Positions 1 to 64,000 of a DNA stretch of 64,000 nt are shown piece after piece. The stretch spans positions 1,377,790-1,441,789 of the forward strand of contig OZ244798.1 in the NCBI GenBank assembly GCA_965220015.1, read 5' to 3'. The notes under the pieces are model-generated. The model saw only the letters and a list, made by a program, of their open reading frames with translations, was not told the DNA's origin and did not search any database. Positions within the stretch are counted from its first letter, which is position 1, and every line of letters starts with the position of its first letter. Origin of the DNA: Chloroflexota bacterium. GTDB lineage: Bacteria > Chloroflexota > UBA11872 > VXOZ01. Both the position numbers and the translations under genes were made by a program.

Positions 1-2
1 GT

Positions 3-230
3 ATCAGTCCCAACACTCTGGTTGAACGCCTCCGTACGCTTGAGGAAGAGGAAATTATCACGCGCCGGGCCTACGCCGAAATTCCACCGCGTGTGGAATA
101 TACGCTCACTGAAAAAGGCAGCGCCTTGGTGCCGGTGCTGGATATGATGCGAGACTACGGCGAACGCTGGCTCAATCCCAGCGAGGAAGAGCCCGTGGCA
201 GCAGAGCCGGTTGGAGTTGCCCTGACATAG
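3..230 (+). CDS. HxlR-family (MarR-like wHTH) transcriptional regulator, C-terminal fragment; 5' end lies outside the window
   Basis: Frame-3 translation ISPNTLVERLRTLEEEEIITRRAYAEIPPRVEYTLTEKGSALVPVLDMMRDYGERWL... carries the HxlR-type PPRVEY(S/T)LTxKG wing motif. Stop TAG at 228-230. The ORF is open to the window edge, so it is not in the ORF track. Confidence 0.6.
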   Translation: MSPNTLVERLRTLEEEEIITRRAYAEIPPRVEYTLTEKGSALVPVLDMMRDYGERWLNPSEEEPVAAEPVGVALT

Positions 231-343
231 ACACTGACTGCGCGCGTTTGCAGCCAATGTGACTGCGCCAGATATCCCGCTTGAATAATAAGGCCTCCGC
301 TGCCAATATGGCCAGGGGAGGTTTCTTGAATTAATTAACTAGT

Positions 344-376
344 GATGGGCTCAGCAGGAATTCCGCTGAGCCCATC
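344..376. terminator. Candidate bidirectional intrinsic terminator between convergent hxlR-like gene (+) and acs (-)
   Basis: Perfect 12-bp inverted repeat GATGGGCTCAGC / GCTGAGCCCATC around the loop AGGAATTCC. The + strand is T-rich after the stem (GCTTTAGC). The - strand reads through the AT-rich TTAATTAA tract after the stem. It lies between two converging stop codons. Confidence 0.4.
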
Positions 377-430
377 GCTTTAGCTACTGTACAAGCCCCA
401 GTTGTATGTGGAAGACAGAATTGAGTTCTC

Positions 431-2392
431 TCAACCTTCTGAATCCTCGTACTGCCCGCGCAGATTTTCAACTATATTCGCGTCGAGCAGCGTCGTGGTG
501 TCGCCGAGGGCGCGGCCTTCCGCCACGTCGCGCAGCAGGCGGCGCATAATCTTGCCGCTGCGGGTCTTGGGCAAGTCCGCGGTGAAGAAGATGTCGTCCG
601 GCCGCGCGATGGGGCCGATCTTCCTCGCAACGTGCTTCTTCAGCTCATCGAGCAGGGTATCGCCCGGATCAACCCCATCTTTGAGAAGCACGAATGCGGA
701 GACCGCTTGGCCTTTGAGTTCGTGGGTCTTGCCGATGACGGCGGCCTCAGCCACCGACTGGTGGTCTACCAGCGCGCTTTCGATTTCCATCGTCGAGAGA
801 CGGTGACCCGCCACGTTCATGACATCGTCCACGCGGCCGAGTACCCAGAAGTAGCCATCGGAGTCTATCTTGGCGCCGTCACCGGTGAAGTAGATGCCAG
901 GATAGCGGCTCCAATACTGTTCCTTGAAGCGTTCGGGATCACCATAGATCGTCCGCAGCATTGCCGGCCAGGGTCGCTGAATTACAAGGTAGCCGCCGCC
1001 CTCCGGTACCTCATTTCCGGCCTCATCCAGAATAGCTGCAGAGATGCCGGGGAAGGGCTTCGTCGCCGAGCCTGGCTTTGTTGCGGTGTAGCCAGGCAGC
1101 GGCGTGATGAGGATCGCGCCGGTCTCTGTCTGCCACCAGGTGTCCACGATGGGACACCGTTCGCCGCCGATGTTCTTTTGGTACCACATCCAGGCTTCGG
1201 GGTTGATCGGTTCGCCTACAGAGCCAAGTAGGCGCAGGCTCGACATGTCGTGCATTGCCGGATACTCATCTCCCCAGCGCATGAAGGCACGGATGGCGGT
1301 TGGCGCCGTGTAGAGAATGGTGATGCCGTACTTTTCCACGATATCCCAGAAGCGGTCGCGGCCCGGAAAGTCCGGCGCTCCCTCATACATAACCGTCGTG
1401 GCCCCGTTTTGCAGCGGGCCGTAGATGATATACGAGTGACCGGTCACCCAGCCAATGTCGGCCGTGCACCAGTAGACGTCCTCATCTTTCATGTCGAAGA
1501 CCCACTTCGTGGTGAGGTAGGTCTGGGTGGAGTAGCCGCCGGTGGTGTGCACGATGCCCTTGGGCTTGCCGGTGGTGCCGCTGGTGTAGAGGATGTAGAG
1601 CATGTCCTCGGCGTCCATCTCCTCCGGCTCGCAGCGAAGCGCGGCGGAGTCCATCAACTCGTGCCACCAGTGGTCGCGGCCCTCTTTCATCTCGATACCG
1701 GCTTCGTCACCAATGCGCTTGACAACGACCACGTTCTCGATTGTGGGGCTGCGTTCCACTGCTTCGTCGGCCATCTGCTTTAGCGGCACGATGCCGCCGC
1801 GCCGCCAGCCGCCGTCGCACGTGACGAGCACGTTCCCTTGGGCATCATTGATGCGGTCGGCAAGGGCCTCGGCGCTAAAGCCGCCGAACACGATGCTATG
1901 CGGGGCGCCTATGCGGGCGCACGCCAACATGGCGATTGCAAGCTCCGGCACCATGCCCATATAGAGCGTCACACGGTCGCCCTTCTTGACGCCCAGACCC
2001 TTGAGGGCATTGGCGAATTTGCTCACCTCGCGCCACAGATCGTAGTACGTGAGCACGACTTGGTCGCCGGGCTCACCTTCCCAGATGATGGCGGCTTTGT
2101 TGCGCCGCCACGAGGTCAAATGGCGATCAAGGCAATTATGGGTAATGTTGAGTTTGCCGCCGACGAACCACTTGAAGAAAGGGGGATCGGATTCGTCCAG
2201 CACCTGGTCCCATTTCTTGAACCAGTGCAACTCTTCCGCGACGGAAGCCCAGAATGCTTCCGGATCGGCCGCGGCCTGCGCAAAGACGTCATCGGCATTG
2301 ACATGGGCGTTCTTTGCGAATTCTTCTGGCGAAGGAAAGACCCGTTGTTCTTCCAACAGGGCTTCGATTGTGTTACCGGACTCTGTTGCCAT
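431..2392 (-). CDS. acs: Acetyl-coenzyme A synthetase (AMP-forming)
   Basis: The translation has the full Acs architecture: [14 protein letters not shown]-binding motif, WWQTETG, and C-terminal [11 protein letters not shown]. The ORF track extends it to 2752, but the conserved N-terminus [19 protein letters not shown] starts at the ATG at 2390-2392. That ATG is preceded by AGGAGG at a 5-nt spacing. 653 aa. Confidence 0.93.
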
Positions 2393-2489
2393 CGTGTCCT
2401 CCTGCAATTGGCACAGCACATCTGAGATGCCAAGGTAGGTGCGTGTTTGGGTGCCATGATAGCATAGCGTTTCGGGCGCTTCAATCGCG

Positions 2490-2615
2490 CCTGCGCTTAC
2501 TACTGCGGCTATTGCCGCAGTTGCTTCTACGTTTACTAGCGCAACTGCTGCTGCGCCTGCTAGCGCAGTTGCTGGTGCGTTTACTATCGCAATAGCAACT
2601 GCGTTTACGCCTACA
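2490..2615. repeat. Imperfect direct repeats (GCGYTTACKA core, 4 copies) with embedded short inverted repeats in the acs upstream region
   Basis: Copies at about 2495 (GCTTACTACTG), 2529 (CGTTTACTAGC), 2577 (GCGTTTACTATCGC) and 2601 (GCGTTTACGCC). They are interspersed with GCAACTGC / GCAGTTGC inverted pairs. The region is non-coding, sitting between the acs start (2392) and the next + gene (2795). Confidence 0.5.
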
Positions 2616-2794
2616 CGCTTCTCAGGTAAGATTGAGTCAGCAAGCAGAGCGGGCCGGGGCAGGCTGCAACTCTGCGCTGCGCTGGTTGTGCGGGGCGCAT
2701 TGCGCGCTTGCGGATGTGGTGCGCCGGGGGTGATCCGCTGCTGCAGCCACACTTTTCTTGAGAACGCAGACGGCTGTACCTCAATTGCAGTCGC

Positions 2795-4536
2795 TTGCCA
2801 AAGGAAGCAGCAATCAACGTGGCGACCTCGTCGAAGACAGCCTCAGCAACTGCTGAATTCTCCGGGAAGGGAGTTGCCTCGGCGGCGAGCTACGTCAACC
2901 GGATTTCGCAGTTTGGCCGGCGCTTGCGGCTGTTGGCGGTGCTATTGCGGCTAGTCCGGGCCTTGTGGGTGGCGGCACTGCTTTACGTGGGTCTCTCGCT
3001 TATCGGGTCGCTGCTTGTGCCGCAGTTTCCGGTCTTTGCCGTCTGCTTTCTCCTTGCAATCGGCGTGTTCCTCGCCTTGGTCGTCCCTGCGGTGATGCGC
3101 CGTCTCAACACGCTCGACGTCGCCAAGGCCTACGATGAGCGTCTGTCGCTGTCCGAACGTCTTGCCACGGCGGTAGAAATGCTGGGGCGTACAGATGAGA
3201 ATCCGTTTCGCCCATTGCTCCTCGACGATGCCAGCCGTCACGCGGCAGAAATCCAACCGAGACAGGTATTTCCTCTTGCGATCCCGCAGCGAGACGTGCT
3301 TCTCCTGGCATTGGCATTGGTGGCGCTCTTTCTCTGGGAGGTGTTTCCCTATATGGCCGGTCAACTCGCTCCGCTTGCCCCCTTGGCGCACCAGGTAGCG
3401 GCAGTGCGTGAAGGCACGCTCATCGAGCAGACCTCACCGGATGCGTTCGTGGTCGGCGAAGATTCCGATACTCCCGTGGCGGCAAAGGACCTTGCGGAAC
3501 CGGTTGCGGCGCAGGAAGGGGCCCAGCAGGGCCAGAACCAGCCGTTACTCACGCAGGCTGAACTGAACCAGCAACAGAATTCCGCCCAGCAGGCTCAGGC
3601 CGCTGAGGAGGGGGAGGTGGGGGAGAACAAGGAAGGTGGGTCAGACCTCACAGATCTTGCGCAACAGCTTCAGGAAAGTCGCAATCCCCAGATCGATCAG
3701 CAAGCCACGTCTCTCGCCGAGATAGGCAGAGAGCTTACGCAGGCCCGGCCCTCACGCCAAGCCGGCCAGAACTTGGAGCGCGGCAACTACGAGCAGGCGG
3801 CGCAAGCGCTCGAAGAGTTGGCGCGGCAGGTGCGAGACCTCTCGCGAGAGGACCGCAATGACATGACCGATGCGTTTGCCAAGGCGGCCGAACGCGCGCA
3901 ACAGGCCGATCCGCGCCTGGCCCAGGAGTTAGCGGACGTGAGCAGGGAAGTCGCATCGTACAACGACCCCGCGACGGAGCGTGAACTGCAGGAACTAAGC
4001 GATGCCATTCAGGAGCGCGGACAGCGTATCCGGGCGCAGCAACAGTTGGAGCAGCAGGCTGAACAGTTGCGCGCCGGCGCGAGCGGCGAAGAATCAGGGG
4101 CGCAACAGAGCGATGCGCAGCAGCAGAGAAACCAGGCACAGCAGGCGTTCAACACAGCCGGCGTGGCGGAACAGCCGGGGCAGGCGCAGCAGCAAGATTC
4201 CTGGCAACTGCAGTCCGCGCCGGGCGGCCCAAGCCAAGGCGGCGGCAACCGCGGCGAGCAGTCCTTCGATCCGGGACCGGAAGCGCCCCGCCTGCAAATT
4301 CAACAGAAGCCATCGGTAGTCTTGGCGGACAGGGGGATTGGCCCGTCGCTCTGGTCGCCGCAACGTGCGCCGGTGGTTGTGCCCGGGCCAGGTTCAGCCC
4401 CGGCCCAGTATGGTGTTACCGACGCAGGTAACGCCATAATCTCCACGGGCGGCGCGAGTCACTTTGTGCCGTGGATGGTAGCCGACTATGTCCAACAATA
4501 CTTTAACGCCTTATCGAACGCGCTGGAGCAGTCACA

Positions 4537-4540
<4 letters not shown>
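2795..4540 (+). CDS. Hypothetical membrane protein with a long Gln/Ala/Glu-rich low-complexity (coiled-coil-like) region; first gene of the MoxR-DUF58-VWA operon
   Basis: 581-aa ORF. The N-terminal third has 3-4 predicted TM helices ([67 protein letters not shown]). Next comes ~250 aa of Q/A/E-rich sequence ([35 protein letters not shown]). The stop overlaps the moxR start (ATGA). The start is uncertain: 2795 is TTG, an alternative is GTG at 2819, and no strong RBS is present. Confidence 0.6.
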
Positions 4541-5534
<994 letters not shown>

Positions 5535-5538
<4 letters not shown>

Positions 5539-6422
5539 AGCCGAGTCCTTCGGCATTGATCGACCATGCGTTCTTGCGGCGGTTGGACCGGCTGCAACTG
5601 ATCAGTCGACGCGGCTATGGCATGGTGAGCGGCGGCGGCAGGCGCAGCCGACAGTTCGGTTCGTCAATCGAGTTCGCCGACTACCGCAACTACAGCCCCG
5701 GCGATGACTTTCGCCACATAGACTGGAACGTCTTCGGTCGCTCGAATCGCCTCTACATCAAGCTGCGCGAAGCGGAAGAGCATCTTGCCGTTCACGTCCT
5801 CGTGGACGGCAGCCGCTCCATGGACTGGGGCCGGCAGAATAAGTTTGCGTATGCCAAGTCGCTGGCGGGCAGTTTGGGATACATTGCGCTGAATCGCGAC
5901 GACGTGCTGGCTGCCGCCGTGTTCAGCGATTCGGTCGAGCAGTACTTTGCGCCCGCCCAGGGCAGGGCCTTTGCCCTGCGCTTCTTCGACTTTCTCGAGC
6001 AGGCGGGCCCCGTTGGCGGCGCCACCTCGTTGGTAGCGGCGATACGCAATTACGTGGCCCGCAACGCGCAGCGCGGCCTGGTGATCTTGATCTCGGACAT
6101 GATGACGGAGGATGCCTATCGCGGCATCACGGCCATACAGGAAGCGGGGAATGAGCTTGTCCTCCTGCACGTGCTCGATTGGGCGGAAATCGATCCCGAA
6201 CTGAGCGGCGAGCTAAGTCTGGTCGATCGTGAAACCGGTCGATCCATCAATGTGGCGGCGGATGCGGAAACGCTCAACCAATACCGCGAGCACGTGCTCG
6301 ACTGGGCCGATCAGCTAGAAAAATTCTGCGGGCGGCGGAACGCGCGCTACGTGCGGCTCGAAACTTCATGGCCGCTGGAGGAAGTCATGTTTCAGCGGCT
6401 CTTGCGGAGAGTCGTTTTATGA
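5535..6422 (+). CDS. DUF58 domain protein (MoxR-associated, vWA-like fold)
   Basis: FGSSIEFADYRNYSPGDDFRHIDWNVFGRSNRLYIKL... followed by VLVDGSRSMDWG, which is typical of DUF58. ATGA overlap with moxR upstream and with the next gene downstream. Confidence 0.85.
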
Positions 6423-8266
6423 GCTTGCTGGTCCCATTGGCTCTCGCGTGGGGAGCGCTCGCGGGGCTGGTCTTGCTCTTCTACATACTGCGGCCGCGCA
6501 GCCTGCGCATTGAAGTGCCAAGCATCTTCCTTTGGCGCGACTTGGTGCAACGCGAGCAGGCGCTCACCTTGTGGCAGCGGCTGCGCAGACACCTCCTGCT
6601 GTTCCTCCAACTCCTCGCCATTCTCTTGCTGGCCCTTGTGCTGGCGCGTCCGGAGCGCACGGCAGACTCCCTCCCTCAACGGCACGTGGTGCACGTCATC
6701 GATGCCTCCGCCAGCATGAGCGTGGCCTTCGGGAACACCACGCGGCTGGAAGAAGCGAAGGCCGCCGCGCTTGCGCAGGTAGAGATCGTCGAACCGGGCG
6801 ATCTGCTCACAGTGATGTCATTTGGCAGCCAGCCAGCGGTCCTCTCGTACCAGAATCGAGAGTTGCAAGCCGCGCGCGCTGCTGTCGAGAGCATAACGCA
6901 GACTGCCACGGTGGGGGATACGGAACGCGCATTGCAGTTAGCTATTTCTCTCGCAGATTCTCTGCCCGGTAGTGAGGTCTTTCTCTACACTGACGGTAGT
7001 TTCCCCGCGCCCGCCGTGCCTGAGACTGTGAACACGACTGTGAATTTCGTCCGCGTGGGTACACCGGCCGACAATCAGGGAATCAGCGCCTTTGCCATTC
7101 GCCGTCACCTGGAGAGTCTCCAGGCCTTCGTACAGGTGCAGAACTACAGCGGACAATCAGTCACCGTGCCGCTGGTTATGTTGGCAGACGGGCAGCCGCT
7201 GGAACGACGCGAAATCACACTGGCTCCGTACCCGGAGCCCGGCTCGTCGCTTGACCTGCTCTTTGGTGACTTTCCTGCCGGCACGTCACGTGTGGACGTG
7301 GTGCTGGACCACGAGGATGCGCTGGCGGCGGACGACCGCACCGCGTCGATCCTCATGCCGCCGCCGGTGCTGCGGGCGCTGTTGGTCTCAGATTCACCCT
7401 TCTTTCTCAGCACCGTCTTCGCGCCGCTGCCAAACCTTGCGCTTGACCATGTGCGTCCCGTGGAGTTTCGCCCGGCGGACGTCTATGATCTTTACATCTT
7501 CGACGGCTGGCTGCCAGCGGAGCTCCCGCCGGGCAATTGGCTAATCATCAATCCTCCCCCAGGGTCGCCGATCTTGCCGGTGAGCGGCGAAATGTTTGAA
7601 CCGCCGCTGGAATATGTGGCGCAGGGCCACCGCCTTTTGCAGTTTGTGGATATTCGCGATTTGCGCGTGTCGCGGGCGCAACGCATGGAGTTGCCTGCCT
7701 GGGCGGACGAGCTCATAGGGAGCAATCGCGGGCCGCTGGTGTTCAGCGGGACGATTGACGGCCGGCGCATGGTAGTCTTTTCGTTTTCGATTGTGCAGAG
7801 CAACTTGCCGTTGCGCACGGCGTTTCCCGTGTTGATGGGAAACATCTATCAGTGGCTCAATCCGTACCGCATTCAAGAGACAGTTTCTCACTTTCAGCCT
7901 CAGGATGTGATAGAGCTGGGACTGCATCCGCATGCCGACCGCTTGGTGGTTGAGAGGCCTGACGGCGGGCGCATTTCCTTCGGCGGCAGGCAGCGCATTC
8001 CATTCTCCGCCACGGAGGAACTTGGCGTCTATCGCGTGGTGCACTATGCGGGAGAGCAGGAAGTTTACCGTGAAGTCTTCATCGTTAGTCTCCAGGACAT
8101 AACGGAAACCAACGTCGGCGCCCAGGTGCCGGCGCTCGCGAGCGGCGGAGCTGCGGTACCGCCCATTGAACTGCCGGTCTTCCAAGAGATGTGGCGGTTC
8201 TTGGCGCTCGCAGCGCTCTTACTCTTGCTCTGCGAATGGGTGTGGTATCACCGGGTGCGCACGTAG
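6419..8266 (+). CDS. BatA-like N-terminal membrane domain + von Willebrand factor A domain protein
   Basis: N-terminus MSLLVPLALAWGALAGLVLLFYILRPRSLRIEVPSIFLW matches the aerotolerance BatA N-terminal domain. The VWA MIDAS-like block is HVVHVIDASASMSV. A C-terminal TM helix is present. The start was moved to the ATG at 6419, which overlaps the DUF58 stop; the ORF track starts at 6368. Confidence 0.8.
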   Translation: MSLLVPLALAWGALAGLVLLFYILRPRSLRIEVPSIFLWRDLVQREQALTLWQRLRRHLLLFLQLLAILLLALVLARPERTADSLPQRHVVHVIDASASMSVAFGNTTRLEEAKAAALAQVEIVEPGDLLTVMSFGSQPAVLSYQNRELQAARAAVESITQTATVGDTERALQLAISLADSLPGSEVFLYTDGSFPAPAVPETVNTTVNFVRVGTPADNQGISAFAIRRHLESLQAFVQVQNYSGQSVTVPLVMLADGQPLERREITLAPYPEPGSSLDLLFGDFPAGTSRVDVVLDHEDALAADDRTASILMPPPVLRALLVSDSPFFLSTVFAPLPNLALDHVRPVEFRPADVYDLYIFDGWLPAELPPGNWLIINPPPGSPILPVSGEMFEPPLEYVAQGHRLLQFVDIRDLRVSRAQRMELPAWADELIGSNRGPLVFSGTIDGRRMVVFSFSIVQSNLPLRTAFPVLMGNIYQWLNPYRIQETVSHFQPQDVIELGLHPHADRLVVERPDGGRISFGGRQRIPFSATEELGVYRVVHYAGEQEVYREVFIVSLQDITETNVGAQVPALASGGAAVPPIELPVFQEMWRFLALAALLLLLCEWVWYHRVRT

Positions 8267-8268
8267 CA

Positions 8269-11001
8269 ATGCTTGCTTACTTTTCACAGCCATGGCTGCT
8301 CCTCCTGATCCCGCTGGCATGGATCGTAGTCATCTTGGTTGCCCGGCGTGGCGTGATGCAGCTTTCGCGGCGCACTCTCGTCTTGGCCACGACCCTGCGG
8401 CTGATAGCGATTGCCCTGCTTGTCTTGGCATTGGCCGGACTACGACTGCCGTTGTCAGGCGGACCGGTCAACACGATCTTCTTGCTGGACACCTCTGCGA
8501 GCATCCTGCCCGGGACTCAGGCCGCAGCCCGGCAGTGGATTGAAAGGGCGGCCGCACAGCGCGCGCCCGATGACAGCGTGGCGCTCTTGACATTTGGCGC
8601 GGGCACGCGCATCGACCAACCCTTTAGCCGTGGCGGCATTGGTGAGAGTGAAACCGCGGCCATTGTCGAAGAACGCACGAACATTGCGGACGCGTTGCGA
8701 ATGGCCGCGTCGCTGTTCCCACCCGACGCGCCGAAGCGAATCGTCTTGCTCTCTGACGGCAACCAAACCGCGGGTGACGTCATGCGCGCGGCGGAAGTCA
8801 TCGCGGCCCAGGGTGTGCAAGTGGACGTGGTGCCGCTCCTCGCGGAACCGGGGATCGATGCCGCCGTCACCGAGGTCGCGCCTCCGAATGCCCTACGGGA
8901 AGATGAAAACTTCGAAGTGCGGGTTACGGTGGCTGCCACGACCCAGGGCGAGGCGGTGCTGCGGCTGTTCATGAACGAAACGCTCGTGAGCGAGGGACCG
9001 GTTAGGCTGGAGTACGGCCAGAATTACTTTACAATCCAACAGCCTGGTATCGAAGAAGGGTTCTACTCATTTCGCGCCCAGGTGGTCGCGTCGGATGACC
9101 AGCGCCCGCAGAACAACGATGCGTATGGCTATTCACAAGTGGGGCCCAAGGGTCTCGTGCTGGTGGTAGAAAACATCGTTGGTGACGCAATCATACTTAC
9201 CCAGGCCCTCCAAGCAGCCGGAATCCAGGCGCAGAATGTCACGCCGGCCCAGTTGCCGACTCGCCCGGAAGATCTTGACGGCGTGTCCAGCGTGGTGCTC
9301 GTCAACGTCCCTGCCTCCCAGCTTACCGAACAGCAAATGCAGGCGCTCCAGGACTTTGTGAAGAGCTTTGGCGGCGGTCTCGTAGCGCTCGGCGGCGCTG
9401 CGTCATTCGGCATGGGCGATTATGGCGGCACGCCTTTGGAACATGCGCTGCCCGTCATCTCGCAGCCGCCGGACCATGAGGAATTGCCGACTCTCGCGCT
9501 GGCGCTCCTCATCGATAAATCAGGCAGCATGAACGAGGGCGCTCCGGTCTCCAAGATTGCCATGGCACGTGAAGCGGCGGCGCAGGCAGTTGAGATTCTG
9601 GAGAGCGGCGACGTGCTGGGCGTGCTGGCATTCGAATACTCGCCGCAGTGGGTGGTACGGCCCGCGCCGGTAAATGACGCCGAAGACGCGCAGAATGTTG
9701 TGCGGCGGGTTTCAACCATCGAGGCCGGGGGCGGCACCGACATCTACAACGCCTTGCAGCTTGCTTACGATACGCTCCGCCGTACGCCCGCGCAGGTGAA
9801 GCACATCATTCTCGTAACAGATGGGCAGTCCACTTCCGCGCCCGGCCTATGGGATGTCTTGATGACCCGCATGCGCCGCGACCACATTACGCTTTCAGCA
9901 GTGGCGATAGGGGCGGACGCCGATCAAATTCTGTTGCAGCGGCTGGTGCGGCTGGGTGACGGCAGGTACTACTATGCCGACGTGCCGGAGAACATTCCTC
10001 AGGTCGTGACAAAAGAGAGTCAGCGCGCGAGCCGCTCGCTGGTCATGAGCCGGCTCTTCCAGCCCCGGGTGGTAACGGCCAGCCCGATTTTGCGCGCAAT
10101 CTTGCCCGATTCCTTGCCCAATCTCTCCGCTTTCGTGCGTACAGAGCCAAAACCGGCCGCGGAGACACCGCTACTTTCTGACACTAGTGATGTGATATTG
10201 GCGCAATGGCAGTATGGTCTGGGCCGGGCGGTGGCGTGGACAAGCGATGCCGGCCAAGATTGGGCGGCAGACTGGGGTGAATGGCCCCAGAACCAGCAAT
10301 TCTGGGCGCAAATGGTGCGGTGGACAATGCCGAGTCCGCTCAATCCGCAACTGGCGACACAGGTACAGGTTGACGGTAGCGAGGTGACGGTGGCGGTGGA
10401 TTCGGTGGATGAGCAGGGCAACATTCGCAACTTGCTCAACACGCAAGTAGAGGTGGCAGGCCCGGAACAACGCGCCTTCTCACTCAACTTGCCGCAGACG
10501 GCGCCGGGGCGTTACGCAGGCACGCTGAATGTGGATAAAGCCGGTGTGTATGCCCTGCGCATAACGCAGTACGATGGCGATACGCCGGTGGTGGAGCAGA
10601 TTACGGGCGCCGTCGTGCCGGTTGCAGCCGAGTTCTTGAGCTTTGAGACCGACTATCGGCTCTTGCGGCGTTTGGCTACGGTCACAGGCGGGAAAGCACT
10701 GACGAGCGCGGCGGAGGCATTCCGACATGACCGGCCGCCGCCGGAGGGCTACAACCGGCCCTTCTGGCAGCCACTTGTAGTAATCGCGTTGATCCTGTTC
10801 GTTGCCGATATCGGTGTGCGCCGCCTGCGGTTTACCTGGTATGAGCTTGGGATATTTGGGTCAGTCGTGCGGTCGTTGCGCTTGCCGCGGCTAGGCGCTC
10901 CCTTGCAACGCGAGTTGCAACAGCAACTGCGGCAAGTGTCGCGCATGCGTTGGTTCGCGGGGCTGCAGTCCTGGTGGCAGCGCGTACCTAAGCGGTCCTA
11001 G
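8269..11001 (+). CDS. Large VWA-domain membrane protein (two vWFA domains with a GATase1-like middle domain)
   Basis: N-terminal TM helices and two VWA blocks (TIFLLDTSASILPG and ALLIDKSGSMNEG), then TVSTIEAGGGTDIYNAL, and a C-terminal TM helix. The ATG at 8269 lies 3 nt after the upstream stop; the ORF track start 8191 overlaps the previous gene. Confidence 0.8.
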   Translation: MLAYFSQPWLLLLIPLAWIVVILVARRGVMQLSRRTLVLATTLRLIAIALLVLALAGLRLPLSGGPVNTIFLLDTSASILPGTQAAARQWIERAAAQRAPDDSVALLTFGAGTRIDQPFSRGGIGESETAAIVEERTNIADALRMAASLFPPDAPKRIVLLSDGNQTAGDVMRAAEVIAAQGVQVDVVPLLAEPGIDAAVTEVAPPNALREDENFEVRVTVAATTQGEAVLRLFMNETLVSEGPVRLEYGQNYFTIQQPGIEEGFYSFRAQVVASDDQRPQNNDAYGYSQVGPKGLVLVVENIVGDAIILTQALQAAGIQAQNVTPAQLPTRPEDLDGVSSVVLVNVPASQLTEQQMQALQDFVKSFGGGLVALGGAASFGMGDYGGTPLEHALPVISQPPDHEELPTLALALLIDKSGSMNEGAPVSKIAMAREAAAQAVEILESGDVLGVLAFEYSPQWVVRPAPVNDAEDAQNVVRRVSTIEAGGGTDIYNALQLAYDTLRRTPAQVKHIILVTDGQSTSAPGLWDVLMTRMRRDHITLSAVAIGADADQILLQRLVRLGDGRYYYADVPENIPQVVTKESQRASRSLVMSRLFQPRVVTASPILRAILPDSLPNLSAFVRTEPKPAAETPLLSDTSDVILAQWQYGLGRAVAWTSDAGQDWAADWGEWPQNQQFWAQMVRWTMPSPLNPQLATQVQVDGSEVTVAVDSVDEQGNIRNLLNTQVEVAGPEQRAFSLNLPQTAPGRYAGTLNVDKAGVYALRITQYDGDTPVVEQITGAVVPVAAEFLSFETDYRLLRRLATVTGGKALTSAAEAFRHDRPPPEGYNRPFWQPLVVIALILFVADIGVRRLRFTWYELGIFGSVVRSLRLPRLGAPLQRELQQQLRQVSRMRWFAGLQSWWQRVPKRS

Positions 11002-11003
11002 CG

Positions 11004-11402
11004 ATGGGTCGAAGCGCGCCGAATGAACCTCACATACTAGTTGCTCTTGCCAATCCGCACTTGCGCACGAAGCTGACTTCTGTTTTGCAGGCGCACGGAC
11101 TAGGAATTCACATTCCGCACGACTTGGATGACCTGAAGAGACTTCTCGTGGGTGAGGGCGGTTGCGTGTCGCCAAAGGGGAGTGTGTTGGTTCTTGATGA
11201 AGCCTTCATCTTTCCCCACGTATACGAGGAGTGCGAGCGCTTCAAGGTTGCGGCGCAAACGCCACTCACGATAGTGCTGCTCGTGGAGCGACGGACGCGC
11301 ACACGCTCGGATTGGAACGGCGCCGACCGCATTCTAAGGCTTCCAGTAACAGGTGAAGAAGTTGGCTCGCATGTGTTGGCAGCTCTGGCAAAGCATCAGT
11401 GA
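11004..11402 (+). CDS. Hypothetical protein with a degenerate CheY-like receiver fold (last gene of the operon)
   Basis: Alternating beta/alpha pattern (HILVALANPHL ... VLVLDEAF ... TIVLLVER ... ADRILRLPV) resembles a receiver domain. It lacks the N-terminal acidic pair and the conserved Lys. It starts 3 nt after the upstream stop. Confidence 0.45.
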   Translation: MGRSAPNEPHILVALANPHLRTKLTSVLQAHGLGIHIPHDLDDLKRLLVGEGGCVSPKGSVLVLDEAFIFPHVYEECERFKVAAQTPLTIVLLVERRTRTRSDWNGADRILRLPVTGEEVGSHVLAALAKHQ

Positions 11403-11542
11403 GCGAGGTCGCCTGGATCTTGAACTCTTTGACTAAACGGCTAGAGCCCGTGAGCGGGTCTACCAAACCAGCAAGAATTGGGTTAGGACGTATCTGGTTG
11501 ACGCAGTAGAATAAAGCGAGATCGATCCGATAGTTGAAAGGT

Positions 11543-12580
11543 ATGGAAACCATGGCAAACAAGGGCGCGGCAGAGATCGCAGATGCATCGTCGTCGTTTC
11601 CTTTGACCAGTATCGAGGCGCACCTGGCCCTTGAGTTTGTGCGTGTCACTGAAGAAGGCGCCATTGCCGCGGCGCGCACAATGGGTCAGGGAAGTCCCGA
11701 TGGCTCTGACGACGCCGCGGTGAAAGCCATGCGGGCCGCTCTCCAAGAAATTGTGATGGATGGCACTGTCGTCATTGGTGAAGGGGAACGGGACGAAGCG
11801 CCAATGCTCTACATTGGCGAACGACTGGGCAGTAACGGCGGTCCGGCCGTGGATATCGCCGTAGACCCCCTGGAGGGCACCAATCTCGTTGCCAGAGGGT
11901 TGAACAATGCCATTGCCGTAATCGCTGCGAGTGAGCGCGGGGGACTGCTGCACGCGCCGGACATTTATATGGAGAAGCTCATTGTCGGCCCCCCGGCGGC
12001 GGGTAAAGTAAACTTGGACTTCCCGGTGCTGGCTAATCTTCAGATTATCGCCGAGGCCCTGCAACGCCGGGTGCAAGATCTTACCGTTGTGATTCTTGAT
12101 CGCGACCGGCACAAAGAGCTTATTGAAGAGGTCCGGGGCGCCGGGGCACGCATTCGCCTCATTGCCGACGGCGACGTGACGGCGGCGGTGGCCTGCGCCA
12201 TCTCGGGTACCGGCGTGCATGCGGTCATGGGCATCGGCGGCGCGCCGGAAGGGGTCCTGGCCGCGGCGGCGCTGCGTTGTCTCGGCGGCGGTATGGTCGG
12301 CCGCTTTTGGTACCGCAACGACGAGGAACGCGAGCGCGTGCGGTCCATGGGCATAACAGACGCGGACCGTGTATTCAGCATCGAAGAGTTGGCGAGCGGC
12401 GAGCAGGTCGTATTCGTCGCAACTGCGGTCACCGACGGCGACATGCTGCGCGGCGTGCGCTTCTTTGGCGGCGGCGTCCGCACCCACACGCTTGTAATGA
12501 CCGGCCAGCGTCTCCTTGTGCGTTTTGTGGATAGCACGCACATCTTCGATAGTCAGCAGGTCGGTCGAATCCGCATCTAA
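11543..12580 (+). CDS. glpX: Fructose-1,6-bisphosphatase class II (GlpX)
   Basis: LALEFVRVTEEGAIAAAR...DDAAVKAMR...AVDIAVDPLEGTN...IADGDV matches the GlpX family throughout. The track start 11534 is TTG. ATG codons occur at 11543 and 11552, with an AAAGG RBS 9 nt before 11552; the choice between them is uncertain. Confidence 0.9.
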   Translation: METMANKGAAEIADASSSFPLTSIEAHLALEFVRVTEEGAIAAARTMGQGSPDGSDDAAVKAMRAALQEIVMDGTVVIGEGERDEAPMLYIGERLGSNGGPAVDIAVDPLEGTNLVARGLNNAIAVIAASERGGLLHAPDIYMEKLIVGPPAAGKVNLDFPVLANLQIIAEALQRRVQDLTVVILDRDRHKELIEEVRGAGARIRLIADGDVTAAVACAISGTGVHAVMGIGGAPEGVLAAAALRCLGGGMVGRFWYRNDEERERVRSMGITDADRVFSIEELASGEQVVFVATAVTDGDMLRGVRFFGGGVRTHTLVMTGQRLLVRFVDSTHIFDSQQVGRIRI

Positions 12581-12718
12581 GAGGATGTTTGCAAGAGGGT
12601 GGAGGTTAAACGTCATCCGTTCGCCCTGAGCTTGTCGAAGGGGCCGTTCATGGCTCGACAGGGGCTTGACGTCGGCCCCTCACCACGAACGGCTCTTGCA
12701 AGTTCAAGAACATCCTCC
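12581..12718 (+). ncRNA. Candidate structured RNA element (long-range closed stem with internal GC hairpins) immediately 3' of glpX
   Basis: 5' arm GAGGATGTTTGCAAGAG (12581-12597) pairs with 3' arm CTCTTGCAAGTTCAAGAACATCCTC (12694-12718). Internal stems GGGGCCG/CGGCCCC and GCCGTTC/GAACGGC. No ORF. It sits in a 440-bp gap between convergent genes. Confidence 0.3.
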
Positions 12719-12815
12719 AAGACAATACGGAGACTCTGCAGAAATCCTCTTAGTACCTAGTCGCGGTTGAAGCGCGCTTGCGATGTAAGATCGAGCCGCA
12801 CTTACAAGCCGTAGC

Positions 12816-12841
12816 GCGGGGGCTTGTCCCCCGCCTTTTGG
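12816..12841 (+). terminator. Rho-independent terminator (+ strand)
   Basis: GCGGGGG-CTTGT-CCCCCGC perfect 7-bp GC stem followed by CTTTTGG. It is ~260 nt downstream of the glpX stop. Confidence 0.6.
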
Positions 12842-13024
12842 CGCCAAGAGTAGACACGAACTTGGGAAAGGTGCTTCGCAAGGATGCCGATGGCAGATTC
12901 CGGGGCGGCCAAGAACGCACAGTATCGCTAGAGCGCACTTTGCCCGCGTTTGGGAATCCTGCTGCCTTTCAACACTCCTCATGCGCTTGCTGAATTGAAT
13001 GCAGCACCAGCCGGGCCTGACGCT

Positions 13025-13720
13025 CTAGCCGCCGCGTGCCAACACCGCCCCCCAGACCCAGGGGGCGCCGCCCTCTTGCGTGATTTGGCGGGCGCACGTA
13101 ACCAAAGTTGCGCCGGTCGTTGCAACGTCGTCGATGAGCAGCACACCCCCACGGCTGTATGCGCCGGGCCGGGCTGAGAATGCCCCGGCAACATTGCGCA
13201 AACGTTGCGGGCGCGAGAGTCCTACTTGGGGTGGCGTGTCCACTACGCGCGCAATGCCGTCTTTCATAGCAGGCACATGCAACGTTCCACTGACTTCTTG
13301 CGCCAGCAACGTGGCTTGATTGAAGCCGCGGACGGCTTCTCGCTTGGGATGAAGCGGCACCGGTACGACGGCAGCGCAGGGAGGCACTTCTGCTGCGATG
13401 ATGCTCGCGCAGAGCAACTTGCCTAAGTCTTGGGCTAAACTGGTGCGGCTCTGATACTTGAAACCATGGATCGCTTTACGGAGAGGGCCGGCATATGAAC
13501 CAACCACCACGATGCCGCGGAGCCTTGGATACTTTATGCGGCACTGACGGCAAAGCGTGTATGGCTTGGCCAGGGCGGCGTCGCAGAGCGGACAACGGAG
13601 GCTCGGTAGGATAGTGAACCCATTGATGCACGAACCACATAGGTTTTCGCCTAGCGCGCGACAGCTTACACAGCGCTGCGGGAGCACGAGGTCGAGCACA
13701 TGGTGCAGCAGTTTCTGCAC
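13025..13720 (-). CDS. comFC: ComF-family protein (phosphoribosyltransferase-domain, ComFC-like)
   Basis: N-terminal Cys-rich zinc-finger-like region (PQRCVSC...CGSC...CPLC...CRQC) and C-terminal PRTase motif VLLIDDVATTGATL. GTG start 3 nt downstream of the clpC stop. Confidence 0.75.
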   Translation of the reverse strand: MQKLLHHVLDLVLPQRCVSCRALGENLCGSCINGFTILPSLRCPLCDAALAKPYTLCRQCRIKYPRLRGIVVVGSYAGPLRKAIHGFKYQSRTSLAQDLGKLLCASIIAAEVPPCAAVVPVPLHPKREAVRGFNQATLLAQEVSGTLHVPAMKDGIARVVDTPPQVGLSRPQRLRNVAGAFSARPGAYSRGGVLLIDDVATTGATLVTCARQITQEGGAPWVWGAVLARGG

Positions 13721-13723
13721 AGG

Positions 13724-16177
13724 TCAACCGATCGGTACCTCAGCCGGTTGAATTTCAACCGAGTCCCCGTCCGCGTTGAGGGTGACGAGCCAGTGGGTTT
13801 GGGGCCCATCCTGTAGGCGGAGGTCCGTGAGAGGATCTTCGAGCAGTGTCGTGATGAGGCGGCGCAGCGGCCGCGCGCCCTGCGCGGCGCCGCAGCGCTT
13901 GGCCAGATGCTCGATCACGGATCCGTCAACTGCTACGGTCACACCTTCACTGGCTAGATGCGACACACACTTTTCGACGAGGCGTTTGGCAATATTGTGA
14001 ATATCCTCCTCGTTCAGGGGATGAAATGCGCAAACGGTGTCCAGTCGGTTAAGAAACTCCGGTCGGAGATTGCGTTCCAGCGCCTTCAGCGCAGCTCTCT
14101 TTATGCGCGCGTAGTCGACTACCTCACTCTCCGCAGTGAAGCCGATTCCCGCTCGATTAGGATCATCCTCGAAGAAGTTGCAAGTGAAAATCAAAATGGT
14201 GTTGCGGAAACTCACCACGCGGCCTTGGCCGTCCGTGAGTTGACCGTGGTCGAGAATCTGCAAGAGGGCATCGAGGACAGCGGGATGGGCTTTATCGATG
14301 TCATCGAGCAGAATGACCGCATAGGCACGGCGCCGCACTGCCTCTGTGAGCTGCCCTGCTTCATCGTAGCCCACAAAGCCGGGCGGCGATCCGATCAGGC
14401 GCGAAACCGTGTGGTACTCATCGTACTCAGACATATCAATGCGCACCATCTGCTGCTCGTCGCCCAGCATGAATTCCGCTATGGCCTTTGCCAGTTCGGT
14501 CTTGCCTACGCCCGTGCTGCCGATGAAGAAGAATGAGCCAATGGGGCGCAAGGGGTCCTTGACGCCAGCCAGCGCACGGCGCAGGGCCTGGGCAACTTCG
14601 CGGGCGGGCTCCGGCTGGCCGACGATGCGCCGCGCTACCTCTGATTCCATCTTGAGCAGTCGCTGGGCCTCGTTCGTGTCGACTGTGCTGCTGGGAATGC
14701 CAGTCCACTGCGCGATGATGGCTGCAATGTCTCTTTCTACGATCTCAGCATCTTGCTCTGCGAGCCTCTGGCGCCAGCCGGTCTCCAACTCGCGCAATTG
14801 CATGTGAATGTCTTCTATCTCGCTGTTAACGCGCGTGATCCAGTCATAATTTCCTTCTTCCCGGGCCTCTTTCGCCTCTTTCTGGAGCAATTCCAACCTA
14901 TGCTTGAGCTTGCGCATTTCGGCTGGCGCCGTGAGGCGCGACACCTTGGTGCGCGCAGCGGCTTCATCTATCAGGTCGATCGACTTATCGGGGAAGAACC
15001 GGCCGGGAAGATAGCGTTGGGCGAGTCGCACCGAACTCACCAGCGCTTCATCAGTGATGGTCACCCCGTGAAATGTCTCGTAGACACTCCGTATTCCCGC
15101 TAGGATCGCAATGGTCTCCTCGAAGGCGGGCTCTTCAACGGGAATTGGTTGAAAGCGGCGCACGAGTGTACCGTCTCGCTCGATGTAGCGGCGGTATTCA
15201 TCCCAAGTTGTCGCGCCGATCAAGCGCAATTCGCCGCGCGCAAGCGGCGGCTTGAGCATATTGGCCGCGTCCATCGCGCCGGCGGCGGCGCCGGCGCCCA
15301 GGATCATGTGCACTTCATCGACAAAGAGGATTAGATTGTCGATTCCCTTTACTTCCTCGAGGAGTCGCTTGATTCGCTCCTCAAACTCGCCGCGGAACTT
15401 GGTGCCCGCGATAAGTCCGGCGAGGTCAAGTTGCACGACCCGCAAGTCGTGCATCACTGACGCGGCTTCCTTGGAAACAATGCGCTCTGCGAGGCCCTCG
15501 ACTACGGCGGTCTTGCCGACACCGGCCGGGCCCACGAGCACCGGGTTGTTCTTGCGGCGGCGCAAGAGGACCTCGCACATCCGCTCGGTTTCTTTTTCAC
15601 GCCCTATTACGGGGTCCAGCTCATCTTCGCGCGCCAGTTTGGTGAGGTCGCGGCCATACTGCTCCAAGAGAGAGGTCTTTTCTTCGCGCCGCGAACGCTC
15701 ACGAGTGCGCTGCCGCCCGACCTCCGGGCTCTTCCGCGACCAGCGATTGGCCATACGGCGCATCACGTCTGTCTGCACGCCGAGCCGGTTGGTGAGCACG
15801 TGGGAGGCAAGACCCTCTTCTTCGCGGAGGAGACCGAGCAGTAGATGCTCGGTGCCGATGTATTCAGTCGAGAGTTCGCGGGACTCTTGATCGGCAAGTT
15901 CCAGCACGCGCAGACCGCCTGCCGAAAGCCGGGGACTGGCGAAAGATTCGCGGTTTTGGCCGAAGTCAATAGCCGCGACAATTTCACGCACAATTACGTG
16001 AAGGTCGAGGCCAAGCTCACGCAGGAGACGCGCTGCCAGGCACTCAGGCAATGCAACGAGCGCAAGAAGAATGTGTTCCGGCCGGATTTGCTCGTGCTGA
16101 AAGAACAGCGCCTCGTTGCGCGCAAGGGTAATGGCCTGCTTGCCCTTGTCGGTGAGACGGTCGACAATATCCGCCAC
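13724..16177 (-). CDS. clpC: ATP-dependent Clp protease ATP-binding subunit ClpC
   Basis: Two Clp_N repeats at the N-terminus, then AAA-1 ([12 protein letters not shown]) and AAA-2 ([16 protein letters not shown]) with [11 protein letters not shown]; 817 aa. GTG start preceded by GGAG. Confidence 0.93.
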
Positions 16178-16281
16178 GGGGCCGCATCTCCAGGAAGGAA
16201 GAGTCCGTGTCTTGCTCTGGTGGCATTATACCATGCGGCTTGCAGTGCCACGCTGGCGGCGCACCACGTGATGCAGCTTGG

Positions 16282-16752
16282 CTATGTGCCGTTCTGTGGG
16301 CCGTTAATCGTGTTCTCACGGATCCGATCTTCGACCATGCGGCGCACTTCTCTTAACTGTACGCCGAAGCGTTTCGCAAGCACTTCGGACGCCAAACTCC
16401 TCTCCCCAAGCAGGCCGAGGAGTAGGTGCTCAGTACCTACCTGCTTGGCGGAGAGTGCTCGTGCATCTGCTTCGGCAATTTCAATTACGCGTATGCTTGC
16501 AGCAGAGAGCGATGGATTGGTAGAGCTCTTTCTACGTGGGCCAAACCCGCTGGCAGCAACGATCTCTCGAACAACCAGGTGCAGGTTAAGTCCATAATCC
16601 AGAAGCAGGTGGAAGGCGCCGCACTGGCGAATGCCAACAAGTGCGAGCAGTATATGCTCAGGCAGCACCTGCTCCCGGTCAAAGAAGCGCGCCTCATTGC
16701 GTGAGAGGGCGAGCGCCAGCTTGCCCATGTCGGTTAGGCGAGTGCTGTCCAC
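16282..16752 (-). CDS. Stand-alone Clp N-terminal (Clp_N repeat) domain protein
   Basis: 156 aa. [38 protein letters not shown]... and ...[17 protein letters not shown] are the two Clp_N repeats, paralogous to the ClpC N-terminus ([23 protein letters not shown]...). No ATPase domain. It lies directly upstream of clpC on the same strand. Confidence 0.75.
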   Translation of the reverse strand: MDSTRLTDMGKLALALSRNEARFFDREQVLPEHILLALVGIRQCGAFHLLLDYGLNLHLVVREIVAASGFGPRRKSSTNPSLSAASIRVIEIAEADARALSAKQVGTEHLLLGLLGERSLASEVLAKRFGVQLREVRRMVEDRIRENTINGPQNGT

Positions 16753-16831
16753 GGTCGGAACACACTTGCGACCTGTCAGTATTGGTTCTTACCCTCGGTG
16801 CGGATCGCGACAGGACATTGCGCCGCAACTG

Positions 16832-18349
16832 CTATGCGGAATCGAGACCATCTTCCCAATCGCGCACGACCTGGAAGAGGAGTCGCGCGCCGAATCCGCT
16901 GCTTCCCTTCGGTATATAGGGACGGTCCATGTCGGTGTAGTCCACGCCCGCGATGTCCAGGTGCACCCAGGGCTTTTCGTCGACGAACTTCTTGAGCAGC
17001 GCTGCGCCGGTTATGCTGCCCCCGGCGCGACCGCCGGTGTTCTTTACGTCGGCAATGTCACTTTTGACTTGCTCTTCGAACTCAGGCCACAGCGGCAATT
17101 CCCAGACACGCTCGCCGGTTAGCTCTCCCGCTGACGCAACCTTGGCCGCGAGTCCGGCATGATTCGTCATCATTCCCGCCGCATGCTGACCCAGAGCAAT
17201 AATCACGGCGCCGGTTAGGGTCGCCATGTCTATGATGGCCGAGGGGTTGTAGCGCTGCGCGTAGGACAACGCGTCCGCAAGGACGAGCCTGCCCTCGGCG
17301 TCGGTATTGTCTATCTCGATAGTCTTCCCATTGGCGGCGCGCAGGACGTCGCCGGGCTTGAACGCATTGGCGCCAGGCATGTTTTCCGAGGCAGGCACCA
17401 GCCCGATGACGCGAACGCCAGGCTTGAAGTGGCCGACCAGGCGCATCGCGCCGATGACGCCGGCGCCGCCGGCCATGTCAGATTCCATATGGCGCATAGA
17501 ATCTCCGGGTTTGAGATTCAAGCCGCCGGTGTCAAACGTGATGCCTTTGCCGACGAGAACGATGGTTTGATCGGAGGTCTCGGCGGGCGTGTAGTCGAGG
17601 ACGATGAAGCGGCAGGGCTGGGCGCTGCCGCGTGAAACTCCCAAAATGACGTTCATGTTCTCGGCAGCAATCTCTTCCGGCCCCAGTATGGTGCAGTGCA
17701 GGCCGAATTCTTGCGCCATCGCGCTGGCGGCTTCGGCGAGGGCAGCCGGTGGGAGGTCGCTCCCAGGGGTAGTGGAAAGGTCGCGTACGAGATTTTGACT
17801 CTCGCCAATTACGCTGCCTTCGCTGACGCCCGTGGCTACCGCGGCGAATTTGGCGGCGTCGGCTTCAACGAAGGCGACTGAGTCAAGCTCTTTCCCACTG
17901 TCGTCGGACGAGTAGCGCAGGTAGCGGTAAAGACCCAAGACCGTGCCTTCAGCGGCAGCGCGGGCAGCGTCGGTCGGATCAAGCCCGCCAATACCGCCGC
18001 CGTGCACGATACTGGCCATGCATTTCGCCCCTAGGTCGCGCGCGGTGCGCGCTGCCTTGGCAGCTACTTGCCGGACGCGTTCCAGCGTGAACTCGTCCTG
18101 CTTGCCTAAGCCAATGAGGAGAACGCGCCGCGCAGGAATTGCCCCATGTGTATAGAGATAGAGGGTCTCATGCAGCTTGCCCTCGAAATCGCCGGCGGCA
18201 ATGACTGCGCTGATCTGACCGTCCAGCGCACGGTCTACGGCGCCGGTGGCGCCGTCCGGTGCGGTCACACCCTCAAAGAGGTTTGCGACCACGAGGTCTA
18301 CATCCTGCTCCAGAATATTACCTTGGGCTGCCAAGACGTTCACAGACAT
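16832..18349 (-). CDS. pepA: Leucyl aminopeptidase (M17 family)
   Basis: NTDAEGRLVLADAL signature plus the VGKGITFDTGG and MKGDMAGGA-like motifs. The start may be the GTG 6 nt downstream of the annotated ATG, because GGAG abuts the ATG. Confidence 0.9.
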   Translation of the reverse strand: MSVNVLAAQGNILEQDVDLVVANLFEGVTAPDGATGAVDRALDGQISAVIAAGDFEGKLHETLYLYTHGAIPARRVLLIGLGKQDEFTLERVRQVAAKAARTARDLGAKCMASIVHGGGIGGLDPTDAARAAAEGTVLGLYRYLRYSSDDSGKELDSVAFVEADAAKFAAVATGVSEGSVIGESQNLVRDLSTTPGSDLPPAALAEAASAMAQEFGLHCTILGPEEIAAENMNVILGVSRGSAQPCRFIVLDYTPAETSDQTIVLVGKGITFDTGGLNLKPGDSMRHMESDMAGGAGVIGAMRLVGHFKPGVRVIGLVPASENMPGANAFKPGDVLRAANGKTIEIDNTDAEGRLVLADALSYAQRYNPSAIIDMATLTGAVIIALGQHAAGMMTNHAGLAAKVASAGELTGERVWELPLWPEFEEQVKSDIADVKNTGGRAGGSITGAALLKKFVDEKPWVHLDIAGVDYTDMDRPYIPKGSSGFGARLLFQVVRDWEDGLDSA

Positions 18350-18470
18350 CTCCTGTTCTGGTTAGGTGTGGCTGTCGCTTGAAAGAACATAATTGTGTGT
18401 TTCGCTTGCGGAGGCTCCCCGTGGATGCAGGCGAATTCCGAAATAGTGTGAGTGCTTTCCTGGTGTGCCG

Positions 18471-19634
18471 CTACGGGTTGAAGCGCAGCAGAATGCGGCT
18501 CACGTGCCCCTCGCGGCCAAAGCTGTTCACGCCTTTTGCCATGATCTGATTCTTGCCCGGGCGCAAGCGCCAGATGAATTCCGCCGGAGTCTCCCGCCAC
18601 TCTTCACCGTCGAGACGCACAAGCAGCTTGTCGAGGTTGGGCATGCTGTCTTCAAGCGCAACCTTTAACATAGCTTTGCCCCGTTCCCAAGCTGCCGGGT
18701 CCGCCTTGAGGTTGATCTGCACTTGATCGACGGACCAGTAGAGATCATGGACATCGCTGGTGAAATGACTGCCATTCACCCGGTTGTAGGCGATGAGGCG
18801 CGGCGGTGTCCAGGCGTCGACCCACTCCAAGGAACCTGCGCCCCGGTTCGAGGAGTGCTGGGTGTTGTGCAAAGGGAGTACGACGTGGGTGTAGTAGTCG
18901 CCGACATTATGCCAGCCAAAAATCTGAAACTCGGCATCCTGGTTGTCCTGGTTCAAGAATGTGGTGGCTGCACCCGAATCCGCCTTTTCCGTCACGCGGA
19001 AAGGAGTAGGCCCTGTGACCATGTTCACATCATCCCAGCGCCGCGTGACCCATGCCTTGTGAATCTCTAGGACGCTGAGCGGGATACTTTCGCGCTCGTA
19101 ATGCACGTTCAGGTCGGGATCGAGCAGGATCCATTTGTGATACTCGTGCGACCAGAACTCGATGATGGAGTGACCGATGTTGCCCTCGTCAGCAGACATC
19201 CACTCGCTTTCCGATTTGCAGATGCTAAAACTGCGCGCAACAAACCCTAGCGACAAGAGGCATTGCATCAGGGTTATCGCAAAGTAGCCGCAGTTGAAGT
19301 CCTTGCCCTGTTCCACGGCGGCCAGAATCTCCAGCGCATTGCGTGGCTCGGGCACGCGGGTCCAACCGTGCTTCCAGCGTGTGTGCACCCATTCGCGCAG
19401 CAGGAGCACCTGGTCGAACTCCGACTGCCCGGAGGCGATCACGTCATCGAGTCGATAGCGCTGGCGCAGTTCCGTCAGCATAGCGTCAGGCGCTTGGTAG
19501 CGGTATGGAAACGCACTGCGCACGATGCGTTCGTTCTGGCATTCGATGATACGCAACTCCGGCGCTATCGCCTCTTCTCGCGCTGAGTCGGCTTGTAGCT
19601 CTTCAAGTGTCAACGAGTCTATGGTAGTTGCCAT
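18471..19634 (-). CDS. Transglutaminase-like superfamily protein (Cys-His-Asp)
   Basis: GKDFNCGYFAITLMQCLLSLGFVARS (catalytic Cys) and GHSIIEFWSHEYHKWILLDPD (His/Asp) match the transglutaminase-like core. Confidence 0.65.
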   Translation of the reverse strand: MATTIDSLTLEELQADSAREEAIAPELRIIECQNERIVRSAFPYRYQAPDAMLTELRQRYRLDDVIASGQSEFDQVLLLREWVHTRWKHGWTRVPEPRNALEILAAVEQGKDFNCGYFAITLMQCLLSLGFVARSFSICKSESEWMSADEGNIGHSIIEFWSHEYHKWILLDPDLNVHYERESIPLSVLEIHKAWVTRRWDDVNMVTGPTPFRVTEKADSGAATTFLNQDNQDAEFQIFGWHNVGDYYTHVVLPLHNTQHSSNRGAGSLEWVDAWTPPRLIAYNRVNGSHFTSDVHDLYWSVDQVQINLKADPAAWERGKAMLKVALEDSMPNLDKLLVRLDGEEWRETPAEFIWRLRPGKNQIMAKGVNSFGREGHVSRILLRFNP

Positions 19635-19661
19635 AGGAATTGCCTCCCCTATAGAACTCTT

Positions 19662-20576
19662 CTACGCAGGCAGCGTTGCATTGGCTAGTGGCAGCGCCTC
19701 TTCAAGCGCTCCGCGAATCGTGGGGAACGAGGCCGGTACGAGCTCCAGGCCCTCGCGCTCGGTGGCCTTTTGAATGTACTCCAGCACGTAATCGAGGTTT
19801 GGAATATTGACTTTCTCAGAGTTGTGCGTAGCGCCGATAATGGCCCGCACCGGTGTTTGGATGAGACCGGAAAGCTCGATATTCCAATCGATGATCGTGC
19901 GGTAGAGCTCTCTTGACTCCTCACTGACCGGCTCTTCCGAGCGGAGGTCACGCGGGCGCGCCCAGCGGCCGCCGGTCATTTCGCCGCTGCACGAAATGAC
20001 GCAGATCGGCAGCGCGCCGCCCAGAACATGATGTTGCGAGCTGCCCCAATGGGGATAGGGGTAGTCGCCTTCCGTGCAGCGGTCCGGCCGGTCCGGGAAG
20101 TAGCGCCCCGGCGCTGGGGCAATATACTGCCGGTAGCCCGCTTCATACAGCAGGCGCAGCGTTACAGGGCTCTTTGACCCGCAGCAGGCACAGTATGTGT
20201 CAGTCCTAAAGCCCAACGCGGTCTCGAAGTCCTCAGTAGCCTCGGCAATGATTTGGCGCTGCGTGGCTTCGTCGTATTCTCCGAGGTCATTCTCGTACTT
20301 GGGAAAGCGAAAGCCGGGGACATTGGGCTGGATGCCCATGTTCACGCCTTCGCCGGCCCACTCTCGCATCATGCCGGCGTGGGCCTTGGCTGCTTCAGGA
20401 GTGAGGTTGAAGGTGACGGCAGGCAGCAGACCATGCGACTCGAAGGATTGCCGGATGTTGCGCACGGTTCGCTCGCTCACTTCCCATGACCCCGGCCCGC
20501 CACAGCGAGGAGACTTAGCCGCCAGCGGCTCGCAGTCCACAAAGTAGGCAAAGTAGATATTATTCGAATCACCCAT
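19662..20576 (-). CDS. Hypothetical protein (no family recognised)
   Basis: 304-aa ORF with coding-like composition, 27 nt upstream of the transglutaminase-like gene on the same strand. Confidence 0.5.
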   Translation of the reverse strand: MGDSNNIYFAYFVDCEPLAAKSPRCGGPGSWEVSERTVRNIRQSFESHGLLPAVTFNLTPEAAKAHAGMMREWAGEGVNMGIQPNVPGFRFPKYENDLGEYDEATQRQIIAEATEDFETALGFRTDTYCACCGSKSPVTLRLLYEAGYRQYIAPAPGRYFPDRPDRCTEGDYPYPHWGSSQHHVLGGALPICVISCSGEMTGGRWARPRDLRSEEPVSEESRELYRTIIDWNIELSGLIQTPVRAIIGATHNSEKVNIPNLDYVLEYIQKATEREGLELVPASFPTIRGALEEALPLANATLPA

Positions 20577-20968
20577 AACGTGCTCCTTAATCGGAAATGA
20601 TAAGCCCTCTGGCGCGCTAGTCTCAGGCTAAGTGCCTCTTCTACTGGCTTGGTTTGCCAATGCGATTATATACCGATGCGAGTCTATTGAAAATGATGGC
20701 GGATGTGCGACGGCCGAGCTGCGCTGTCGCACATGCTGATTCGCTCTCTTGGAGTCCTTGACGACGAAGCAGGGGGATCGGGGGCCAGGTTGAACTATCT
20801 GGGGTCATTGTTCTCGTTGTGATGAGGGCAGGTACATTGGCGGCGTAGAAAGCACAGAGTCTTTGAATCTCAGAAATGAGTAGCGATGCAAGTGTGAAAA
20901 GTCGGCTTGGCGCTGACGGCATGTGCCCTGCCGGGGTGTTAGCGTCTCACACCAATTCTATAAACAGA

Positions 20969-20996
20969 GTAGGGGCACGACATGTCGTGCCCCTAC
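20969..20996. repeat. Perfect 28-bp palindrome GTAGGGGCACGACATGTCGTGCCCCTAC (copy 1); hairpin/terminator-like repeat element
   Basis: Exact reverse-complement symmetry. An identical copy lies at 26887-26914, and both are followed by the CTCATT flank. Copy 1 lies 3' of the minus-strand SBP gene. Confidence 0.7.
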
Positions 20997-21044
20997 TCAT
21001 TCTCCAATCAAGGAGATCAGATTCGCCAAAGCGAAGGTTCGGGC

Positions 21045-22454
21045 TTATCCCTCCCGATACTCTTCGGGGCGGCGATCGATGATCTCGTTGAGGATGTCGG
21101 CGGAGGTGCGCAGTGCTTCGGGCACCGTAATCTCGCCCTTCAGCGCTTCATACCAGGGCGCGTTGGACGGGCCGTAGGCTTCGCTGAATTCCAGCACGCG
21201 CGGGAACGGGCGGCCGCCGGCGGCCCAGCCGGCCACGACCTGATCCACCTGCGTGCCTTCGTAACGAGCTGCCCACTTCGGGAACAGGCCGTGCCGAATA
21301 ATCGGCGGCCAGGCAATGAAGCCGAAGTAGTCGGTTTCCTCAGCGCCCTCGTCGCTGTGGATGTACTTGAGGAAGCTCCAAGCAGTTTCCTGGTTCGGCG
21401 AGAGGGTCATGAGAGAATAGCCATTCCCGACGAGGGTGGCCGTTTGGTCCTCACCCTTCGGCGGCATGGCGATGTCCAACCTCTCCTCCAAGTGCGTCTT
21501 GGCGGCGTTATAACGGAACATGCCGTTGAACTCAAGAGCCAGTGCCCCCGCCTCGAGGATGCCGATACCGGACCGACCGGCAGTAACTTTCTGGATGTCC
21601 TCGCTGGACGGCGTGTACTGGTGCTTGATGTGGAGGTCCACGTTGAACTGGCCACCACGCGCCGATAGCGGGTCCTCGCCGTAGAGCGCCCTGGTGTCGT
21701 TCTCGTTCATGATGGACCCGCCAAAGTTGAGCATGAAGGTGCCGCCCATGTACCAGAGGTTGTTCTGGCCCACTTGCAGCGCCCAGCGGCCGTCGTCAGG
21801 CTTATGGAGCCGTTCGGCCATGGCGAGCAGGTCGTCATATGTCCAGTCACCGCCGGGATAGTTCAGGCCGGCATCGTCGAAGTACTCTTTGTTGAAGAGC
21901 ACCACTTCGCCGCCGGACTGCATGGGCACGGCGTAGAGCTTATTCTGCCAGGTCCAAGAACGAATGTCGGCGTTGAAGTAGTCTTCCAACGGAAGCTTGT
22001 CGCGCTGGAAGAAGGGGATGTGATCGGGGAAAATCCCGTTCAAACCGCCGTAGCCGTACCAGTTGATCTGGTTGATGGATAGGTCCACGTCGGCTTGTCC
22101 GGCCGCGTGGTTCGTCTGCCGTCGTTCCCAAATCGTGCTGTACTCGCCGGGGACAACCTCTGTCTTGATGCCCAGCGCTTCTTCGGCTTGCGCCAACGTG
22201 TTGCGGAACGCCTGGTAACGACCATCGGATTCGACGAAGGTCTCGTCAATCCGCATGATCTTCTCTTCCATCACCGCTTCTTCTTTGGCCTCAGGCTCCG
22301 GCTCTTTGTCGTCGGCCATCTCACCAGTCTGCGCAACCGGCACTGCGCCGCAAGCCGCCAAGAAGACCACGCCACCGAGACCACCTGCTCCCGCCAGAAA
22401 ACCGCGGCGGGAAAAAGCGTATTGCTTCTCTTGCATTTTCTCAATTCTCCTCAA
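21045..22454 (-). CDS. ABC transporter substrate-binding lipoprotein (sugar-type, family 1)
   Basis: Tat/lipoprotein-like N-terminus SRRGFLAGAGGLGGVVFLAACG, acidic linker, and an SBP_bac_1-like body. The start may be the ATG at 22436. Confidence 0.85.
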   Translation of the reverse strand: MRRIEKMQEKQYAFSRRGFLAGAGGLGGVVFLAACGAVPVAQTGEMADDKEPEPEAKEEAVMEEKIMRIDETFVESDGRYQAFRNTLAQAEEALGIKTEVVPGEYSTIWERRQTNHAAGQADVDLSINQINWYGYGGLNGIFPDHIPFFQRDKLPLEDYFNADIRSWTWQNKLYAVPMQSGGEVVLFNKEYFDDAGLNYPGGDWTYDDLLAMAERLHKPDDGRWALQVGQNNLWYMGGTFMLNFGGSIMNENDTRALYGEDPLSARGGQFNVDLHIKHQYTPSSEDIQKVTAGRSGIGILEAGALALEFNGMFRYNAAKTHLEERLDIAMPPKGEDQTATLVGNGYSLMTLSPNQETAWSFLKYIHSDEGAEETDYFGFIAWPPIIRHGLFPKWAARYEGTQVDQVVAGWAAGGRPFPRVLEFSEAYGPSNAPWYEALKGEITVPEALRTSADILNEIIDRRPEEYREG

Positions 22455-22790
22455 TCAGCCACTCTTTGACTCAAGTGGCACATTGACAGTACTACACTAG
22501 TCAACCACGCACGCCCGTTGGGCGGAATCGCCTCCTTTCCCTCAATCTCCTCCTGATCAGGTAGCCGTAGTATCGCATAAGAAAATTCAGTCGTCAATAC
22601 TACTTGAAAAGGGGTGGAATCCGTGTGCAAGTCTCCAATTGTGCGGTCGCTCGTAGTGGGCAGTCTCACGTTGCTGGCCCTTCTTCATGTCAGAGAGTGC
22701 TAGGCTGAGCCGCCATAGGCCAAAGTCTTGGCGCCTTTTGGAGGTGATCACGGGCCCTGTGGGAAAATTTAGTGTCAGCAACCGGAAAAC

Positions 22791-24401
22791 TTACGTGACT
22801 TCCGTCACCGTGACGCCATCGAACCAGGCGGTGCCCGCGGATCCGACCAGGGCGGAGAGCACGACCCGGCAGCAGTAGACATAAGGCGGCAGAGCGGGTG
22901 TGCTGACTTCAAGACGTGTCCAGTCTCGCGTGCCGGCAACCGGCTGCGACTGCACGCGATCCATAAACCCCATATCGCCGTTCCACTCGAGGGATACCGT
23001 AATTCCGCCTTGCAAGTCTTCTGTTCGGACCCAGGCTTCAAGCGCGAAGCGCTTACCGGCAGTTGCTGCCAGCAGCTTGCCGTCGTCATTGAGGACGCGG
23101 CGAATTGCCGGCAGCACCGGTTCGTGACCCCGATTGCGCCAGCGAATGCTCTGTTCGCTGGTGCGCGCTACCATTGCGTCGCATGCGAATTGCGTACCTG
23201 GCAGCACCCAGCGTGCCGCGCCTTCTGCGATGCCTGCGATGACAGCGCCGGCAGGCGGGAGGTCCGGATACGGCAACTGCGGGCTTGCCGCGGGAAGTGG
23301 GGTGAGAGGGGCTGCCGGCTTGCGTAGGGTCAGCATATCGAACAGGCAGCCACCGGAATCGATAGCGCGTACCCGGCACTCATCCGGCGCCACGCTAGTC
23401 AGCAAGAAGTGGTTGGTGGGCTTGGCCAACGCGGATACGGGATGCAGGTGGTCCCACAGCTCGCTGGGCGATAGGCTCATGTCGTAACCGCCTCCGCCCG
23501 AGACAAAGTACGTCACACCGTTCTCGCTGTCGTACTGTCCCTCTCGCAGCGGATGAAAGCGCTCGTAGATCGTGGCGTGGGCCGTATACACGATGTCAAC
23601 GCCGTAGCGTTCGAATAGCGGACAGAGCGCGCGTGTTGCCGGAATCTCGCAGTTGTTGGAGCAGTACGGTGGATGATGGAAGAATACGAGCTTCCAGCGC
23701 GCGTTCTGAAAACTCTTGAGGTCATTTTCCAGCCAGACCCATTGCTCGGAACCCGGTCGGTAGTCCATGTTGCTGTTGAGCACGGTGAAGTGCGCAGGAC
23801 CGTAATTGAAGGAGTACCAGTAGTGAGGTTCCGGATAGTTGAAATAGCGGAAGTATCCCTCATTGGGTGAATCGTGATTGCCCATAGCAGCAAACCAGGG
23901 CGTGTATGGCAGCAAGTTCTCCGTGCAGGCGAAGAAGTCGCCAAACTTCGCGATCTCGTCTTGGGCGTGGTCACCGGCGCCGACGCAGATGTCGGCGCGG
24001 TACGCGCGGGCGAGGTCGGCATTGCGCCTGTGAACCTCGTGGACGCGCAAACTATCGCCGTAGGTGGCGAACGAAAAGGGGGAATTGTCCCGCACGGCGG
24101 TGCGAAAGCTGGCGCCTTCTGAGGTAACTGTGTCTCCGCCAAGTGAAGAAGAAGAAACTCGATAGAAATAGTCCTGTTCGATTTCCAATCCCGTGAGGCG
24201 AACCGCATGGACTGTGCGCAGGGAGTCGTCTTGGCTGCGGCACGGATACGTCGGCTCCGGTCTGCCGGCGTAGGCGCTCCAGCCAAGTCTGGCACTCTTC
24301 TCGTATTCCAAAAGGGACGTGCCAGGTTCGTCGGTGTGCCACATAACCGTGATGGCATCGCGCGCGACGTTTTGTAGATAGGGGCCGGCGGCGATTCGCA
24401 T
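22791..24401 (-). CDS. Metallophosphoesterase, purple-acid-phosphatase-like (N-terminal FN3-like domain)
   Basis: GD-x-Q / GDxxY ... GNHD ... FFHHPPY ... AHATIYER phosphoesterase motifs follow an N-terminal PAP-type domain (YLQNVARDAITVMWHTDEP...LEYE). The start was set to MRIAAGPYLQNV (Met48 of the track ORF), 5 nt after the Kelch gene stop. The track ORF 24542 reads through the upstream gene. Confidence 0.8.
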   Translation of the reverse strand: MRIAAGPYLQNVARDAITVMWHTDEPGTSLLEYEKSARLGWSAYAGRPEPTYPCRSQDDSLRTVHAVRLTGLEIEQDYFYRVSSSSLGGDTVTSEGASFRTAVRDNSPFSFATYGDSLRVHEVHRRNADLARAYRADICVGAGDHAQDEIAKFGDFFACTENLLPYTPWFAAMGNHDSPNEGYFRYFNYPEPHYWYSFNYGPAHFTVLNSNMDYRPGSEQWVWLENDLKSFQNARWKLVFFHHPPYCSNNCEIPATRALCPLFERYGVDIVYTAHATIYERFHPLREGQYDSENGVTYFVSGGGGYDMSLSPSELWDHLHPVSALAKPTNHFLLTSVAPDECRVRAIDSGGCLFDMLTLRKPAAPLTPLPAASPQLPYPDLPPAGAVIAGIAEGAARWVLPGTQFACDAMVARTSEQSIRWRNRGHEPVLPAIRRVLNDDGKLLAATAGKRFALEAWVRTEDLQGGITVSLEWNGDMGFMDRVQSQPVAGTRDWTRLEVSTPALPPYVYCCRVVLSALVGSAGTAWFDGVTVTEVT

Positions 24402-24406
24402 GCCCG

Positions 24407-25327
24407 CTACCGCCGGTACGACCACACGTCGTTGTAGAGGGTGTCGCCAAAGCCGCCGATCAGCCACAGCTTTTCGCGGTACGTCAGGCAGACCGGCGCG
24501 TGACGAATGGGCCAGATGGGATCGCCGACGGCTTCCACCCAATGCGCGCCGTCGGCAGAAAACCAGACGTCGTTGCGGTTACCGTGGGTGTGGCCGCCGA
24601 TGATCCACAGCTTGTCGTCATACACAGCCGAAGCGTGGAAGCGCCGCTCTTGCCAGGCTGCGGCCACGGCTACCATCTCCCACGACTTGCCGTCGGTCGT
24701 ACACCACACGTCGTTGTGGTTTACTACGGTGTTGTTGGGGTAGTTCGTGTTGTACACGCCGCCGCCCATGAGCCACATCTTTCCGTCGAAAACCACGGAA
24801 GTCTGCATGCTGCGGGCGCTCCACGGCGCATGTTCCTCCACCAAGTCCCAGTGCTTGCCGTCGGTCGAGGTCCAAACGTCCTGGTAGTGGTGGGATTTCT
24901 CGATATCGAAACCGCCGAACAGCCACATTCTGCCATCGTATACGACGGCTGAGGCGGCGCTCCGTTTTCCCCACGGCGCGTCCAATGTAGCGGCTTCCCA
25001 GTGCTTGCCGTCGGTGGAACACCAGACGTCGTTGTACGAGACGTGTGGGTTATCCGCGCCGGCGAAAATCCAGATTTTGTCATTGTAGACGAGCGTACAG
25101 GGGAGATTGCGTGGCGCCCACGGCGCGGACGGCGTAACCTCTTCCCAATTGACGCCGTCGGACGACGACCACACGTCATTGACGCGGGTGGGGATGAAGC
25201 CTCCCAGGAACCACATCTTGTCCTGAAAGACCGCCCAGCCCATCGAGTCGCGTCTCGTCCATGGGGCTTCGGCTGTTTCTTGATTCCAAGCGACCGCAAC
25301 CGCTTGGCCTGCCGATTCTGTTTGCAT
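24407..25327 (-). CDS. Kelch-repeat beta-propeller protein
   Basis: Six repeats of the pattern ...NDVW.S.DG..W..... (for example NDVWSSSDGVNWEEV, NDVWCSTDGKHWEAA, QDVWTSTDGKHWDLV). GAGGAA RBS 4 nt before the ATG. Confidence 0.8.
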   Translation of the reverse strand: MQTESAGQAVAVAWNQETAEAPWTRRDSMGWAVFQDKMWFLGGFIPTRVNDVWSSSDGVNWEEVTPSAPWAPRNLPCTLVYNDKIWIFAGADNPHVSYNDVWCSTDGKHWEAATLDAPWGKRSAASAVVYDGRMWLFGGFDIEKSHHYQDVWTSTDGKHWDLVEEHAPWSARSMQTSVVFDGKMWLMGGGVYNTNYPNNTVVNHNDVWCTTDGKSWEMVAVAAAWQERRFHASAVYDDKLWIIGGHTHGNRNDVWFSADGAHWVEAVGDPIWPIRHAPVCLTYREKLWLIGGFGDTLYNDVWSYRR

Positions 25328-25560
25328 CTGTTTCCTCGCTTCTGCGCGCCTTGGGGCCGCGGCACTCTGGATTCCTATGAATACGATAGCAAATTTAGAG
25401 AGTTTAGGGTGGCTGGAACGATGCCTTGCTGATGAATACTCTAATGACCTCGCGCGGCGTACTCTTACAGTCTTTCGTTATACTGATAGGCATATTCGTG
25501 TTTGGCGAGCAAGTCTACACACTATTTCGTTTGCGCAGCTCTCGAAAAGCGGTCGAGCCC

Positions 25561-26820
25561 ATGATCAACTACACACCTCATGACGAGGAGCGTCTCTATC
25601 CGGAAGAAGAAAAAGTCGCCGATGATCGGGAGGCGTTCGAGCGGGACCGCGGGCGCATCATACACAGTGCCGCCTTTCGTCGCTTGCAGGGCAAGACGCA
25701 GGTATTCGGCGTGCGCTACGGCGACTTCTTTCGCACGCGGCTTACCCACTCCTTGGAGGTGGCGCAGATCGGCAAGGCGCTGGCCCTGCGATTGGGGGCT
25801 GACCCCACCCTGGTTGAGGCGATCTGCCTCGCCCACGACATCGGCCACCCCCCGTTCGGCCACTACGGCGAGCAGGTCTTGCGGACGCGCATGGCGCAAC
25901 ATGGCGACTTTGAAGCGAACGCTCAGAACTTGCGTGTGCTGACCCAACTAGAGGTCAAGTCGGACCGCTATCCGGGGCTCAACCTAACGCGCAGCGTGCT
26001 GGACGGTCTGCTGAAGTATAAGGCGCTCCATGGCTCGCGGCCCGGTATGAGGAAGTTCTGCTACGCCGAGGACGCAACGCTGCTTGAGTGGATTTGCGCG
26101 AATGGCGCATTGGAAGAGCGTTCCTTCGAATGCCAGATCATGGACTGGGCCGATGACGTGGCCTATTCGGCGCACGACCTCGAAGACGGCATTCACGTGG
26201 GCATGATCACAATCCAGCACCTGCGGCGTCCCTCGAACCAGGATGCCGTCATCCAGCGGGTGCGGGAAAGTGCGGAGGAACGCGGGCGAACCTGGTCGGC
26301 CGGCGAGGTGGTCCAGGAGCTCGACTGGCTTGCGGCGCGTTTAATCGAACTGGAAGAGCTGCCCACGCCGCGGCACGTGCGCGCCGCATTGAAGCACCTG
26401 ACCTCGCGCTTGATCAATGAGTTTGTGCGCTGTGCCCAGGTGGCGCCCCGCTTGGGTTGGCGGGAGAGTCTCTCGGAGCGCTACCGGTACGGAATCATGG
26501 TCCCCGATGCGCAGGAACGGCGCTGCGAGGTGCTGAAACAGGTGGCCTTCGTCTTGGTGTTCGCGGAACCACGGGTTACAACCCTCGCCCACCGCGCCCG
26601 CCACATGGTAGACCGTCTCTTCGACGTCTTTCAGGAAGAAGAGAGTGCGGCGATGTACTCTCTGGAATTCCAGGAACACTTTTCAGCAGCGAGGGACGAC
26701 GCCACGCGCCGCCGCGTAGCCTGCGACTACCTAGCGACCATGACGGACTTTCAAGCGGAACGCACGTACCAACGCCTCTTCGTGCCCGGCTACGAGAGTA
26801 TCCTAGAGCCGCTGGTGTGA
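25561..26820 (+). CDS. dgt: Deoxyguanosinetriphosphate triphosphohydrolase-like HD-domain protein
   Basis: RDRGRIIHSAAFRRLQGKTQV...THSLEVAQIGKALA...HDIGHPPFGH matches the dGTPase HD-domain signature. The start was set to the Met at 25561 (MINYTPHDEE); the track start is 25426. Confidence 0.85.
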   Translation: MINYTPHDEERLYPEEEKVADDREAFERDRGRIIHSAAFRRLQGKTQVFGVRYGDFFRTRLTHSLEVAQIGKALALRLGADPTLVEAICLAHDIGHPPFGHYGEQVLRTRMAQHGDFEANAQNLRVLTQLEVKSDRYPGLNLTRSVLDGLLKYKALHGSRPGMRKFCYAEDATLLEWICANGALEERSFECQIMDWADDVAYSAHDLEDGIHVGMITIQHLRRPSNQDAVIQRVRESAEERGRTWSAGEVVQELDWLAARLIELEELPTPRHVRAALKHLTSRLINEFVRCAQVAPRLGWRESLSERYRYGIMVPDAQERRCEVLKQVAFVLVFAEPRVTTLAHRARHMVDRLFDVFQEEESAAMYSLEFQEHFSAARDDATRRRVACDYLATMTDFQAERTYQRLFVPGYESILEPLV

Positions 26821-26886
26821 GCCGCAGTCGCGCAGCCGTGTAGTGAACGGCGCACGAATCATGAATCCATTGATCTAACGAATCGC

Positions 26887-26914
26887 GTAGGGGCACGACA
26901 TGTCGTGCCCCTAC
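26887..26914. repeat. Perfect 28-bp palindrome GTAGGGGCACGACATGTCGTGCCCCTAC (copy 2), between convergent dgt and oxidoreductase genes
   Basis: Identical to copy 1 at 20969-20996. It lies in a convergent intergenic gap, consistent with a bidirectional terminator hairpin. Confidence 0.7.
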
Positions 26915-27003
26915 TTCTCATTGCAATGACGTTCGTTGCTGGGCGGTTCGCGAACCGCCCCTACATTGCCATTCGTCCTACCGCCCCTACCTCACCTTTC
27001 GTC

Positions 27004-28092
27004 CTACCACACCTCTTCCGTCCTGCGCCAAACCATCTGCGGTCGCACATTCTCCAGGGGCAAGTCGGCAATTATGCTGTAGTCCTCACCGTGGTACGCG
27101 GCGATGATGGCCTCCATCGACTTCTTGGATTCGACGCCGTCAGTCAGCGGCGTCTTGTCGTTCACGATGCAGTCTATGAAGTGCTCGCACTCGCCGGCGA
27201 AGTTCTTGCGCGCGCTGAAGGCATCCATCAGGTCGGCCTTGCTGGGATCGTCTTCTATAAGAAGCGTGCCTTCCTTGTCGCCCGCCTGCCAGAGTGTCAA
27301 GCGGCGGACGCCGTCGGGATCGTAGCTCAGGATCAACTCGCCGCCTTCCAGGTAGACCGCGAAGCGTAAATGGCAATCGCTGTGCTTGGTACCCCAGGAA
27401 GCCACGTAGTTGCCCAAGGCGCCGCTGGCAAAACGATAGATTGAGACTGCCGTATCTTCACGGCCGAGGGTCTCCCGGCGGAAGCGGTCGTCGCTGAGGC
27501 AGGTGGATTGCACGACGTCGCCCAAGTTCCAGATCATCTGGTCGACGTAATGGCAGCCGTGGCTGAGCAGGCATCCCATGGGGAAGGTCTTCCACGACTT
27601 GCGCCACCCTGCCGGATTCGCCATGTTATCTTCCGTGCGTACTTGGGCCATGTAGGGCTGGCCGTACGCGCCGCCGGTCACCTGCTCGTTGAGTTTCTGC
27701 CAGATAGGTTGAAAGCGGGTGACGTACGCCACCATGAGCTTGACGTCTTTCTCATCTGCAACGCGGATCATCTCGTCGGCGTCTTCGAGCGTCGTCGCCA
27801 TTACCTTCTCGGTAAGCACGTGCTTGCCGCGATGCATAGCGGCCAGGCTCATCTCCGCGTGCAGATGGGGCGGCGTGCAGATGTCTACGGCGTCTACCTC
27901 ATCGAGAATCGACAGATAGTCTGTCGACCACTTAGAGCCGGTGCGCTCCGCCTCGGCCTTAGCCTTCTCTTCATCCACGTCCACGCAGTAGGCCAGTTCA
28001 CAGGCTTCGCTCATGCGGGCATAGGCATTGATGTGCCCGGTGCTAATGCCACCGCAACCGATGACGGCTATGCGAATCTTGCTTTCGTTCAT
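27004..28092 (-). CDS. Gfo/Idh/MocA-family NAD(P)-dependent oxidoreductase
   Basis: N-terminal Rossmann motif IRIAVIGCGGISTGH, CTPPHLHAEMSLAAMHRGKHVLTEKVMA, and the C-terminal GFO_IDH_MocA_C region. Confidence 0.9.
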   Translation of the reverse strand: MNESKIRIAVIGCGGISTGHINAYARMSEACELAYCVDVDEEKAKAEAERTGSKWSTDYLSILDEVDAVDICTPPHLHAEMSLAAMHRGKHVLTEKVMATTLEDADEMIRVADEKDVKLMVAYVTRFQPIWQKLNEQVTGGAYGQPYMAQVRTEDNMANPAGWRKSWKTFPMGCLLSHGCHYVDQMIWNLGDVVQSTCLSDDRFRRETLGREDTAVSIYRFASGALGNYVASWGTKHSDCHLRFAVYLEGGELILSYDPDGVRRLTLWQAGDKEGTLLIEDDPSKADLMDAFSARKNFAGECEHFIDCIVNDKTPLTDGVESKKSMEAIIAAYHGEDYSIIADLPLENVRPQMVWRRTEEVW

Positions 28093-28281
28093 GCTTGTGC
28101 ACTCCTCTTGGCACTATTGGTACTATCTCTATGTCAATACAATTTCAATCGGCGGACTTGAGTTGACCTGGGCATACGCCTACTGCAAGTAGGTTGCCGC
28201 GCTCCGCCAATGGCAAGCAAGCTTGCCTAGCGGACCCAGGGAGCGGAGTTGCGCGGCTCCGAACACGCGTAAACACCACGG

Positions 28282-29640
28282 CTAGAATAGCCGTCCTAGT
28301 AGCTCAACCGCGCACTCTTCCATCGCAGGCCCGGTGCCGACTCCGCCGAGCGACGAATAGCCGGCCCACGTTTCATAGCCGCCGTGCTCGGTCAGGGCCT
28401 TATCCGTGCACACATAGCCAATGTAACCGTTAGCCAGGCTCACTACGAATTGCGGAGAAGCGGGCGAATGCTGCTTGATGTTCAGGCCAAACTCCACAAA
28501 GATCTCGCCGGGCAAGGCGACAATTGATGCGTCTCCCAGACGCAGGGCTTGCACCGGCGCGGTGTGCGTAATCGGCATTTTGGCCAAGCGTTGGCACTCA
28601 ACTGCGTAAACGTCTGAAAGTTGACTCGGTAATGTTTGACCGACCACCCAGCTAAACGGACCGGAATCGTAATCGGAGTACGTTCCTGCGGGAACCGCCA
28701 GGATCTTCTCAGCCATGGCAAGGTCCTCGTCCGTGATGTCCTTGCGCTTGAAGTCGAAAGTGCCGACTGCGGCCCCAAGCACGAGCTCGTCCTGCATCTC
28801 CATGAGTTGAATCTCAGTGATGAGGTGGCCGGCAAGCACGTTTGCCATCTTAGCGGCTTGCTCGTGGCCGCTCGCGGTCCACTTGCGCTTGCCGCTGTAG
28901 TCATTGTTGTTGATGTCGCCCGAAGTACCGTTCCAGACCATGCCGACACATTGCGGGTCAAGGTAGCGTTGAATGAGCCGGTGGAAGTGCCCAAAGTAGT
29001 CTGCGGAAATGGCGAGGCCGTTGTCCGTGCCTACGTAGTGGAGGACGAAATTTGACACGGCGGCGATGGGCCGTCCGTCCGCCCCTTCGACGTAGAGCAT
29101 GGTGACTTCGGGATCTTTGGGATAGGTTGGCTTAACGAGGTCGGGATTGCCCGCGCCCGGGTTCATGCGCACGGTGCCGTCGCGCATGTGCCAGCGGCGG
29201 TTGAACGAGATGCGGTCCTCGTGAGCAGTGGCAAAGCCGATGCGCGCAGCCTGCAGGCGGTGAGTAGCTATTTCTACGGCATCCGCCATTTTGAGCGGCG
29301 CCCACTCGACATAGGCCTTGTCCTCGCCGGTGCCGAGGAGATCGGCAACGCCGGCGGCCGTATGGGTATGCGTCGCGTTGATCATGACGTTTTCGGGAGG
29401 GATGTCGCAGCGCGCGGCGATGCGCTCTTTGGCCCGGTCCGCCATCCCTTGGGGCATCACGATGAGGTCGCACGTAACAAGCGCAATCCGCATCTCGCCA
29501 TTGTCGATCACCAACGCCTTGGCCAGGAGCTCGTCGTCGACATGTTCGGCGTAGCGCGTACGATGGCTTCCCGGCACCTCTATGCCCAGCCACGGTGTGA
29601 TATTTGCCGTGGCAGCGCCGGCTTGCAGTGATGTACTCAC
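28282..29640 (-). CDS. Neutral/alkaline ceramidase N-terminal-domain-like hydrolase (paralog 1)
   Basis: AGAATANITPWLGIEVPG ... ALVIDNGEMRIALVTCDLIVMP ... NATHTHTAAG matches the neutral-ceramidase catalytic-domain pattern (GAAxxDITP ... HTHSGP). The start was set to the GTG at 29640, preceded by AAAGGAG at an 8-nt spacing. This parallels the paralog N-terminus MSGQLRAGAATANLTPW. Confidence 0.7.
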   Translation of the reverse strand: MSTSLQAGAATANITPWLGIEVPGSHRTRYAEHVDDELLAKALVIDNGEMRIALVTCDLIVMPQGMADRAKERIAARCDIPPENVMINATHTHTAAGVADLLGTGEDKAYVEWAPLKMADAVEIATHRLQAARIGFATAHEDRISFNRRWHMRDGTVRMNPGAGNPDLVKPTYPKDPEVTMLYVEGADGRPIAAVSNFVLHYVGTDNGLAISADYFGHFHRLIQRYLDPQCVGMVWNGTSGDINNNDYSGKRKWTASGHEQAAKMANVLAGHLITEIQLMEMQDELVLGAAVGTFDFKRKDITDEDLAMAEKILAVPAGTYSDYDSGPFSWVVGQTLPSQLSDVYAVECQRLAKMPITHTAPVQALRLGDASIVALPGEIFVEFGLNIKQHSPASPQFVVSLANGYIGYVCTDKALTEHGGYETWAGYSSLGGVGTGPAMEECAVELLGRLF

Positions 29641-29895
29641 GAGCGTCACTCCTTTTGTTCGCTTGCCCGGACTTGTCCACTGTAGACGCAAGTATAGCGT
29701 AGAATGATGTCAAACGGAATGGCAGAGATTCCTGATCTGGCCCACCGACAGCATGTAAGTCTGCCATGACTTGGGATGGAGAATCACTAGGCTCGAAGCT
29801 CAGTACATCCGGTCGCGCCAGCGCACCATTGACAGCCGCAGCGCCAACGTCTTACGATGTTTGCAGACCCTACAGTGTAGTAAGGATTGCTACCG

Positions 29896-30546
29896 ATGCT
29901 AAGATTTGCTGAAGAAATCATGCTGCTCCTTCTCGATGATGAGAGTGGAGAATTCGCGCATATTCCCGAATGGTCGCTACGGTACGCCCTGGCAGGCGCG
30001 GTGCTGATGGACATTGCGCTGGAAGACCGAATCGACACCGATCCGAAGCAGCTTACCTTGCTGAACCCGACCCCGACCGGGGACGACTTGCTCGATCCGA
30101 CCCTGGAGAGCATCGCGCAAGCAACCGAAGGGCACGACATCTGCCATTGGATCGAACACACGGCTGAGAGTGCGTACTCGATCCGCGACAAAGCGATGAA
30201 GAGACTTATCATGCACGGCATTCTAGAGAGTCGCGATGATCGCTTTCTCTGGGTGTTCCGTTCGCGGCGTTACCCAATCGTTGACGGCAAGGCCGAGCGG
30301 GAAGTGAAGCTGCGGATCATGGAAGTACTCTTTAGCGACGTGATCCCCGACCCGCGCGACATCGTGATTATCTGCCTGGCAGACGCTTGCGGCATCTTTC
30401 GAATGCTACTGTCCAAGCAGGAGTTGAAGCTCGCCGCCGCGCGCATCGAACAGGTACGCAAGCTTGACCTTATCGGCCAGGCGGTCTCGCAGGTGGTGTG
30501 GAACATCGAGGCATCCCTAGCGCTCTCCATGCACCCGATGGCATAG
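29896..30546 (+). CDS. GPP34 / GOLPH3-like family protein
   Basis: MLRFAEEIMLLLLDDESGEF...LRYALAGAVLMDIALEDRI matches the N-terminal signature of bacterial GPP34 (Golgi phosphoprotein 3-like, PF05719) proteins. ATG at 29896 is preceded by TAAGGA 9 nt upstream. Transcribed divergently from ceramidase-like paralog 1. Confidence 0.7.
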   Translation: MLRFAEEIMLLLLDDESGEFAHIPEWSLRYALAGAVLMDIALEDRIDTDPKQLTLLNPTPTGDDLLDPTLESIAQATEGHDICHWIEHTAESAYSIRDKAMKRLIMHGILESRDDRFLWVFRSRRYPIVDGKAEREVKLRIMEVLFSDVIPDPRDIVIICLADACGIFRMLLSKQELKLAAARIEQVRKLDLIGQAVSQVVWNIEASLALSMHPMA

Positions 30547-30595
30547 CCCCTAGGGGCCACGCTCTCGGTTCCCCCAGTGCACATAGCGGCGGTGT

Positions 30596-31972
30596 TTAGC
30601 GGCTTTGCTGCGGAAGCGAGTGGCAAAGGCTAGCTAGTTGCCGACCGGCAACGGCGGCAAGTTGCTCAGCCGTGCCTGATGCGGCGATGGAGTGCGGTGA
30701 GGCCCAGGTCTCATAGCCGCCCTGCTGTTCCAGCGCCTCTTGCGTACATATGTACCCCAAGTAGTCATTGGCAAGTTCAGCGACGAGCGTGGGGTGAAAG
30801 GGGCTCTGCCCCTTGATGGCGAGGCCCGTTGCGGCAAAGATTTCGCCAGGCAGCGCCACCAGGGCAGCGTTCCCAACGCGTAGCGATTGTACGCGCGTAT
30901 CCAAGACCTCCGGCATTGCCGCTAGGTCTATACATGCTTGCGCGTAGACTTCGATGTGCTTTTCCCACACCGGCTGTCCGACTACCCAGCTAAAGGGGCC
31001 GGAATCATAGGTGAATGTGGTGGGGTCTTCTAGGATCCGGCGGGCCGTAACGACGTCTTCAGCCGTGATGCGCTTGCGTGTGTAGGGAACCGTCGCCAGT
31101 ACGGCGTCCAATGGACACGAGTCGTGCAGTTCGATGAGTTGCGTCTCTTTAAGGACATGTCCCGCGAGCACTGCGGCCATCTTGCACGCTTGGGCATGGC
31201 CGCTTTCGCCCCATGTCCGCCGGCCGCTGTAGTCAACATTGTTGATGTCGCCTGACGTGCCGTTTTGGAGAATTGGCAGGCACTGTGGGCCGAGCACACG
31301 CTGCAATTCCGCGGTGAAGTGACCGTAGTAGTCGGCGGAGAGTGCCGTTGGCGAGTCGGCGCCAACGTAGTGGAGCGCAAAAGTGGCAAATAGGGCCAGC
31401 GGCGTCCCTGCCACATCTTCCAAGTACAGGAAGCTCAACGCAGGATCGATTGTGCCGGCGGGACGCACACTGTTGGGATTCCCAACCCCGGGAATCATCT
31501 CTACCGTGCCGTCGCGCATCCACCAGCGCCGGTTAAAGCTGATGCGATCTTCCCGCGCTTCTCCCCAGCCGATACGCGCAGGCCGGAGCCCGTTTACTGC
31601 CAATTGCACCGCGTCCGCGATCTTGGCCGGTACCCACTCAACATACGCCGGGTCTTCGTTCACGCCGAGCGCGGTACGCACTGCGGGTCCGCTGTGGGTA
31701 TGCGTAGCGCAGATAAGCAGGTGGCTGGGCGGGATGCCGCTGTTCTTCGCTACGCGTTCCTTAACCGCATCGGCAATGCCCCTGGGCATGCAGACAAAGT
31801 CACAGACGACGATGCCAATCCTATTCTCGCCGTCATCCAGCACCAACGCCTTCGCATGAATTTCGTCATGAACGTCTGTTGCCTGCCGCTGTCCAAAGCC
31901 TCCGCAAAGGGCAATATCCAGCCAGGGGGTCAAGTTGGCAGTTGCGGCGCCTGCGCGAAGCTGGCCTGACAT
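30596..31972 (-). CDS. Neutral/alkaline ceramidase N-terminal-domain-like hydrolase (paralog 2)
   Basis: RAGAATANLTPWLDIALCGG ... ALVLDDGENRIGIVVCDFVCMP ... CATHTHSGPAV. Collinear with paralog 1 over the full length. The start was set to the ATG at 31972 (MSGQL...), with AAAGG upstream. Confidence 0.7.
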   Translation of the reverse strand: MSGQLRAGAATANLTPWLDIALCGGFGQRQATDVHDEIHAKALVLDDGENRIGIVVCDFVCMPRGIADAVKERVAKNSGIPPSHLLICATHTHSGPAVRTALGVNEDPAYVEWVPAKIADAVQLAVNGLRPARIGWGEAREDRISFNRRWWMRDGTVEMIPGVGNPNSVRPAGTIDPALSFLYLEDVAGTPLALFATFALHYVGADSPTALSADYYGHFTAELQRVLGPQCLPILQNGTSGDINNVDYSGRRTWGESGHAQACKMAAVLAGHVLKETQLIELHDSCPLDAVLATVPYTRKRITAEDVVTARRILEDPTTFTYDSGPFSWVVGQPVWEKHIEVYAQACIDLAAMPEVLDTRVQSLRVGNAALVALPGEIFAATGLAIKGQSPFHPTLVAELANDYLGYICTQEALEQQGGYETWASPHSIAASGTAEQLAAVAGRQLASLCHSLPQQSR

Positions 31973-32111
31973 AATGTATGTGCCTTTTGCTTGCTGCACA
32001 GCAGCGGGGCGCGTGCGAGACCTGCCGTGCCCCTGTGAGCAAGAAACGCCGCGCTAGTGCGACTCTCTCCCAGGATGGCAGGCGGCATCAACTAGAGCAA
32101 ATCCTGCCGAG

Positions 32112-32948
32112 CTACTGCTCGATCCCATAGAATCGCGCGGCATTGCCGCCGAAGACTCGCGCCTTGCCCGACTCGTCCAATTGTGGCGCGAGGACTTGCT
32201 CCAAAGCACCGATCACGTCGGGGTAACTTGCCGCCAAGAGGCTGACCGGCCAGTCGCTGCCAAACATTACGCGCTCCGGCCCAAAGCAGGCAACAGTGTG
32301 TTCTACGTACGGCTTGAGATCGGCAGGCGTCCAGTTGGCGTTGTCGGCTTCGGTTACCATGCCCGAGAGCTTGCAGTATACCTGCTCGTGTTGCGCAATC
32401 GCCGCGAGTTGGGAAGCCCACGGTTCAAACTGCCGGTCCTTGATGAGCGGCTTGGCGATGTGGTCTACTACTGCGCGCAGGTTCGGCGCCTGCGCGAGCA
32501 CCTGCAGCACGTAGGGCAAGTGTTGGGGGCGTACCAGGAAGTCAAATGGAAAGTCGTGCGCCGCCAGCAACCTGAGATGCTCGATGACGCGCGGCTGGGT
32601 CACCCAGGCGTCGTCGGACAGGTCGTGCAGCATCGGGCGAATTCCTACAAGGGCCGGCGCTTGGCGGTACTTTTCAAACAGGCGCGGAAAACTGGAATCG
32701 GCCATGTCGAGCCACCCGACTACGCCGCCGATTGAGTCGTCTTCAGCAGCAAGCGACAACATGAAGTCAGTCTCCGCCACGGTGGGCGCGGCCTGCACGA
32801 GGATCGTCTTGTCGATGCGGTGCTGAGCGAGCGTTGGCTTGAGGTGGGCAGGCAGGTAGTCCCGGTAAAGCACGCCCATGTCCGGCGTAAGCCAGCCATA
32901 GTCCCCGCGGCTGAGTTTCCAGTAGTGTTGATGTGCATCGATGCGCAT
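32112..32948 (-). CDS. Amidohydrolase-2 (PF04909) family metal-dependent hydrolase
   Basis: MRIDAHQHYW N-terminal HxH metal motif; internal VDHIAKP and GSDWPV are typical of Amidohydro_2 (TIM-barrel hydrolases/decarboxylases). Confidence 0.8.
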   Translation of the reverse strand: MRIDAHQHYWKLSRGDYGWLTPDMGVLYRDYLPAHLKPTLAQHRIDKTILVQAAPTVAETDFMLSLAAEDDSIGGVVGWLDMADSSFPRLFEKYRQAPALVGIRPMLHDLSDDAWVTQPRVIEHLRLLAAHDFPFDFLVRPQHLPYVLQVLAQAPNLRAVVDHIAKPLIKDRQFEPWASQLAAIAQHEQVYCKLSGMVTEADNANWTPADLKPYVEHTVACFGPERVMFGSDWPVSLLAASYPDVIGALEQVLAPQLDESGKARVFGGNAARFYGIEQ

Positions 32949-32982
32949 ATGTCCGCTCTTCAATTAGTGCTAAAAATCTTGA

Positions 32983-34011
32983 CTAATAGTAGTCGCCTGC
33001 CCGTCCGGTTCTCTGAAACGGATCGCTGGTGTCCACAACCTCAGCGTCGATGACACCGGCCACGCGCAGGGAAGCTTGGCGGGCGCGGTACACCTGATCG
33101 GGGTCGCGAAATTCCGCGCGAATTTGCGCTATGCCACTTTCCGGGTCAACGCCGACGGACTCGAACCGTATACCAAAGAGGTACGAGTCGTCCTCTAACA
33201 CCTTCGCGAGGGCAATACTCTTTCGGAACCACGCCGCGCGCCCTGTGATCTTGCCCAGAGTGAATTTGTGGGCTAGCTCCCAATACACTGAAAAGAGTAT
33301 GCCCGACATGAACCAGATAGGGAATATCGACAGCGCGAGTTGCCAACCGGCCGTCAGCGTGGCGGTGAGTGCAACCATAATGCCTGTCGGCACTGCGATA
33401 AAGGACAAAATCTGATGCAGACCGAAGAAGCCGGTCACTATAGGGCCGATGGCGATGCGCCAATAGGCGTCACGCAGGGCAGCATGGCGGCGGAGCAGCC
33501 CCATGAACGCTCCCAATACCCCTGCGCCGATCACAATGGGCGAGAGGTTCAAGACCATTGCCACTATGGTGAAAAGGCCCCCGATGAGCGTTCCCAATCC
33601 GATAGTAGGGGTCCCTGGCTCCGCAGTCCAGATCGTCAGGAAGGCGACAACGATCACGATGAGGACGATTAGCCCCGCCGCGATTTCGAGGATCTTGAAC
33701 GTGCGCATGCGCTCCCAAAAGCCGGAAAGGATGACGAGCGGTGTGAGCACGATGGCAAAAAGCAACGCGCCCGCCATGAGCGCCACCATCAAAGAATTGA
33801 GAATCGGCCACAATACGACCGCAAGTCCCACCGGAATGATAAACGCCATGGGAGCGAGCGCACCGGCAATGGTGCCGGACAACAGCGTAACGCGCACACT
33901 GGCGATCATCACGAGGGCATCCGCTACCGTAGCGGAAATGATCTCGCGGCGCGAGAGGAATCGCGCGTCATCAGAAGATCCGCCAAGACTATTCGGCTGT
34001 GCCATGCGCAC
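32983..34011 (-). CDS. Uncharacterised polytopic membrane protein with a C-terminal soluble domain (paralog A)
   Basis: ~7 predicted TM helices followed by WFRKSIALAKVLEDDSYLFGIRFESVGVDPESGIAQIRAEFRDPDQVYRARQASLRVAGV. Paralogous to 34213..35130. Confidence 0.6.
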   Translation of the reverse strand: MRMAQPNSLGGSSDDARFLSRREIISATVADALVMIASVRVTLLSGTIAGALAPMAFIIPVGLAVVLWPILNSLMVALMAGALLFAIVLTPLVILSGFWERMRTFKILEIAAGLIVLIVIVVAFLTIWTAEPGTPTIGLGTLIGGLFTIVAMVLNLSPIVIGAGVLGAFMGLLRRHAALRDAYWRIAIGPIVTGFFGLHQILSFIAVPTGIMVALTATLTAGWQLALSIFPIWFMSGILFSVYWELAHKFTLGKITGRAAWFRKSIALAKVLEDDSYLFGIRFESVGVDPESGIAQIRAEFRDPDQVYRARQASLRVAGVIDAEVVDTSDPFQRTGRAGDYY

Positions 34012-34212
34012 TCCTAAGAGTAGTCACTCTTTGGGAAACTGCGTCCGGAATGATTTTGGCAAGGCACGTAAAATACGTGAAACCGGGAAGAACACACCCT
34101 GCGAAAGACCGGTTGGAGGTTGCGTGTGATTGCCATCACAAGTACCACTCATGCTACCGCAGAAAGCTGCTGTCTCCAGGGGGCAGTGCCCTCGAATCCG
34201 GAACGGCAAGCG

Positions 34213-35130
34213 TTAGATCACCGCGGATCGTTCGGAAGCCGCGGTGTACTCGTCCCAGAATTCATCTTGCAGGTCCCATGAAAGCGGCTCCACTTCTGCC
34301 TCCCGGATGCCGACGACGCGGCGTGCGACTTGCCGCGCCCGTTTGATTTGGTCCGGCGAGCGGAACCAGCCCTGAATCGCTGCATTGCGACCGTCCTCGC
34401 TGACGGCGAGATCGGCAAAGATGCAGCCAAAGAGGTCGCTGTCGTTATGCAGGAGGAACGAGAGGCTCAGGGTCCGGCGGAACCAAATGGCTGATCCCAC
34501 CCACTTCTCAAGCATCCCGGCAAACCACATTTGCCAGTATTGGTCGTACACCAGCCCGGAGAGGAGCCACACGGGCAGGAGATAGATGACCATGATCGGA
34601 AACTCTTTCCAAAACGCGAGTCCCAGAAAGAGCAGCGGCACGCCAATGAGGCTGAGCAGAATGCCGGGCAACGTATCCCAAAGAGAGTGAAACGGCATTG
34701 GCGCCAGACGACGCTCGACGGATCGGAGATTGAGACGTGCTTTTACCATGCCCAAGACGCCGCTTATGAGCAGCGCCGGCCACAGGGCCATGAGGATCGA
34801 GACCCAACCAAAGGTATGGGAAAGCACCAAAGAAAACACACCGACGACATTGAGCGTGAACAGCATGACCATGATCGGCCAGATGGCGATCAAGATCATG
34901 ATCACGGCAAAGAGGCCGGCAAATACTCCCGCACCTGCGATGAATCCGGCGATAAGCGGAATGCGCCGGTCTGAGACGAGCAGCATTGTCTCCAAAGGCG
35001 TGCCCGTGACCCACTCTTCGCGATGGAGCGGTCGCTGGCGCGTCCATCCGCGTGGGTCCCACCACGGCAGTTGTACGGTGCGCATAGCCTGCCCTTCCCA
35101 AACTGCCCGACACTGCGCTTTCAAGCTCAT
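34213..35130 (-). CDS. Uncharacterised polytopic membrane protein with a C-terminal soluble domain (paralog B)
   Basis: Same architecture as paralog A. C-terminus WFRRTLSLSFLLHNDSDLFGCIFADLAVSEDGRNAAIQGWFRSPDQIKRARQVARRVVGI aligns with the paralog A tail. The start is uncertain (the Met at 35085 is an alternative). Confidence 0.6.
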   Translation of the reverse strand: MSLKAQCRAVWEGQAMRTVQLPWWDPRGWTRQRPLHREEWVTGTPLETMLLVSDRRIPLIAGFIAGAGVFAGLFAVIMILIAIWPIMVMLFTLNVVGVFSLVLSHTFGWVSILMALWPALLISGVLGMVKARLNLRSVERRLAPMPFHSLWDTLPGILLSLIGVPLLFLGLAFWKEFPIMVIYLLPVWLLSGLVYDQYWQMWFAGMLEKWVGSAIWFRRTLSLSFLLHNDSDLFGCIFADLAVSEDGRNAAIQGWFRSPDQIKRARQVARRVVGIREAEVEPLSWDLQDEFWDEYTAASERSAVI

Positions 35131-35231
35131 GATACTACGTTGTGGCCTTAAGATGTACTCCTCGGGGAGTTTGGGTCGCCCAATGCCATAAAATAGTCAG
35201 GCGAATTGTTCGATAGGCGAGAGTGTCCGTC

Positions 35232-36044
35232 TTAGACCCGGCGGCGGAACATCCACGTCGCGACCGGCATGGCGAGCGCGAGGATGCCGACACACCATAG
35301 CAATGCCAGCCAACCGTGGTTGCCGATGGGGGTGCCGACCATCCAAGCGCGCATGGCTTCGATAACGTGGGTGATGGGCTGGTTCTGGGCGAAGACGCGC
35401 AGAACGAGGGGCATGCTGTCGGTGGGCACGAAGGCGCTGCTGGCAAAGGTGAGGGGCATCAGCACCATGAAACCGGCCCACTGGGCGGCCTCCAGTGACT
35501 TCACCACCATGCCCAAGATGGCCGAAATCCAGGAGATTGCCAGCGTGAAAAGCAACAGTAAGCCGAAGACCAGCAACCATTCGGTCACGTCTGCCGTGGG
35601 TCGAAAGCCCACGAGAAAACTCGCCGCCAACATGATCAGCGCAGAGAACGTGTTGCGCGCGAGGTCGGCAATGACATGGGCCGCCAGTAAGGCGGAACTA
35701 GCCATTGGCAGCGCGCGAAAGCGGTCCACAATGCCCCGCTGCAGATCGACGAGTACGCTGAACGTGGTGGTGTTTGCGCCAAAGGCGGCCGTTTGCACCA
35801 AGATACCGGCGACGAGAAAATTTACATAGCTTGTCTCACCCGTATTGATTGCTCCGCCAAAGACGTAACGGAAGAGGAGCAAGAACATCACGGGCATGAG
35901 GAAGGCGGAAAGTAACTGATCGACATTGCGAATGATGTGTTTGAGACTGCGCTTTGTCAGCACCCAAGAGTTGTCGAGGGTCCAAAAGATCTCCGGACGG
36001 ACTTCAGGTTGTATGTCGGCTACCAACGAGACCGGTGTCTTCAT
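35232..36044 (-). CDS. ABC-2 type transporter permease
   Basis: 270 aa with six TM helices; typical ABC-2 exporter membrane subunit. 4-nt overlap with the upstream ATPase gene. Confidence 0.85.
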   Translation of the reverse strand: MKTPVSLVADIQPEVRPEIFWTLDNSWVLTKRSLKHIIRNVDQLLSAFLMPVMFLLLFRYVFGGAINTGETSYVNFLVAGILVQTAAFGANTTTFSVLVDLQRGIVDRFRALPMASSALLAAHVIADLARNTFSALIMLAASFLVGFRPTADVTEWLLVFGLLLLFTLAISWISAILGMVVKSLEAAQWAGFMVLMPLTFASSAFVPTDSMPLVLRVFAQNQPITHVIEAMRAWMVGTPIGNHGWLALLWCVGILALAMPVATWMFRRRV

Positions 36045-37069
36045 GCGGTAATGCTCTCCTGTTCAGCTTTGGCGCCCTCGTCGGCTTGCGGCGTCGCAGC
36101 GGCCCCTGTGAGCGTAAGAAAGACATCGTCCAGGGTTGGACGGTGCAGCGAGACGCTCTCCACGGCAACGTCGGCGGCTTCCAGCCGTTGCAGCAGTTCC
36201 CTTAACTCATGCACACCGCTCTGACTGGCGATGCTGATGAGGCGCCGCTTGCTATCAAGGTGCAGGTCTTGGCCGTCCAGTATCTGTTCCGCTCTGGCGA
36301 AGCTGCTGCCCGCGGCGATCGTCAGTTCCAAGCGGGCGCTGCCGATGCGCTCCTTGAGTTCATCTGCGGTGCCGGCGGCAATGACGCTGCCATGATCGAT
36401 GACGACGATTTTGTCGGCCAGTTGGTCGGCTTCCTCCATATACTGCGTGGTGAGCAGGATGCTGACGCCGCTGGCTGAGAGTCGCTTGATCATCTCCCAC
36501 AGCGTCAGACGACTGCGAGGATCGAGTCCGGTGGTGGGCTCATCCAGAAAGAGCACCGGCGGGGAGGCAATGAGGCTCATCGCCAGGTCCAGGCGGCGGC
36601 GCATGCCTCCAGAATAAGTCTTAACCTTACGCTTGGCCGCGTCGGTAAGCTCGAACAACTCCAACAGGTCATGCGTGCGGCGTTTCGTATCGGCCTTGCT
36701 GAGACGGTAGAGCCGGCCCAGCATCAAGAGGTTTTCTTCGCCGGTGAGGTATTCATCCACCGCGGCAAATTGGCCGGTCAACCCGATGCTCTTGCGCACC
36801 TGTTTCGCCTCACGGACCACATCGCAGCCGTCAACGAACGCTTGCCCGCCATCAGGCGGTAGGAGCGTGCTCAAAATGCGTATGATGGTGGTCTTACCGG
36901 CGCCGTTCGGTCCAAGCAGCGCCAAAATGCTCCCCCGCGCGACCGCAAAGTCAATGCCCTTGAGCACCTCCAGCTCTTTGAACGACTTCCTAAGCCCGGC
37001 GACGACTATCGCGCTCCTGTCGCTAGCGTGTTCCTTCATTTCTGCAGAAGTAGTCAGGGTATCCGCCAT
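36041..37069 (-). CDS. ABC transporter ATP-binding protein (DrrA-like exporter ATPase)
   Basis: Walker A GPNGAGKTT, signature YSGGMRRRLDLA, Walker B VLFLDEPTTGLD, plus the C-terminal extension typical of DrrA-like proteins. Confidence 0.9.
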   Translation of the reverse strand: MADTLTTSAEMKEHASDRSAIVVAGLRKSFKELEVLKGIDFAVARGSILALLGPNGAGKTTIIRILSTLLPPDGGQAFVDGCDVVREAKQVRKSIGLTGQFAAVDEYLTGEENLLMLGRLYRLSKADTKRRTHDLLELFELTDAAKRKVKTYSGGMRRRLDLAMSLIASPPVLFLDEPTTGLDPRSRLTLWEMIKRLSASGVSILLTTQYMEEADQLADKIVVIDHGSVIAAGTADELKERIGSARLELTIAAGSSFARAEQILDGQDLHLDSKRRLISIASQSGVHELRELLQRLEAADVAVESVSLHRPTLDDVFLTLTGAAATPQADEGAKAEQESITA

Positions 37070-37138
37070 TGCTTCTCCTTGGGTGCGAGAGGTTTGAGCT
37101 CACTTGTAGGCATGCAGTACTAATTCAATTCGATCGGG

Positions 37139-37162
37139 TTTACGCAACCGGTGTTGCGTAAA
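37139..37162. promoter_or_regulatory. Candidate operator: 10-bp perfect inverted repeat TTTACGCAAC-N4-GTTGCGTAAA upstream of the ABC-2 exporter operon
   Basis: Exact dyad symmetry 70-93 nt upstream of the ABC ATPase start codon (37069, - strand). Confidence 0.4.
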
Positions 37163-37172
37163 TGCAGCGGGA

Positions 37173-37205
37173 GTTGCCGGTGTGAAGTCTCCTCACACCG
37201 GCAAC
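37173..37205. terminator. Hairpin GTTGCCGGTGTGA-AGTCTCC-TCACACCGGCAAC (13-bp stem) between the YdeI-like gene 3' end and the ABC operon promoter region
   Basis: Perfect 13-bp inverted repeat with a 7-nt loop, ~77 nt beyond the stop of the minus-strand gene that ends at 37282. No clear U-tract follows. Confidence 0.35.
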
Positions 37206-37281
37206 TTGCGATTCTTGCTGTGCGAGCGTGGAAACTCCGTAGTGTGCATCTGTTGGCATGGTTTGGCTGGGACTTAGTGGT

Positions 37282-37842
37282 CTACGCTCTGTCAGTCAGC
37301 TCTTTCACGTAACCGAAGGTCTTGTTCTTTGCCGTCATTCTGACAAGATTGTCCAGACGTTTCTTGAATTCCGCCGGCCGGTTGCGCGCGGATTCTACGA
37401 ACGCCACGCGAATGCGGCGATAGTCTTCCGGAAAACTCTGAAAGTGCTGCCACGTTTGGGCGTCCTGCTGCAGGGCAGTCTCGATATCCGGCGAAATCGT
37501 AAACGGTTCATCGAGGATGACGCCCCGCGCTACGGCGAGCCCGGCAGGCATCATTTTCCCCTCAGCGATGAGATTGCGCAGGCGCACCCTATTCGATTCC
37601 GACCAGTTGCTCCCCGGCTTGCGGGGCGAGAACCGCTGGGCGAAGCGCTCTTCATCGATGCCCTTTTGCTGACTGTCTATCCAACCGAAACAGAGCGCCT
37701 CTTCCACGGCGGCGTTATATGCGACCCGGGGCTTGCCGGTGGCTTTGCGGTAGTAGACGAGCCAGACTTCCTTGGCAGCGGCGTGATGTTCCTGCAGCCA
37801 CGCTCGCCACTCTTCTCTGTCCTTGGCATAGAAGGTATCCAT
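37282..37842 (-). CDS. YdeI/OmpD-associated (DUF1801-like) family protein
   Basis: MDTFYAKDREEWRAWLQEHHAAAKEVWLVYYRK...AVEEALCFGWIDSQ matches the YdeI-like family pattern. The start was set to the Met at 37842. Confidence 0.7.
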   Translation of the reverse strand: MDTFYAKDREEWRAWLQEHHAAAKEVWLVYYRKATGKPRVAYNAAVEEALCFGWIDSQQKGIDEERFAQRFSPRKPGSNWSESNRVRLRNLIAEGKMMPAGLAVARGVILDEPFTISPDIETALQQDAQTWQHFQSFPEDYRRIRVAFVESARNRPAEFKKRLDNLVRMTAKNKTFGYVKELTDRA

Positions 37843-38072
37843 GAAGCGCAATCCTGCTCGCGGAAAAAAGGTCTACATAAGGAAGATTCTATTCTTGCTT
37901 GATGCTCTTGTCGCCAGCCAAGCGAAGCTGCGCTAAGGGAGAGGATTGGTTGCTGGTTAATTCAGGTCGCTGGTGCGTGTCTGCGATGGAACTCTTGTGG
38001 CGCCTGTTGTCTGCCAAAGCCCAAATAGATTGGGCGGCAAGGTCAGCAACCGGGCCGGCGGTTACCTGGAGG

Positions 38073-38570
38073 CTACTCCACATCGTCCATTGGCGGCTCC
38101 GGGGCGGGTTCGATCAGGGCGAGCGGCTGGCCGTATTCCACGGGCTGTTTGGCATCCACCAGAAACCGTTCTAGAGTACCGGCATAGGGCGCGTGGACTT
38201 CATTGAGGACATTGAGCACCTCGATGTAGCCGAGCAACTGCCCTTCCTTTACCGTTGCGCCCTCATCGATGACGGGAAGCTGGTCCTGGCTGCGGCTGCG
38301 GGCAAACACTCCTACCCTACCCGCATGCACCACGTGCAACTGTGGCTCGGTTTCCTCCACTGCAGGGGCCGGGGGCGTTGCAGCCGCAGAAAAAACCTGG
38401 GCCGTACGCTTGATCGCCACGCGTATGCCGCCTTGCTCGAGGGACAGTTCTTCTACGTCAGAATTTGAGATGAGGTCAAGCAGCGGCTTCAGGCGCTCAT
38501 GCACGACTTGCGAGAGCGCAGGCGCCGGTCCGGAGGAGCCCTCTTCTGACTTTCCGTCTTTATCACTCAC
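38073..38570 (-). CDS. Biotin carboxyl carrier protein (AccB)-like protein lacking the biotinyl-lysine
   Basis: N-terminal LKPLLDLISNSDVEELSLEQGGIRVAIKR and an Ala/Pro-rich linker. The C-terminal biotinyl/lipoyl hammerhead reads GRVGVF...PVIDEGATVKEGQLLGYIEVLNVLNEVHAPYAGTL, which aligns with E. coli BCCP IVEAMKMMNQIEADKSGTV. The EAMKM motif is replaced by EVLNV, so no Lys is present. ATGA overlap with efp. Confidence 0.7.
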   Translation of the reverse strand: MSDKDGKSEEGSSGPAPALSQVVHERLKPLLDLISNSDVEELSLEQGGIRVAIKRTAQVFSAAATPPAPAVEETEPQLHVVHAGRVGVFARSRSQDQLPVIDEGATVKEGQLLGYIEVLNVLNEVHAPYAGTLERFLVDAKQPVEYGQPLALIEPAPEPPMDDVE

Positions 38571-39133
38571 GACAAACGTACCCGTTCAATGTAACCGTTC
38601 GTGCGCGTATCCACGCGAATCGTGTCGCCCACATTGACGAAGAGCGGCACGTTGACGACCAATCCTGTCTCCACCGTTGCGGGTTTCGTACCGCCGGCGG
38701 CAGTGTCGCCTTTGACGCCAGGGGCGGTGTCGGCTACCTCAAGTTCGATTGAGGGAGGCAAGGCCGCGTCGAGGACACGCTCGCCGTGCATCTCGAGCTC
38801 AATCGTTGCGCCATCCTTGAGGAAATTAACCGCGTTCGCCAAGAGGGATGCGTCTACGAGAATCTCGTCGTAGGATTCCGTATCCATGAAATGAAAGACG
38901 TCATCGTCGCGGTAGAGGAATTGTGCGGGGCGTTGCTCAAGCCGAATCTGGCGAAAGCGCGCACCGGCATCGCAAGTACGATCGATGATGTGGCCGTCCT
39001 GCACGTGCCGGAGCTTTAGGCGCACCACTGCGCCGCCACGGCCCATCTTGATGTGTTTCACCTCTTCCAGACGGAAGATAGCGTCTTCATATTCGATTAC
39101 GACTCCTCGTCGTAGGTTGCCGGTCTCGATCAA
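38567..39133 (-). CDS. efp: Translation elongation factor P
   Basis: MIETGNLRRGVVIEYEDAIFRLEEVKHIKMGRGGAVVRLKLRHV... spans the three OB-domain EF-P architecture, 188 aa. The loop residue is Arg (KMGRGGA) rather than the E. coli Lys34. Confidence 0.92.
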   Translation of the reverse strand: MIETGNLRRGVVIEYEDAIFRLEEVKHIKMGRGGAVVRLKLRHVQDGHIIDRTCDAGARFRQIRLEQRPAQFLYRDDDVFHFMDTESYDEILVDASLLANAVNFLKDGATIELEMHGERVLDAALPPSIELEVADTAPGVKGDTAAGGTKPATVETGLVVNVPLFVNVGDTIRVDTRTNGYIERVRLS

Positions 39134-39162
39134 CGCGCAATGCCTCCTACAGTCTCTCTAGT

Positions 39163-40257
39163 CTAGAATTTCATCTTTAGCGAACCGGTAAGAATGTCGG
39201 CGCCGTCGTCGCGGAGCAACACCAGGTCCTCGATGCGTACGCCGCCGACACCGGGCAAGTATACGCCGGGCTCGATGGACACAACGGCGCCGGCAGGCAG
39301 CGGTGTATCCCCCGCAAGCGGGGAAAGGCGTGGCGCTTCGTGAATCTCAAGACCTACGCCGTGCCCCAGACCATGGCCGAAGTGGTCGCCGTGCCCGGCC
39401 GCCACGATGACCTCGCGGGCCAACGCGTCTGCCTCAACGCCGGTCATTCCCGCACGCACGTGTGCTTCTGCCGCTTCCTGAGCCTTAAATACAAGGCGGT
39501 AAATTGCTTGCATTTCCGCGGACGGAGTGCCGAGTACTACGGTCCTCGTCATATCCGAGCAGTAGCCGTCGGCGATGCAGCCAAAATCCATCACAATGAA
39601 CGAGTCTGCAGGGATGACATCGTCCCCCGGGCGGTGATGCGGCATAGCGCCGTTAGGACCGGCCGCAACAATTGATGGGAAGGACAGTCCCTCGGCGCCA
39701 CCCTCGCGCATCAGCACCTCCAAGCGCCACGCGACTGCCTTCTCGCTTATGCCGGGACGAAGCCACTTAACCAGCTCGCCAAAGGCGTTGTCGGCGATGA
39801 TTATGGCGCGCTGCAACGCAGCCACTTCATCCGGCTCCTTCGCCACCCGGAAGTTTTCTACAACCCCTTGCGCTCCTTCAAGCTTGATTTCACCGTCCAA
39901 GCTCTCGCGGTAGGTTTCGTAGGCGGCCACGCTCACGTGTTCGGATTCGAATGCCAGCCGCTCAACGTCATGATCTTTGCAGAGTCCCAAGAGCAATGGA
40001 GCGAATGGCCCTGCCTGCGGCACTATCGTGAAAACCGGGGCTTGCTTCTCCGCTTGTTCGGTGTAGCGTGAATCCGTGATCAGAAGGGCGGCGCCGGAGC
40101 TGATAAGCAGCCAGCCGGAACTGCCTGTAAAGCCGGAGAGATAGCGGCGGTTGTAGTCGTTGCTCACCAGCAAGGCGTCTGACTCAGTTTCCTGAAGCCA
40201 GTCCCGCACTTTCTGCAGACGAGGGGCGGTTGGGGGTGGTGTTGGGCTCATGCTCAC
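39163..40257 (-). CDS. Xaa-Pro aminopeptidase / M24B family peptidase
   Basis: N-terminal creatinase-like domain, then the M24 pita-bread domain with the metal ligands (HGLGHGVGLEIHE). Adjacency to efp mirrors the yqhT-efp arrangement in Bacillus. Confidence 0.88.
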   Translation of the reverse strand: MSMSPTPPPTAPRLQKVRDWLQETESDALLVSNDYNRRYLSGFTGSSGWLLISSGAALLITDSRYTEQAEKQAPVFTIVPQAGPFAPLLLGLCKDHDVERLAFESEHVSVAAYETYRESLDGEIKLEGAQGVVENFRVAKEPDEVAALQRAIIIADNAFGELVKWLRPGISEKAVAWRLEVLMREGGAEGLSFPSIVAAGPNGAMPHHRPGDDVIPADSFIVMDFGCIADGYCSDMTRTVVLGTPSAEMQAIYRLVFKAQEAAEAHVRAGMTGVEADALAREVIVAAGHGDHFGHGLGHGVGLEIHEAPRLSPLAGDTPLPAGAVVSIEPGVYLPGVGGVRIEDLVLLRDDGADILTGSLKMKF

Positions 40258-40324
40258 GATGCTAGTGGCTGCTGCTCAGTCCGTGTCACTACAATTGTAG
40301 CATGCTGCCCTGGCCGGAGTTTTT

Positions 40325-41053
40325 CTAAGGCTGGGGTACGGCGAGGATCGCATTGAGACCGATAAGCCAGCGGGCAATGCGGCCGGTCACGTTCACTTCT
40401 ACCCAAGCGGCAGTAACGAGTAAGGGGATTACAAGAAACACGTACCCCTTTACAACATTCGCCGCGGCCCAGACGACATTCTCAGTAGTACTGAGAGAGG
40501 TCACGGGCCGAAAGAGCGACCAGGCGAGGCGCATTGAAAGCGCGCTGCCGAACAGGATGGCGGGGATTTCAAACACGCCGTGGGGCGCCACGAGCAACAA
40601 GCCGATAAGCACCTTGAGCGGCGCCATGGCTTCGATCTGTACGGCGAGCATACCCAGGAGGATACCGGGAAGCGTCGCGACAATTAGAGGATACAAGCCG
40701 ACCGTAAACACGGCGAGCACGGGGCTAAGGAGCATAATACGCAAATTATTACGCATGATAGCCGTGGTAGAGATGGATTCCGCCCCGCCAAGATGCTCGA
40801 TCTGGGCGGCGTACGCGCGCAGAAGTGTCTCAGTTTCGCTCGGGAAGAGTTCAGCGAGGGCAACACCCCCGGCCACGCCAACAAAAAACAAACCGGCGAT
40901 GAATAACATCAATCGCCGGTTGAAACTCAAGAGGGCCGGGATGTCTTGGGCGTAGACGCGAACGAGGGAGAAGCGAGCTTGCGATGTGCAGGGCGCGCCT
41001 GCAGCGTCACAGACTGCCGTGCCTAGCCAGCGGAGCAGTTGCCGCGACGGCAC
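40325..41053 (-). CDS. DUF95 / stage II sporulation protein M-like membrane protein
   Basis: NRRLMLFIAGLFFVGVAGGVALAE... plus four further TM helices fit the SpoIIM/DUF95 topology. The start is uncertain: a GTG near 40963 or a downstream Met are alternatives. Confidence 0.55.
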   Translation of the reverse strand: MPSRQLLRWLGTAVCDAAGAPCTSQARFSLVRVYAQDIPALLSFNRRLMLFIAGLFFVGVAGGVALAELFPSETETLLRAYAAQIEHLGGAESISTTAIMRNNLRIMLLSPVLAVFTVGLYPLIVATLPGILLGMLAVQIEAMAPLKVLIGLLLVAPHGVFEIPAILFGSALSMRLAWSLFRPVTSLSTTENVVWAAANVVKGYVFLVIPLLVTAAWVEVNVTGRIARWLIGLNAILAVPQP

Positions 41054-41059
41054 AACTCG

Positions 41060-41329
41060 CTAACTCTTCTTGGCCGCGTCCTCGGTGCTTGCCGCTGGTT
41101 CAGACGCCTCCTGCTTCACATCAGAGCTTTCGCTGGCTGGTGCGGCTGCTTCCTCTTTCTTCTCTCCATCCGACTCGGGATCCTGATCCTCTTCTTTCAT
41201 CGCCGTGCGGAACTCTTTGATGCTCTTACCGAGCGATCCGCCGAGGCCGGCAATCCGGCTTCCGCCAAAGAGAATAACGATGATTACAAGGATGATGAGG
41301 AGCTCTGTCCACCCGAATGTGCCAAGCAT
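41060..41329 (-). CDS. tatA: Twin-arginine translocase subunit TatA/E
   Basis: MLGTFGWTELLIILVIIVILFGGSRIAGLGGSLGKSIKEFR is the canonical TatA TM and amphipathic helix, followed by an acidic tail. Confidence 0.88.
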   Translation of the reverse strand: MLGTFGWTELLIILVIIVILFGGSRIAGLGGSLGKSIKEFRTAMKEEDQDPESDGEKKEEAAAPASESSDVKQEASEPAASTEDAAKKS

Positions 41330-41742
41330 TCCCGTTTAACCTTTCATACGCAGTAGTCATTCTTAGCCTGAATTCCATAATACGCGCCTAGGAACCGAGA
41401 ATCAAATTGAGTCAAATCACACAGTGACGAGGCGGTTTCGATGGTTGCTGCTTAAATGCAACAGTACTCAGAATGCTATTAGAGAAATCCTCAGGACAAA
41501 GTTGCCTGCATCCTCAGAGAAAGTCGCCGAATACGAAGTGAAAGCTAGGCGCAGAATCTCAAAGGGTTTCCCGGTTACCCGTTGCAAATCTAGAGTTTAG
41601 TCCGGTGTTCTTGCAGGGCTTTGGCCGGTGTGCCAACGGTTGTTTCTCCCAAAGTGCTGTGCTATCGTGAGAGTAACATCATGGTGCCGCAAGACGTTAG
41701 CTACCATGTGAGCGGTTGCCACCCAAATGCGAGGCTTGACCC

Positions 41743-42993
41743 ATGAAGCGCAAGCACTTCCTGGCCGTAGTTCTGACGGTGACGGTTGTTCTCACGGTGA
41801 GTACGGGCGCCTTTGCAGCGGGGTACTCGACGGCAGCCAAAGGGACACCGATGCAGCCATTGGCTGCGGTTCTTGCCGGTGTCTTTCCCGGCCTTAACTC
41901 TGCCGGTCCTCCCATCGGACAGGAAGAAAAATGGGAACTCTTCCTGCAAGTCTGGGAAATCGTATCCAAAGAGTTCTACAAGCAGCCGATGGACCAGGAT
42001 GCCATGATGCGCGGCGCTATCAACGGCATGTTGGATACGCTTGGCGATCCCCACACAACTCTGCTAGACCCTTCGGTCAGTCAACGCGCGCGGGAGCAGA
42101 CGAGGCAGAAGTTCCAAGGCATCGGCGCGCGCATTGACGAGCAGGATGGCGAGATTGTAATTCTTTCGGTATTTCCTGATTCTCCGGCTGAAGGCGCAGG
42201 ACTGCAATCAGGTGATGTGATCACGGCGGTGGACGGCACGCCCATTGACGGCGAGACGCCGCACCAGACAGCGTTGCGCATCCGGGGAGAAGCGGGTACC
42301 GATGTGGTGCTCACCATCAGGCGGGGAGCAGACGAGCCATTCGACTTGACCTTGACTCGCGCGGAAGTTTCGGTTCCTTCGCTTGATTCACAGACACTGA
42401 CAGGAAACGTAGGCTACATACGGCTCTGGAGCTTCGGCGCGCTGACCGCTACCGAGTTGCGTGGCGCACTCGAATCTTATGTTGACTCCGAGGCGCCAGG
42501 ACTCATTCTCGATTTGCGAGACAATCCCGGAGGTCTGCTGGGATCGGCGATCAGGGTGAGTGGCGAGTTCTTAAGCCCGGGTACGGTGGTGCTGTATGAG
42601 CAGCATGCACAGCAGCAGTTGCGGCCGTATACGGTGCGCAACCAGGGAGTTGCGCTGGATATCCCCCTCGTGGTCCTGGTAAATGAGCGCAGCGCGAGCG
42701 CATCGGAGATCGTCGCGGGCGCCCTAAAGTACCATGATCGCGCAATCATTATCGGCCAACGCACGTACGGCAAGGGTACCGTACAGTTGCCTCATGATAT
42801 GAAAGACGGCTCTCAGCTTCGCGTAACGATTTCGCGCTGGCTTACGCCGGGCAGGGAATCTATCTCCGATGTCGGCATCTCCCCGGCTATCGAAGTGGAA
42901 GCTGAAGTTACGGAGCCGTTGGAAGATGATATTGCAGTGCAACGCGCGCTGCAAGAGCTCACGCAGTTAGCCTCTTTGCCTGACGCTGCCTGA
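41743..42993 (+). CDS. ctpA: Carboxyl-terminal processing protease (S41 family, PDZ domain)
   Basis: Signal peptide, PDZ domain (GIGARIDEQDGEIVILSVFPDSPAEGAGLQSGDVITAVDG), and S41 catalytic region (LILDLRDNPGG...ASASEIVAGAL...TYGKGTVQ). Confidence 0.88.
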   Translation: MKRKHFLAVVLTVTVVLTVSTGAFAAGYSTAAKGTPMQPLAAVLAGVFPGLNSAGPPIGQEEKWELFLQVWEIVSKEFYKQPMDQDAMMRGAINGMLDTLGDPHTTLLDPSVSQRAREQTRQKFQGIGARIDEQDGEIVILSVFPDSPAEGAGLQSGDVITAVDGTPIDGETPHQTALRIRGEAGTDVVLTIRRGADEPFDLTLTRAEVSVPSLDSQTLTGNVGYIRLWSFGALTATELRGALESYVDSEAPGLILDLRDNPGGLLGSAIRVSGEFLSPGTVVLYEQHAQQQLRPYTVRNQGVALDIPLVVLVNERSASASEIVAGALKYHDRAIIIGQRTYGKGTVQLPHDMKDGSQLRVTISRWLTPGRESISDVGISPAIEVEAEVTEPLEDDIAVQRALQELTQLASLPDAA

Positions 42994-43005
42994 TGGGTGC
43001 TATCT

Positions 43006-44289
43006 ATGAGTGAGCAAACGCTGCGTAGGCACACCTTGCCAAACGGGCTGCGTGTGCTCATACTTCCCATGCCGCATACGCGCGCCGCGACCGTAAGCTT
43101 GTTTTGCGGCGCCGGATCGCGGTACGAACCGTTCGACTTGATGGGGCTTTCTCACTTTCTTGAGCACATGCTCTTCAAGGGTACGGTGCAACGCCCCGAT
43201 CCCCAGGAAATTGCAGAGGCTATCGAACGGACCGGCGGGCTGCTGAATGCAAGCACGGGTCGCGAAGCCACGGTCTTCTGGGCAAAAGTGGCGTCGCAGC
43301 ATCTCGCTATTGCCTTCGACATTCTCTCCGACATTGTGCTCAACCCTGCTCTAAGCGCTGACGATGTGGAACGTGAACGCGGAATTATCCTGGAGGAGCT
43401 AGAACTCTATCAAGAGACACCCCCCGATTGGGTGCATGTGCTCATCTCCCGACTGTTGTGGCCTAACCACCCGTTGGGAGAGGACATTGGCGGGCGTGCC
43501 GAGACGATCATGCACATCACGCGGGATGACCTGGTAAAGCACGTGGAAGACTTCTATCGCGCCAATAACATGGTGCTCGTCGTGGCAGGGGGCGTGGACC
43601 CGGATGACACTTTGTCCTATGCGGAAGATGCCTTTGGCGGTCTGCGCAAGGGGACCGGCCCGGCCTGGCTGCCGGCGGTTGCAACGCAACCCGTCGACCG
43701 TGTGTTTACGCAACCTGAGGACCACATTCAAGTGCAGCTCTGCATCGGCGGCAAAGGTCTTTCCCATGCTGACCCCGATCGCCACGCTCTCGAACTCCTC
43801 AATACCGCGTTAGGCGACGGCATGAGTTCGCGCTTGGCGGTGGAGGTGCGCGAGCGCTTGGGCTTGGCGTACGACATTTACTCCTATGCGGAGCAGTATT
43901 TCGATACAGGCGCATTTATCATCTCCGCCGGCGTGGAAGATTCACACCTGGGAAGCGCTCTGGCAGCTATTTGGGAGCAGGTTGATCGGATTCGGCAGGA
44001 TAAGCTCCCTCCAGAGGAATTGGATAAGGTGCGAGAGTTTACGAAGGGTCGGCTACTGCTGAGTATGGAAGATAGTTGGAATGTCGCGAGCTGGTACGGC
44101 AGCCAGGAAGTCCTCATGCACTCCACTATTACGTTGGACGAAATGCTCGCTACCATCGATGCTATTACTGCCGACGACGTTCTGCGGGTGGCGCAACGCA
44201 TCTTTGTTCCCGGCTGGGCGCACATGGCGCTCGTGGGGCCGGGCCTCGATCGCGCTGCAATGGAAGACCTCGTAAGCATGTGGAACTAG
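43006..44289 (+). CDS. M16-family zinc peptidase (pitrilysin-like)
   Basis: Inverted zinc-binding motif HFLEHMLFKGT and a downstream Glu (EE) typical of M16. The start was set to the ATG at 43006 (MSEQTLRR); the track gives GTG at 42997. Confidence 0.85.
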   Translation: MSEQTLRRHTLPNGLRVLILPMPHTRAATVSLFCGAGSRYEPFDLMGLSHFLEHMLFKGTVQRPDPQEIAEAIERTGGLLNASTGREATVFWAKVASQHLAIAFDILSDIVLNPALSADDVERERGIILEELELYQETPPDWVHVLISRLLWPNHPLGEDIGGRAETIMHITRDDLVKHVEDFYRANNMVLVVAGGVDPDDTLSYAEDAFGGLRKGTGPAWLPAVATQPVDRVFTQPEDHIQVQLCIGGKGLSHADPDRHALELLNTALGDGMSSRLAVEVRERLGLAYDIYSYAEQYFDTGAFIISAGVEDSHLGSALAAIWEQVDRIRQDKLPPEELDKVREFTKGRLLLSMEDSWNVASWYGSQEVLMHSTITLDEMLATIDAITADDVLRVAQRIFVPGWAHMALVGPGLDRAAMEDLVSMWN

Positions 44290-44419
44290 GAAGCGCTTGG
44301 GGTGCGCCTGTGGCAGCGGGCGTCGCACGGACGTTGATAGAGATTGCACTTTTCTGAGGGCTTTCTGACGGCGCGCACGCGCGAAACCTGCGCAGCACAC
44401 ACTTGGATTTCAAGGAAAC

Positions 44420-45652
44420 ATGAAGCTTAGAGATTTCTTGCAGTGGGGAGAGCAGGCACTTGCCCAGCATGACTATGAGCTCTCAGAGGAGATTGCCCGC
44501 CACCTACTGAGGCAGTCCCCAAGCAACTTGGCAGCACGCGCGCTGTTGGGCCGAATTTACCTCAAGTCAGGGCAGCTAGAGCAGGCGGAGGAGCAACTGC
44601 TTCAGGCCCTCGATATGGACCCGGAGAATGTTGAAATTCTCACGAGTCTTGCCGATCTGCTGGAAACGCTTGGAAAAGATGCGGCAAGGCTGGGCATTCT
44701 GCGTCGGGCGTTCGAGTGCGACCCGACGCTCACGGACGTAAAGCAGCAGATGATAGCAATAGAAAGAGAATCTGGCGGCGGTGGCAGAGGCAATGGATTC
44801 CTTACGCGTACCGGCCTCGCGCGCACTCACCTGCGGAGTGGGTTGCTGGAGCATGCAATTGCTGAATTTCGCCAGTTGCTTGAAGAATCGCAAGTTCACT
44901 GGAGCGCGCAAGTGGCCTTGATGGAGGCGTATTGGCTCAATGGCAACAGGCAGGGGACCAGTAGACTTGCCGACGAGATTGTACGGGAGCACCCAAACTG
45001 CTTGAAGGCCATACTGCTGTCCGCAGACGTGCGGGCGCACATGGGCCTCATCGATCAGGCGCGGCAGCTCTTTGAGCGCGCCCGACAGGTGGACCCGGAT
45101 TTCACGCTCGCCCGCGTCCTCTATCCCGCCAACGGCCCTTCTCGTTTGCCCTTGCCCAGTGATGATGCCGAGATAGATGTGCCGATAGACTTGCTGCAGA
45201 AGATCGAGGCCGCACTCGCTGCCATGAATGAGACGAGAACAACTGGTGCGCAGCGGCGCGCAACTGCCCGCGTCAACGCGCGCTCTAGAGCAGACAGCCG
45301 AGATGACGAGACGCGGGTCCTCGTGACACCGGCCCCGCGCGGCAGTTCGTCGCGAAGGGGAAGAGAAGCAGCGCCATCACCCACAGCGCCGCAGACGGAA
45401 TCCGATGTTGGCGAAGATAAACAGGACGCTGAGTCTTGGGATTCCCTGCTGCTGAAGCTCGAACGGGAAGGCAGCCAACTGGATGAGGCAGCGCTTGATG
45501 CCATGGCTAGGCAACTAGAGGCAATGGCGGAGAATGCGGGCAATAAGCTACAGGCGTGGCAGCAGCTTGGCGACGTCTACCAGCGCATCGAGCAGACGGA
45601 TCGCGCAATGCGCGCCTACATGCGGGCTTTGGAGAGCAACCGACCGCAGTGA
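44420..45652 (+). CDS. Tetratricopeptide-repeat protein
   Basis: Multiple TPR-like helical repeats (ARALLGRIYLKSGQLEQAEEQLLQALDMDPEN...). The C-terminal half is low-complexity and charged. Confidence 0.7.
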   Translation: MKLRDFLQWGEQALAQHDYELSEEIARHLLRQSPSNLAARALLGRIYLKSGQLEQAEEQLLQALDMDPENVEILTSLADLLETLGKDAARLGILRRAFECDPTLTDVKQQMIAIERESGGGGRGNGFLTRTGLARTHLRSGLLEHAIAEFRQLLEESQVHWSAQVALMEAYWLNGNRQGTSRLADEIVREHPNCLKAILLSADVRAHMGLIDQARQLFERARQVDPDFTLARVLYPANGPSRLPLPSDDAEIDVPIDLLQKIEAALAAMNETRTTGAQRRATARVNARSRADSRDDETRVLVTPAPRGSSSRRGREAAPSPTAPQTESDVGEDKQDAESWDSLLLKLEREGSQLDEAALDAMARQLEAMAENAGNKLQAWQQLGDVYQRIEQTDRAMRAYMRALESNRPQ

Positions 45653-45810
45653 CGCTGCTCCGGACTGTTCGACGCTTAGGCACGTTATGTGAGCATTACG
45701 CTCGGGGGACGCGGCTGGAACGTACAGGCTGGAACCATGAATAGCCGCCGCGAAAGGTCGCTGTAGTCCCAGAAGACTGTTTCGCTATAGAGTCAGGGTC
45801 AGGCGGGCAA

Positions 45811-47487
45811 ATGGGAAGAATCCTTGTGGTGTTGGGCGGGCTACTCCTCGCGCTTGGAGGAGCAGTTGTTGTCGTCGTCTTGTTTTTCACATTCGCCGGC
45901 ATTTCTCAGGAGTCAGGCTATTTTGGCTACGCTGCCCTCTCTCGCACTACGGCCGCGGCCGACTCTGAAGCTGCAATGCAAGAGGAGTCGCTGGCAGCGG
46001 CGGAAGCGCCCGCTGCGCAAGTAGCCCAACCACGGGTTGCAAGCAGCGAACCGAAAGCGGCCGCGCCGTTGCCAAACGCAAGCTTCGCGAGCGATGCCAG
46101 GGTGATTCGCAATGGGATTCTAACTCTTGTTGTGCAGGATCCCGCCGTGGCAGTTCACGACATCGAGCAGATCATTGCCGGCATACCTGGGGCGTTCGTT
46201 GCCTCCGGCGCGGTGCGCCAAGCCGGTGACCCGCAGCCCTCCTCCTTGACACTACGGGTGCCGGTGGAAGCCTTCGACCAAGCTATGGCTGCATTGCGGG
46301 CGCTCGCGGAAGAGGTGCTGGCGGAGCAAACTACTGCCCGCGACGTAACCGAAGAATACACTGACTTGGATGCGCGCCTGCGCAACCTGCAGGCTGCGGA
46401 AACACAACTGCTGACGTTGTTGGAGCGGGCCGACACGGTCGAGGACTTGCTCAAGATCGAGAATCGCTTGGCGGAAGTCCGCCAGGAGATCGAGCAACTC
46501 CAAGGACGCTTGAACGTCCTCATAAATCGAATTGCCCTGGCAACGATACACGTGCTCTTGCATGCGCCGCCGGACCTTTCCGTGGTGGTTGCTGCCGAGA
46601 GCTTGCCTAGCGCCCATACCGTAACCGCGTTTGCCGTATCCTACCGCAATGACGGCAGCGTTAGCGCGCGGGATGCCCGTCTGAAGCTCTATGTGCCGGA
46701 ACGGCTCAGCGTACTCGACATGAGCCAGGGCGGAGTCTACGATCCAATCTCCCGCGAGATTTCGTGGGCGTTGTCCGATATTCCTGCCGGGGAGGCTGAC
46801 ACCGTGTACGTCCATCTGCGGGTAGAGTCGGCTGAGGCGGATATCCAGCTTAGCGCCGAAATCCAATCCGCAAGCGCAGAAGCGGACATAGCGAACAATG
46901 CTGCCGGCATCACGCTCTCGTTCGCGCCGGACCTGGCCCTGGAAGTTGACAGTCGGGCCGCCGCCGCGCAAGGGAGTGAAGTGCCTGTGTGGATCTTGTA
47001 CTCCAACGTGGGTACGGCAGATGCTACCGATGTAACGCTGCAGGCCGCGCTCCCGGCGGAGGTAACTTTCGTTCGTGCCGATTTTGGCGGCAGCTATGAC
47101 CGCGAGACCGGCGCCGTGGTATGGAAGCTGGGACGCTTGCAGGCAGGTGAGACTAGACAGGTTCGCATGTACGTGAGAGTAGACGTAGCTGAAGGCCGTC
47201 TGCAGATTCCCGTCGCCGTTTCTGCCGAGCAAGCTGATGCTGTCGCGTTCAACGATCGCACCGACGTATTTCTTACGGCGTTGCGGGAAGATGTTTCCGC
47301 ACGTTCATTGTGGCAGCCCGGCCGGACGGTTGCGGCAAGTATCGCGGCACTCATCGTCGTGGCGCAGGGCGCCGTGAACGTGCTCATTTGGGCGCTTACG
47401 TTCGGGATCCCGTTGGCCGTAATAGGATTGCTGGCGCTGGGTGTGCGGGCGGGTGTTCGCCGCCTGCGGCGAAGTGAAGATCCCTAG
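45811..47487 (+). CDS. DUF4349-like domain + DUF11/CARDB-like repeat membrane-anchored protein
   Basis: N-terminal TM helix, a coiled-coil segment (DLDARLRNLQAAETQLLTLLERADTVEDLLKIENRLAEVRQEIEQLQGRLN, typical of DUF4349), two DUF11-like beta repeats (ADTVYVHLRVES..., TRQVRMYVRV), and a C-terminal TM helix. Confidence 0.6.
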   Translation: MGRILVVLGGLLLALGGAVVVVVLFFTFAGISQESGYFGYAALSRTTAAADSEAAMQEESLAAAEAPAAQVAQPRVASSEPKAAAPLPNASFASDARVIRNGILTLVVQDPAVAVHDIEQIIAGIPGAFVASGAVRQAGDPQPSSLTLRVPVEAFDQAMAALRALAEEVLAEQTTARDVTEEYTDLDARLRNLQAAETQLLTLLERADTVEDLLKIENRLAEVRQEIEQLQGRLNVLINRIALATIHVLLHAPPDLSVVVAAESLPSAHTVTAFAVSYRNDGSVSARDARLKLYVPERLSVLDMSQGGVYDPISREISWALSDIPAGEADTVYVHLRVESAEADIQLSAEIQSASAEADIANNAAGITLSFAPDLALEVDSRAAAAQGSEVPVWILYSNVGTADATDVTLQAALPAEVTFVRADFGGSYDRETGAVVWKLGRLQAGETRQVRMYVRVDVAEGRLQIPVAVSAEQADAVAFNDRTDVFLTALREDVSARSLWQPGRTVAASIAALIVVAQGAVNVLIWALTFGIPLAVIGLLALGVRAGVRRLRRSEDP

Positions 47488-47779
47488 TCACGCCGGAATC
47501 GGCATTTCGCGGAATCTGCACGTCTTGTGCCGAGATTCTTGCGCTGCATCGCTGTCCACTTAGCGAACGATCCGTGAGCAGGAATACGTGGTTAGACCTC
47601 TGGACACTTTGGCAGACTTCATTTCAATCTATCGTTCAAATCAGACGCCTGCTGCCGGCCTGAAACTGCATGCGGTTGCGCTCGTCGCCGACACTGGTCC
47701 TGACAGCACGCACTTGGCACTGCACGCGTACGGTTTTGGCATGCTTCGCCATCAGACTGTGCGAAGCGCTAGTCAGTAG

Positions 47780-49363
47780 TTGACTGTGTCCGCTTCCACC
47801 GACACAATTCTTGCGCGCGCGGCGTTTGTGCTGCTGCTCGGCAACGTGCTGAGCCGCGTGCTTGGGCTAGTGCGCGAGCAGACCATTGCCTATCTCTTTG
47901 GCGCCAGTGCCGCGACCGACTCATTCGTGGCGGCGACCCAAGTGCCGACGATGGTCTACGATCTGCTGCTGGGCGGTGCGGTGACGGCGGCGTTGGTTCC
48001 AGTCTTTGCCGACTATGCGCGGAATGACCGTGAATTCTCCGCTTTGTTGGGCGCTATGTTTGCCATGGCGGGTGTGGTGCTTGGCGGCGCGGTGATACTG
48101 CTCTTGCTGCTGGCGGAACCGTTAGTCCGCATTCTTGTCCCCGGGTTTTCGCCCGATGTCCTCGATCAGACCGTCAAGTTGACCCGCCTCGCCGTGCCCG
48201 CGGTCGCCTTTCTCGGTTTTTCAGGCGTGGTCAACGCGGCGCTCTACGCCGGACACCGACCCTACTATCCGGCCTTTTGTGCCGCGGTTTACAACCTCGG
48301 CATCATTCTCACCGCCGTGTTCTTTGTGAATCGTCTTGGCGTAACCAGCCTCGTCATCGGCGTGCTCGTAGGCTCGGCAGGGCAGCTCGTATTCCAGGCG
48401 CCGGGGCTGTGGCGGATGGGAATTCGCCCGCGCGCGGTCTTGTCTCATCCGGGTGTGAAACAGATCCTGGGACTGTACGCGCCTGTGCTTGCCGGGCTCA
48501 TTATCACGCAACTCGCCATCGTGCTGGACCGCAACCTGGCATCACGCACCGGCGACGGCAGTATCGCTGCGATGAACTATGCAACCCGGCTGGTACAGCT
48601 TCCGCTCGGACTTGTGGGCTCCGCGATTGCTCTGGCCGTGCTGCCGCTGCTGGCTGCTGAAGGCGGCAACCTCGATACGGCGAACTTCCGGCGCATTCTC
48701 AGCCAGGGGGTGCGGCTCATTCTGCTGTTGATGTTGCCCATCTTTGCGCTGATGCTAATTTGGCACCGGCCCATTGTTGAGCTTGTCTACCTACGCGGCG
48801 CGTTCGATGCTGCCGATGCGAGCGTTACCGGCCTGGCCCTCTTGCTTTACAGCCTGCAACTGCCGCTCACGGGCCTGGACCAACTCTTTATCTTTGCCTA
48901 CTATGCGCGCAAGAATACGCGTACTCCGGTCTTGGTTGGCGTTCTCGGCATCGGCTTTTATCTGGCCGTTGCGTTACCGCTGTTGCAACCGCTCGGCATG
49001 CCGGGGCTTGTGCTGGCAAATACGGTGCAGAATGGCGGCCATGCGCTCGTGATGCTCTGGCTGCTCCATCGTCTCCTTGGCGGTGTAGGCGGCGCTGGCT
49101 TTGGACGATTCTTTGCCACGATTGGCGCCGGCACATTGCTCGTTGCGCTGGCAGCGGGCGGCATGCTCTATGTGCTGCGTGTGCTTACAGAGGGGGCCGG
49201 CACGATTGGCTTGTTGGCAGTGGTTGTGGGCGGTGGCGGCGTGTTGCTGCTTGCGTACTTTGGAGTCTTGCGCCTGTGCAGACTGCCGGAGCTGACGCTC
49301 TTGGCCGAAATGGCGCCCGCTCGGATGCGGGCCGCGGTGCAGCGCTCCCACGAACGGGCTTAG
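47780..49363 (+). CDS. murJ: Lipid II flippase MurJ (MviN)
   Basis: LLLGNVLSRVLGLVREQTIAYLFGASAATDSFVAATQVPTMVYDLLLGG and 14 TM segments. The TTG start at 47780 is uncertain; GTG at 47786 is an alternative. Confidence 0.88.
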   Translation: MTVSASTDTILARAAFVLLLGNVLSRVLGLVREQTIAYLFGASAATDSFVAATQVPTMVYDLLLGGAVTAALVPVFADYARNDREFSALLGAMFAMAGVVLGGAVILLLLLAEPLVRILVPGFSPDVLDQTVKLTRLAVPAVAFLGFSGVVNAALYAGHRPYYPAFCAAVYNLGIILTAVFFVNRLGVTSLVIGVLVGSAGQLVFQAPGLWRMGIRPRAVLSHPGVKQILGLYAPVLAGLIITQLAIVLDRNLASRTGDGSIAAMNYATRLVQLPLGLVGSAIALAVLPLLAAEGGNLDTANFRRILSQGVRLILLLMLPIFALMLIWHRPIVELVYLRGAFDAADASVTGLALLLYSLQLPLTGLDQLFIFAYYARKNTRTPVLVGVLGIGFYLAVALPLLQPLGMPGLVLANTVQNGGHALVMLWLLHRLLGGVGGAGFGRFFATIGAGTLLVALAAGGMLYVLRVLTEGAGTIGLLAVVVGGGGVLLLAYFGVLRLCRLPELTLLAEMAPARMRAAVQRSHERA

Positions 49364-49614
49364 TCTCGATGCCGCACGCCCAGTTGGACAGTCTAGGCGA
49401 CCTTAGAAGGGCGTATCTAACCGCTTCGGCAGCGCAGTATTTCCCTGCAAGAGCTAGTAGGCTAAGGGGCTTGCAATTGTGGCATCATAGGAATGGATTG
49501 CTGTCTTTCGCCACCTGGTTTTTCCGTTAGGCGTGCCGGCGAGGCTACGATTTAACTATAGGCGCGCGCATTTATCCTCGCTGTGGGCAATTGAACGACG
49601 ACGGTGCAAATGGG

Positions 49615-52452
49615 ATGAATTCTGAGCTAAAACAGACCGGTTTACGGCGAGTGCCCATTGAGCAACTCCGCGACGACGTGCACTTTCTCGGGAGTGTGCT
49701 TGGCAGCGTGCTGAGCGAGCAGCACGGCGAGGCCCTATTGGAATTGGTTGAGGACATTCGTCTGAGCGCGATTTTCCAGCGCACGACCACCGCCACCGTG
49801 GCGCTGCAGCCCCTCGCTGACTCTGTGGCGGGGCTGCAGCACGATGAAATGTTTGCCGTCGCCCGCGCGTTCTCGCTGTACTTCTACTTGATAAACGCCG
49901 CTGAAGAGCAACATCGCCTGCGCCGCATCCGTGAGAATGAGCGCAAGGGCCATCCCAAGCCGCGCTACGAGTCCATCGCCGCCGCGACGGCACGTCTGCG
50001 GAGCGAAGGCGTCCCCCCTGAGGAACTCTCGCCAATTCTCGCGTTGCTTTCCATTCGACCGGTCTTCACGCGCCACCCCACGGAAGTTCGGCGGCGCACG
50101 TTGCTCGTATTCCTTGAAATGCTGCGGGCCTGCCTGGCCGAACGCGAAGGCGTGGGCCAGGACCTTTCGATTGAGCAACGTACGAGCGAGAAGATCCGCG
50201 AAATCGTGACGATATTGGCCCAGACCGACATTACGCCTTGGGAGCGGCCCACCGTTCTTGGTGAGGTCGACGACGGCCTCTACTACTTCGATCACGTCCT
50301 TCTCGACGTGATTCCTATGCTCTACCACGAACTTGAAGACGCACTGAGGGAGAACTACGCCGATCACAGGTTTTCGTTGCCTCGATTCTTGACTTTTGGC
50401 TCCTGGATGGGTGGCGACCGGGACGGCAATCCGTTTGTCACGCCCGCAGTCACGGAAGAGACCTTGCGCATGCATCGGTCGTTGATCCTCGATCGCTACA
50501 CGCGAGACCTGGACGAGCTCTGGCGTGTCCTTAGTCCTTCGGTCCATTACGCTTCGGTCTCACAGGAGCTAATGGACTCCATCGCTCGCGATCGCGCTTC
50601 GCTGCCCGGCGCGGGTGTTGGCGCGAAGACCGAAATCAACGAGCCATACCGGGCGAAGATTCTCATGATGCAGAAGCGCTTGGCGCGCACCAGAAGACGC
50701 TACGCCGGCGGAAGCGCGGCGGCTTCCGGCGCGTACCACGACCCCACCGACCTGCTCGCGGACCTCGTGCGCATACGCGAGAGCCTCATCCAAAACGGCG
50801 GCGAACGCATTGCCCGCGGCCAACTGCGCGACGTGATTCGACGGGTTCAGGTCTTTGGTTTTCATCTGGTGGACTTGGACGTGCGCGAACATAGCGCGGT
50901 CCACGCCGCTGCGCTCGATGAGTATCTCAACGCCGCCGGCGTCGTTACCAGGTACAGCGATCTTGACGAAGCAGACAGAGTCTCCGTGCTTTCCCGGTTG
51001 CTCGCTGATCCGGCGGCAATTGGCTTTCAGGAACTCTCTGTTTCTGCCGCTGCCCAACAAGCATTTCAAACGTTGACGAGTGTTGCCCGCATGCAGGCGG
51101 AGGTGGGCGTCGCGGCCTGCAATACGTACATCATAAGCTTCACGGAGACCGTGAGTGACGTCTTAGAAGTGGCTGTGCTGGCGAAAGAGGCCGGTTTGTG
51201 GCAGATAGATGCTGCAGGCCAAGTGAGTGAAAGTCGCCTCAAGATCGTACCGTTGCTCGAAGCCATTGCGGACTTGCGCGGCAGTCACGACCTCATTCAC
51301 GCGCTGCTTTCAATTCCCATCTTCCGCTCTCACGTTGCCTGCTGGGACGACCGCATCGAGGTCATGCTGGGGTACTCCGACAGCAACAAGGACGGTGGCT
51401 TTCTTACGGCTACCTGGGAACTCTACTGCGCGCAGAAGCGGGTCGTCGCGGCATGCCGCGCTCACGATGTAATCGTCCAGCTCTTTCATGGACGCGGAGG
51501 CGCACTGGGTCGGGGCGGTGGACCGACGAACCGGGCGATCATGGCGCAACCGCCGGACTCGTTGGCCGGCGGCATGAAACTGACGGAGCAAGGTGAGGTC
51601 ATATTCTCGCGGTACGGTCGTCAGGCCGTTGCCCACCGCAATCTCGAACAGGTCATTTACGCCATGCTCTTGGCGCGGCTCAGTCCGAGCGTGCTGGAGT
51701 CCCGCGCTTCTCTCGAGCCCGATTGGGAGAGCACCATGGCAACGCTCTCGGAAACGGCATTTCGCGCCTATCGGTCATTGATTTACGAGACGCCGGAACT
51801 GCGTGCGTATTACCAGCAAGCAACGCCGATCGAACACATCAGCCGCATGAACGTTGGCTCGCGGCCGGCGTCGCGCAAGGGCGGCGACCGCGTGGAAGAC
51901 CTGCGGGCAATTCCGTGGGTATTCGCTTGGACACAGAGTCGACATAACGTACCCGGGTGGTATGGAGTTGGCAGCGCGTTGCACGCATTCATCAACGCGC
52001 ATGAGCGCAATTTGGAGCGTTTGCAGGCGATGTACAATCGTTGGGTATTCTTCCGCTCTGTGATCGACAATGCCCAACTGAGCATTGGCACGAGCGATAT
52101 GTCGGTTGCGCGCCTCTATGCCGAATTGGTTGAAGATGCAGCCGTGCGCGATAAGGTCTATGCCGCCATCGCGGAGGAATATGAGCGTACGCGGGAAGCG
52201 CTACGTCAAATTACGGCCCAGGAGCAGCTACTGGATTCTTCGCCGGTGCTCCAGCGTTCGATCTTGCTCCGTAATCCTTACGTTGATCCCTTGCACTGCC
52301 TGCAGGTGCGCATGATGAGTGAATGGCGCACGAAGTTCGCTTTGGAGTCGGAGACACCTCTGGATGAACTTTCGACGGAAGCGCGCCGGTTGTTGGAGGG
52401 CATCTTCCAGACGATCAACGGCATTGCCGCAGGTGTGCAATCGACTGGATAG
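49615..52452 (+). CDS. ppc: Phosphoenolpyruvate carboxylase
   Basis: FHGRGGALGRGGGP motif, VMLGYSDSNKDGG, and the C-terminal ...INGIAAGVQSTG (ppc-type xNTG end). The start was set to the ATG at 49615; the track start 49591 is TTG. Confidence 0.92.
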   Translation: MNSELKQTGLRRVPIEQLRDDVHFLGSVLGSVLSEQHGEALLELVEDIRLSAIFQRTTTATVALQPLADSVAGLQHDEMFAVARAFSLYFYLINAAEEQHRLRRIRENERKGHPKPRYESIAAATARLRSEGVPPEELSPILALLSIRPVFTRHPTEVRRRTLLVFLEMLRACLAEREGVGQDLSIEQRTSEKIREIVTILAQTDITPWERPTVLGEVDDGLYYFDHVLLDVIPMLYHELEDALRENYADHRFSLPRFLTFGSWMGGDRDGNPFVTPAVTEETLRMHRSLILDRYTRDLDELWRVLSPSVHYASVSQELMDSIARDRASLPGAGVGAKTEINEPYRAKILMMQKRLARTRRRYAGGSAAASGAYHDPTDLLADLVRIRESLIQNGGERIARGQLRDVIRRVQVFGFHLVDLDVREHSAVHAAALDEYLNAAGVVTRYSDLDEADRVSVLSRLLADPAAIGFQELSVSAAAQQAFQTLTSVARMQAEVGVAACNTYIISFTETVSDVLEVAVLAKEAGLWQIDAAGQVSESRLKIVPLLEAIADLRGSHDLIHALLSIPIFRSHVACWDDRIEVMLGYSDSNKDGGFLTATWELYCAQKRVVAACRAHDVIVQLFHGRGGALGRGGGPTNRAIMAQPPDSLAGGMKLTEQGEVIFSRYGRQAVAHRNLEQVIYAMLLARLSPSVLESRASLEPDWESTMATLSETAFRAYRSLIYETPELRAYYQQATPIEHISRMNVGSRPASRKGGDRVEDLRAIPWVFAWTQSRHNVPGWYGVGSALHAFINAHERNLERLQAMYNRWVFFRSVIDNAQLSIGTSDMSVARLYAELVEDAAVRDKVYAAIAEEYERTREALRQITAQEQLLDSSPVLQRSILLRNPYVDPLHCLQVRMMSEWRTKFALESETPLDELSTEARRLLEGIFQTINGIAAGVQSTG

Positions 52453-52686
52453 GCGCCTTGTCCGATTCCCTACCGGCCAAGCCACAGGCAGTCATTTCAA
52501 GGTTTTGAGCGGCATACTCTTGCGGGAGGAGGCCGGTGGGAGCGACTCCCAAGTCCGGTTTTGTGTCCGGCTACCATAGGAAACACGTGGTAAGATGCCA
52601 GTACGTCAGCGCTCAACGCGTTTGAGCACATAGGGACGCAACTACGCTGCCGCCTCGTCCATCAGTTCAGAAAGAGGGAGTTCACC

Positions 52687-53583
52687 GTGGCGATGAAGAC
52701 GACCGTCCTACCGGAAACCTTGACGTCGAACGGAAATGCCTTTGACCTATCCAATGAGACGTTCGGAGAGTTGAGGGACGCCAATGGCTTGCTCGGAAAC
52801 ATGCCGGCGATTCACGAACGCTTCGCCGAGGATGGTTACCTGCTTTTCCGCAGCTATTTGGACAAGGAAAAGGTGATGGCGGCACGCCGCGAGCTAATTG
52901 AGAAGCTCGATTCAATCGGGCTTATAAACCGCTCTAAGCCGCTGGTGGACGCTATCTTTTCGGGTGATACCAGCGGCATCAGCGCGACGGACCGCAAGGA
53001 ATTTGCCAGAAGTCTCCGCTCCGGCCCAGCGTTAAAGGAGATTTGTTTCTCCGGTCGGATCATGTCGTTCTTCGAGGAATTCTTTGGAGACGAAATCATG
53101 CACCTCAATTACATCTGGGTGCGGAACAGACGGCGCGGGGCTGCCGCGCCCTGCCACTTTGACTGGGTGTATATGGGTCGCGGTACGCGGAATGTGATGA
53201 CGGCGTGGATACCGCAGGGAGCGGCGCCGCTTGTCGATGGCCCACTGGCGATCTTGCACGGTTCCCATAAGTGGCAGGAGCTCCAGCAGACCTACGGCAG
53301 CATAGATGTCGATAAGGACAAAGAAAAGAATCCCTACGGCGGCGGCTCGCTCACGAAGGACCCGAATCAGCCCCAGCAGCTTTATGGCGGGCGCTGGCTC
53401 ACGACGGAGTTCGAGCCGGGCGACGTGCTCATGTTCGGCATGTTCACATTGCACTGCTCGCTTGACAACGAAAGCCCGGAAAACCGCATTCGCCTTTCAA
53501 CCGATACCCGCTACCAACTCGCCAGCGAACCCGCGGACGAGCGCTGGATTGGCGACGATCCGTTCGGCCACGGCATGATGTAG
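52687..53583 (+). CDS. Phytanoyl-CoA dioxygenase (PhyH) family Fe(II)/2-oxoglutarate oxygenase, copy 1
   Basis: HFDWVYMGRG (HxD iron ligands) and the distal His in FTLHCS. GTG start preceded by GAGGGAG at a 6-nt spacing. ~85% identical to copy 2. Confidence 0.8.
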   Translation: MAMKTTVLPETLTSNGNAFDLSNETFGELRDANGLLGNMPAIHERFAEDGYLLFRSYLDKEKVMAARRELIEKLDSIGLINRSKPLVDAIFSGDTSGISATDRKEFARSLRSGPALKEICFSGRIMSFFEEFFGDEIMHLNYIWVRNRRRGAAAPCHFDWVYMGRGTRNVMTAWIPQGAAPLVDGPLAILHGSHKWQELQQTYGSIDVDKDKEKNPYGGGSLTKDPNQPQQLYGGRWLTTEFEPGDVLMFGMFTLHCSLDNESPENRIRLSTDTRYQLASEPADERWIGDDPFGHGMM

Positions 53584-53818
53584 GCCTTACGCCCTTAGGA
53601 CAGACCACGCGAGAAAACCTGGGCTCTCTAGGGGGCGTGGCCGGTTCGTTGTAGCGTGGATCTCTTGGTCATAGCGTGAGCGGTGGCACGGCTCTTTACA
53701 TGTGGGGTTTTGGGAAGTATGCGCCAGAATAGACGAATGTCCGACCGAAGCTGTTCCCGCCGGGCGTTTTACTAAATTCGCGTAGGGGAAGAAATATCTT
53801 TACTCCTTAGGTAGCGAA

Positions 53819-54289
53819 ATGACGACAGCGCGCTTGGAGCACTTCGTATTTGCCCTCTTTTTCCTACTTGTCTTTATCGCCCTGCTGTGGAGACGTGGTG
53901 GGACCAAGGGATTAGACCGCGCTGTTCTACTTGCTCTAATGTTTCCCGTGCTCTATCTCGGAAGCGCCTTGTCCGATTTGGATATTGCGCTACTCGGCAT
54001 CGGCGGACACCGCAATATATTCTTTCACAGCGCGCTGCCATACGCGATCTTTGCACTTATATGCAGGCACGTTCCTTTGCGAACAGATGTTCTAAGCGCT
54101 GCCAAACTTGCCTTTGCACTAGGGTTGTCGAGCCATCTAGTGCTAGACGTGATTCAGTACGGCAATGTTGTTGGTATACCAGGAGCTTTCTTAGATCGGC
54201 TATGGCTGGCCGGCAACGCGGGCGCTCTGCTCTTGGTCATGCGGCCAGGGCGCCTGCCCATGTCTAAGGCTGGAGCAGGAGGGAGCTAA
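53819..54289 (+). CDS. YdjM-family (DUF457) inner-membrane metal-dependent hydrolase-like protein
   Basis: SDLDIALLGIGGHRNIFFHSALP parallels E. coli YdjM PDIDH...GHRGFTHS. N-terminal His (LEHF) and SSHLVLD. Four TM helices. Confidence 0.6.
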   Translation: MTTARLEHFVFALFFLLVFIALLWRRGGTKGLDRAVLLALMFPVLYLGSALSDLDIALLGIGGHRNIFFHSALPYAIFALICRHVPLRTDVLSAAKLAFALGLSSHLVLDVIQYGNVVGIPGAFLDRLWLAGNAGALLLVMRPGRLPMSKAGAGGS

Positions 54290-54290
54290 C

Positions 54291-54551
54291 ATGACGATCA
54301 CAGACCTCGCCCGCATTTTGAGAAACGCACATGCTGACGGCGAAGGGGATATGACACAAGCCTTGAACATTCACATATTTGGCATTGAATATGCTGACAG
54401 CCTTAGTGGGGTTAGCCTCGCGGAGCTTGTGAAACTTGCAGGAATTCCGCCAAGTTACAACAGAGAATTAGCCAAGGGAAAGAGGCTAAGCGCGTACGTG
54501 CGCCTCACCGACGCTGCGATTCACATGATGAAAAAGGCCGACCGCCCGTAG
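54291..54551 (+). CDS. Small hypothetical protein with a possible C-terminal XRE-like helix-turn-helix
   Basis: 86 aa. VSLAELVKLAGIPPSYNRELAKGKR resembles an HTH_3 motif. It starts 2 nt after the YdjM-like stop. Confidence 0.4.
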   Translation: MTITDLARILRNAHADGEGDMTQALNIHIFGIEYADSLSGVSLAELVKLAGIPPSYNRELAKGKRLSAYVRLTDAAIHMMKKADRP

Positions 54552-54928
54552 CTAAGCGCCTGCCCGGATCACCCTTTGTAATGTGCTTGTCCAACGCGCG
54601 AGATGTACTCCTAAGTTCGTAACCCTACGGTGCTCTCCATCTATGTCTTGGCCGTTAGCTCGGAAGCCGTACTAGATTTCCCAATTCACGCTTTGGGTAT
54701 CTACGGTTCTCGGCCCCAAGATGCGGTCGTTTTGCGGAATCTTGCCCTTCAGTCCATCGAAATGCTCGACTGTAATAACTATGAGGCGGAACGTACCGCC
54801 AGATTGCGGTACATGAGTGTAAAATGTAGTATTGATTCGGCGGCAGCATGCGCTGATACGGCCAGGCGGCCAAGAATGGCTCTGTTATCTACTTAGAGGC
54901 AGTCACGTAATCAGGGAGGGTTGGCAAA

Positions 54929-55825
54929 GTGGCGATGAAGACAACGGTCCTACCGGATACTTTGACATCGAACGGCAATGCCTTCGACCTCTCCAACGAG
55001 ACGTTTGGGGAGTTGCGAGACTCCAAGAGCCTGCTGGGCAACACGGCGGCGCTGCACGAGCGGTTTGCCGAAGACGGCTATTTGCTCCTGCGCGGTTACT
55101 TGGACAAGGAAAAGGTGCTCGCGGCGCGCCGAGAGCTGATTGGCAAGCTCGATGAAATCGGCCTGATCGATCGCGCGCGTCCCTTTATGGATGCCGTCTT
55201 CTCAGGTGATACCAGCGGCATCAGCGCGAGCGACCGGCAGGAATTTGCCCGCCATCTCCGCTCAGGTCCGGCGCTAAAGGAGGTCTGCTTCTCCGGCAGG
55301 ATAATTTCCTTCTTCGAGGAGTTTCTCGGTGATGAAGTGCTGCATCTCGATTACATTTGGGTGCGCAACGTGCGGCGCGGCGCGGCCACCGGCTGCCACT
55401 TCGATTGGGTCTACATGGGACGCGGGACGCCAAAACTAATGACGGCGTGGATCCCGCAGGGTGAGGTGCCTCTCGGCGACGGTCCGCTGGCGATTCTGCA
55501 AGGTTCGCACAAGTGGCATGAGTTACAGAATACTTACGGCAAGATTGACGTGGACAGGGACAAGGATAAGAACCCCTACGGCGGCGGTTGGCTGACGAAG
55601 AATCCGAATCAGCCCCAGCAGCGCTACGGCGGGCGCTGGCTCACCACGGAGTTCGAGCCGGGCGACCTGCTCGTCTTCGGTATGTTCACGCTCCACTGCG
55701 CAATTGATAACGAAAGCGCGAAGAACTGCATCCGCCTCTCAACCGATACGCGCTACCAACTCGCCAGCGAACCCGCCGACGAGCGTTGGATCGGCGACGA
55801 CCCCTTCGGCCACGGCATGATGTGA
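54929..55825 (+). CDS. Phytanoyl-CoA dioxygenase (PhyH) family Fe(II)/2-oxoglutarate oxygenase, copy 2
   Basis: Collinear with copy 1 (MAMKTTVLPDTLTSNGNAFDLSNETFGELRD...HFDWVYMGRG...FTLHCA...GDDPFGHGMM). GTG start with GGGAGGG upstream. Confidence 0.8.
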   Translation: MAMKTTVLPDTLTSNGNAFDLSNETFGELRDSKSLLGNTAALHERFAEDGYLLLRGYLDKEKVLAARRELIGKLDEIGLIDRARPFMDAVFSGDTSGISASDRQEFARHLRSGPALKEVCFSGRIISFFEEFLGDEVLHLDYIWVRNVRRGAATGCHFDWVYMGRGTPKLMTAWIPQGEVPLGDGPLAILQGSHKWHELQNTYGKIDVDRDKDKNPYGGGWLTKNPNQPQQRYGGRWLTTEFEPGDLLVFGMFTLHCAIDNESAKNCIRLSTDTRYQLASEPADERWIGDDPFGHGMM

Positions 55826-55865
55826 GGCAGTATCCGCAATGAGGCGCGTTGTGGTTTTAAGCCTC

Positions 55866-56042
55866 TCATGGAATAAGTTCCAGCACGGCAAGCACGACAG
55901 CCGCAGCCATGACAAGCGCCCCCAAGCGCAGCGTCATGCGCAGTTCCACGGATTGCAACCGCGTATCTAAGCGCATTTCCAGCGCTTGCAGGTCTGCCTT
56001 GGTTGCGAGCGCTTCGTGCCCCTCGCCCACTGCGTTGATCAT
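55866..56042 (-). CDS. Small DUF1640-like protein (coiled coil + C-terminal TM helix), 58 aa, below the ORF-track cut-off
   Basis: Minus-strand translation MINAVGEGHEALATKADLQALEMRLDTRLQSVELRMTLRLGALVMAAAVVLAVLELIP* gives a heptad-like helix and then a hydrophobic tail, as in DUF1640 proteins. Confidence 0.35.
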   Translation of the reverse strand: MINAVGEGHEALATKADLQALEMRLDTRLQSVELRMTLRLGALVMAAAVVLAVLELIP

Positions 56043-56196
56043 CGCTTACGCTTGGGTTTCCGTGAAGCCCGCGCCGGTGAGTGTTTTTACCGCTTTGTAG
56101 GTGTCAAACATTGCCATAGATTCAAAACTTTCCGATCCCCGCTAGCAGACACGAATTTTCCCCGCCTACCAGCGACCGCTTGAGTTTCCACTGTCG

Positions 56197-56871
56197 TTAG
56201 GAACGTTGATTCCGGAATCGCTGTAATGACTCTTCAAATTCTTGTTTTAATTCCAGAGTTCGAGCGCGAATGAAGTCTCTTTCGGCTCCTGCTGCTAGCT
56301 GTTCTTTGGCTATGCTTAGATGCTTGTAGGAATCGGAGTCCTTTGGATTTAGTCTGATGACCATATCAAAGTCCGCTATGGCTTTAGGGTACTCTCTTAA
56401 CATTCCGTGTGCAATCCCACGGTTGAAGTAGGCGTTGGCATCTGTTGGATTGAACTCAATACTCTTGTCAAAGTCTGCAATAGCTCTAGCAAACTCCTCC
56501 AAATCCGCAAGGGCACTGCCGCGATTGAAGTAGGTATCAGCATGCTCCGGGTTGAGTGTAATGGCCTTACCGTAGTCTGTTATAGCCTTTCCGTGCTCCC
56601 CTAGTCTTTCGTAGGCAACCCCACGGAAGTAGTAGGAATCAGCATTGCGTGGGTTCAGTCCAATGGCTTGGCCAAAGTCCGCTATAGCTTTGTCGTACTT
56701 CCCTAGTCTTCCGTAGGCAAGCCCGCGGAATTAGTGGGCAATACTATTCGCGGCATCAAGCGCTATTGCTGCACTGCATTCCGCTATCGCTTTATGCATC
56801 CGGCCTTGACGGAAGAATGCCTTGCCAGCTTTGCAACGCTCCTCGGCCCCAGATAGGAGTCTTTGCCGCAT
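56197..56871 (-). pseudogene. TPR-repeat protein gene interrupted by an in-frame TAA (Tyr codon TAC->TAA) at 56731-56733
   Basis: Continuous minus-strand frame: MRQRLLSGAEERCKAGKAFFRQGRMHKAIAECSAAIALDAANSIAH*FRGLAYGRLGKYDKAIADFGQAIGLNPRNADSYYFRGVAYERLGEHGKAITDYGKAITLNPEHADTYFNRGSALADLEEFARAIADFDKSIEFNP.... The stop sits exactly where the sibling repeats have the conserved Tyr (compare ADSYYFRGVAY). Confidence 0.6.
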
Positions 56872-56914
56872 AGGGTCTCGGCTGTCTCCAGGTGCTGCTC
56901 CATGTCGAGTAGTG

Positions 56915-56990
56915 TGGTACCCCGTGAGCGACTCGAACGCTCGACCCCTGGCTCCGCAAGCCAGTGCTCTATCCACTGAGCTAACGGGGC
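56915..56990 (-). tRNA. tRNA-Arg (anticodon read as GCG)
   Basis: Minus-strand sequence GCCCCGTTAGCTCAGTGGATAGAGCACTGGCTTGCGGAGCCAGGGGTCGAGCGTTCGAGTCGCTCACGGGGTACCA folds as a cloverleaf. Acceptor 7 bp with G1-U72. D arm GCTC/GAGC. Anticodon stem CTGGC/GCCAG with loop TTGCGGA. T arm GAGCG/CGCTC with TTCGAGT. Encoded CCA. Confidence 0.8.
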
Positions 56991-57192
56991 ATACCTATTT
57001 CCTGCTACTAGTATAGCATTTCGGGCGGCGTCGCCGAAGAATGACAGAAGGGCTGTGGACATTTACGTCCGCAGCCCTTCTGTCATGTTCAGCCGCGTGT
57101 CTACTGCAAGCCGGTTACTAGTGTTGCACTCTCGGCCCGGCATGTTGGAGGCAGCGCCGGTTCCGGGGAATGCCCACAATTTGCGGCATTGG

Positions 57193-58101
57193 CTACTCTG
57201 ACACCGGAGCGGGTATCGGTGGCACATTCCCGACGCCGCGTTGCGGCGAGGGATCGATCAGGTACTTGAAGAACTCGCTTTCCGGTGAGATTACCAAAAT
57301 GTCGCCTTGCTTCAAGACCTTGACATACGCTTCAAGACGGCGACGGAATGCGAAGAATTCAGGGTCCTGGTTGAGCGCGTTGGCGTAGATGGCGATGGCT
57401 TCGGCGTCGCCATCACCCCGAATTTGCGCCGCTTCTTCCTCGGCTGTCGCGACAATCACGATGCGCTCGCGGTCGGCTGAGGCCATGATTTCAGCGCCTT
57501 GCTCCTCGCCCTCGGCGCGGTAGCGGTTTGCCTCACGCGCACGCTCGGCCTTCATGCGCTCAAACACGCTGTCCTCGACTTCCTCGGGGAGGTCGGCGCG
57601 CTTGAAGCGCACGTCAACCACCTGGATACCGAAGTCTAAGGCGCGCACGCGGCTGGCAATCGTGACAGCCTCCATGATGTTCTCGCGCTCGCCGGCAATC
57701 ATCACGTCGAAATTGAACGTTGCCAGCGTGCGGCGCAATTCAGAGAACACGACGTCGTCCAAACGCGCCCGTGCTCCGTTCTCATTCTGCACACTCACAA
57801 AGAACTTGAGCGGGTCGATGATGCGCCAGCGCGTAACGTGGTCTACCCGGACGCGTTTCTTGTCAAGAGTAAGATACTCCTGCGGGGCGGCGTCACTAGA
57901 AAGCAGGCGGCGATCGAAATAGACCGCATCCTGAATGAAAGGCAGCTTGAAGTAGAGACCGGGATCTCTCGCGGTGTACTGATACTCACCAAGCTGCAAA
58001 ACGATAGCCTGATTAGTCTCGGTAATGACAAAGGTTACTTGTGAGAACACGAACAGGGCCAGTGCTCCAAGGGCAACAATTACGGTTAGGGTACGTCCCA
58101 T
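57193..58101 (-). CDS. hflC: Protease modulator HflC (SPFH/band-7)
   Basis: N-terminal TM helix and SPFH domain. AAAGGAGGTG RBS 4 nt before the ATG. Downstream of hflK on the same strand. Confidence 0.88.
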   Translation of the reverse strand: MGRTLTVIVALGALALFVFSQVTFVITETNQAIVLQLGEYQYTARDPGLYFKLPFIQDAVYFDRRLLSSDAAPQEYLTLDKKRVRVDHVTRWRIIDPLKFFVSVQNENGARARLDDVVFSELRRTLATFNFDVMIAGERENIMEAVTIASRVRALDFGIQVVDVRFKRADLPEEVEDSVFERMKAERAREANRYRAEGEEQGAEIMASADRERIVIVATAEEEAAQIRGDGDAEAIAIYANALNQDPEFFAFRRRLEAYVKVLKQGDILVISPESEFFKYLIDPSPQRGVGNVPPIPAPVSE

Positions 58102-58113
58102 GCGACACCTCCT

Positions 58114-59169
58114 TTATTGACTACTACCTGATGATTGGTTTCCGGTCGATCCAGTTTCTAAGCTCCGCAGTGGGAGGAAGGGCAGCACGCTGCTGCCAGA
58201 TTGCGAAATCAACACTTTCTCCACGTCTGCCATGGCCTGCTCGACTGCTTCGATGTACATACGCTCACGAGTCACTTCGGGAGCAAGGCGGTACTCTGCG
58301 AGAATCGAGAGGAAGCGCTCGCTCTCGCCACGTGCGCTGCGCACGCGTTCTTCTCTATACGCTTGCGCTTCTTGCAGAATGCGTTGCGCTGCACCGCGTG
58401 CTCTTGGCACGACATCTTCGCGATATGCCTCGGCCTCGTTCACCTTGCGCTCGCGGTCTTCACGGGCGCGCACCACTTCGTGGAACGCATCTCGCACCTG
58501 ATCGGGCGCGTCGGCAACTTGCAAGCGCACGTCAGTGATCGTGATGCCCGCATTGTATTCATTCATGAGTTCTTGCAGGTAGGTGCGGGTGTTTTCCTGG
58601 ACCTCGGCGCGCCGTTCGGTAATCACACCGTCAATCGGCAACTTGCCAACCGCGCTCCGGAGCGCGACCTCCGTGGTCGTATGCAGCACGGCTTCCGGGT
58701 TGTTCACGTTGAAGACGAACGCGGCGGCATCCGTTACGCGATACTGCACGAGTAAACCTACTTCAACGATGTTCTCATCGGCCGTGAGCATCAGCGCCTC
58801 TTCAAGAATGCGCCGGGTTTCCTGCCCACCTTGTACGCTCACCGTTCGCTGTCCGATTTCGGCGCGGCGCACGTTGGCAATGTCGACAATTATGACATTC
58901 TGGATCGGCCATGGCAGGTGGTAGTTCACGCCGGGAGACGTAGTATTCACGTGCCGTCCGAATTGAAGGACAACGCCCTGTTCAGCAGGCGCCACAATAT
59001 AAATTCCCGATCCCACCCAGAGAATAACCGCGATCAAAGCGCCGAGAACGATGAAGCGCTGTAACCGTCGGGCCCGATCCCGGGTCTGGCGGAGCATTTC
59101 GCTAAAGTTTTCGTTGTCCTCGTCATCCGGCGGACCTCCTTGAGGCCCACCACGATCGTAGACGGACAT
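58114..59169 (-). CDS. hflK: Protease modulator HflK (SPFH/band-7)
   Basis: N-terminal cytoplasmic region, TM helix, and SPFH domain with the HflK-type C-terminal extension. AAGGAGG RBS 7 nt before the ATG. Confidence 0.88.
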   Translation of the reverse strand: MSVYDRGGPQGGPPDDEDNENFSEMLRQTRDRARRLQRFIVLGALIAVILWVGSGIYIVAPAEQGVVLQFGRHVNTTSPGVNYHLPWPIQNVIIVDIANVRRAEIGQRTVSVQGGQETRRILEEALMLTADENIVEVGLLVQYRVTDAAAFVFNVNNPEAVLHTTTEVALRSAVGKLPIDGVITERRAEVQENTRTYLQELMNEYNAGITITDVRLQVADAPDQVRDAFHEVVRAREDRERKVNEAEAYREDVVPRARGAAQRILQEAQAYREERVRSARGESERFLSILAEYRLAPEVTRERMYIEAVEQAMADVEKVLISQSGSSVLPFLPLRSLETGSTGNQSSGSSQ

Positions 59170-59752
59170 GCCATTGCCTCCTTCTGGCCTTAAGTGCGTG
59201 TCTCAACTCTAGTTTGCAACGCTGCACAAGAGTCGACACCCAAGATGCGCGCTGCGTTTCTGTACACTACTACCGTACCATTCTCTGTCCGATTTGTAGA
59301 GTTTGAAGCTCTTACAAGACAATTCTCCCGCTCAATTGCCGGCGGCATGCAATTAGGAAGCGCGAGAGGCGCTTTCCAGCAACCGGGCCTGCCGGACGAT
59401 GGCACGTGCAGGCCATGCCCTTCGTCATTTCATCGAACTATGTCCCTCATAGCGAGTTGCGTGTTTTGATACTGAATTGTCATCCCGTCTCGGGTACTCA
59501 CGGAGCGCAGAAGACTGGCAAAGTGACAATAGAAAACAGGTGCGAGCCAGATTGAATGCGAATGCTTGTGTCTTCTACTGCAGTTTTCCGACCGAGTAGA
59601 AAGGATGTGTCACTGTCCGGAGGAGCGTACAGTCCCCCAAGCTACGAGCGGAGCGTTGCCGGAACATGCGAAAGAATTGGCTAATAGCGTGATACAATGT
59701 GTGCAAACGTGCATGAAAACTAGCTTGTAGGTCTCTGGAATGGGAGACTGGA

Positions 59753-60274
59753 ATGATTTCTGAAAAGATAGAGGCAGCATTTAACAAACAGATCACGGTC
59801 GAACTGCACGCTTCAAATCTCTACTTGGCGATGGGAGCATACTTTGACGCGCTCGCCTATCGCGGTTTCGGGCACTGGCTGCGCCTACAGAGCGATGAAG
59901 AGCGTCAGCATGCGCAGCGCATAATTGATATTGTGGTGGACCGGGGCGGCGCGGTAGAGATACAAGGCATTGAGGCGCCCGACTCATTCGAGTCCCCATT
60001 GGCAGTGTTTGAGCAGGTAGTGGCGCAAGAACAAAAGGTGACGCGCATGTTCCATGTGCTCTCAGACTTGGCCGAGGAAGAGAGCGATCACACGACGCTA
60101 GTTGAACTCGAGTGGTTTCTCCTCGAACAAGTGGAAGAAGAGCGCGTTTCCAGTGACATTCTAAAGAAAGTCAAGCGCCTGCATAATTCGCCGAGCGGAA
60201 TGCTTGAACTCGACCGCGATCTAGGGGGGCGCCCGGCGGGAGAAGACCCAGCCCAGGACGACCCGCAGCCATAG
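59753..60274 (+). CDS. ftn: Ferritin-like non-haem iron storage protein
   Basis: EAAFNKQITVELHASNLYLAMGAYFD...EERQHAQRIID... carries the ferroxidase-centre Glu/His pattern of Ftn/Bfr. GGGAG RBS. Confidence 0.85.
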   Translation: MISEKIEAAFNKQITVELHASNLYLAMGAYFDALAYRGFGHWLRLQSDEERQHAQRIIDIVVDRGGAVEIQGIEAPDSFESPLAVFEQVVAQEQKVTRMFHVLSDLAEEESDHTTLVELEWFLLEQVEEERVSSDILKKVKRLHNSPSGMLELDRDLGGRPAGEDPAQDDPQP

Positions 60275-60319
60275 CCCTTTGGCCAGTTCGACATTGGGCC
60301 CCCCGCCGTTCAGCCAAAT

Positions 60320-60394
60320 TGGAGCGGGCAATGGGATTCGAACCCACGATCTCAACCTTGGGAAGGTCGCATGTTACCACTACACCATGCCCGC
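60320..60394 (-). tRNA. tRNA-Gly (anticodon CCC)
   Basis: Minus-strand sequence GCGGGCATGGTGTAGTGGTAACATGCGACCTTCCCAAGGTTGAGATCGTGGGTTCGAATCCCATTGCCCGCTCCA. Acceptor GCGGGCA/TGCCCGC. Anticodon loop TTCCCAA. T loop TTCGAAT. Encoded CCA. Confidence 0.85.
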
Positions 60395-60610
60395 ATAGCT
60401 ATGCTTCACTCTAGGCACTAAGCCCTACTCTGTCAAGCACTCCCGGCGCCTACTCAGCTCGCCCTACAACGGCGTCTTCGCAAGTAATTCTGGGTAAATT
60501 TTCCTCTTCTACAGGGAACCTCCCTGAAGTGAGAATTCGGTAGCAAATGGGCTACACTGGTCCCGGCGATGCGACATTTGAAGTGAGACATATTTGAAGG
60601 AGAGGGCGAA

Positions 60611-61357
60611 ATGCCGCAGAAGCTTGCCGGCCGCCGGGTACTTGTCACAGGCGGGGGGCGCGGGATCGGCCGCTCGATTGCCCTGTCCTGCGCGCGAGAG
60701 GAAGCGCGTGTTGCCATCACGGCGCGGTCTGAAGATCAACTTGCCGCCGTTGCCGCTGAGATCGAGGCTGCGGGCGGTTCCGCGACTTCGTTAGTTTGCG
60801 ACGTAGGTGACGTGAGACAGGTTGAGCGGATGGTCCATGGTGCGATAGAGGCTCTGGGCGGCATCGACATCCTGGTCAACAACGCGGGCGGAGGCACGGA
60901 GCACGCTGCCGTAGCCGAGAGTACGCCGGACCTGTGGGTGGCGTGCATCAATGCCAATCTCGTCGGCACGTATGCCTGTACGCGCTACGTCTTGCCGCAG
61001 ATGATTGCCGGCGGCGGCGGCAAGATCATCAATATCGGGTCCGGCATGGGCCACGAGGCCCGCGCCAACAGCACATCGTACAACACGGCGAAGGCTGCCG
61101 TATGGATGTTTACGAAATGCCTTGCGCTGGAAGTGTGGGAGCACGGCATAGACGTCAATGAGATCGTGCCCGGGCCGGTGCTCACGCCGCTCACTGCCGA
61201 TCGCTTCACCCTGGACGGACCTCCCCCATTCGCGCCCAGCGAGCGTGTGAAACTGCCTGAAGAGGTTGCCGACCTCACCGTGTGGCTTGCCAGCCAGCCG
61301 CCGGGTGGGCCCACCGGCCAAAGTTTCAGCCTGGCGCGTCGACCGCCCGGTGGTTGA
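60611..61357 (+). CDS. SDR-family short-chain dehydrogenase/reductase
   Basis: TGGGRGIGRSIA cofactor motif, NNAG, and the YxxxK active site (YNTAKAAV). GGAGAGGG RBS. Confidence 0.88.
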   Translation: MPQKLAGRRVLVTGGGRGIGRSIALSCAREEARVAITARSEDQLAAVAAEIEAAGGSATSLVCDVGDVRQVERMVHGAIEALGGIDILVNNAGGGTEHAAVAESTPDLWVACINANLVGTYACTRYVLPQMIAGGGGKIINIGSGMGHEARANSTSYNTAKAAVWMFTKCLALEVWEHGIDVNEIVPGPVLTPLTADRFTLDGPPPFAPSERVKLPEEVADLTVWLASQPPGGPTGQSFSLARRPPGG

Positions 61358-61530
61358 AACAGGGCCAATTAGGGCCACAACGATCACAGCCACTTGGGTG
61401 GAGTTCTTGGGAGCCAGTCGATTCTCGTAGTCCCCGACAGCGCACATCTGATCGTTAGAAGAGAGGGGTCAGCAAGTGCACCCGGCCTTCACTCAGGATG
61501 CGGTCATGCACCCGTCACCAAGGTGGGCGG

Positions 61531-64000
61531 CTACCGTTGCGCTGGGGGGATTTGCAGGCGCTGCCCGACTGAGATCACATTCGGATCTTCGATCTGGTTG
61601 AGTTCCGCGAGCGCATTCACTGTGACGCCAAACTGTTGAGCAATCGACGTGAGCGTGTCTCCGGCCTGCACGACGTATTCAGTAGTTGGCGGAGTCGCAG
61701 GCGGCGTAGGCGCTGCAGAGGGAGGGACGCCCGGTGTTGGTGAGGGCGCGGATGGCGGCTGCGCCGTTGGCGAAGGCTGCGCCGCGGGAGATGATTGCGC
61801 CGCGGGCGAAGTTGGCGCCACGAGCAACTGTGGCGTTGGGGACGGCGACGAAGGCGCCTGCATTTCCGCTTCAACCGATACTTCGCCCGATGCACTGGTG
61901 GTCTCGGGATACCAGAGGCCCCGCGTCGCGAATGTGACGCCGATGATCACCGCAACAGCCAAGAAAACTACACCTCTCGCAAGTCCCTGTTCGCCTACGA
62001 GCGGGGTTCTCGTACCGGCAGGGAGAAGCGGCCACCAGTTAGCTTTTATGGAAGCCGGCCACCAGTTCGCTCTGCCGACCAACGTTACAATCCCCGGCAC
62101 GAGGAGCGAGCGGACAACTAACGCATCTATGAGGATGCCCAGCGCGACAGCCGCACCCATTTGGAAGAGCATCTGCAGCGGCGATGCCGTAAGCGCGGCA
62201 AAGGTTCCGGCGAGGATGACACCGGCGGCCGTAATGATCGCCCCGGTGCGCGCCGAAGCTACGCGTACACCTTCCCGCAGCGGCAACGACGCACTTTCTT
62301 CCCGAATGCGGTGCACCAAGAAGACATTGTAGTCCGCCCCGAGCGCGATGAGCATGACCATGACCGTCAAGGGCAAGAGGTAGTACACACCCTCGTGCCC
62401 GAGGATGCCTTGGAAGAACAGGGTAGAGAGTCCCAAGCTGCTGCCGTACGAGAATACGACGGTGCCAACTAGATAAAGGGGGGCGACCAGGCTGCGGAGC
62501 AGGATGGCGAGGACAGCAAAGATGCCCACCACGGTAACAATGCCCACTGTCTGCAGGTCTTGACGGACCACCCGCTGAATGTCGGTGATCTCTGCAGTGG
62601 ATCCACCTACGAAAACCCTTGCCGAGCCCAAAGGCCCGTCGCGATTTTGCTCCACAGTTTCTCGGACTGCGTCTAACGCGTTGATTGCCCTTGCGCTAAG
62701 TGGGTCTTCCTTAAGAATGACAAAGAAGCGGATTGTCTTTGTATCTTCAGAGAAGAAGAGGGGCATGATGGCGCTCGAGGCCTGCTCCACGCCGGGGAGT
62801 TCGGTGGGAATGAAGTAGGGGTGGGGATACGCCGCGAAAACTTCACGCAATGCGGTGAGCGCATCCGCCACGCTGCGCATAGCCTCAGGAATTGGAGCCT
62901 CCGTCGTCTGCTGCAAGGCTGCCCCGCTTGGAAAGAAAACCGCCCCCGGCTTATCGGCAAAGAAGCCGGCCAGCAGCTCTAGCTGGGCTGCAACTCCACT
63001 AAGAGATGCTTGAATTTGGGCTTGCTGCGCCGCTCGTTGCTGCGCTGAGAGATTGGAAGACGTAGACGCATTCTGTGCCGCCTGCTGAATCGTATTCAGA
63101 ATTCTCGTTGATTCCACATACGAGGGGTGTGCGGCAACGTCCGGAAAAGCTTCGGATAATTCCGCGAGGTAGCTGCTCAGCGAAGCCAGCACCGTTGCGG
63201 GATCAGCCGGACTTTGAGAGGGTGCGGGTCGGCGTAGCTGGTCGGCCATTTGCCGTAGCTGCGTGGCAGGATGCGCTTGGGTGCGAAGAGCGGCAGTGGT
63301 CCCTGACAAGTTCGTAAGCGCTTCCCTCGTTTGAAGAAATTCGGGGGCTTGCGCAACTTCAGGGAAAGAGTCTGCAAGTTCATCCACGTACCGTTGTAAT
63401 GTGCTTACTTGGGCCGTAGCTTCTTCGATCAGGCGCGCGGCCGGTGCGTCTTCACCCACAACGGGAGCACGCAATGAATCAGCAATTTGGTCAAGCTGCG
63501 CAGGGACCGTGAAGGCAGTAACGGCGCCATCGCCAATGGGGTCTATGATGCTGCGCATCTGATTCACAGATTCCAATGCCAAGAGGTCTTCCTGCAGCGA
63601 GGCGATCGCGCGCAGATACGGCGTAGATGTAAGGTCGCTGCTTTCGGGTAACTCGAGCAGCACGGCAGCGGGCGCGAACTCTCCCTGCGGAAAATGCTTG
63701 GCAATGGCATCGAATCCCTGACGTGAATCGGTGCTCTTTGGCAGCGACGCCAGCATCGCCAAATTCTCGCGATACTGCAGGAGACCCAGGTACGGAATGG
63801 CAAGGGCCACGGTGATGACAAGCACTAGCACGAACGGGCGTCTGGCCACCAGGTTGCTAATACCCACCCAAAAGGCAGTCGGTTGTGTGTTTTCAACGCT
63901 CGTCTTGCGGGGCCAGAAGAGATGACGGCCAAAGAGAGAAAGCAAGGCTGGCGTAAGCGTAAGCCCGGCGAGAAGCGTGATGCCTACGGCTAAGGCCAGA
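61531..64000 (-). CDS. MMPL-family (RND-superfamily) transporter with a C-terminal Pro/Ala/Thr-rich linker and LysM domain; N-terminus lies beyond the window edge
   Basis: The minus-strand frame is open to position 64000 (...LALAVGITLLAGLTLTPALLSLFGRHLFWPRKT is the MMPL TM6/GRxxFWP junction). A large extracytoplasmic domain follows. The second TM bundle is (ITAAGVILAGTFAALTASPLQMLFQMGAAVALGILIDALVVRSLLVPGIVTLVGRANWWP). Then comes a P/A/S/T linker and LysM (EYVVQAGDTLTSIAQQFGVTVNALAELNQIEDPNVISVGQRLQIP). Confidence 0.8.
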   Translation of the reverse strand, partial: LALAVGITLLAGLTLTPALLSLFGRHLFWPRKTSVENTQPTAFWVGISNLVARRPFVLVLVITVALAIPYLGLLQYRENLAMLASLPKSTDSRQGFDAIAKHFPQGEFAPAAVLLELPESSDLTSTPYLRAIASLQEDLLALESVNQMRSIIDPIGDGAVTAFTVPAQLDQIADSLRAPVVGEDAPAARLIEEATAQVSTLQRYVDELADSFPEVAQAPEFLQTREALTNLSGTTAALRTQAHPATQLRQMADQLRRPAPSQSPADPATVLASLSSYLAELSEAFPDVAAHPSYVESTRILNTIQQAAQNASTSSNLSAQQRAAQQAQIQASLSGVAAQLELLAGFFADKPGAVFFPSGAALQQTTEAPIPEAMRSVADALTALREVFAAYPHPYFIPTELPGVEQASSAIMPLFFSEDTKTIRFFVILKEDPLSARAINALDAVRETVEQNRDGPLGSARVFVGGSTAEITDIQRVVRQDLQTVGIVTVVGIFAVLAILLRSLVAPLYLVGTVVFSYGSSLGLSTLFFQGILGHEGVYYLLPLTVMVMLIALGADYNVFLVHRIREESASLPLREGVRVASARTGAIITAAGVILAGTFAALTASPLQMLFQMGAAVALGILIDALVVRSLLVPGIVTLVGRANWWPASIKANWWPLLPAGTRTPLVGEQGLARGVVFLAVAVIIGVTFATRGLWYPETTSASGEVSVEAEMQAPSSPSPTPQLLVAPTSPAAQSSPAAQPSPTAQPPSAPSPTPGVPPSAAPTPPATPPTTEYVVQAGDTLTSIAQQFGVTVNALAELNQIEDPNVISVGQRLQIPPAQR

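Follow-up and report, generated by a model that had tools for sequence, protein, structure and literature searches.

A structured spacer downstream of glpX in a Chloroflexota genome is probably a palindromic DNA repeat in a derived allele

The structured element that follows glpX in a 64-kb stretch of a Chloroflexota genome (the whole of this stretch, 64,000 nucleotides, is referred to here as the window) is probably a DNA-level palindromic repeat within a derived spacer allele and not a conserved RNA gene. The window element is an interspersed palindromic repeat, which is a kind of element already known. According to the model favored here, a 445-nt allele (12577-13031) has replaced an ancestral spacer of ~144 nt, and its most stable part (12577-12722) corresponds to one young copy of the repeat nested within a second, locus-specific inverted repeat.

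Along the window, a VWA/GATase1-like gene and an ORF of 132 amino acids precede glpX on the plus strand, after which come the convergent comF-like and clpC-type genes. The glpX gene, delineated by positions 11552 to 12580, encodes a class II fructose-1,6-bisphosphatase of 342 amino acids (Pfam FBPase_glpX, E 7e-135). The recorded product matches exactly from the ATG at 11552, and the stop codon occupies 12578-12580. The comF-like gene on the minus strand (13025-13720) is convergent with glpX and is characterized by a double zinc ribbon (Pfam DZR_2) and a phosphoribosyltransferase-type motif. This convergent order of glpX and comF is kept in nine related species (L001-L009). Exact-protein look-ups for a 92-aa spacer ORF, for two to three comF start variants, and for ClpC gave no record. 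The gap between the two convergent genes measures 444 nt (12581-13024). A previous sequence-only reading had described it as devoid of ORFs of coding quality, and so it appears: the ORFs of the spacer have negative codon-usage scores, are without a GC1/GC2/GC3 pattern, and have no Pfam match.

The 5' outer arm of the element, (CTAA)GAGGATGTTTGCAAGAG, extends from 12577 to 12597 on the plus strand and overlaps the glpX stop codon. The arm proper, GAGGATGTTTGCAAGAG, is positioned directly after that codon at 12581-12597, as the sequence-only reading had placed its 17-nt arm. It takes part in two inverted repeats, I1 and I2. In I2, its partner is the 3' outer arm, CTCTTGCAA-GTTCAAGA-ACATCCTC(CAAGA), at 12693-12722 on the plus strand, a pairing also observed in a minimum-free-energy fold. 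Within this region the 25-nt 3' arm, CTCTTGCAAGTTCAAGAACATCCTC (12693-12717), pairs with the 5' arm through 9 bp, an 8-nt bulge, and 8 bp. The 3' arm had been recognized from the letters alone, but the distance between the outer arms is 95 nt and not the ~110 nt first given. In I1, the 5' arm meets an alternative 3' partner, TGCAGAAATCCTCTTAG, at 12737-12753 on the plus strand. The two are complementary at 15 of 17 positions, and theirs is the pairing chosen in the minimum-free-energy fold of a 276-nt stretch. Two GC-rich inner stems had likewise been proposed, and all four of their halves are present, namely GGGGCCG (12640-12646) with CGGCCCC (12673-12679) and GCCGTTC (12643-12649) with GAACGGC (12687-12693). 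The 5' halves of the two stems overlap, however, and thus both stems cannot form together.

The compound hairpin (12577-12722) folds with an energy of -67 kcal/mol and a z-score of -4.7, and none of 200 shuffled sequences was equally stable. When corrected for GC content and compared with 146-nt sliding windows across the 64 kb, it ranks as approximately the fifth most stable locus. The z-scores for the 276-nt stretch are -4.3 on the plus strand and -4.2 on the minus strand. As a description of the region, non-coding and strongly structured was accurate on both counts. The duplex formed by the outer arms alone has an energy of -25.8 kcal/mol (p = 0.015 versus shuffled flanks). Among 45-mer pairs taken at equal spacing from the 64-kb window, 34% do as well. 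The outer arms by themselves are weak evidence; the structural signal arises from the entire compound hairpin. From 12758 to 12816 the structure does not rise above that of shuffled sequences (z -0.7).

Downstream of this stretch, on the plus strand, is a terminator-like hairpin (12817-12842; -15.4 kcal/mol) with a 7-bp GC stem and a 5-nt loop followed by CUUUUGG. Its letters are GCGGGGGCTTGTCCCCCGC at 12817-12835 and then CTTTTGG. It had been taken for a textbook terminator, and both the hairpin and the CTTTTGG are indeed there, but the tract contains only four U residues, so that the consensus terminator scan, which requires 5 or more T among 8 positions, makes no call at 12817-12842. The phrase "long structured 3'UTR," one of several labels suggested for the element, is still a fair description of the sequence lying between the glpX stop and this plus-strand hairpin. 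The block would be transcribed together with glpX, giving a 3'UTR of ~260 nt that ends at the hairpin and its U4 tract (12817-12842). Adjoining the 3' outer arm is a second terminator-like site, on the minus strand at 12733-12714 (TCTCCGTATTGTCTTGGAGG plus a T-rich tail). If comF transcripts use the site at 12733-12714, the convergent 3'UTRs would overlap by ~130 nt.

The other labels, those of an independent or conserved sRNA gene and of a 6S-like RNA, found no support in comparison with Rfam, a promoter search, and the survey of relatives. The Rfam scan proposed in the sequence-only reading was run, and no family matched the region: across the 64-kb window at gathering thresholds only two tRNAs were returned, and between 12450 and 13100 at E <= 10 there was only noise (hya at 16 bits, RF_site1 at 14 bits) and no match to 6S RNA. 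A scan of the region for a sigma-70-like promoter found none. Like 6S RNA, the element is built as a long closed stem broken by internal loops, but it has no Rfam 6S match, lacks conservation among relatives, and is ~40 nt shorter.

A full copy of a dispersed palindromic repeat, CCGTTCG...CGAACGG, is located at 12617-12692 on the plus strand. It was identified with a covariance model, R1, built from an alignment (A1) of 26 distinct copies, and it corresponds to model positions 1-77. In a search of the 64 kb with filters off, the copy was matched over its full length at 39.5 bits (E 1.4e-8). It is the only significant R1 match in the window, and thus there is one copy there. Arm A, CCGTTCGCCCTGAGCTTGTCGAAGGG, occupies 12617-12642 on the plus strand (nhmmer E 7e-8 against an arm profile) and agrees with the arm A consensus, CCGTTCGCCCTGAGCYTGTCGAAGGG, at 26 of 26 nucleotides. 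BLAST searches revealed stretches of 26-27 nt that are 100% identical to it in replicons of Methylotuvimicrobium, Polaromonas, Comamonas, and Sphingobium. Arm B, at 12647-12692 on the plus strand, is of a "TTCATGG ... CTCACCACGAACGG" subtype as judged by comparison with copies L082, L089, L091, and L092, and the subtype marks TTCATGG and CTCACCACGAACGG are both kept. It is interrupted by a 16-nt insertion, GGCTTGACGTCGGCCC (12663-12678). Without that insertion, 29 of 30 nucleotides match L082, the remaining one being a substitution. With one substitution and one 16-nt insertion relative to the L082 arm B, the window copy looks young. The arm mismatch at positions 8-9 is also kept, with CC in arm A of the window and TG in the reverse complement of arm B. 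The inner "GC-rich stems" of the sequence-only reading are thus the two arms of the dispersed palindromic DNA repeat plus the insertion.

Translation of CCGTTCGCCCTGAGCTTGTCGAAGGG yields the peptides PFALSLSKG and PFDKLRANG, which we take to be spurious ORFs of the sort that arise in repeats; a Pfam search with the two peptides gave no match. Stutter-like partial duplications of an arm (GTCGAAGGGTCGAAGGG, or a tandem CACGAACGGCTTAACTTTTGTCTTA unit, for example) were noted in many IMG/VR copies, among them L098, L099, L107, L109, L090, and L092. They resemble the insertion at 12663-12678 and could have arisen either by slippage at the hairpin or through an error of assembly.

In the family as a whole, a variable center separates two conserved, inverted arms of 26 nt, and a 2-nt internal mismatch is conserved as well. 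Of the 25 stem pairs in A1, 13 never vary and one covaries (UA 11, CG 6, UG 4, other 5). Two positions are mismatched almost without exception, pairing being absent at 8:90 in 26 of 26 copies and at 9:89 in 22 of 26. What is conserved in the family is sequence, not RNA pairing. The copies lie in both orientations with respect to neighboring genes, as can be seen by comparing L146 with L228 and L092. Neither a target-site duplication nor a conserved flank is visible in the family copies.

The exact 24-mer core was found in 58 IMG/VR contigs, and in most of these copies an inverted arm B ending in CGAACGG follows after 2-60 variable nucleotides. BLAST searches of plasmids and chromids gave 26-30-nt matches (97-100% identity) in Sphingobium, Comamonas, Polaromonas, and Methylotuvimicrobium, and with a second query the list grew to include Sphingomonas, Novosphingobium, Sphingopyxis, Variovorax, and Moraxella. 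Arms conserved at 26-27 of 27 nucleotides are present in replicons of the Sphingomonadaceae, Comamonadaceae, Moraxella, and Methylotuvimicrobium. All of the BLAST matches are unannotated, and a single replicon may contain as many as 11 of them, as in Sphingobium. The arms are near-identical from the Proteobacteria to the Chloroflexota. No copy of the family was found in E. coli genomes or in the records of cultured phages. Among glpX loci the family is sparse, in that only L006 has a convincing copy in 790 kb of DNA from 161 loci. R1 matches in L071, L160, and L226 were judged on inspection to be chance or low-complexity. A search of the literature on the motif, the peptides, and RF02901 brought up no paper containing the motif and no name or description of the family.

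The copy in L006, a related Chloroflexota with 88% GlpX identity, lies at 4315-4427 in a glpX-comF spacer of 618 nt. It consists of two back-to-back copies with their CCGTTCG ends facing one another across a 12-nt gap. Other short palindromes such as CCTCCGGGAGAGGGGA are found in the same spacer, the remainder of which is unrelated to that of the window.

In six IMG/VR contigs (L132 at 8351-8419, L106, L112, L119, L123, and L130) the repeat occupies a single orthologous site in a GTA/phage head module, where it is flanked by a DUF6127 gene and an S78 prohead protease gene and lies downstream of portal. At this site the arms are invariant (alignment A2), whereas identity in the adjoining coding DNA is no higher than 66-85%. 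Fixation is likewise seen at orthologous loci of Moraxella plasmids and Sphingobium chromids, and when an empty site was sought in Sphingobium and Moraxella replicons, the repeat was present in every homologous locus found. This orthologous retention with invariant arms, together with fixation, indicates that the family is not simply fast-moving junk. The arm sequence is constrained or repeatedly homogenized in some settings. Between the paired copies in L092 and L112 there is no transposase, only phage structural genes.

Only one curated relative of the repeat was encountered, RF02901 (AaHKsRNA41), a family presumably derived from the sRNA catalogue of strain HK1651. The arms of its consensus hairpin, GCUGAgCUUGcCGAAG and UUCGgCAAGcUCAgC, contain the core of the repeat. 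Canonical copies of the repeat family score 21-29 bits with this model against a gathering score of 97. The window copy differs in having no match at E <= 10, and beyond the shared core the 187-nt model is Aggregatibacter-specific. The names of the AaHKsRNA series go back to an sRNA catalogue made by RNA-seq for strain HK1651 (PMC5909427).

This relationship bears upon a second explanation, in which the element would be an acquired sRNA, either 3'UTR-derived or independent, that is discrete, stable, trans-acting, and horizontally gained. The very stable structure and a terminator-like hairpin of its own are consistent with such a molecule, as is the sub-threshold match of the canonical copies to an expressed intergenic sRNA of Aggregatibacter (PMC5909427). 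The element is, however, without a detectable promoter-like site, its copy in the window has no Rfam match at E <= 10, and neither the nearest strain nor any of the related species possesses it. Furthermore, the stem is conserved in sequence and does not covary, and the copies occur in both orientations. We consider an acquired sRNA unlikely, and a palindromic DNA repeat remains the preferred reading.

The history of the spacer was examined by comparison with the closest genome, L081, a 3.59-Mb contig that encodes an identical GlpX protein. The two sequences are 99.28% identical over 4,028 nt upstream and 99.79% identical over 2,857 nt downstream of a spacer that does not align. On this alignment of flanks and spacer, the strain-specific block runs from 12577 to 13031. 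The spacer measures 445 nt in the window versus 144 nt in L081, and local alignment of the two in both orientations gave scores of 27-36, shuffled sequences giving 27 +/- 5. By contrast, the spacer of L081 has clear homologues (local alignment score 80) in L002 and in L001, a sister species whose GlpX is 97% identical, and from this homology it follows that the short spacer is ancestral and that of the window derived. The window spacer is absent from all nine related species (L001-L009), and the sole piece common to it and to their spacers is the 26-nt motif in L006. Conservation downstream of glpX had been put forward in the sequence-only reading as a test of a structured RNA; the nearest strain and the nine related species all lack the element. 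In L081 the comF-like ORF at 4173-4868 is intact, yet it is missing from the gene table of that contig.

The mismatches between the window and L081 are not clustered at the junctions, and over its final 800 nt glpX shows no difference. Nearby differences are limited to 12577 and 13031, both of them synonymous. Sharp junctions at the stop codons accompanied by linked synonymous changes would fit an older dimorphism with flanks homogenized by recombination. A clean pair of filled and empty sites was not found, the difference between L081 and the window being a replacement and not a simple insertion. A search for glpX relatives in metagenome_contigs produced a best match of 66% identity and no further strains. 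One short-read contig, L145 (Logan ERR13605531, 1785 nt), carries the exact 132-aa protein of the window strain and breaks off 6 nt short of the glpX stop codon, exactly at the border of the variable spacer, an indication that the ERR13605531 sample contains both spacer alleles, or repeats.

That contig end raises the question of an assembly artefact, namely a chimeric or fold-back sequence in the spacer. The break 6 nt before the stop and the stutter-like duplications in several metagenomic copies of the family would be in keeping with one. The block, however, is not an inverted copy of nearby DNA and has no second copy in the window, its junctions fall exactly at two stop codons with both reading frames intact, and two co-existing alleles would equally produce a break in a contig. 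An artefact is accordingly regarded as highly improbable.

The outer arms invite another interpretation, that the unit of ~146 nt (12577-12722) is a MITE in which they serve as terminal inverted repeats and the palindromic repeat is cargo. Like a MITE, the unit is small, non-coding, bounded by inverted repeats, and variable in its presence between close strains. The flanking arms contribute 17 complementary bases, and a minority of family copies (L093, L104, and L114) are likewise embedded within longer inverted flanks. Unlike a MITE, the unit shows no target-site duplication, since TCTAA and CAAGA, the letters at its two flanks, do not form a direct repeat, and the searches revealed neither a related transposase nor a second copy of the outer arms. 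Specifically, there is no other outer-arm copy in the 64 kb at <=3 mismatches, a search of 241 million metagenome records (metagenome_contigs) gave nothing for the arm pair, and five IMG/VR matches to the 17-mer arm, all in phage coding DNA, are at about the level expected by chance from our own arithmetic. The 17-mer outer arm was rejected as a repeat in its own right on the basis of its single copy in the window and these chance-level IMG/VR matches. In addition, the energy of the arm duplex is unexceptional, and the difference between strains spans the entire 445 nt and not merely the unit. It is improbable that the unit is a MITE, and the palindromic repeat is retained here as the repeated entity. 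In L093, L104, and L114 the repeat is nested in a second inverted module of TTCGCGCGAAGACGCGAAGACACGAAG-type, the modules being related to one another. The composite hairpins of these three are very long, with flank duplexes of -46 to -55 kcal/mol.

Among known systems, the repeat most invites comparison with the REP/REPIN elements. It shares with them the form of a short, intergenic, non-coding repeat whose two inverted arms make an imperfect hairpin with conserved mismatches, and the alignment A1 and its pair counts reveal the same arrangement of two inverted units around a short spacer. Both are typically positioned just past stop codons and in the gaps of convergent gene pairs. REP/REPIN elements are known to affect mRNA 3' ends in cis, which would be a further point of likeness. 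REP/BIME hairpins stabilize the upstream mRNA and can modulate termination. The differences are equally distinct. The repeat has no GTAG or CGTC tag, its arms beginning instead with CCGTTCG; the arms are not palindromes in themselves; the copy number is one in 64 kb; and whereas REPs are lineage-specific, the arms of this repeat are near-identical across phyla. A GTAG or CGTC at one end of each repeat is the criterion for REP/REPIN elements mobilized by RAYTs (PMC3733652), and the motif is absent from that survey of GTAG/CGTC REPs. The likeness to integron attC sites is one of architecture only, consisting of conserved ends, a variable self-complementary center, and conserved unpaired bases. 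The ends of the repeat, GTTCGCC...CGAAC, are in the order opposite to the attC RYYYAAC...GTTRRRY, so that the consensus is not fitted, and the copies of the repeat are not in cassette arrays.

By analogy with these systems, the repeat in the glpX transcript would form a long stem-loop of the REP/BIME type and act in cis only. Its possible roles would include a barrier to 3'-5' exonucleases, a substrate of the RNase III type, and an insulator of the convergent genes. If it acts at all, the ~24-bp stem with its internal loop would do so in cis, on the stability or processing of the mRNA 3' end or in insulation. At the glpX-comF locus the repeat is probably neutral or selfish, and any effect on the 3' end of the glpX mRNA is, on the best reading, at most incidental.

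A stronger version of this idea is that the element is a selected cis-regulatory signal of glpX, either an RNase III/retroregulation site or a bidirectional insulator, with the allele kept by selection. A stem of ~24 bp with an internal loop would suit the size of an RNase III substrate, the family is kept with invariant arms in the GTA/phage head operon across diverged lineages, and a terminator-like site lies on the minus strand at 12733-12714. The closest strain and the sister species nevertheless manage without the repeat, and its canonical pairing is broken in the window by the 16-nt insertion in arm B. There is little likelihood that such a signal is what maintains the allele, and the reading of a palindromic DNA repeat that is neutral or selfish at this locus is preferred.

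Other hairpins were observed in the window. A perfect palindrome, GTAGGGGCACGACATGTCGTGCCCCTAC, is present in two copies at 20969-20996 and 26887-26914. It is intergenic, carries a GTAG tag like a classical REP, and is unrelated to the repeat described here. The copy at 20969-20996 lies within the most stable 146-nt window of the 64 kb (z -7.2 versus shuffles). At 57041-57086 there is a near-perfect 20-bp hairpin, ATGACAGAAGGGCTGTGGAC / GTCCGCAGCCCTTCTGTCAT, ~50 nt from a tRNA at 56918-56990, and the 145-nt window around it (56991-57135) has a z-score of -6.4. An intergenic hairpin of 15-17 bp, AGTGATGGGCTCAGC...GCTGAGCCCATCGCT, is located at 341-379, the surrounding 146 nt having a z-score of -5.5. 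This Chloroflexota genome seems to place long GC hairpins behind many of its genes.

With regard to annotation, the region is to be described as a repeat-derived hairpin in a variable spacer, and an sRNA or riboswitch-like label is unwarranted. Similar false calls of structured RNA are likely wherever the repeat occurs, and RF02901 may be an example. The 445-nt and 144-nt alleles, situated between identical genes, constitute a natural pair for the effects of a hairpin on an mRNA 3' end. The stronger lead is the repeat family itself, with its near-identity across phyla, its conserved mismatch, and its orthologous retention in GTA-like clusters. The retention at the GTA/phage, Moraxella, and Sphingobium loci points to function over pure selfishness, and the 26-nt arms with their fixed mismatch may be recognized by a conserved protein or RNase. 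It can be proposed, as a tentative possibility, that CCGTTCG...CGAACGG is an undescribed pan-bacterial cis-element or mobile hairpin, in which case the allele in the window would record its recent acquisition across phyla.

Follow-up and report, generated by a model that had tools for sequence, protein, structure and literature searches.

The two identical palindromes carried by the 64,000-nucleotide stretch of Chloroflexota DNA analysed here (hereafter the window) are very probably REPs of the double-foot type, GTAGGGGC-N12-GCCCCTAC, belonging to the family associated with RAYT subclass 2.4 (group 4); they would be spread and maintained by a RAYT and may act at the 3' ends of genes. The element is a new member of an already described family and occurs in many phyla. 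Since the palindromes are copies of a kind of repeat that has already been described, the finding is real yet essentially ordinary.

The palindromes and their surroundings

The 28-mer GTAGGGGCACGACATGTCGTGCCCCTAC is a perfect palindrome found exactly twice in the window, at 20969-20996 (copy 1) and 26887-26914 (copy 2), 5,918 bp apart, in agreement with the preliminary description of this DNA. No third copy with three or fewer mismatches is present in the whole 64-kb window, and 100 dinucleotide-preserving shuffles of the window gave no match to the sequence. No perfect dyad in the window is longer than these two, which have 14 bp per arm; in copy 1 the dyad reaches 16 bp per arm (20967-20998) by way of an additional GA...TC. 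Neither copy has a strand. Each reads GTAGGGGC-ACGACATGTCGT-GCCCCTAC, with a GTAG foot at one end (20969-20972 and 26887-26890) and, at the 3' end, CTAC, which is GTAG on the opposite strand. The 28-mer is predicted to form a GC-rich hairpin with a stem of 12-14 bp. As single-stranded DNA the hairpin has a calculated dG of -17.5 kcal/mol (z -8.2) for copy 1 and -14.5 kcal/mol (z -5.7) for copy 2, and it prevails in the predicted RNA folds of the transcript context of both copies.

Copy 1 is situated 48 nt 3' of the stop codon of a gene for an extracellular solute-binding protein (SBP), which occupies 21045..22454 on the minus strand (SBP_bac_1, 70 bits; SBP_bac_8, 65.9 bits). Copy 2 lies in a convergent gap of 183 nt, 66 nt past the stop codon of a dGTPase-like gene (25426..26820, plus strand, with HD and HD_assoc domain matches) and 89 nt past that of a GFO_IDH_MocA oxidoreductase gene (27004..28092, minus strand, by domain match), whose 3' end also faces this REP-containing region. 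These are the surroundings originally reported, namely the end of a sugar-SBP gene for copy 1 and the convergent gap between dgt and a Gfo/Idh/MocA gene for copy 2. The 3' flank (T)CTCATT, which the two copies had been said to share, has to be given up as part of the element. The final C of the palindrome already belongs to the CTCATT hexamer in copy 1, while in copy 2 the hexamer begins 3 nt beyond it; the hexamer is not kept at the orthologous sites of related genomes. Because the offsets differ and the flank is not conserved elsewhere, the repeat consists of the 28-mer and nothing more.

The neighbour of copy 2, 26 bp away, is a REP of a different type, GTAGGGGCGGTTCGCGAACCGCCC in its minus-strand reading (26941..26964). 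It has a GTAGGGGC foot and a dyad of 10 bp per arm, its other foot having decayed to TGCT in place of GTAG. One relative (L127) has the intact, 28-bp double-foot form of this second type, GTAGGGGCGGTTCGCGAACCGCCCCTAC. A partial right arm, CCGCCCCTAC (26981..26990, plus strand), is by its sequence a fragment or duplicate of the second type, and in another relative (L126) the stretch matching 26981-26990 has grown into tandem partial units. The number, position and completeness of the second type differ between related genomes; the region around copy 2 is a small dynamic REP cluster. The inverted pair of the same REP with a short spacer that defines a REPIN does not occur here, both window copies being solitary. 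The term "repetitive" rests on the family, as the window itself shows two copies and one of the second type. Extrapolation from two copies in 64 kb would give some 110 copies per genome, with a Poisson range of roughly 13-400; several copies per genome are observed in other genomes.

A number of other candidates and readings were set aside. The remaining CCCCTAC sites of the window (33605, 53782, 55573 and 62815) lack a hairpin and are not related to REPs. A candidate decayed copy at 1228-1260 has the 13-mer CGACATGTCGTGC in common with the palindrome; since it lies within an acetyl-CoA synthetase gene and encodes an 11-residue protein motif, the likeness is a coincidence. A CRISPR-like or tandem-array reading was rejected, the window being without any array. 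The sole periodic case encountered is a 284-bp array in another genome (locus L076). An assembly or adapter artefact is excluded by two short-read contigs (L121 and L122) that are 100% identical to the window, and also by the presence of the element in many independent long-read chromosomes. A search of Rfam 15 with both strands of 20500-27300 returned nothing at E <= 1.

The hairpins had also been proposed to form a terminator family. On the strand of the gene that precedes it (minus for the SBP gene, plus for the dGTPase-like gene), each copy fits a loose terminator pattern with five T in the 8-nt tail, and both lie 48-66 nt past a stop codon. However, terminator-like sites are no commoner than in shuffled sequence (6 versus 6.3), and the tails, TGTTTATA and TTCTCATT, are weak and differ in the orthologues (CCTCGTCT and GCGCGTTA). 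Orthologous sites do not preserve the T-rich tails, which makes canonical intrinsic termination doubtful. That the copies are Rho-independent terminators which evolved locally, have no mobile origin and are identical by chance is exceedingly improbable, for it is not credible that one and the same 28-mer arose independently at two sites, across more than ten phyla and within RAYT genes.

The family and its association with RAYT genes

When one genome per species was scanned for the core TAGGGGCACG-N6-CGTGCCCCTA, at least 120 loci were obtained, which span more than ten phyla. Among the matches listed, the core is found in Chloroflexota, Acidobacteriota, Planctomycetota, Desulfobacterota, Nitrospirota, Bacteroidota/Rhodothermales and Cyanobacteria, and also in Deinococcus, Firmicutes, Poribacteria, Omnitrophota and two CPR lineages. 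The exact 28-mer is present in at least 120 JGI metagenome loci and the core on 22 IMG/VR contigs. The element is thus not specific to this genome, as had been supposed. None of the 120 listed genome loci contains a region homologous to the window, as judged by blastn, so that the genome from which the window comes is not among the matches listed. The loci share G-TAGGGGCACG-(6-mer)-CGTGCCCCTA-C only, and their flanks are unrelated over about 150 copies.

The architecture GTAGGGGC-N12-GCCCCTAC is fixed, with a length of 28 bp and a GTAG foot on both strands. In all the DNA fetched, 291 of 301 GTAGGGG...CCCCTAC elements, a set that includes further inner sequences such as GTAGGGGCGGTTCGCGAACCGCCCCTAC, are exactly 28 bp long and 258 are perfect palindromes. 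The outer bases are G..C in 135 of 151 copies of the family. The central 6-mers include GCATGC, GCGCGC, ATATAT, ACATGT, ATGCAT, TTGCAA and others, the commonest being GCATGC (25 of 128 copies among the matches listed in the genome scan). Upon aligning the copies, pair 12-17 is found to be Watson-Crick in 149 of 151, with all four pair types represented, and pair 13-16 in 136 of 151, while the central dinucleotide (positions 14-15) is self-complementary in 129 of 151. For none of these three quantities was the observed value reached in 2,000 shuffles. The variation of the centre is compensatory and the stem pairs covary across copies. Half-way intermediates in the symmetry of the centre make up about 9% of the copies. 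The central four bases are invariably YRYR, and the centre variants therefore differ by transitions only. Two copies from the same genome have the same centre in 55% of pairs, versus 9% expected. As positions 14 and 15 cannot pair in the hairpin, the symmetry of the apex is not explained by hairpin stability.

The placement of 130 copies was compared with that of random positions in the same loci, using a crude gene model based on the longest ORFs. The copies lie inside ORFs in 31% of cases (random positions, 84%), in convergent gaps in 14.6% (1.8%, an eight-fold enrichment), in tandem gaps in 24.6% (5.3%) and in divergent gaps in 6.2% (2.6%). By the same crude model and for the same 130 copies, the median distance to the nearest 3' end of a gene is 39 nt. 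Both window copies match this placement of the family on the 3' side of genes.

All ORFs of the 120 listed genome loci were clustered without prior selection. The most recurrent clusters are ubiquitous families (ABC ATPases, response regulators and oxidoreductases) that do not overlap the palindrome. A single cluster does so, an IS200-like Y1/HUH transposase of the RAYT kind, in five of the 120 loci and in five genomes (L011, L022, L027, L059 and L111). The association with a RAYT gene goes beyond the interpretation offered in the preliminary description. The proteins concerned are 174-204 residues long and have the motifs MPNH[MVLI]HGI (HuH), VWQRNYYEH or VWQRNYYEHIIR, and YI[QMAL]xNP. They match Pfam Y1_Tnp with 29-30 bits (cutoff 23) and NCBIfam REP_Tyr_transpos with E values of 1e-16 to 1e-19 and 58-70 bits, scores that fall short of the equivalog cutoff (80). 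Within the RAYT gene the palindrome is in frame, between the HuH and Tyr motifs, and different genes translate it in two frames, as RGTxxRAPT or as VGARxxVPL. JGI often gives these proteins the name "REP element-mobilizing transposase RayT".

An independent set of metagenome loci gave the same arrangement, the exact 28-mer being found in the RAYT loop (as VGARHVVPL) in five of 120 listed loci. Exact 28-mers are embedded in RAYT genes in loci L123-125, L153, L191, L194, L197 and L205. In four loci a second copy abuts the 3' end of the RAYT gene, 265-266 bp away, and its GTAG provides the TAG stop codon. In the RAYT P0044 (L123-125) the exact 28-mer is translated as RGTTCRAPT, and a partial duplicate of one arm comes after it. 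Some of the RAYTs that carry the exact 28-mer have DHVH in place of NHxH. The RAYT family is very large, with about 8,000 candidates at E <= 1e-10. Among the closest 120 of the approximately 8,000 homologues of one such RAYT, the loop peptide is RGT..RAPT in 63 and VGAR..VPL in 8 (71 of 120 together), and VGAKNFSPL, the translation of another double-foot REP, occurs in about 19, all of these counts being inflated by the word-based selection of candidates in the homologue search. The window itself contains no RAYT gene or pseudogene detectable by tblastn with five RAYT proteins, which gave only trivial 9-residue matches to the translation of the palindrome. Among the best 120 of about 8,000 hits in each of two homologue searches, none is on a contig of 3.3-3.7 Mb, the range of chromosome lengths in this clade.

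A recognition site for a dimeric DNA-binding protein or a nuclease had been suggested as an alternative. An operator, partition or restriction-type site bound as a duplex by a symmetric dimer would account for the dyad symmetry that runs through the central dinucleotide, where it cannot be selected by intrastrand pairing, and for the fixed length of 28 bp. However, the copies follow genes and are not in promoters, and they are tolerated in coding sequence in two reading frames. The sole recurrent neighbouring gene that overlaps the palindrome is the Y1 transposase. Furthermore, the centre is free to vary by transitions between genomes and the GTAG-GGGC feet are fixed, which is the published pattern of recognition of REPs by RAYTs. 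A duplex site is therefore very improbable. The suggestion of a nuclease was partly correct, in that REPs are substrates of HUH endonucleases (RAYT, or TnpA-REP), but the substrate is a folded single strand and not a duplex bound by a dimer.

Comparison with described REPs

The closest described relatives are the REPs of TnpA-Y1 subclass 2.4, which is equivalent to group 4 of Bertels (Quentin et al. 2018, PMC6006769). The enzymes of this subclass have the motifs NH[IFV]H, WQ and YIxNNP and a median length of 194 residues, and are found in "Cyanobacteria, Bacteroidetes and various phyla". Their "double foot" REPs have 5' GT[AG]G and 3' C[TC]AC, and, as a property unique to the subclass, REPs are inserted in the tnpA-REP gene between HuH and Y with the frame intact. 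Table S1 of that study places next to subclass 2.4 genes the REPs GTAGGGGCGAAAAATTTTTCGCCCCTAC (28 nt, double-foot), GTAGGGGCACGGCATGCCGTGCCC and GTAGGGGCACGGCGTGCCGTGCCC; the exact ACATGT-centred 28-mer is absent from this table. Group 4 was found to be common in Cyanobacteria, Chlorobia and Caldilineae and to extend over 17 classes (Bertels et al. 2017, PMC5581495). The RAYTs described above resemble those of subclass 2.4 in having NHxH, WQ and YIxxNP and a REP in frame between HuH and Y.

The REP GTAGGGGCGAAAAATTTTTCGCCCCTAC of CaerA01 (BAM00060.1) is, like the window element, 28 nt long, with a GTAGGGGC foot and its complement GCCCCTAC, a 12-bp stem and a self-complementary apex of 4 nt. 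The two differ in their inner 12 nt, which are GAAAAATTTTTC in CaerA01 and ACGACATGTCGT in the window. The peptide encoded by the CaerA01 REP is VGAKNFSPL. We take the code CaerA01 to denote Caldilinea aerophila. The GTAGGGGCACGGCATGCCGTGCCC(C) REPs of PphaA01 (ACF44614.1), GproA01 (CBL47335.1, with a GCGTGC centre) and CalsB01 (AFY32102.1) have the same foot and arms as the window element (GTAGGGGCACG...CGTGCCC). GTAGGGGCACGGCATGCCGTGCCC is the version with a GCATGC centre, from which the ACATGT of the window differs by the symmetric change G12A/C17T. These three REPs are tabulated as single-foot 24-25-mers (PMC6006769), whereas the window element is a double-foot 28-mer.

GTAG-tagged REPs are present in several phyla, mostly downstream of ORFs (Di Nocera et al. 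2013, PMC3733652). Among the attributes by which they are recognised (Nunvar 2010; Di Nocera 2013), three are found here: a GT[AG]G foot, a GC-rich hairpin of 20-40 bp, and an extragenic position downstream of ORFs, between tandem and convergent genes. A further attribute is dispersal in many copies through one genome, for which the 64 kb of the window offers two copies and one of the second type. Both window copies have the double foot, and in other genomes the REP is found inside the RAYT gene and the RAYTs have the expected motifs (NH[IFV]H, WQ, YIxNNP) and a length near 194 residues. By its match to the published descriptions, the window element agrees with REPs in every defining feature tested. 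The proposal that the palindromes are REP-like elements at gene ends is upheld, since REPs are defined by these very traits of foot, hairpin and position 3' of genes. A search of the literature for the string TAGGGGCACG returned only unrelated matches to eukaryotic primers.

The REPs and BIMEs of E. coli, with their TnpA-REP (RayT, subclass 2.2), likewise have a GTAG foot and a GC-rich hairpin and are extragenic, most of them lying 3' of genes and in convergent gaps. They are substrates of a Y1 HUH enzyme that acts on folded single-stranded DNA, and have documented effects as terminator or stabiliser elements in 3'UTRs (bioRxiv 10.64898/2026.03.23.713779). However, the palindrome of an E. coli REP is imperfect, having a bulge and a single foot, and these REPs are specific to one strand, restricted in lineage and placed beside the RAYT gene, not within it, whereas the window element is perfect, has two feet, is the same on both strands and is common to many phyla. 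The REPINs of Pseudomonas (RAYT group 3; Bertels and Rainey 2011) are also short palindromes of the GTAG type, thought to be mobilised by a single-copy RAYT, and resemble the window element in being passed down vertically and persisting in their hosts over long times. In a REPIN, however, two REPs stand in inverted orientation on either side of a spacer, whereas the unit seen here is a single symmetric element of 28 bp. The subterminal hairpins of IS200/IS605 elements are, similarly, recognised as single-stranded DNA by a related Y1 HUH transposase. They bracket a multi-copy IS containing tnpA with or without tnpB, whereas the window copies are accompanied by neither an IS body nor tnpA.

Conservation and possible roles

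Relatives whose proteins are at least 90% identical include OZ242272.1, OZ242329.1, OZ244803.1 and others. At the site of copy 2, two relatives (L126 and L127) have the 28-mer with 28/28 identity, in a surrounding spacer that is heavily rearranged. At the site of copy 1 a perfect 28-bp palindrome is present in L128-L130, L132 and L133, 48-54 nt past the SBP stop codon, in a setting where the downstream spacer cannot be aligned among relatives. At this site the window and L132 have ACATGT as the centre of the palindrome, and L128-130 and L133 have ATATAT, a symmetric double change that retains the perfect palindrome. The neighbouring genes have 82-91% nucleotide identity and an identity of 0.56-0.76 at third codon positions. 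At the third-position rate, the probability of 28/28 identity by chance is 4e-4 to 1e-7; the element is thus actively conserved or re-homogenised. Since both copies are of long standing and keep their positions from species to species, there is no direct sign of recent mobility here. At more distant orthologues of the 304-residue neighbour gene (44-61% protein identity, in genomes of 65-71% GC) the element is absent. These loci do not provide a clean empty site because their synteny differs, there being an operon of SBP, 322-residue and 303-residue genes, or no SBP gene. The spacer in the window has no detectable remnant of the 322-residue gene.

It is possible, though somewhat unlikely, that the copies derive from REPs but are now maintained by the host, as relics of an ancient RAYT-driven spread that are kept for a structural role of the RNA or DNA at the 3' ends of genes. 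Such a role, protecting the 3' ends of mRNAs and attenuating convergent read-through, would be independent of RAYT, which this genome may have lost. The occupation of both sites in species that have diverged to this extent at third positions and whose adjacent spacers cannot be aligned fits with host maintenance, as do the symmetric double substitution that preserved the perfect palindrome of copy 1, the conserved distance to the SBP stop codon (48-54 nt), the strong hairpins predicted for the RNA in its transcript context and the lack of a RAYT within the window. The 3'UTR functions of the E. coli REPs point in the same direction (bioRxiv 10.64898/2026.03.23.713779). However, an RNA hairpin requires neither a set sequence nor GTAG/CTAC feet, yet 26-28 of the 28 positions are fixed, and the same sequence is found in the RAYT-embedded copies of other phyla. 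The symmetry of the unpaired apex is superfluous for the stability of an RNA, the U-tracts are not conserved, and the lack of a RAYT holds for the 64 kb of the window.

The preferred reading, in which a RAYT would spread these double-foot REPs and the retained copies would act at gene 3' ends, can be put in terms of two activities. During replication, the hairpin formed by single-stranded DNA, with its GTAG foot, would be bound and cleaved or joined by a cognate RAYT, whereby copies would spread and be maintained. Cleavage and strand transfer are here extrapolated to subclass 2.4 from the enzymes of subclasses 2.2 and 2.5 (Messing 2012; Corneloup 2021). The perfect palindrome makes the two strands equivalent as substrates. 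The putative cognate RAYT, if present, would be encoded elsewhere in the 3.56-Mb chromosome, outside the window. Once transcribed, copies situated in 3'UTRs could form hairpins that block 3'-5' exonucleases and attenuate read-through, by analogy with what has been reported for E. coli. If so, the copies retained beside the SBP, dGTPase-like and GFO genes would serve these genes as local 3'-end elements.

The symmetry through the two central bases, which cannot pair, has no explanation in a simple hairpin model. One rather speculative extension is that a RAYT gene with its embedded REP constitutes a self-contained module which seeds populations of REPs after horizontal transfer, and that an active process makes the copies symmetric. 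Candidates for such a process, by which each copy would remain a substrate on either strand, would be template switching at the centre of the palindrome or the copying of one half to the other by RAYT; the difference between ACATGT and ATATAT might be its footprint. The dyad symmetry of the apex, the strict length of 28 bp and the recurrence of the same sequence both within the RAYT gene and across more than ten phyla are pointers to a module of this kind. We regard the proposal as unlikely.

For the annotation of the window, the hairpins are to be described as REPs and not as a new regulatory site, a genome-specific signature or an operator for a protein. Whereas the 2018 catalogue has only a handful of genomes, the GTAGGGGCACG-N6-CGTGCCCCTAC REP proves to be far more widespread, with at least 120 loci in each of the two collections scanned and more than ten phyla, CPR lineages among them. 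The symmetry of the apex and the long-term conservation of position are the sole points that go slightly beyond the literature consulted. The former is a concrete oddity that bears on how perfect-palindrome REPs are recognised and propagated, a question raised by Corneloup et al. 2021. The latter, that two sites remain perfectly palindromic across Chloroflexota species that have diverged by 24-44% at synonymous sites, lends support to a picture of REPs as residents that are maintained in their genomes over long times, and not as transient junk.

Palindrome copy 2 and hairpins elsewhere in the window

The second copy of the 28-bp palindrome (REP) in the window, at 26887-26914, is the exact site at which a short-read contig (L121, Logan ERR13602196_417769) terminates. 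This contig corresponds to window positions 26888-29588 with 100% identity and its end lies inside the 28-mer. The assembly graph evidently breaks at copy 2, a repeated and self-complementary sequence.

Three further long perfect hairpins, with stems of 12, 10 and 14 bp, are situated at 344-376 and 37139-37206 of the window. They lack the GTAG/CTAC tags and may be ordinary terminators or another type of repeat. The 13-mer CGACATGTCGTGC at 1241-1253 is identical to the REP core. It falls within the coding sequence of acetyl-CoA synthetase (minus-strand gene, 431-2752) and specifies a motif of that protein, and the match was judged to be a coincidence.

REPs associated with RAYT genes and viral contigs

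In four metagenome contigs (L191, L194, L197 and L205), the TAG stop codon of the gene for the RAYT, an IS200-like transposase, comes from the GTAG foot of the abutting REP. The distance between this gene-abutting REP and the REP embedded in the gene is constant at 265-266 bp. The REP core is also present on 22 IMG/VR contigs classified as viral (L255-L276), and no RAYT homologue was found on these contigs.

One arm of the palindrome is partly duplicated in tandem beside full REPs in four loci (L046 at ~48-104, L088 at ~2150-2199, L070 at ~3258-3275 and L123 at 2377-2435), as exemplified by GTAGGGGCACGATGCC, which is repeated ahead of a full REP copy. In the loops of the RAYT homologues P0023, P0054, P0097 and P0117, arm duplications appear as peptide stutters (RGTACCRGTACRAPT, VGARHVGARHAVPL). 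These partial duplications may be footprints of slippage or of abortive processing.

Repeat copy number in other Chloroflexota genomes

A different palindrome with the same foot, the second REP type, lies beside copy 2 (26941-26964, minus strand). Compared with the window, the related locus L126 (OZ242272.1) carries extra tandem partial units, three GATGTAGGGGCGGTAGGACTGAA-like repeats, beside the second REP type at 3600-3690, and an additional copy of GTAGGGGCGGTTCGCGAAC on the opposite side of the 28-mer. These differences show that the second REP type changes copy number between species. In another Chloroflexota chromosome (L076, OZ244814.1), an intergenic gap at 6321-7136 contains 2.9 tandem copies of a 284-bp unit that are 94% identical. 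Every unit has one double-foot REP with an ATATAT centre, and the array is thus a BIME-like composite repeat.

The spacer around copy 1

In a distant relative (L277, 664-3912), a 322-aa gene comes immediately after the SBP gene, with the 303-aa orthologue of the window's 304-aa gene next in line, and the three apparently form an operon. The 322-aa gene is missing from the window's clade, its place being taken by a non-coding spacer of 450-690 nt that contains the REP. A tblastn search of the corresponding window spacer (20577-21044) detected no remnant of the 322-aa gene.

A promoter-like TTTTCA-17-TATAAT element is found at ~20665-20693 on the minus strand, upstream of the 304-aa gene (19662-20576). 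The block containing it, GCATCGGTATATAATCGCATTGG, is invariant throughout the clade, and the rest of the spacer is unalignable. The occurrence of this motif in a clade-invariant block implies that the 304-aa gene has a predicted promoter of its own, and that REP copy 1 (20969-20996) would be the end mark of the SBP transcription unit.

Follow-up and report, generated by a model that had tools for sequence, protein, structure and literature searches.

Can a protein that is built like a biotin carboxyl carrier protein (BCCP) act as a carrier when the lysine that should receive biotin is absent, and, if it cannot, what might it be kept for? The question is raised by a short gene that follows efp in a genome of the phylum Chloroflexota, within a 64-kb stretch of DNA that is hereafter called the window. 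The first-pass annotation, made from the sequence alone, had described the product as an AccB-like protein whose EAMKM hairpin reads EVLNV, and had proposed that it is a non-biotinylated scaffold or regulator. We compared the protein with BCCPs of known structure, with its own relatives and with accB loci of other phyla, and weighed the roles that it might have.

The biotinyl-lysine of the hairpin is replaced by asparagine

In a phmmer search against the PDB, residues 62–154 of the window protein gave a gap-free alignment with E. coli BCCP (4hr7 and 1bdo; 37% identity to the E. coli domain), with 'lgyiEVLNVlnevha' opposite 'lcivEAMKMmnqiea'. E. coli Lys122 thus corresponds to Asn120 of the window protein, and the Met residues on either side of the lysine in AccB are replaced by Leu and Val; the replacement of EAMKM by EVLNV was therefore correctly described. 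A lysine occupies this column in 100% of the 86 lysine-bearing cluster representatives used for comparison.

The absence of gaps in this alignment leaves no room for shifting a different residue to the hairpin tip. This disposes of the lysine of 'VKEGQ' (K108), which the first-pass annotation had held to be a possible occupant of the tip, and which is moreover variable (K, E, T, V, A or Q in relatives). The C-terminal domain has no conserved lysine in the family, K141 being mostly Arg. That the protein still serves as a carrier, by way of a different residue or prosthetic group, or that the asparagine is a sequencing or assembly error, is hardly credible. Asn and Lys codons are a single third-position base apart, so that one wrong base could produce the change, but Asn is found in about 30 independent assemblies, encoded by AAT or AAC according to the genome, which also rules out the frameshift or sequencing error considered earlier; and in other members of the clade described below the column is occupied by G, R, D, Q, H, S or E. 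With the lysine gone in every close homologue, the earlier claim holds: judged by its residues, the window protein should be unable to accept biotin at the canonical site, and it is not expected to be a functional carboxyl carrier.

Fold and domain organisation are those of a BCCP

Consistently with the alignment, the protein matched the Pfam family Biotin_lipoyl (PF00364) with 31.4 bits (gathering threshold 22.1), its lysine column being occupied by Asn, whereas its score against the NCBIfam BCCP family (TIGR00531) was 79.7 bits and thus below the cut-off of 115.2. An AlphaFold2 model computed from 101 sequences contained all three parts of the BCCP architecture that had been claimed for it, namely an N-terminal motif, an Ala/Pro-rich linker and a biotinyl-type domain (Table 1). 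Confidence was high for the last of these (pLDDT above 90), and residues 58–73 of the linker were predicted to be disordered (pLDDT below 50). Foldseek superposed the model on 1bdo and 4hr7 with an rmsd of 0.8–0.9 Å over 76 ungapped residues (TM 0.91–0.95), thumb included. The N-terminal motif is homologous to the oligomerisation or biotin carboxylase (BC)-associated N-terminal domain of BCCPs, with a weak phmmer match to the N-terminus of E. coli BCCP. In the E. coli protein, the predicted structure of the first ~30 residues is an alpha/beta/beta motif, which builds a beta-barrel holding the carriers in the filament of acetyl-CoA carboxylase (ACC) (PMC11160672).

The window protein therefore shares with E. 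coli AccB the three-part architecture, the thumb-bearing domain and the position after efp, and differs from it, besides the hairpin and the score below the family cut-off, in an additional acidic C-terminal tail. This tail (PAPEPPxDDVE) is nearly invariant in 25 members of the family and absent from canonical BCCPs.

Table 1. Features of the lysine-less BCCP homologue and its neighbours (positions in the window)
Feature	Position	Strand	Description	Basis
Lysine-less BCCP homologue, CDS	38073..38570	-	165 aa; start GTG; stop TAG at 38073-38075	ORF list, Pfam/NCBIfam, E. coli BCCP alignment, homologues, dN/dS
N-terminal alpha/beta/beta motif	38409..38516	-	residues 19-54; helix 19-34, hairpin 41-46/49-54	AlphaFold2 secondary structure
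Ala/Pro-rich flexible linker	38343..38408	-	residues 55-76	low pLDDT, composition in alignment
Biotinyl-type beta-sandwich domain with thumb	38106..38342	-	residues 77-155	AlphaFold2 pLDDT, Foldseek
Asn120 codon, hairpin-tip biotinyl-lysine column	38211..38213	-	AAT	ungapped alignment to E. coli K122
Acidic, proline-rich C-terminal tail	38076..38105	-	residues 156-165; PAPEPPMDDVE	subfamily-specific
GTGA start/stop overlap with efp	38567..38570	-		sequence
efp (elongation factor P)	38567..39133	-	188 aa; Arg32 at loop tip	Pfam, NCBIfam; loop KMGRGGA
M24 Xaa-Pro aminopeptidase	39163..40257	-	29 nt upstream of efp	Pfam, NCBIfam, conserved synteny
YdeI/OmdA-family protein, downstream neighbour	37282..37851	-	221-nt gap after the BCCP homologue	Pfam, synteny

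The gene is intact and under purifying selection

About 30 homologues with 61–98% identity carry the hairpin (I/V)EVLNV(L/R)NE(V/I). Among the sequences with the gene are the complete chromosomes OZ244145.1 and OY760183.1 of GenBank and, from ENA, ERZ25072384 ctg341731_52x_c and ERZ21830300 ctg717522c. Between the window gene and four relatives, pairwise dN/dS (Nei-Gojobori) was 0.11–0.30 and, in the C-terminal domain of the same five genomes, dN was 0.06–0.16 against a dS of ~1; synonymous sites are near saturation and these ratios are therefore rough, dN still lying far below dS. The efp genes of the same genomes gave 0.03–0.13. None of the loci examined had an interrupted open reading frame, and the start junction was conserved. 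These comparisons exclude both a sequence error and a pseudogene and show that the BCCP homologue has been under purifying selection.

A former accB that has no function left and drifts towards loss would be expected to score below the NCBIfam cut-off, to vary where the lysine used to be (N, G, R, Q, H, D, S and E across the clade) and to relax its biotin-handling residues, all of which is the case. Such decay is nevertheless very improbable and, at the level of codons and residues, already largely refuted by the selection analysis: neither the dN/dS ratios nor the intact reading frames and start junctions fit it, fold core and N-terminal motif match functional BCCPs in their conservation, and the clade covers at least the lineage of the window and the Ktedonobacterales at 30–40% identity, which means that the gene has been retained for a very long time.

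The gene occupies the position of accB, next to efp

The start of the gene had been described as overlapping the efp stop in an ATGA. The overlap is real, but the shared nucleotides are GTGA, efp ending in ...CGT TTG TCG TGA and the BCCP homologue beginning with GTG AGT GAT AAA. Relatives have an equally tight junction, GTGA or TAGTG, and this conservation makes the proposed translational coupling to EF-P plausible. The M24 peptidase and efp probably form one operon. A SpoIIM-family gene precedes the peptidase in the window, an ABC transporter lies beyond the YdeI/OmdA gene on the downstream side, and relatives conserve the order SpoIIM - M24 peptidase - efp - X - OmdA - ABC (X, the BCCP homologue). 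A scan of positions 37200–41500 for terminators and promoters yielded only a weak promoter-like site at 37914–37886, before the OmdA gene; an Rfam scan of the window found two tRNAs only.

In other Chloroflexota, the place taken in the window by the YdeI/OmdA gene is occupied by xseA. In all lysine-less loci examined the gene stands where accB stood ancestrally, after the M24 peptidase and efp and usually before xseAB, and a contig of the Ktedonobacterales type reads aroQ - M24 peptidase - efp - X - xseA - xseB, which is the order in Bacillus (aroQ - papA - efp ... accB - accC ... xseA - xseB). xseA follows the gene in three of the lysine-less loci listed below (L005, L008 and L066) and in lysine-bearing loci of Chloroflexia, and in Nitrospirota, Methylomirabilota, Latescibacterota and others accB comes immediately after efp. 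Gene order thus shows the window gene to be, on synteny, the positional orthologue of accB.

Outside Chloroflexota, accC directly followed accB in 66 of 66 loci. By contrast, none of 16 Chloroflexota loci had a BC gene within 10 kb, those of Chloroflexia that keep EAMKM included. The first-pass annotation had pointed to the lack of a following accC; tblastn confirmed this lack, which sets the window gene apart from accB of most phyla, but it is common to all Chloroflexota loci examined, lysine-bearing ones too, and is therefore not diagnostic of the lysine state, so that it carries little weight as evidence. Using tblastn, we found no biotin carboxylase in the 64-kb window or in the 20-kb loci of lysine-less relatives; a six-frame search of the window found no second-carrier motif E[AST]MK[MLVIT], and Pfam scans of 30 further genes in it found no acc, bir or fab gene. 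Altogether, no BC, CT, BirA or lysine-bearing biotinyl domain was present in the window or within 10 kb of any lysine-less locus, and the sole constant neighbour of the lysine-less gene was efp.

A clade of lysine-less BCCP homologues in Chloroflexota

A scan with one genome per GTDB species returned two species representatives of the window's family, both named 'Chloroflexota bacterium'. When the family profile was searched against 1.84 billion cluster representatives (50% identity), about 65 of the best 150 lacked the lysine, its column being occupied by N, G, R, Q, H, D, S or E. A profile built from 65 lysine-less sequences retrieved 114 further proteins, mostly Ktedonobacterales-like, all 114 without the lysine and 104 with Asn in its place. 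In a neighbour-joining tree of 160 sequences (~150 columns, without bootstrap), 64 of the 67 lysine-less proteins fell on one side of a single bipartition, together with seven divergent lysine-bearing proteins, whose named relatives belong to Armatimonadota and Fervidibacterota. The lysine-less proteins that bear names are all from Chloroflexota or Ktedonobacterales.

Among efp-linked lysine-less loci, the hairpin motif was EALNV in a Ktedonobacterales locus (L008) and in L012, and ESLNV (L066), EAMSV (L018) or EAMRM (L005) in other Chloroflexota; EAMKM, with the lysine kept, was found in six loci of Roseiflexus-type Chloroflexia (L011, L033, L037, L060, L063 and L077). The phenomenon is thus wider than the single case first noticed: comparison of these sequences places the window gene in a large clade of BCCP homologues without the lysine, positional orthologues of accB, which is confined to Chloroflexota as far as named sequences go.

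In databases, these proteins are labelled 'acetyl-CoA carboxylase biotin carboxyl carrier protein (subunit)', 'biotin/lipoyl-containing protein' or 'hypothetical protein', and through such automatic annotation metabolic reconstructions of Chloroflexota count a carrier that is unable to carry biotin. This would be an annotation trap and, for specialists in biotin enzymes, a real surprise. The fold and the family are known, and plant BADC proteins have already made a BCCP without the lysine a familiar idea; in the limited collection of literature searched, we found neither a bacterial clade of this kind nor any account of bacterial lysine-less BCCP homologues, which is absence of evidence only.

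Biotin-handling residues are relaxed, fold core and N-terminal motif are kept

We compared the 67 lysine-less proteins with the 86 lysine-bearing cluster representatives column by column (Table 2). Clade-wide, the residues of hairpin and thumb that handle biotin are relaxed or switched, while those of the N-terminal motif and of the fold core are kept; R55 and the core positions V86, G87, F89, G104, G110, G131 and QPVEYGQPL had a conservation comparable to that of true BCCPs.

Table 2. Column conservation in lysine-bearing (true) and lysine-less BCCPs (residues in window numbering)
Residue	True BCCPs	Lysine-less
L30 (N-terminal motif)	0.86	0.85
E41 (N-terminal motif)	0.98	0.96
E45 (N-terminal motif)	0.77	0.73
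P84	0.99	0.43
T88	0.90	0.39
Y90	0.93	0.39
P95 (thumb)	0.94	0.36
A118	0.99	0.27
M119	M at 0.98	switched to L (0.81)
K120	1.00	lost
M122	0.86	0.28

Within the window's family and the Ktedonobacterales, the hairpin is nearly invariant, E[AVS]LNV[LYF]NE. The C-terminal tails of lysine-less proteins also tend to be longer and more acidic (median 4 vs 2 residues, shared ancestry being uncorrected).

A possible non-catalytic subunit of the carboxylase

It is because biotin carriage appears lost while the fold and the N-terminal module are kept, and because there are precedents for such a protein, that we propose a non-catalytic, BADC-like subunit that would sit on a biotin carboxylase, most likely a fused BC-BCCP, and tune its assembly or activity. 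We give this reading, which is built on analogy, a probability of roughly 45%. The earlier suggestion of a scaffold or regulator was a reasonable inference.

According to this proposal, the window protein would have given up the carriage of carboxybiotin and kept the other half of the BCCP role, oligomerisation through the N-terminal alpha/beta/beta motif. With its intact biotinyl-type domain it could dock on the biotin carboxylase as a non-catalytic subunit, and the enzyme thus occupied would most likely be a fused BC-BCCP of the type that is active as ACC in Chloroflexus. Assembly or activity of the carboxylase would be tuned as it is by the plant BADC proteins, and translational coupling, inherited from an ancestral efp-accB operon, might hold the subunit in a fixed ratio with EF-P.

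One precedent is from the same phylum as the window gene. The fused BC-BCCP of Chloroflexus aurantiacus, BC1, constitutes an active ACC together with CT-beta/alpha, and the hairpins of its BCCP part make up an eight-stranded barrel that joins two BC dimers; the stand-alone BCCP and the second BC (BC2) of this organism have no assigned role (PMC11077971). Since a Chloroflexota ACC works with a fused carrier, a stand-alone BCCP would be dispensable as a carrier. The stand-alone BCCPs of Chloroflexus and Roseiflexus, however, keep EAMKM, unlike the window protein.

The other precedent is from plants, whose BADCs, homologues of BCCP that are not biotinylated, bind to BC and either modulate the BC-BCCP subcomplex or bring about its assembly (PMC12706156, PMC11889953). 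BADC1–3, of the plastid ACCase, are like the window protein BCCP homologues incapable of biotinylation, and by analogy with their association with BC the window protein may have the same function. In contrast to BADCs, which are extra paralogues beside true BCCPs, the lysine-less bacterial gene sits in the accB locus itself. Their nesting at the accB locus of Chloroflexota suggests that the bacterial proteins arose independently of the plant ones.

The gene neighbourhood argues against the proposed subunit, efp being its only partner and the BC, CT and BirA genes being absent within 10 kb of the lysine-less loci. Furthermore, the near-invariance of the hairpin in the window's family and the Ktedonobacterales could mean that a new binding partner has taken the place of BC. 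A broader and more speculative possibility has two branches. Much of Chloroflexota outside Chloroflexia may have converted its accB orthologue to a non-biotinylatable decoy or assembly subunit that acts with a fused BC-BCCP, in convergence with plant BADC, or else the Asn hairpin and the acidic tail may bind a new partner that is not a carboxylase. The first branch, if true, would point to carrier mimicry as a general mode of regulation of acetyl-CoA carboxylase. If the partner is a BC, the window protein and its relatives would be the first bacterial counterpart of the plant BADC regulators and would offer a simple system for studying how fatty-acid synthesis is tuned at its committed step by mimics of the carrier. 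They illustrate a possible fate of the stand-alone carrier in a phylum with a known fused BC-BCCP enzyme, that of Chloroflexus.

Possible roles outside the carboxylase and a possible link to EF-P

Rather unlikely, in our view, is a role independent of the carboxylase, for which the accB orthologue would have been retained after the switch to another carrier. It could consist in the binding of PII, in autoregulation of the peptidase-efp-accB genes through the N-terminal domain, or in a link to EF-P. PII binds bacterial BCCP and also the non-biotinylated plant BADC (PMC12706156), and the N-terminus of AccB has been discussed as an expression regulator in E. coli (PMC11160672). Strong conservation of both the hairpin and the tail EPPxDDVE in the subfamily is what a specific new interface would lead one to expect, and efp, with its conserved overlapping junction, is the only constant neighbour. 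The evidence for any such alternative partner is, however, indirect. As regards EF-P, linkage of efp and accB is ancestral and widespread, so that a shared function need not follow from it, and in B. subtilis neither knock-down nor over-expression of accB changed the modification state of EF-P (PMC5885033).

Two further ways of connecting EF-P with the lysine-less proteins were considered and rejected. A special dependence on EF-P through polyproline is not apparent, since PP motifs were not commoner in lysine-less than in lysine-bearing proteins (0.91 vs 1.05 per protein). EF-P type was dropped as an explanation, and it likewise speaks against a role tied to EF-P: the loop with arginine at its tip (K-x-G-R-G) is phylum-wide, being present at every Chloroflexota locus irrespective of the lysine state of the neighbouring BCCP homologue.

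Lysine-bearing relatives and the extent of lysine loss

Seven divergent BCCP homologues among the cluster representatives (P0132, P0157, P0160, P0203, P0207, P0210, and P0213) retained the lysine within changed flanks (for example IESVKLWNEV, VESLKVPNEI, and IEAMKVPNEL) and clustered with the lysine-less clade in the neighbour-joining tree; their named relatives were Armatimonadota and Fervidibacterota. These proteins may represent intermediates or sister lineages. The fourth-ranked family-profile match (P0114, a metagenomic protein of 546 aa) showed a TIR_2 domain followed by four tandem biotinyl-type domains, with EAMKM only in the second and the lysine lost in the other three.

The efp-linked locus L012, from a MAG labelled 'uncultured Chloroflexia bacterium', encodes a lysine-less homologue (L012:10001-10429; EALNVFNEIEAP), and EAMKM was kept in all other Chloroflexia-labelled loci. 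Either the label of this MAG is loose, or lysine loss extends into Chloroflexia.

EF-P modification loop and proline pairs

Comparison of the EF-P modification loops revealed an arginine at the loop tip in all Chloroflexota loci examined (the window locus, L001-L005, L011, L012, L018, L037, L066, and L077), with the consensus K-[MLIQ]-G-R-G-[GS]-A. EF-P from the other phyla in the set had a K-P-G-K-G loop, except for L014 (Halanaerobiales), the sole non-Chloroflexota locus with an arginine tip.

Since the lysine-less protein carries proline pairs in its linker and tail, its translation may rely on the EF-P whose gene directly precedes it. The tail EPP was kept in 22 of the 25 members of the window protein's family and a linker PPP was present in 11 of them; PP motifs were not enriched in lysine-less proteins compared with lysine-bearing BCCPs.

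Other genes in the window

Positions of features in the window
Feature	Position	Strand	Detail
Acetyl-CoA synthetase-type AMP-binding enzyme	431-2752	-	773 aa; ACAS_N domain from residue 155
MoxR AAA ATPase, DUF58, (small ORFs), large VWA-domain protein	4537-11001		gene cluster
Trio of GPP34 flanked by two paralogues with weak ceramidase matches	28282-31999
GPP34	29887-30546		bacterial homologue of Golgi phosphoprotein 3
C-terminal segment with EPPM	38076-38105		tail of lysine-less protein
Proline pair (TPPAP)	38370-38378		linker of lysine-less protein
EF-P	38567-39133	-	Arg32 at loop tip
PEP carboxylase	49591-52452
PhyH paralogue (phytanoyl-CoA dioxygenase family)	52687-53583		298 aa
PhyH paralogue (phytanoyl-CoA dioxygenase family)	54929-55825		298 aa

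Given the PEP carboxylase encoded in the window, anaplerosis here need not rely on a biotin enzyme. The first ~150 residues of the acetyl-CoA synthetase-type enzyme had no Pfam match and could correspond to an N-terminal extension or to a start called too early. The GPP34 homologue lies between two paralogues that each match the neutral/alkaline ceramidase N-terminal domain weakly, and the same trio was found in the relative L001. Three small ORFs lie between the two PhyH paralogues.

Follow-up and report, generated by a model that had tools for sequence, protein, structure and literature searches.

Introduction

Flexible genomic islets consist of strain-variable accessory genes that lie between core genes and are swapped by homologous recombination of their flanks. 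In E. coli, LexA is the repressor of ydjM, whose family (YdjM/DUF457) consists of inner-membrane proteins. Another regulator, RptR (RMS-proximal transcriptional regulator; PDB 9R2Z), was described in enteropathogenic E. coli, where it represses a defence island; it also occurs next to modules of unknown function other than RM systems, it requires two or more sites set close together, and residues Glu58 and Lys61 of its recognition helix are important (PMC12255303).

The locus described here lies in a stretch of 64,000 nucleotides of Chloroflexota DNA (the window), where its neighbours are ppc, PhyH, TPR, tRNA and HflKC genes. Two PhyH-family genes, phyA and phyB, are separated by a spacer that holds a two-gene cassette, and the features of the locus are as follows (L018 is a distant relative that carries the same cassette):

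52687-53583, plus strand: phyA, upstream PhyH-family Fe(II)/2-oxoglutarate dioxygenase paralog (predicted), 298 aa, GTG start, open reading frame call
53584-53818, plus strand: cassette 5' non-coding arm, beginning directly after the phyA stop and without counterpart in cassette-less spacers
53819-54289, plus strand: divergent YdjM/DUF457-like (PLC-like) integral membrane protein, open reading frame of 156 aa
54291-54551, plus strand: RptR-family (Pfam HTH_73) small DNA-binding protein, open reading frame of 86 aa
54552-54700, plus strand: cassette 3' non-coding arm, 67-92% identical to L018
54701-54928, plus strand: ancestral phyB upstream region, homologous to the 3' end of relatives' spacers
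54929-55825, plus strand: phyB, downstream PhyH-family dioxygenase paralog (predicted), 298 aa, GTG start, open reading frame call

Like flexible genomic islets, the cassette sits at a fixed location between conserved genes and is patchy among close relatives, is atypical in composition, is without mobility genes, and coalesces later than its flanks. It differs from them in being very small (two genes, 1.1 kb), in lying between paralogs and not between unrelated core genes, and in spanning lineages with just 79% identity in ppc. The cassette is a clean but fairly ordinary accessory gene islet.

The phyA and phyB genes

Open reading frames were found on the plus strand exactly where an earlier note had placed two collinear PhyH copies with about 85% protein identity, and their products align without gaps at a measured identity of 83% (246/298). 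Both match the PhyH profile of Pfam (PF05721; 56 bits for phyA and 53 bits for phyB, with a cut-off of 22) over profile positions 1-211 of 213. Orthologs of phyA, with 88-93% amino acid identity, are present in 14 related genomes, and orthologs of phyB, with 85-98% identity, in 15; the GTG start of phyB is confirmed by these relatives, which do not conserve the ATG found at codon 3. Each paralog carries H157-x-D159...H256 together with R269 and R275, in register with the structure of PtlH (1-deoxypentalenic acid 11-beta-hydroxylase; PDB 2RDN), in which the segments facing the triad and the Arg residues are HQD, CHKS and RMSMDTR, residues that we take to be the iron and 2-oxoglutarate ligands. 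The alignment with PtlH extends over ~255 residues, but the similarity is distant (E = 6e-10), and on the PtlH equivalog of NCBIfam a window paralog scores 53 bits, far below the cut-off of 550. The family to which the window proteins belong is a Chloroflexota- and Poribacteria-rich clade without a characterised member, and an exact look-up of the phyA product returned no record. Only four positions show fixed differences that separate the A clade from the B clade, and two of the four adjoin Fe ligands. From the profile and residue matches, phyA and phyB are predicted to be PhyH-family Fe(II)/2-oxoglutarate dioxygenases.

At the nucleotide level the two genes are 79.6% identical, falling to 59% at third positions, with a dS of ~1.07 and dN/dS of ~0.095, and dS between the A and B copies inside each of 15 genomes is 0.8-1.5. 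Both orthologous copies are present in 14/15 related Chloroflexota species-level genomes, in the shared context ppc-phyA-phyB-tRNA-Arg-hflCK, and the other genome, L014, has a single copy. The A clade was monophyletic in 99/100 bootstraps, and A and B together were separated from the outgroups in 100/100. When the copies were aligned with their flanks, homology was bounded by the coding sequence plus the Shine-Dalgarno site, since downstream it ends at the stop codon, and an ungapped comparison of 80 nt of upstream sequence detected none beyond the GAGGG Shine-Dalgarno block. The earlier note had described ~40 nt of shared upstream sequence with the RBS and GTG start, of which the RBS and GTG stand and the 40-nt stretch does not. 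A recent tandem duplication is ruled out by the dS of 1.07, by homology limited to the coding sequence and Shine-Dalgarno site, and by the spread of the pair over 14 species. Divergence and distribution indicate instead that the duplication is old and that both copies are under purifying selection across an uncultured Chloroflexota clade. Such an old tandem duplication would have yielded phyA and phyB between ppc and tRNA-Arg(GCG)/hflCK.

Composition and layout of the spacer

The spacer (53584-54928, 1345 bp) has a GC content of 0.530, compared with 0.593 +/- 0.020 for 1345-bp segments of the window, 0.3% of which are as low. Codon usage points the same way, with GC3 values of 0.55 and 0.59 in the two spacer genes against 0.64-0.78 in neighbouring genes, and the earlier impression of a spacer visibly poorer in GC than its surroundings holds by either measure. 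The gap between the second gene and phyB (54552-54928) had likewise been described correctly as 377 bp long and AT-shifted (its GC is 0.517), but it is not all insert, since its 3' 130-230 bp are the ancestral, conserved promoter/leader region of phyB. An 88-aa open reading frame in the gap (54630-54896) was rejected as a gene because its frame is not kept open in relatives.

In the ancestral region, TTGCGG (54804-54809) is followed after 17 nt by TAGTAT (54827-54832), and then by a leader and the Shine-Dalgarno site. The block ATTGCGG...GTAGTATTG is kept in 17/17 loci, that of single-copy L014 included, and this promoter-like arrangement is a putative phyB promoter. The 5' arm of the cassette is 66-75% identical to that of L018 overall, and within it a ~50-nt block at about 53730-53785, GACGAATG.CCGACCGAAGCT.TTCC.GCCGGGCG.TTTACTAA, is kept between both cassette lineages and may be the promoter of the cassette. 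At the other end of the operon, a TAGCTA at 54549-54554 overlaps the HTH_73 stop codon and is kept in every cassette copy, and the 3' arm that follows gave no blastn match in any cassette-less spacer.

Distribution and probable exchange of the cassette

Synteny was compared with 15 related genomes (L001-L015), and the cassette is absent from all of them, including the 14 with two phy copies. As a refutation of its reading, the earlier note had named an ancient, stable locus in which all relatives carry both copies and the insert; the two-copy arrangement is indeed ancient and stable, but the insert is not common to the relatives. Besides the window, the cassette was found in L018 and L021, and on the short contigs L019, L020 and L022, and its junction is identical in L018, L021, L019 and L020. 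The closest relatives of both cassette lineages, that of the window and the distant L018/L021, are without it: nucleotide identity in ppc is 90% between the window and cassette-less L001/L015, and 97% between L018 and cassette-less L004/6/7, versus 79% between the window and L018. No copy was found in other genomic contexts, viral contigs or JGI metagenomes; scans of viral contigs with both cassette proteins and of JGI metagenomes for the HTH_73 subfamily returned nothing.

Between the window and L018, dS is 1.30 in ppc, 1.23 in a murJ-like gene and 1.00 in phyA, versus 0.27-0.29 in the ydjM-like gene and 0.16 in the HTH_73 gene, and synonymous divergence of the cassette is 3-8 times below that of its flanks. 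Fourfold sites differ at 270/555 positions (0.49) in the flanks and at 21/116 (0.18) in the cassette (Fisher p = 5.7e-10). The atypical composition together with the low synonymous divergence shows that the cassette is of foreign origin and younger than the DNA around it. Fourfold-site divergence of phyB between the two clades is also reduced, to 0.28, so part of the signal could reflect gene flow across the whole locus and not a single transfer of the cassette. The phyA-phyB locus does recombine, because L003 carries phyA and phyB of the L004 type, although its ppc groups with that of L002.

One could suppose that the common ancestor of the whole clade already had the cassette, and that vertical inheritance was followed by separate deletions in most lineages. 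Its position at exactly the same junction in lineages as far apart as the window and L018 would suit this history, and phyA-phyB spacers at this hypervariable site fall into three size classes (~165 bp, ~435 bp and ~1345 bp), therefore deletions clearly occur there. However, vertical descent does not accommodate synonymous divergence of 0.16-0.29 beside adjacent genes at 1.0-1.3, nor the difference at fourfold sites, nor the atypical GC3, and no remnants of the cassette genes were detected in any cassette-less spacer. Moreover, L018 and L004/6/7, with their near-identical ppc, have spacers that are 45-77% identical (the flanks of L018 and L004 are 93-100% identical), a pattern that divergence in situ cannot yield. 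We consider vertical inheritance with repeated loss quite unlikely.

Low GC and patchy distribution are also features of mobile DNA, and the cassette might be all or part of an autonomous or site-specific element (an IS/MITE, an integron cassette or a tRNA-targeted island) that chose the same site twice. At 1.1 kb downstream of phyB there is a tRNA-Arg accompanied by a hypervariable region of TPR genes, and elsewhere HTH_73 homologs have IS1595 and a methyltransferase as neighbours, or a phage-type integrase nearby; a 45%-identical homolog follows an N6_N4 methyltransferase. Such an element is very improbable, since no transposase or integrase was found between ppc and hflC (49.5-59 kb), and at the cassette a search for terminal inverted repeats or a target-site duplication returned only short repeats at chance level, none of them conserved in L018 (the best pair, at 53587/54609, matches at 12 of 14 positions). 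In addition, phyB stands between the cassette and the tRNA, the cassette was found at no other site, and spacer DNA was replaced and not simply added to. Rfam searches at gathering and E-value thresholds gave only two tRNAs plus noise, and tblastn of the HTH_73 protein against plasmids and phages gave one uninformative Thalassospira match and no phage match.

The history that we consider probable has two layers, an old phy pair and a spacer allele that was swapped in by homologous recombination. The second layer would be a foreign allele of lower GC, ~1.1 kb long, reaching from the phyA stop to ~230 bp upstream of phyB and carrying a two-gene operon, with the gene for a YdjM/PLC-like membrane protein first and that for an RptR-family (HTH_73) mini-repressor second. 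Without transposition or integration machinery of its own, this allele would have been exchanged among divergent lineages through homologous recombination, with the highly conserved phyA 3' end and the promoter plus 5' coding region of phyB as homology arms. Between the window and L018, the 3' end of phyA is 90-97% identical and the 5' end of phyB 88-93%, and cassette-less spacers share with the window only their 3' 130-230 bp. The spacer evolves too fast for the breakpoints to be placed to the nucleotide. The earlier proposal, that the paralogs arose by duplication and then received an insertion, or that a small foreign cassette was caught between them, is supported by these comparative data, with the corrections that the duplication is not recent and that replacement of a spacer allele fits better than clean insertion. 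The cassette itself would be an accessory trait, outside PhyH function.

The YdjM-like membrane protein

The membrane protein scores 25.4 bits on PF04307, below the cut-off of 29, but 34/34 aligned members of its family match this profile at E<=0.01 (best 1.8e-8), with weak cross-matches to DUF5942 in 22/34 and to Zn_dep_PLPC in 10/34. These family matches, together with an invariant His/Asp/Arg constellation (R5, H8, D53, D55, H64, R65, H70, S71, H106 and D110), favour the earlier assignment to the YdjM/DUF457 type. The protein has hydrophobic segments and an all-helical model (pLDDT 82.6, pTM 0.81), for which Foldseek returned no PDB match with E<1, and its gene has a dN/dS of 0.20-0.27 against L018/L019. 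It resembles YdjM/DUF457 inner-membrane proteins in its multiple helices and typical residue constellation, but represents a separate subfamily, in which MMPL genes accompany the other close members. An MMPL transporter gene accompanies the close relatives in 6/6 places that were looked up and in 20/20 metagenome loci with enough downstream sequence, and the nearest of these relatives (45-52% identity) have ordinary metabolic neighbourhoods; this constant coupling suggests a housekeeping lipid or envelope role for them. An HTH_73 open reading frame was found beside the relatives in 0/65 metagenome loci. The MMPL partner is absent from the window cassette, and an MMPL gene elsewhere in the window (61531-63945) is not of the partnered type. 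The cassette protein could be a metal-dependent hydrolase acting on envelope lipids, parted from the MMPL gene that follows its nearest relatives. No Cheo/LexA box (GAAC-N4-GTTC, at most one mismatch) was found upstream of the gene in 53584-53830, and the sole perfect GAAC-N4-GTTC in the window, at 54081, lies inside its coding sequence and is not conserved in L018.

The HTH_73 protein

The second gene of the operon begins 1 nt after the first, with the TAA of the YdjM-like gene ending at 54289 and the ATG at 54291, contrary to the overlap that had been claimed. Its 86-aa product, earlier called HTH-like, is more precisely an RptR-family regulator, scoring 71.8 bits on PF24718 HTH_73 (cut-off 27; RptR itself scores 92.7), and the profile of its 67-sequence family matches RptR structure 9R2Z at E = 1.9e-11. 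The two proteins are ~25% identical and similar in size (86 aa versus 79 aa for RptR), each forms a single all-helical domain, and the genes of both lie at sites prone to recombination, in DNA that was acquired laterally. In helix 4, the Glu and Lys that contact DNA are kept, E59 and K62 aligning with E58 and K61 of RptR, and E59 is invariant or nearly so in HTH_73 family alignments; of the dimer-interface residues of RptR (Glu25, Leu69, Ala72 and Leu74), E25, which the alignment covers, is not conserved, being N26 in the window protein. Further differences are that the window protein is from Chloroflexota and RptR from Gammaproteobacteria, that the RptR gene is first in its operon and the HTH_73 gene second, that the window locus is without type I RM or DarTG cargo, and that the window protein has an extra C-terminal helix, common to a small subfamily. 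A structure model built from 2 sequences was unusable (pLDDT 48.6). The dN/dS of the gene is 0.65, a value from few substitutions that would fit relaxed constraint. By analogy with RptR, the protein would repress the cassette's own promoter. RptR has at least two TAGCTA-type palindromes in its own promoter, but there is no such array upstream of the window operon, and none of four variants of the RptR-type hexamer was found in 53584-53818 or in the L018 equivalent.

Over the whole spacer, RptR-type hexamers number three, against 0.35 expected (top 1.6% of windows), and the window, L018 and L021 have a TATCTA 43 nt ahead of the phyB start that is missing from cassette-less L001, L004, L006, L007 and L015. 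This raises the idea that the cassette is functionally tied to the dioxygenases, perhaps through regulation of phyB by the HTH_73 protein, and is a regulatory add-on and not unrelated cargo. We regard such a tie as highly unlikely: the spacer hexamers are 149-188 nt apart, whereas RptR needs its sites closely spaced; RptR-type specificity is presumed for a homolog of 25% identity; phyA and phyB run without the cassette in 14 genomes; and the coincidence of one 6-mer in two lineages carries little weight.

The cassette might also act as a minimal defence or addiction module, in which the RptR-family repressor frees a membrane-active YdjM-like effector upon phage infection or DNA damage. In favour of this role, the E. 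coli ydjM gene is controlled by LexA, another inducible repressor, the two cassette genes are tightly coupled, the cassette is laterally exchanged and patchy, and the dN/dS of its regulator is 0.65. RptR itself represses a defence island and occurs beside non-RM modules (PMC12255303). Searches of the cassette genes against PADLOC, NCBIfam and PHROGs nevertheless gave nothing useful, with no PADLOC hits; no defence genes were found near the cassette, an RptR-type operator array is missing upstream, and the nearest relatives of the membrane protein are always MMPL-coupled in ordinary metabolic settings, making a defence role unlikely.

Implications

That the cassette is an unrecognised minimal mobile module, with an RptR-family repressor gating a YdjM-family membrane effector, is an unlikely reading, one that would parallel the control of ydjM by LexA in E. 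coli. If it were true, repressor-released YdjM-type proteins would be membrane-active stress or anti-phage effectors, the widespread DUF457 family would gain its first functional handle, and RptR-type regulation would extend beyond Gammaproteobacteria and restriction-modification cargo.

As an accessory islet, the cassette is a record of homologous recombination moving genes between Chloroflexota lineages with only ~79% identity in a housekeeping gene, and uncultured symbiont-type MAGs seldom permit such quantified cases. The RptR family gains a regulator in a phylum and with a cargo that are both new to it, and a YdjM-like gene is seen apart from its otherwise constant MMPL partner. The locus overturns no current ideas; its value is that of a well-resolved example, and of a lead on the roles of HTH_73 and YdjM-like proteins.

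Conservation and Age of the PhyH Pair

The products of phyA and phyB, PhyH-family Fe(II)/2-oxoglutarate dioxygenase paralogs, had been described in the earlier note as collinear and about 85% identical, and alignment bore this out, with 246 of 298 residues (83%) shared and zero gaps. DNA identity was 79.6%, falling to just 59% at third codon positions, with dS = 1.07 and dN/dS = 0.095 (Nei-Gojobori). The homology spans the Shine-Dalgarno block (GAGGG) to the stop codon, and the ~40 nt of common upstream sequence that had also been claimed is absent. In both products, H157-x-D159, H256, and R269/R275 are kept and align with the matching segments of the PhyH-family hydroxylase PtlH (PDB 2RDN).

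Features of the PhyH locus and its downstream region (Pfam PhyH cut-off, 22 bits)
52687-53583, plus strand: phyA ORF, 298 aa, GTG start, Pfam PhyH 56 bits
53819-54289, plus strand: YdjM-like membrane protein, 156-aa ORF
54291-54551, plus strand: HTH_73 protein, 86-aa ORF, starting one nucleotide after the membrane gene
54929-55825, plus strand: phyB ORF, 298 aa, GTG start, Pfam PhyH 53 bits
55866-56042: coiled-coil/TM ORF, 58 aa
56197-56502: TPR ORF, 101 aa, GC 0.44
56915-56990, minus strand: tRNA-Arg(GCG)

A species-representative scan (one genome per species) returned 15 syntenic loci from uncultured Chloroflexota MAGs (L001-L015), with the common gene order murJ-like, ppc, PhyH gene(s), tRNA-Arg(GCG), hflC, and hflK. 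Both paralogs were present in 14 of the 15, the exception being L014, and in these 14 each paralog was nearer to its window counterpart (A, 88-93%; B, 85-98% amino acid identity) than to the other paralog of its own genome. A-B dS inside each genome was 0.8-1.5 throughout. A neighbor-joining tree with single-copy loci L016 and L017 as outgroups recovered the A+B clade in 100 and the A clade in 99 of 100 bootstraps, which means one duplication preceding diversification of the clade, with no gene conversion afterwards. The synteny comparison proposed in the earlier note shows the two-copy arrangement to be ancient, and the tandem phyA-phyB pair is an old, conserved feature. The A and B clades are separated by only four fixed differences (P155G, V170L, S221W, and S258A), of which two lie two residues away from an iron ligand, a placement that may point to diverged substrate handling.

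About 95 nt upstream of phyB lies a promoter-like block, TTGCGG (54804-54809), 17 nt, and TAGTAT (54827-54832), which was kept in 17 of 17 loci compared (the window and 16 others, single-copy L014 included) and is followed on its 3' side by a partly conserved leader. A consensus promoter scan missed this block because its -35 element fits TTGACA at only 3 of 6 positions. The GTG start of phyB was confirmed, since conservation among loci does not extend to the ATG at codon 3. The only PhyH gene of L014 (10001-10894) is B-type and retains the promoter block, so that phyA was probably lost there; its sister L009 has both copies.

A Low-GC Cassette Occupies the Spacer in Some Lineages

The spacer was correctly described as less GC-rich than its surroundings: its 1345 bp have a GC content of 0.530, compared with 0.593 ± 0.020 for windows of the same size, which places it in the lowest 0.3%. 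The codon-usage check agreed, with GC3 values of 0.55 and 0.59 for the two spacer genes, below the range of 0.64-0.78 across 30 neighboring genes. For the 86-aa gene, previously described as HTH-like and overlapping, the HTH identity stands (71.8 bits against Pfam HTH_73) and the overlap does not, the two genes being adjacent only.

The cassette is patchily distributed and occupies a replacement allele of the spacer. Neither cassette gene was found within ±10 kb in any of the 15 relatives. Their phyA-phyB spacers fall into size classes of 162-195 bp (L008, L009, L011-L013) and 431-437 bp (L001-L007, L010, L015), and spacers with the cassette measure 1340-1345 bp. The cassette-less spacers match the window solely over its final 130-230 bp (54701/54750-54928), corresponding to the putative phyB promoter and leader. 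Window positions 53584-54700 have no counterpart in them, the 435-bp spacers in turn start with 210-257 bp that have none in the window, and a search of the cassette-less spacers for degraded cassette remnants found none.

Among 5.8 billion clusters, the cassette proteins were detected in the source genome only, plus one sister cluster each. The sister cassettes sit at the identical position, directly after the phyA stop codon; contigs L018 and L021 show the order ppc-phyA-cassette-phyB, the cassette is also borne by two short contigs, L019 and L020, and L022 is an independent assembly with 100% protein-level identity to the window. These copies also exclude an assembly artefact.

Probable Lateral Exchange of the Cassette

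The flanking genes and the cassette differ in their relationships. In ppc, the window is 90% identical (nucleotide level) to cassette-less L001/L015 and L018 is 97% identical to cassette-less L004/L006/L007, but the window and L018 share just 79%. Between these two cassette bearers, dS was 1.30 for ppc, 1.23 for the murJ-like gene, and 1.00 for phyA, whereas the YdjM-like gene gave 0.27-0.29 and the HTH gene 0.16; at fourfold-degenerate sites, 270 of 555 positions (0.49) differed in the flanks and 21 of 116 (0.18) in the cassette (Fisher p = 5.7e-10). Both flanks of L018 are 93-100% identical to those of L004, and the alignable part of the spacer only 45-77%, a combination that rules out divergence in situ.

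Candidate homology arms between the window and L018 are provided by the phyA 3' end (90-97% identity) and the phyB 5' region (88-93%). Searches of the locus for a transposase, an integrase, terminal inverted repeats, or a target duplication were negative, and the best inverted pair (12 of 14 matched) is not conserved in L018. Because of the contrast in dS and fourfold sites, the spacer break between L018 and L004, the homology arms, and this lack of mobility hallmarks, our reading is that the cassette is a spacer allele which has spread through homologous recombination, laterally rather than vertically. The interpretation in the earlier note, duplication followed by insertion or capture of a small foreign cassette between paralogs, holds.

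The locus also recombines in ways other than cassette exchange. The ppc gene of L003 groups with that of L002 (89% nucleotide identity), and the phyA and phyB of L003 are L004-type (pS 0.19 and 0.12), a sign that recombination replaced both PhyH genes together; phyB is in general less diverged than phyA between the two clades. Extra PhyH fragments occur between ppc and the full phyA in two loci, an N-terminal one of 66 aa in L003 (10001-10198) and a C-terminal one (aa 233-298; 6459-6658) in L021, a low-coverage contig rich in frameshifts, and these fragments suggest further partial duplications or rearrangements.

A second hypervariable site extends from the phyB stop to the 3' end of tRNA-Arg(GCG) (window 55826-56990). 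Across the L001-L015 equivalents, this gap ranges from ~7 bp (L009) to ~3.1 kb (L015) and is taken up by TPR-repeat genes that are low in GC and differ widely in length; in the window, out-of-frame TPR-like remnants reach as far as ~56793. No integrase was seen at this site.

The Cassette Proteins

The 156-aa protein, for which a YdjM/DUF457-type identity had been proposed, scores 25.4 bits, just under the 29-bit YdjM cut-off. PF04307 is matched by each of the 34 relatives aligned, of which 22 also hit DUF5942 and 10 Zn-dependent phospholipase C. Residues R5, H8, D53, D55, H64, R65, H70, S71, H106, and D110 are invariant. AlphaFold predicts with confidence a bundle of membrane helices (pLDDT 82.6), for which no solved structural relative was found, and dN/dS of 0.20-0.27 relative to the sister copy places the gene under selection. 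Wherever sufficient downstream sequence was available, relatives of 42-52% identity had an MMPL/RND transporter gene directly 3' (all 6 places looked up and all 20 metagenome loci), and none of 65 metagenome loci had an HTH_73 gene. The cassette copy is thus an orphan: its subfamily is MMPL-coupled, and here its new partner is an RptR-type gene.

The window also encodes an 803-aa MMPL-family protein with a C-terminal LysM domain, an unusual combination (61531-63945, minus strand), conserved in L001, L004, L007, and L015; considered as a partner for the YdjM-like gene, it proved unrelated to that MMPL type. Within the YdjM-like coding sequence is the only perfect GAAC-N4-GTTC, the LexA box core of Gram-positive/Chloroflexi type, in the 64-kb window (54081-54092); it is not conserved in L018, and chance alone predicts ~1 such site.

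An exhaustive search of 1.84 billion representatives yielded only 187 clusters related to the HTH_73 protein, mainly stand-alone proteins of 70-90 aa. A 67-sequence profile of its relatives matches the E. coli regulator RptR (PDB 9R2Z; E = 1.9e-11), and RptR in turn reaches 92.7 bits against HTH_73. The sites bound by RptR are 6-bp palindromes of TAGCTA type, arrayed over its own -10 box (PMC12255303). The window protein retains RptR's two invariant base-contacting residues (E59/K62, corresponding to E58/K61), but is only ~25% identical and, unlike RptR, is encoded by the second gene of an operon. None of four RptR hexamer variants was found upstream of the cassette operon; TAGCTA (54549-54554) overlaps the HTH_73 stop codon in all cassette copies.

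Elsewhere, contigs L033 and L034 (same sample; 1679-4261 in each) have one segment in common, identical in both, in which an IS1595-family transposase and an N6_N4 DNA methyltransferase accompany an HTH_73 gene whose product shares 45% identity with the window protein. The segment resembles a mobile unit of methyltransferase plus regulator, with two or more copies or contexts. The HTH_73 member of L035 lies in a row of small ORFs adjoining a phage-type integrase, and those of L030-L032 stand alone.

Possible Roles of the Cassette

Most likely, both cassette genes form one operon, whose promoter would lie in 53584-53818, a stretch that includes a ~50-nt block conserved between lineages; this operon is probably autoregulated through its HTH_73 protein, and the membrane protein probably acts as a metal-dependent hydrolase on envelope lipids. 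A repressor-gated membrane effector is possible as a defense or addiction module, but PADLOC gave no support, nor did the housekeeping contexts of relatives or the neighborhood, which has no restriction or defense genes beside the HTH_73 gene. A regulatory link to phyB would rest on one hexamer, the RptR-type TATCTA that precedes the phyB start by 43 nt in the window (54886-54891), L018 (8598), and L021 (9076), which is absent at this site from cassette-less L001, L004, L006, L007, and L015. The conserved putative phyB promoter lies downstream of the cassette, which therefore need not disturb phyB. Absence of the cassette from 14 genomes makes it accessory to PhyH function and no part of it.

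The finding is real, and its interest lies in the small, laterally exchanged islet, not in the tandem pair. The cassette can be classed with flexible islets and its regulator with the RptR family, both of them known, and its interest is modest.
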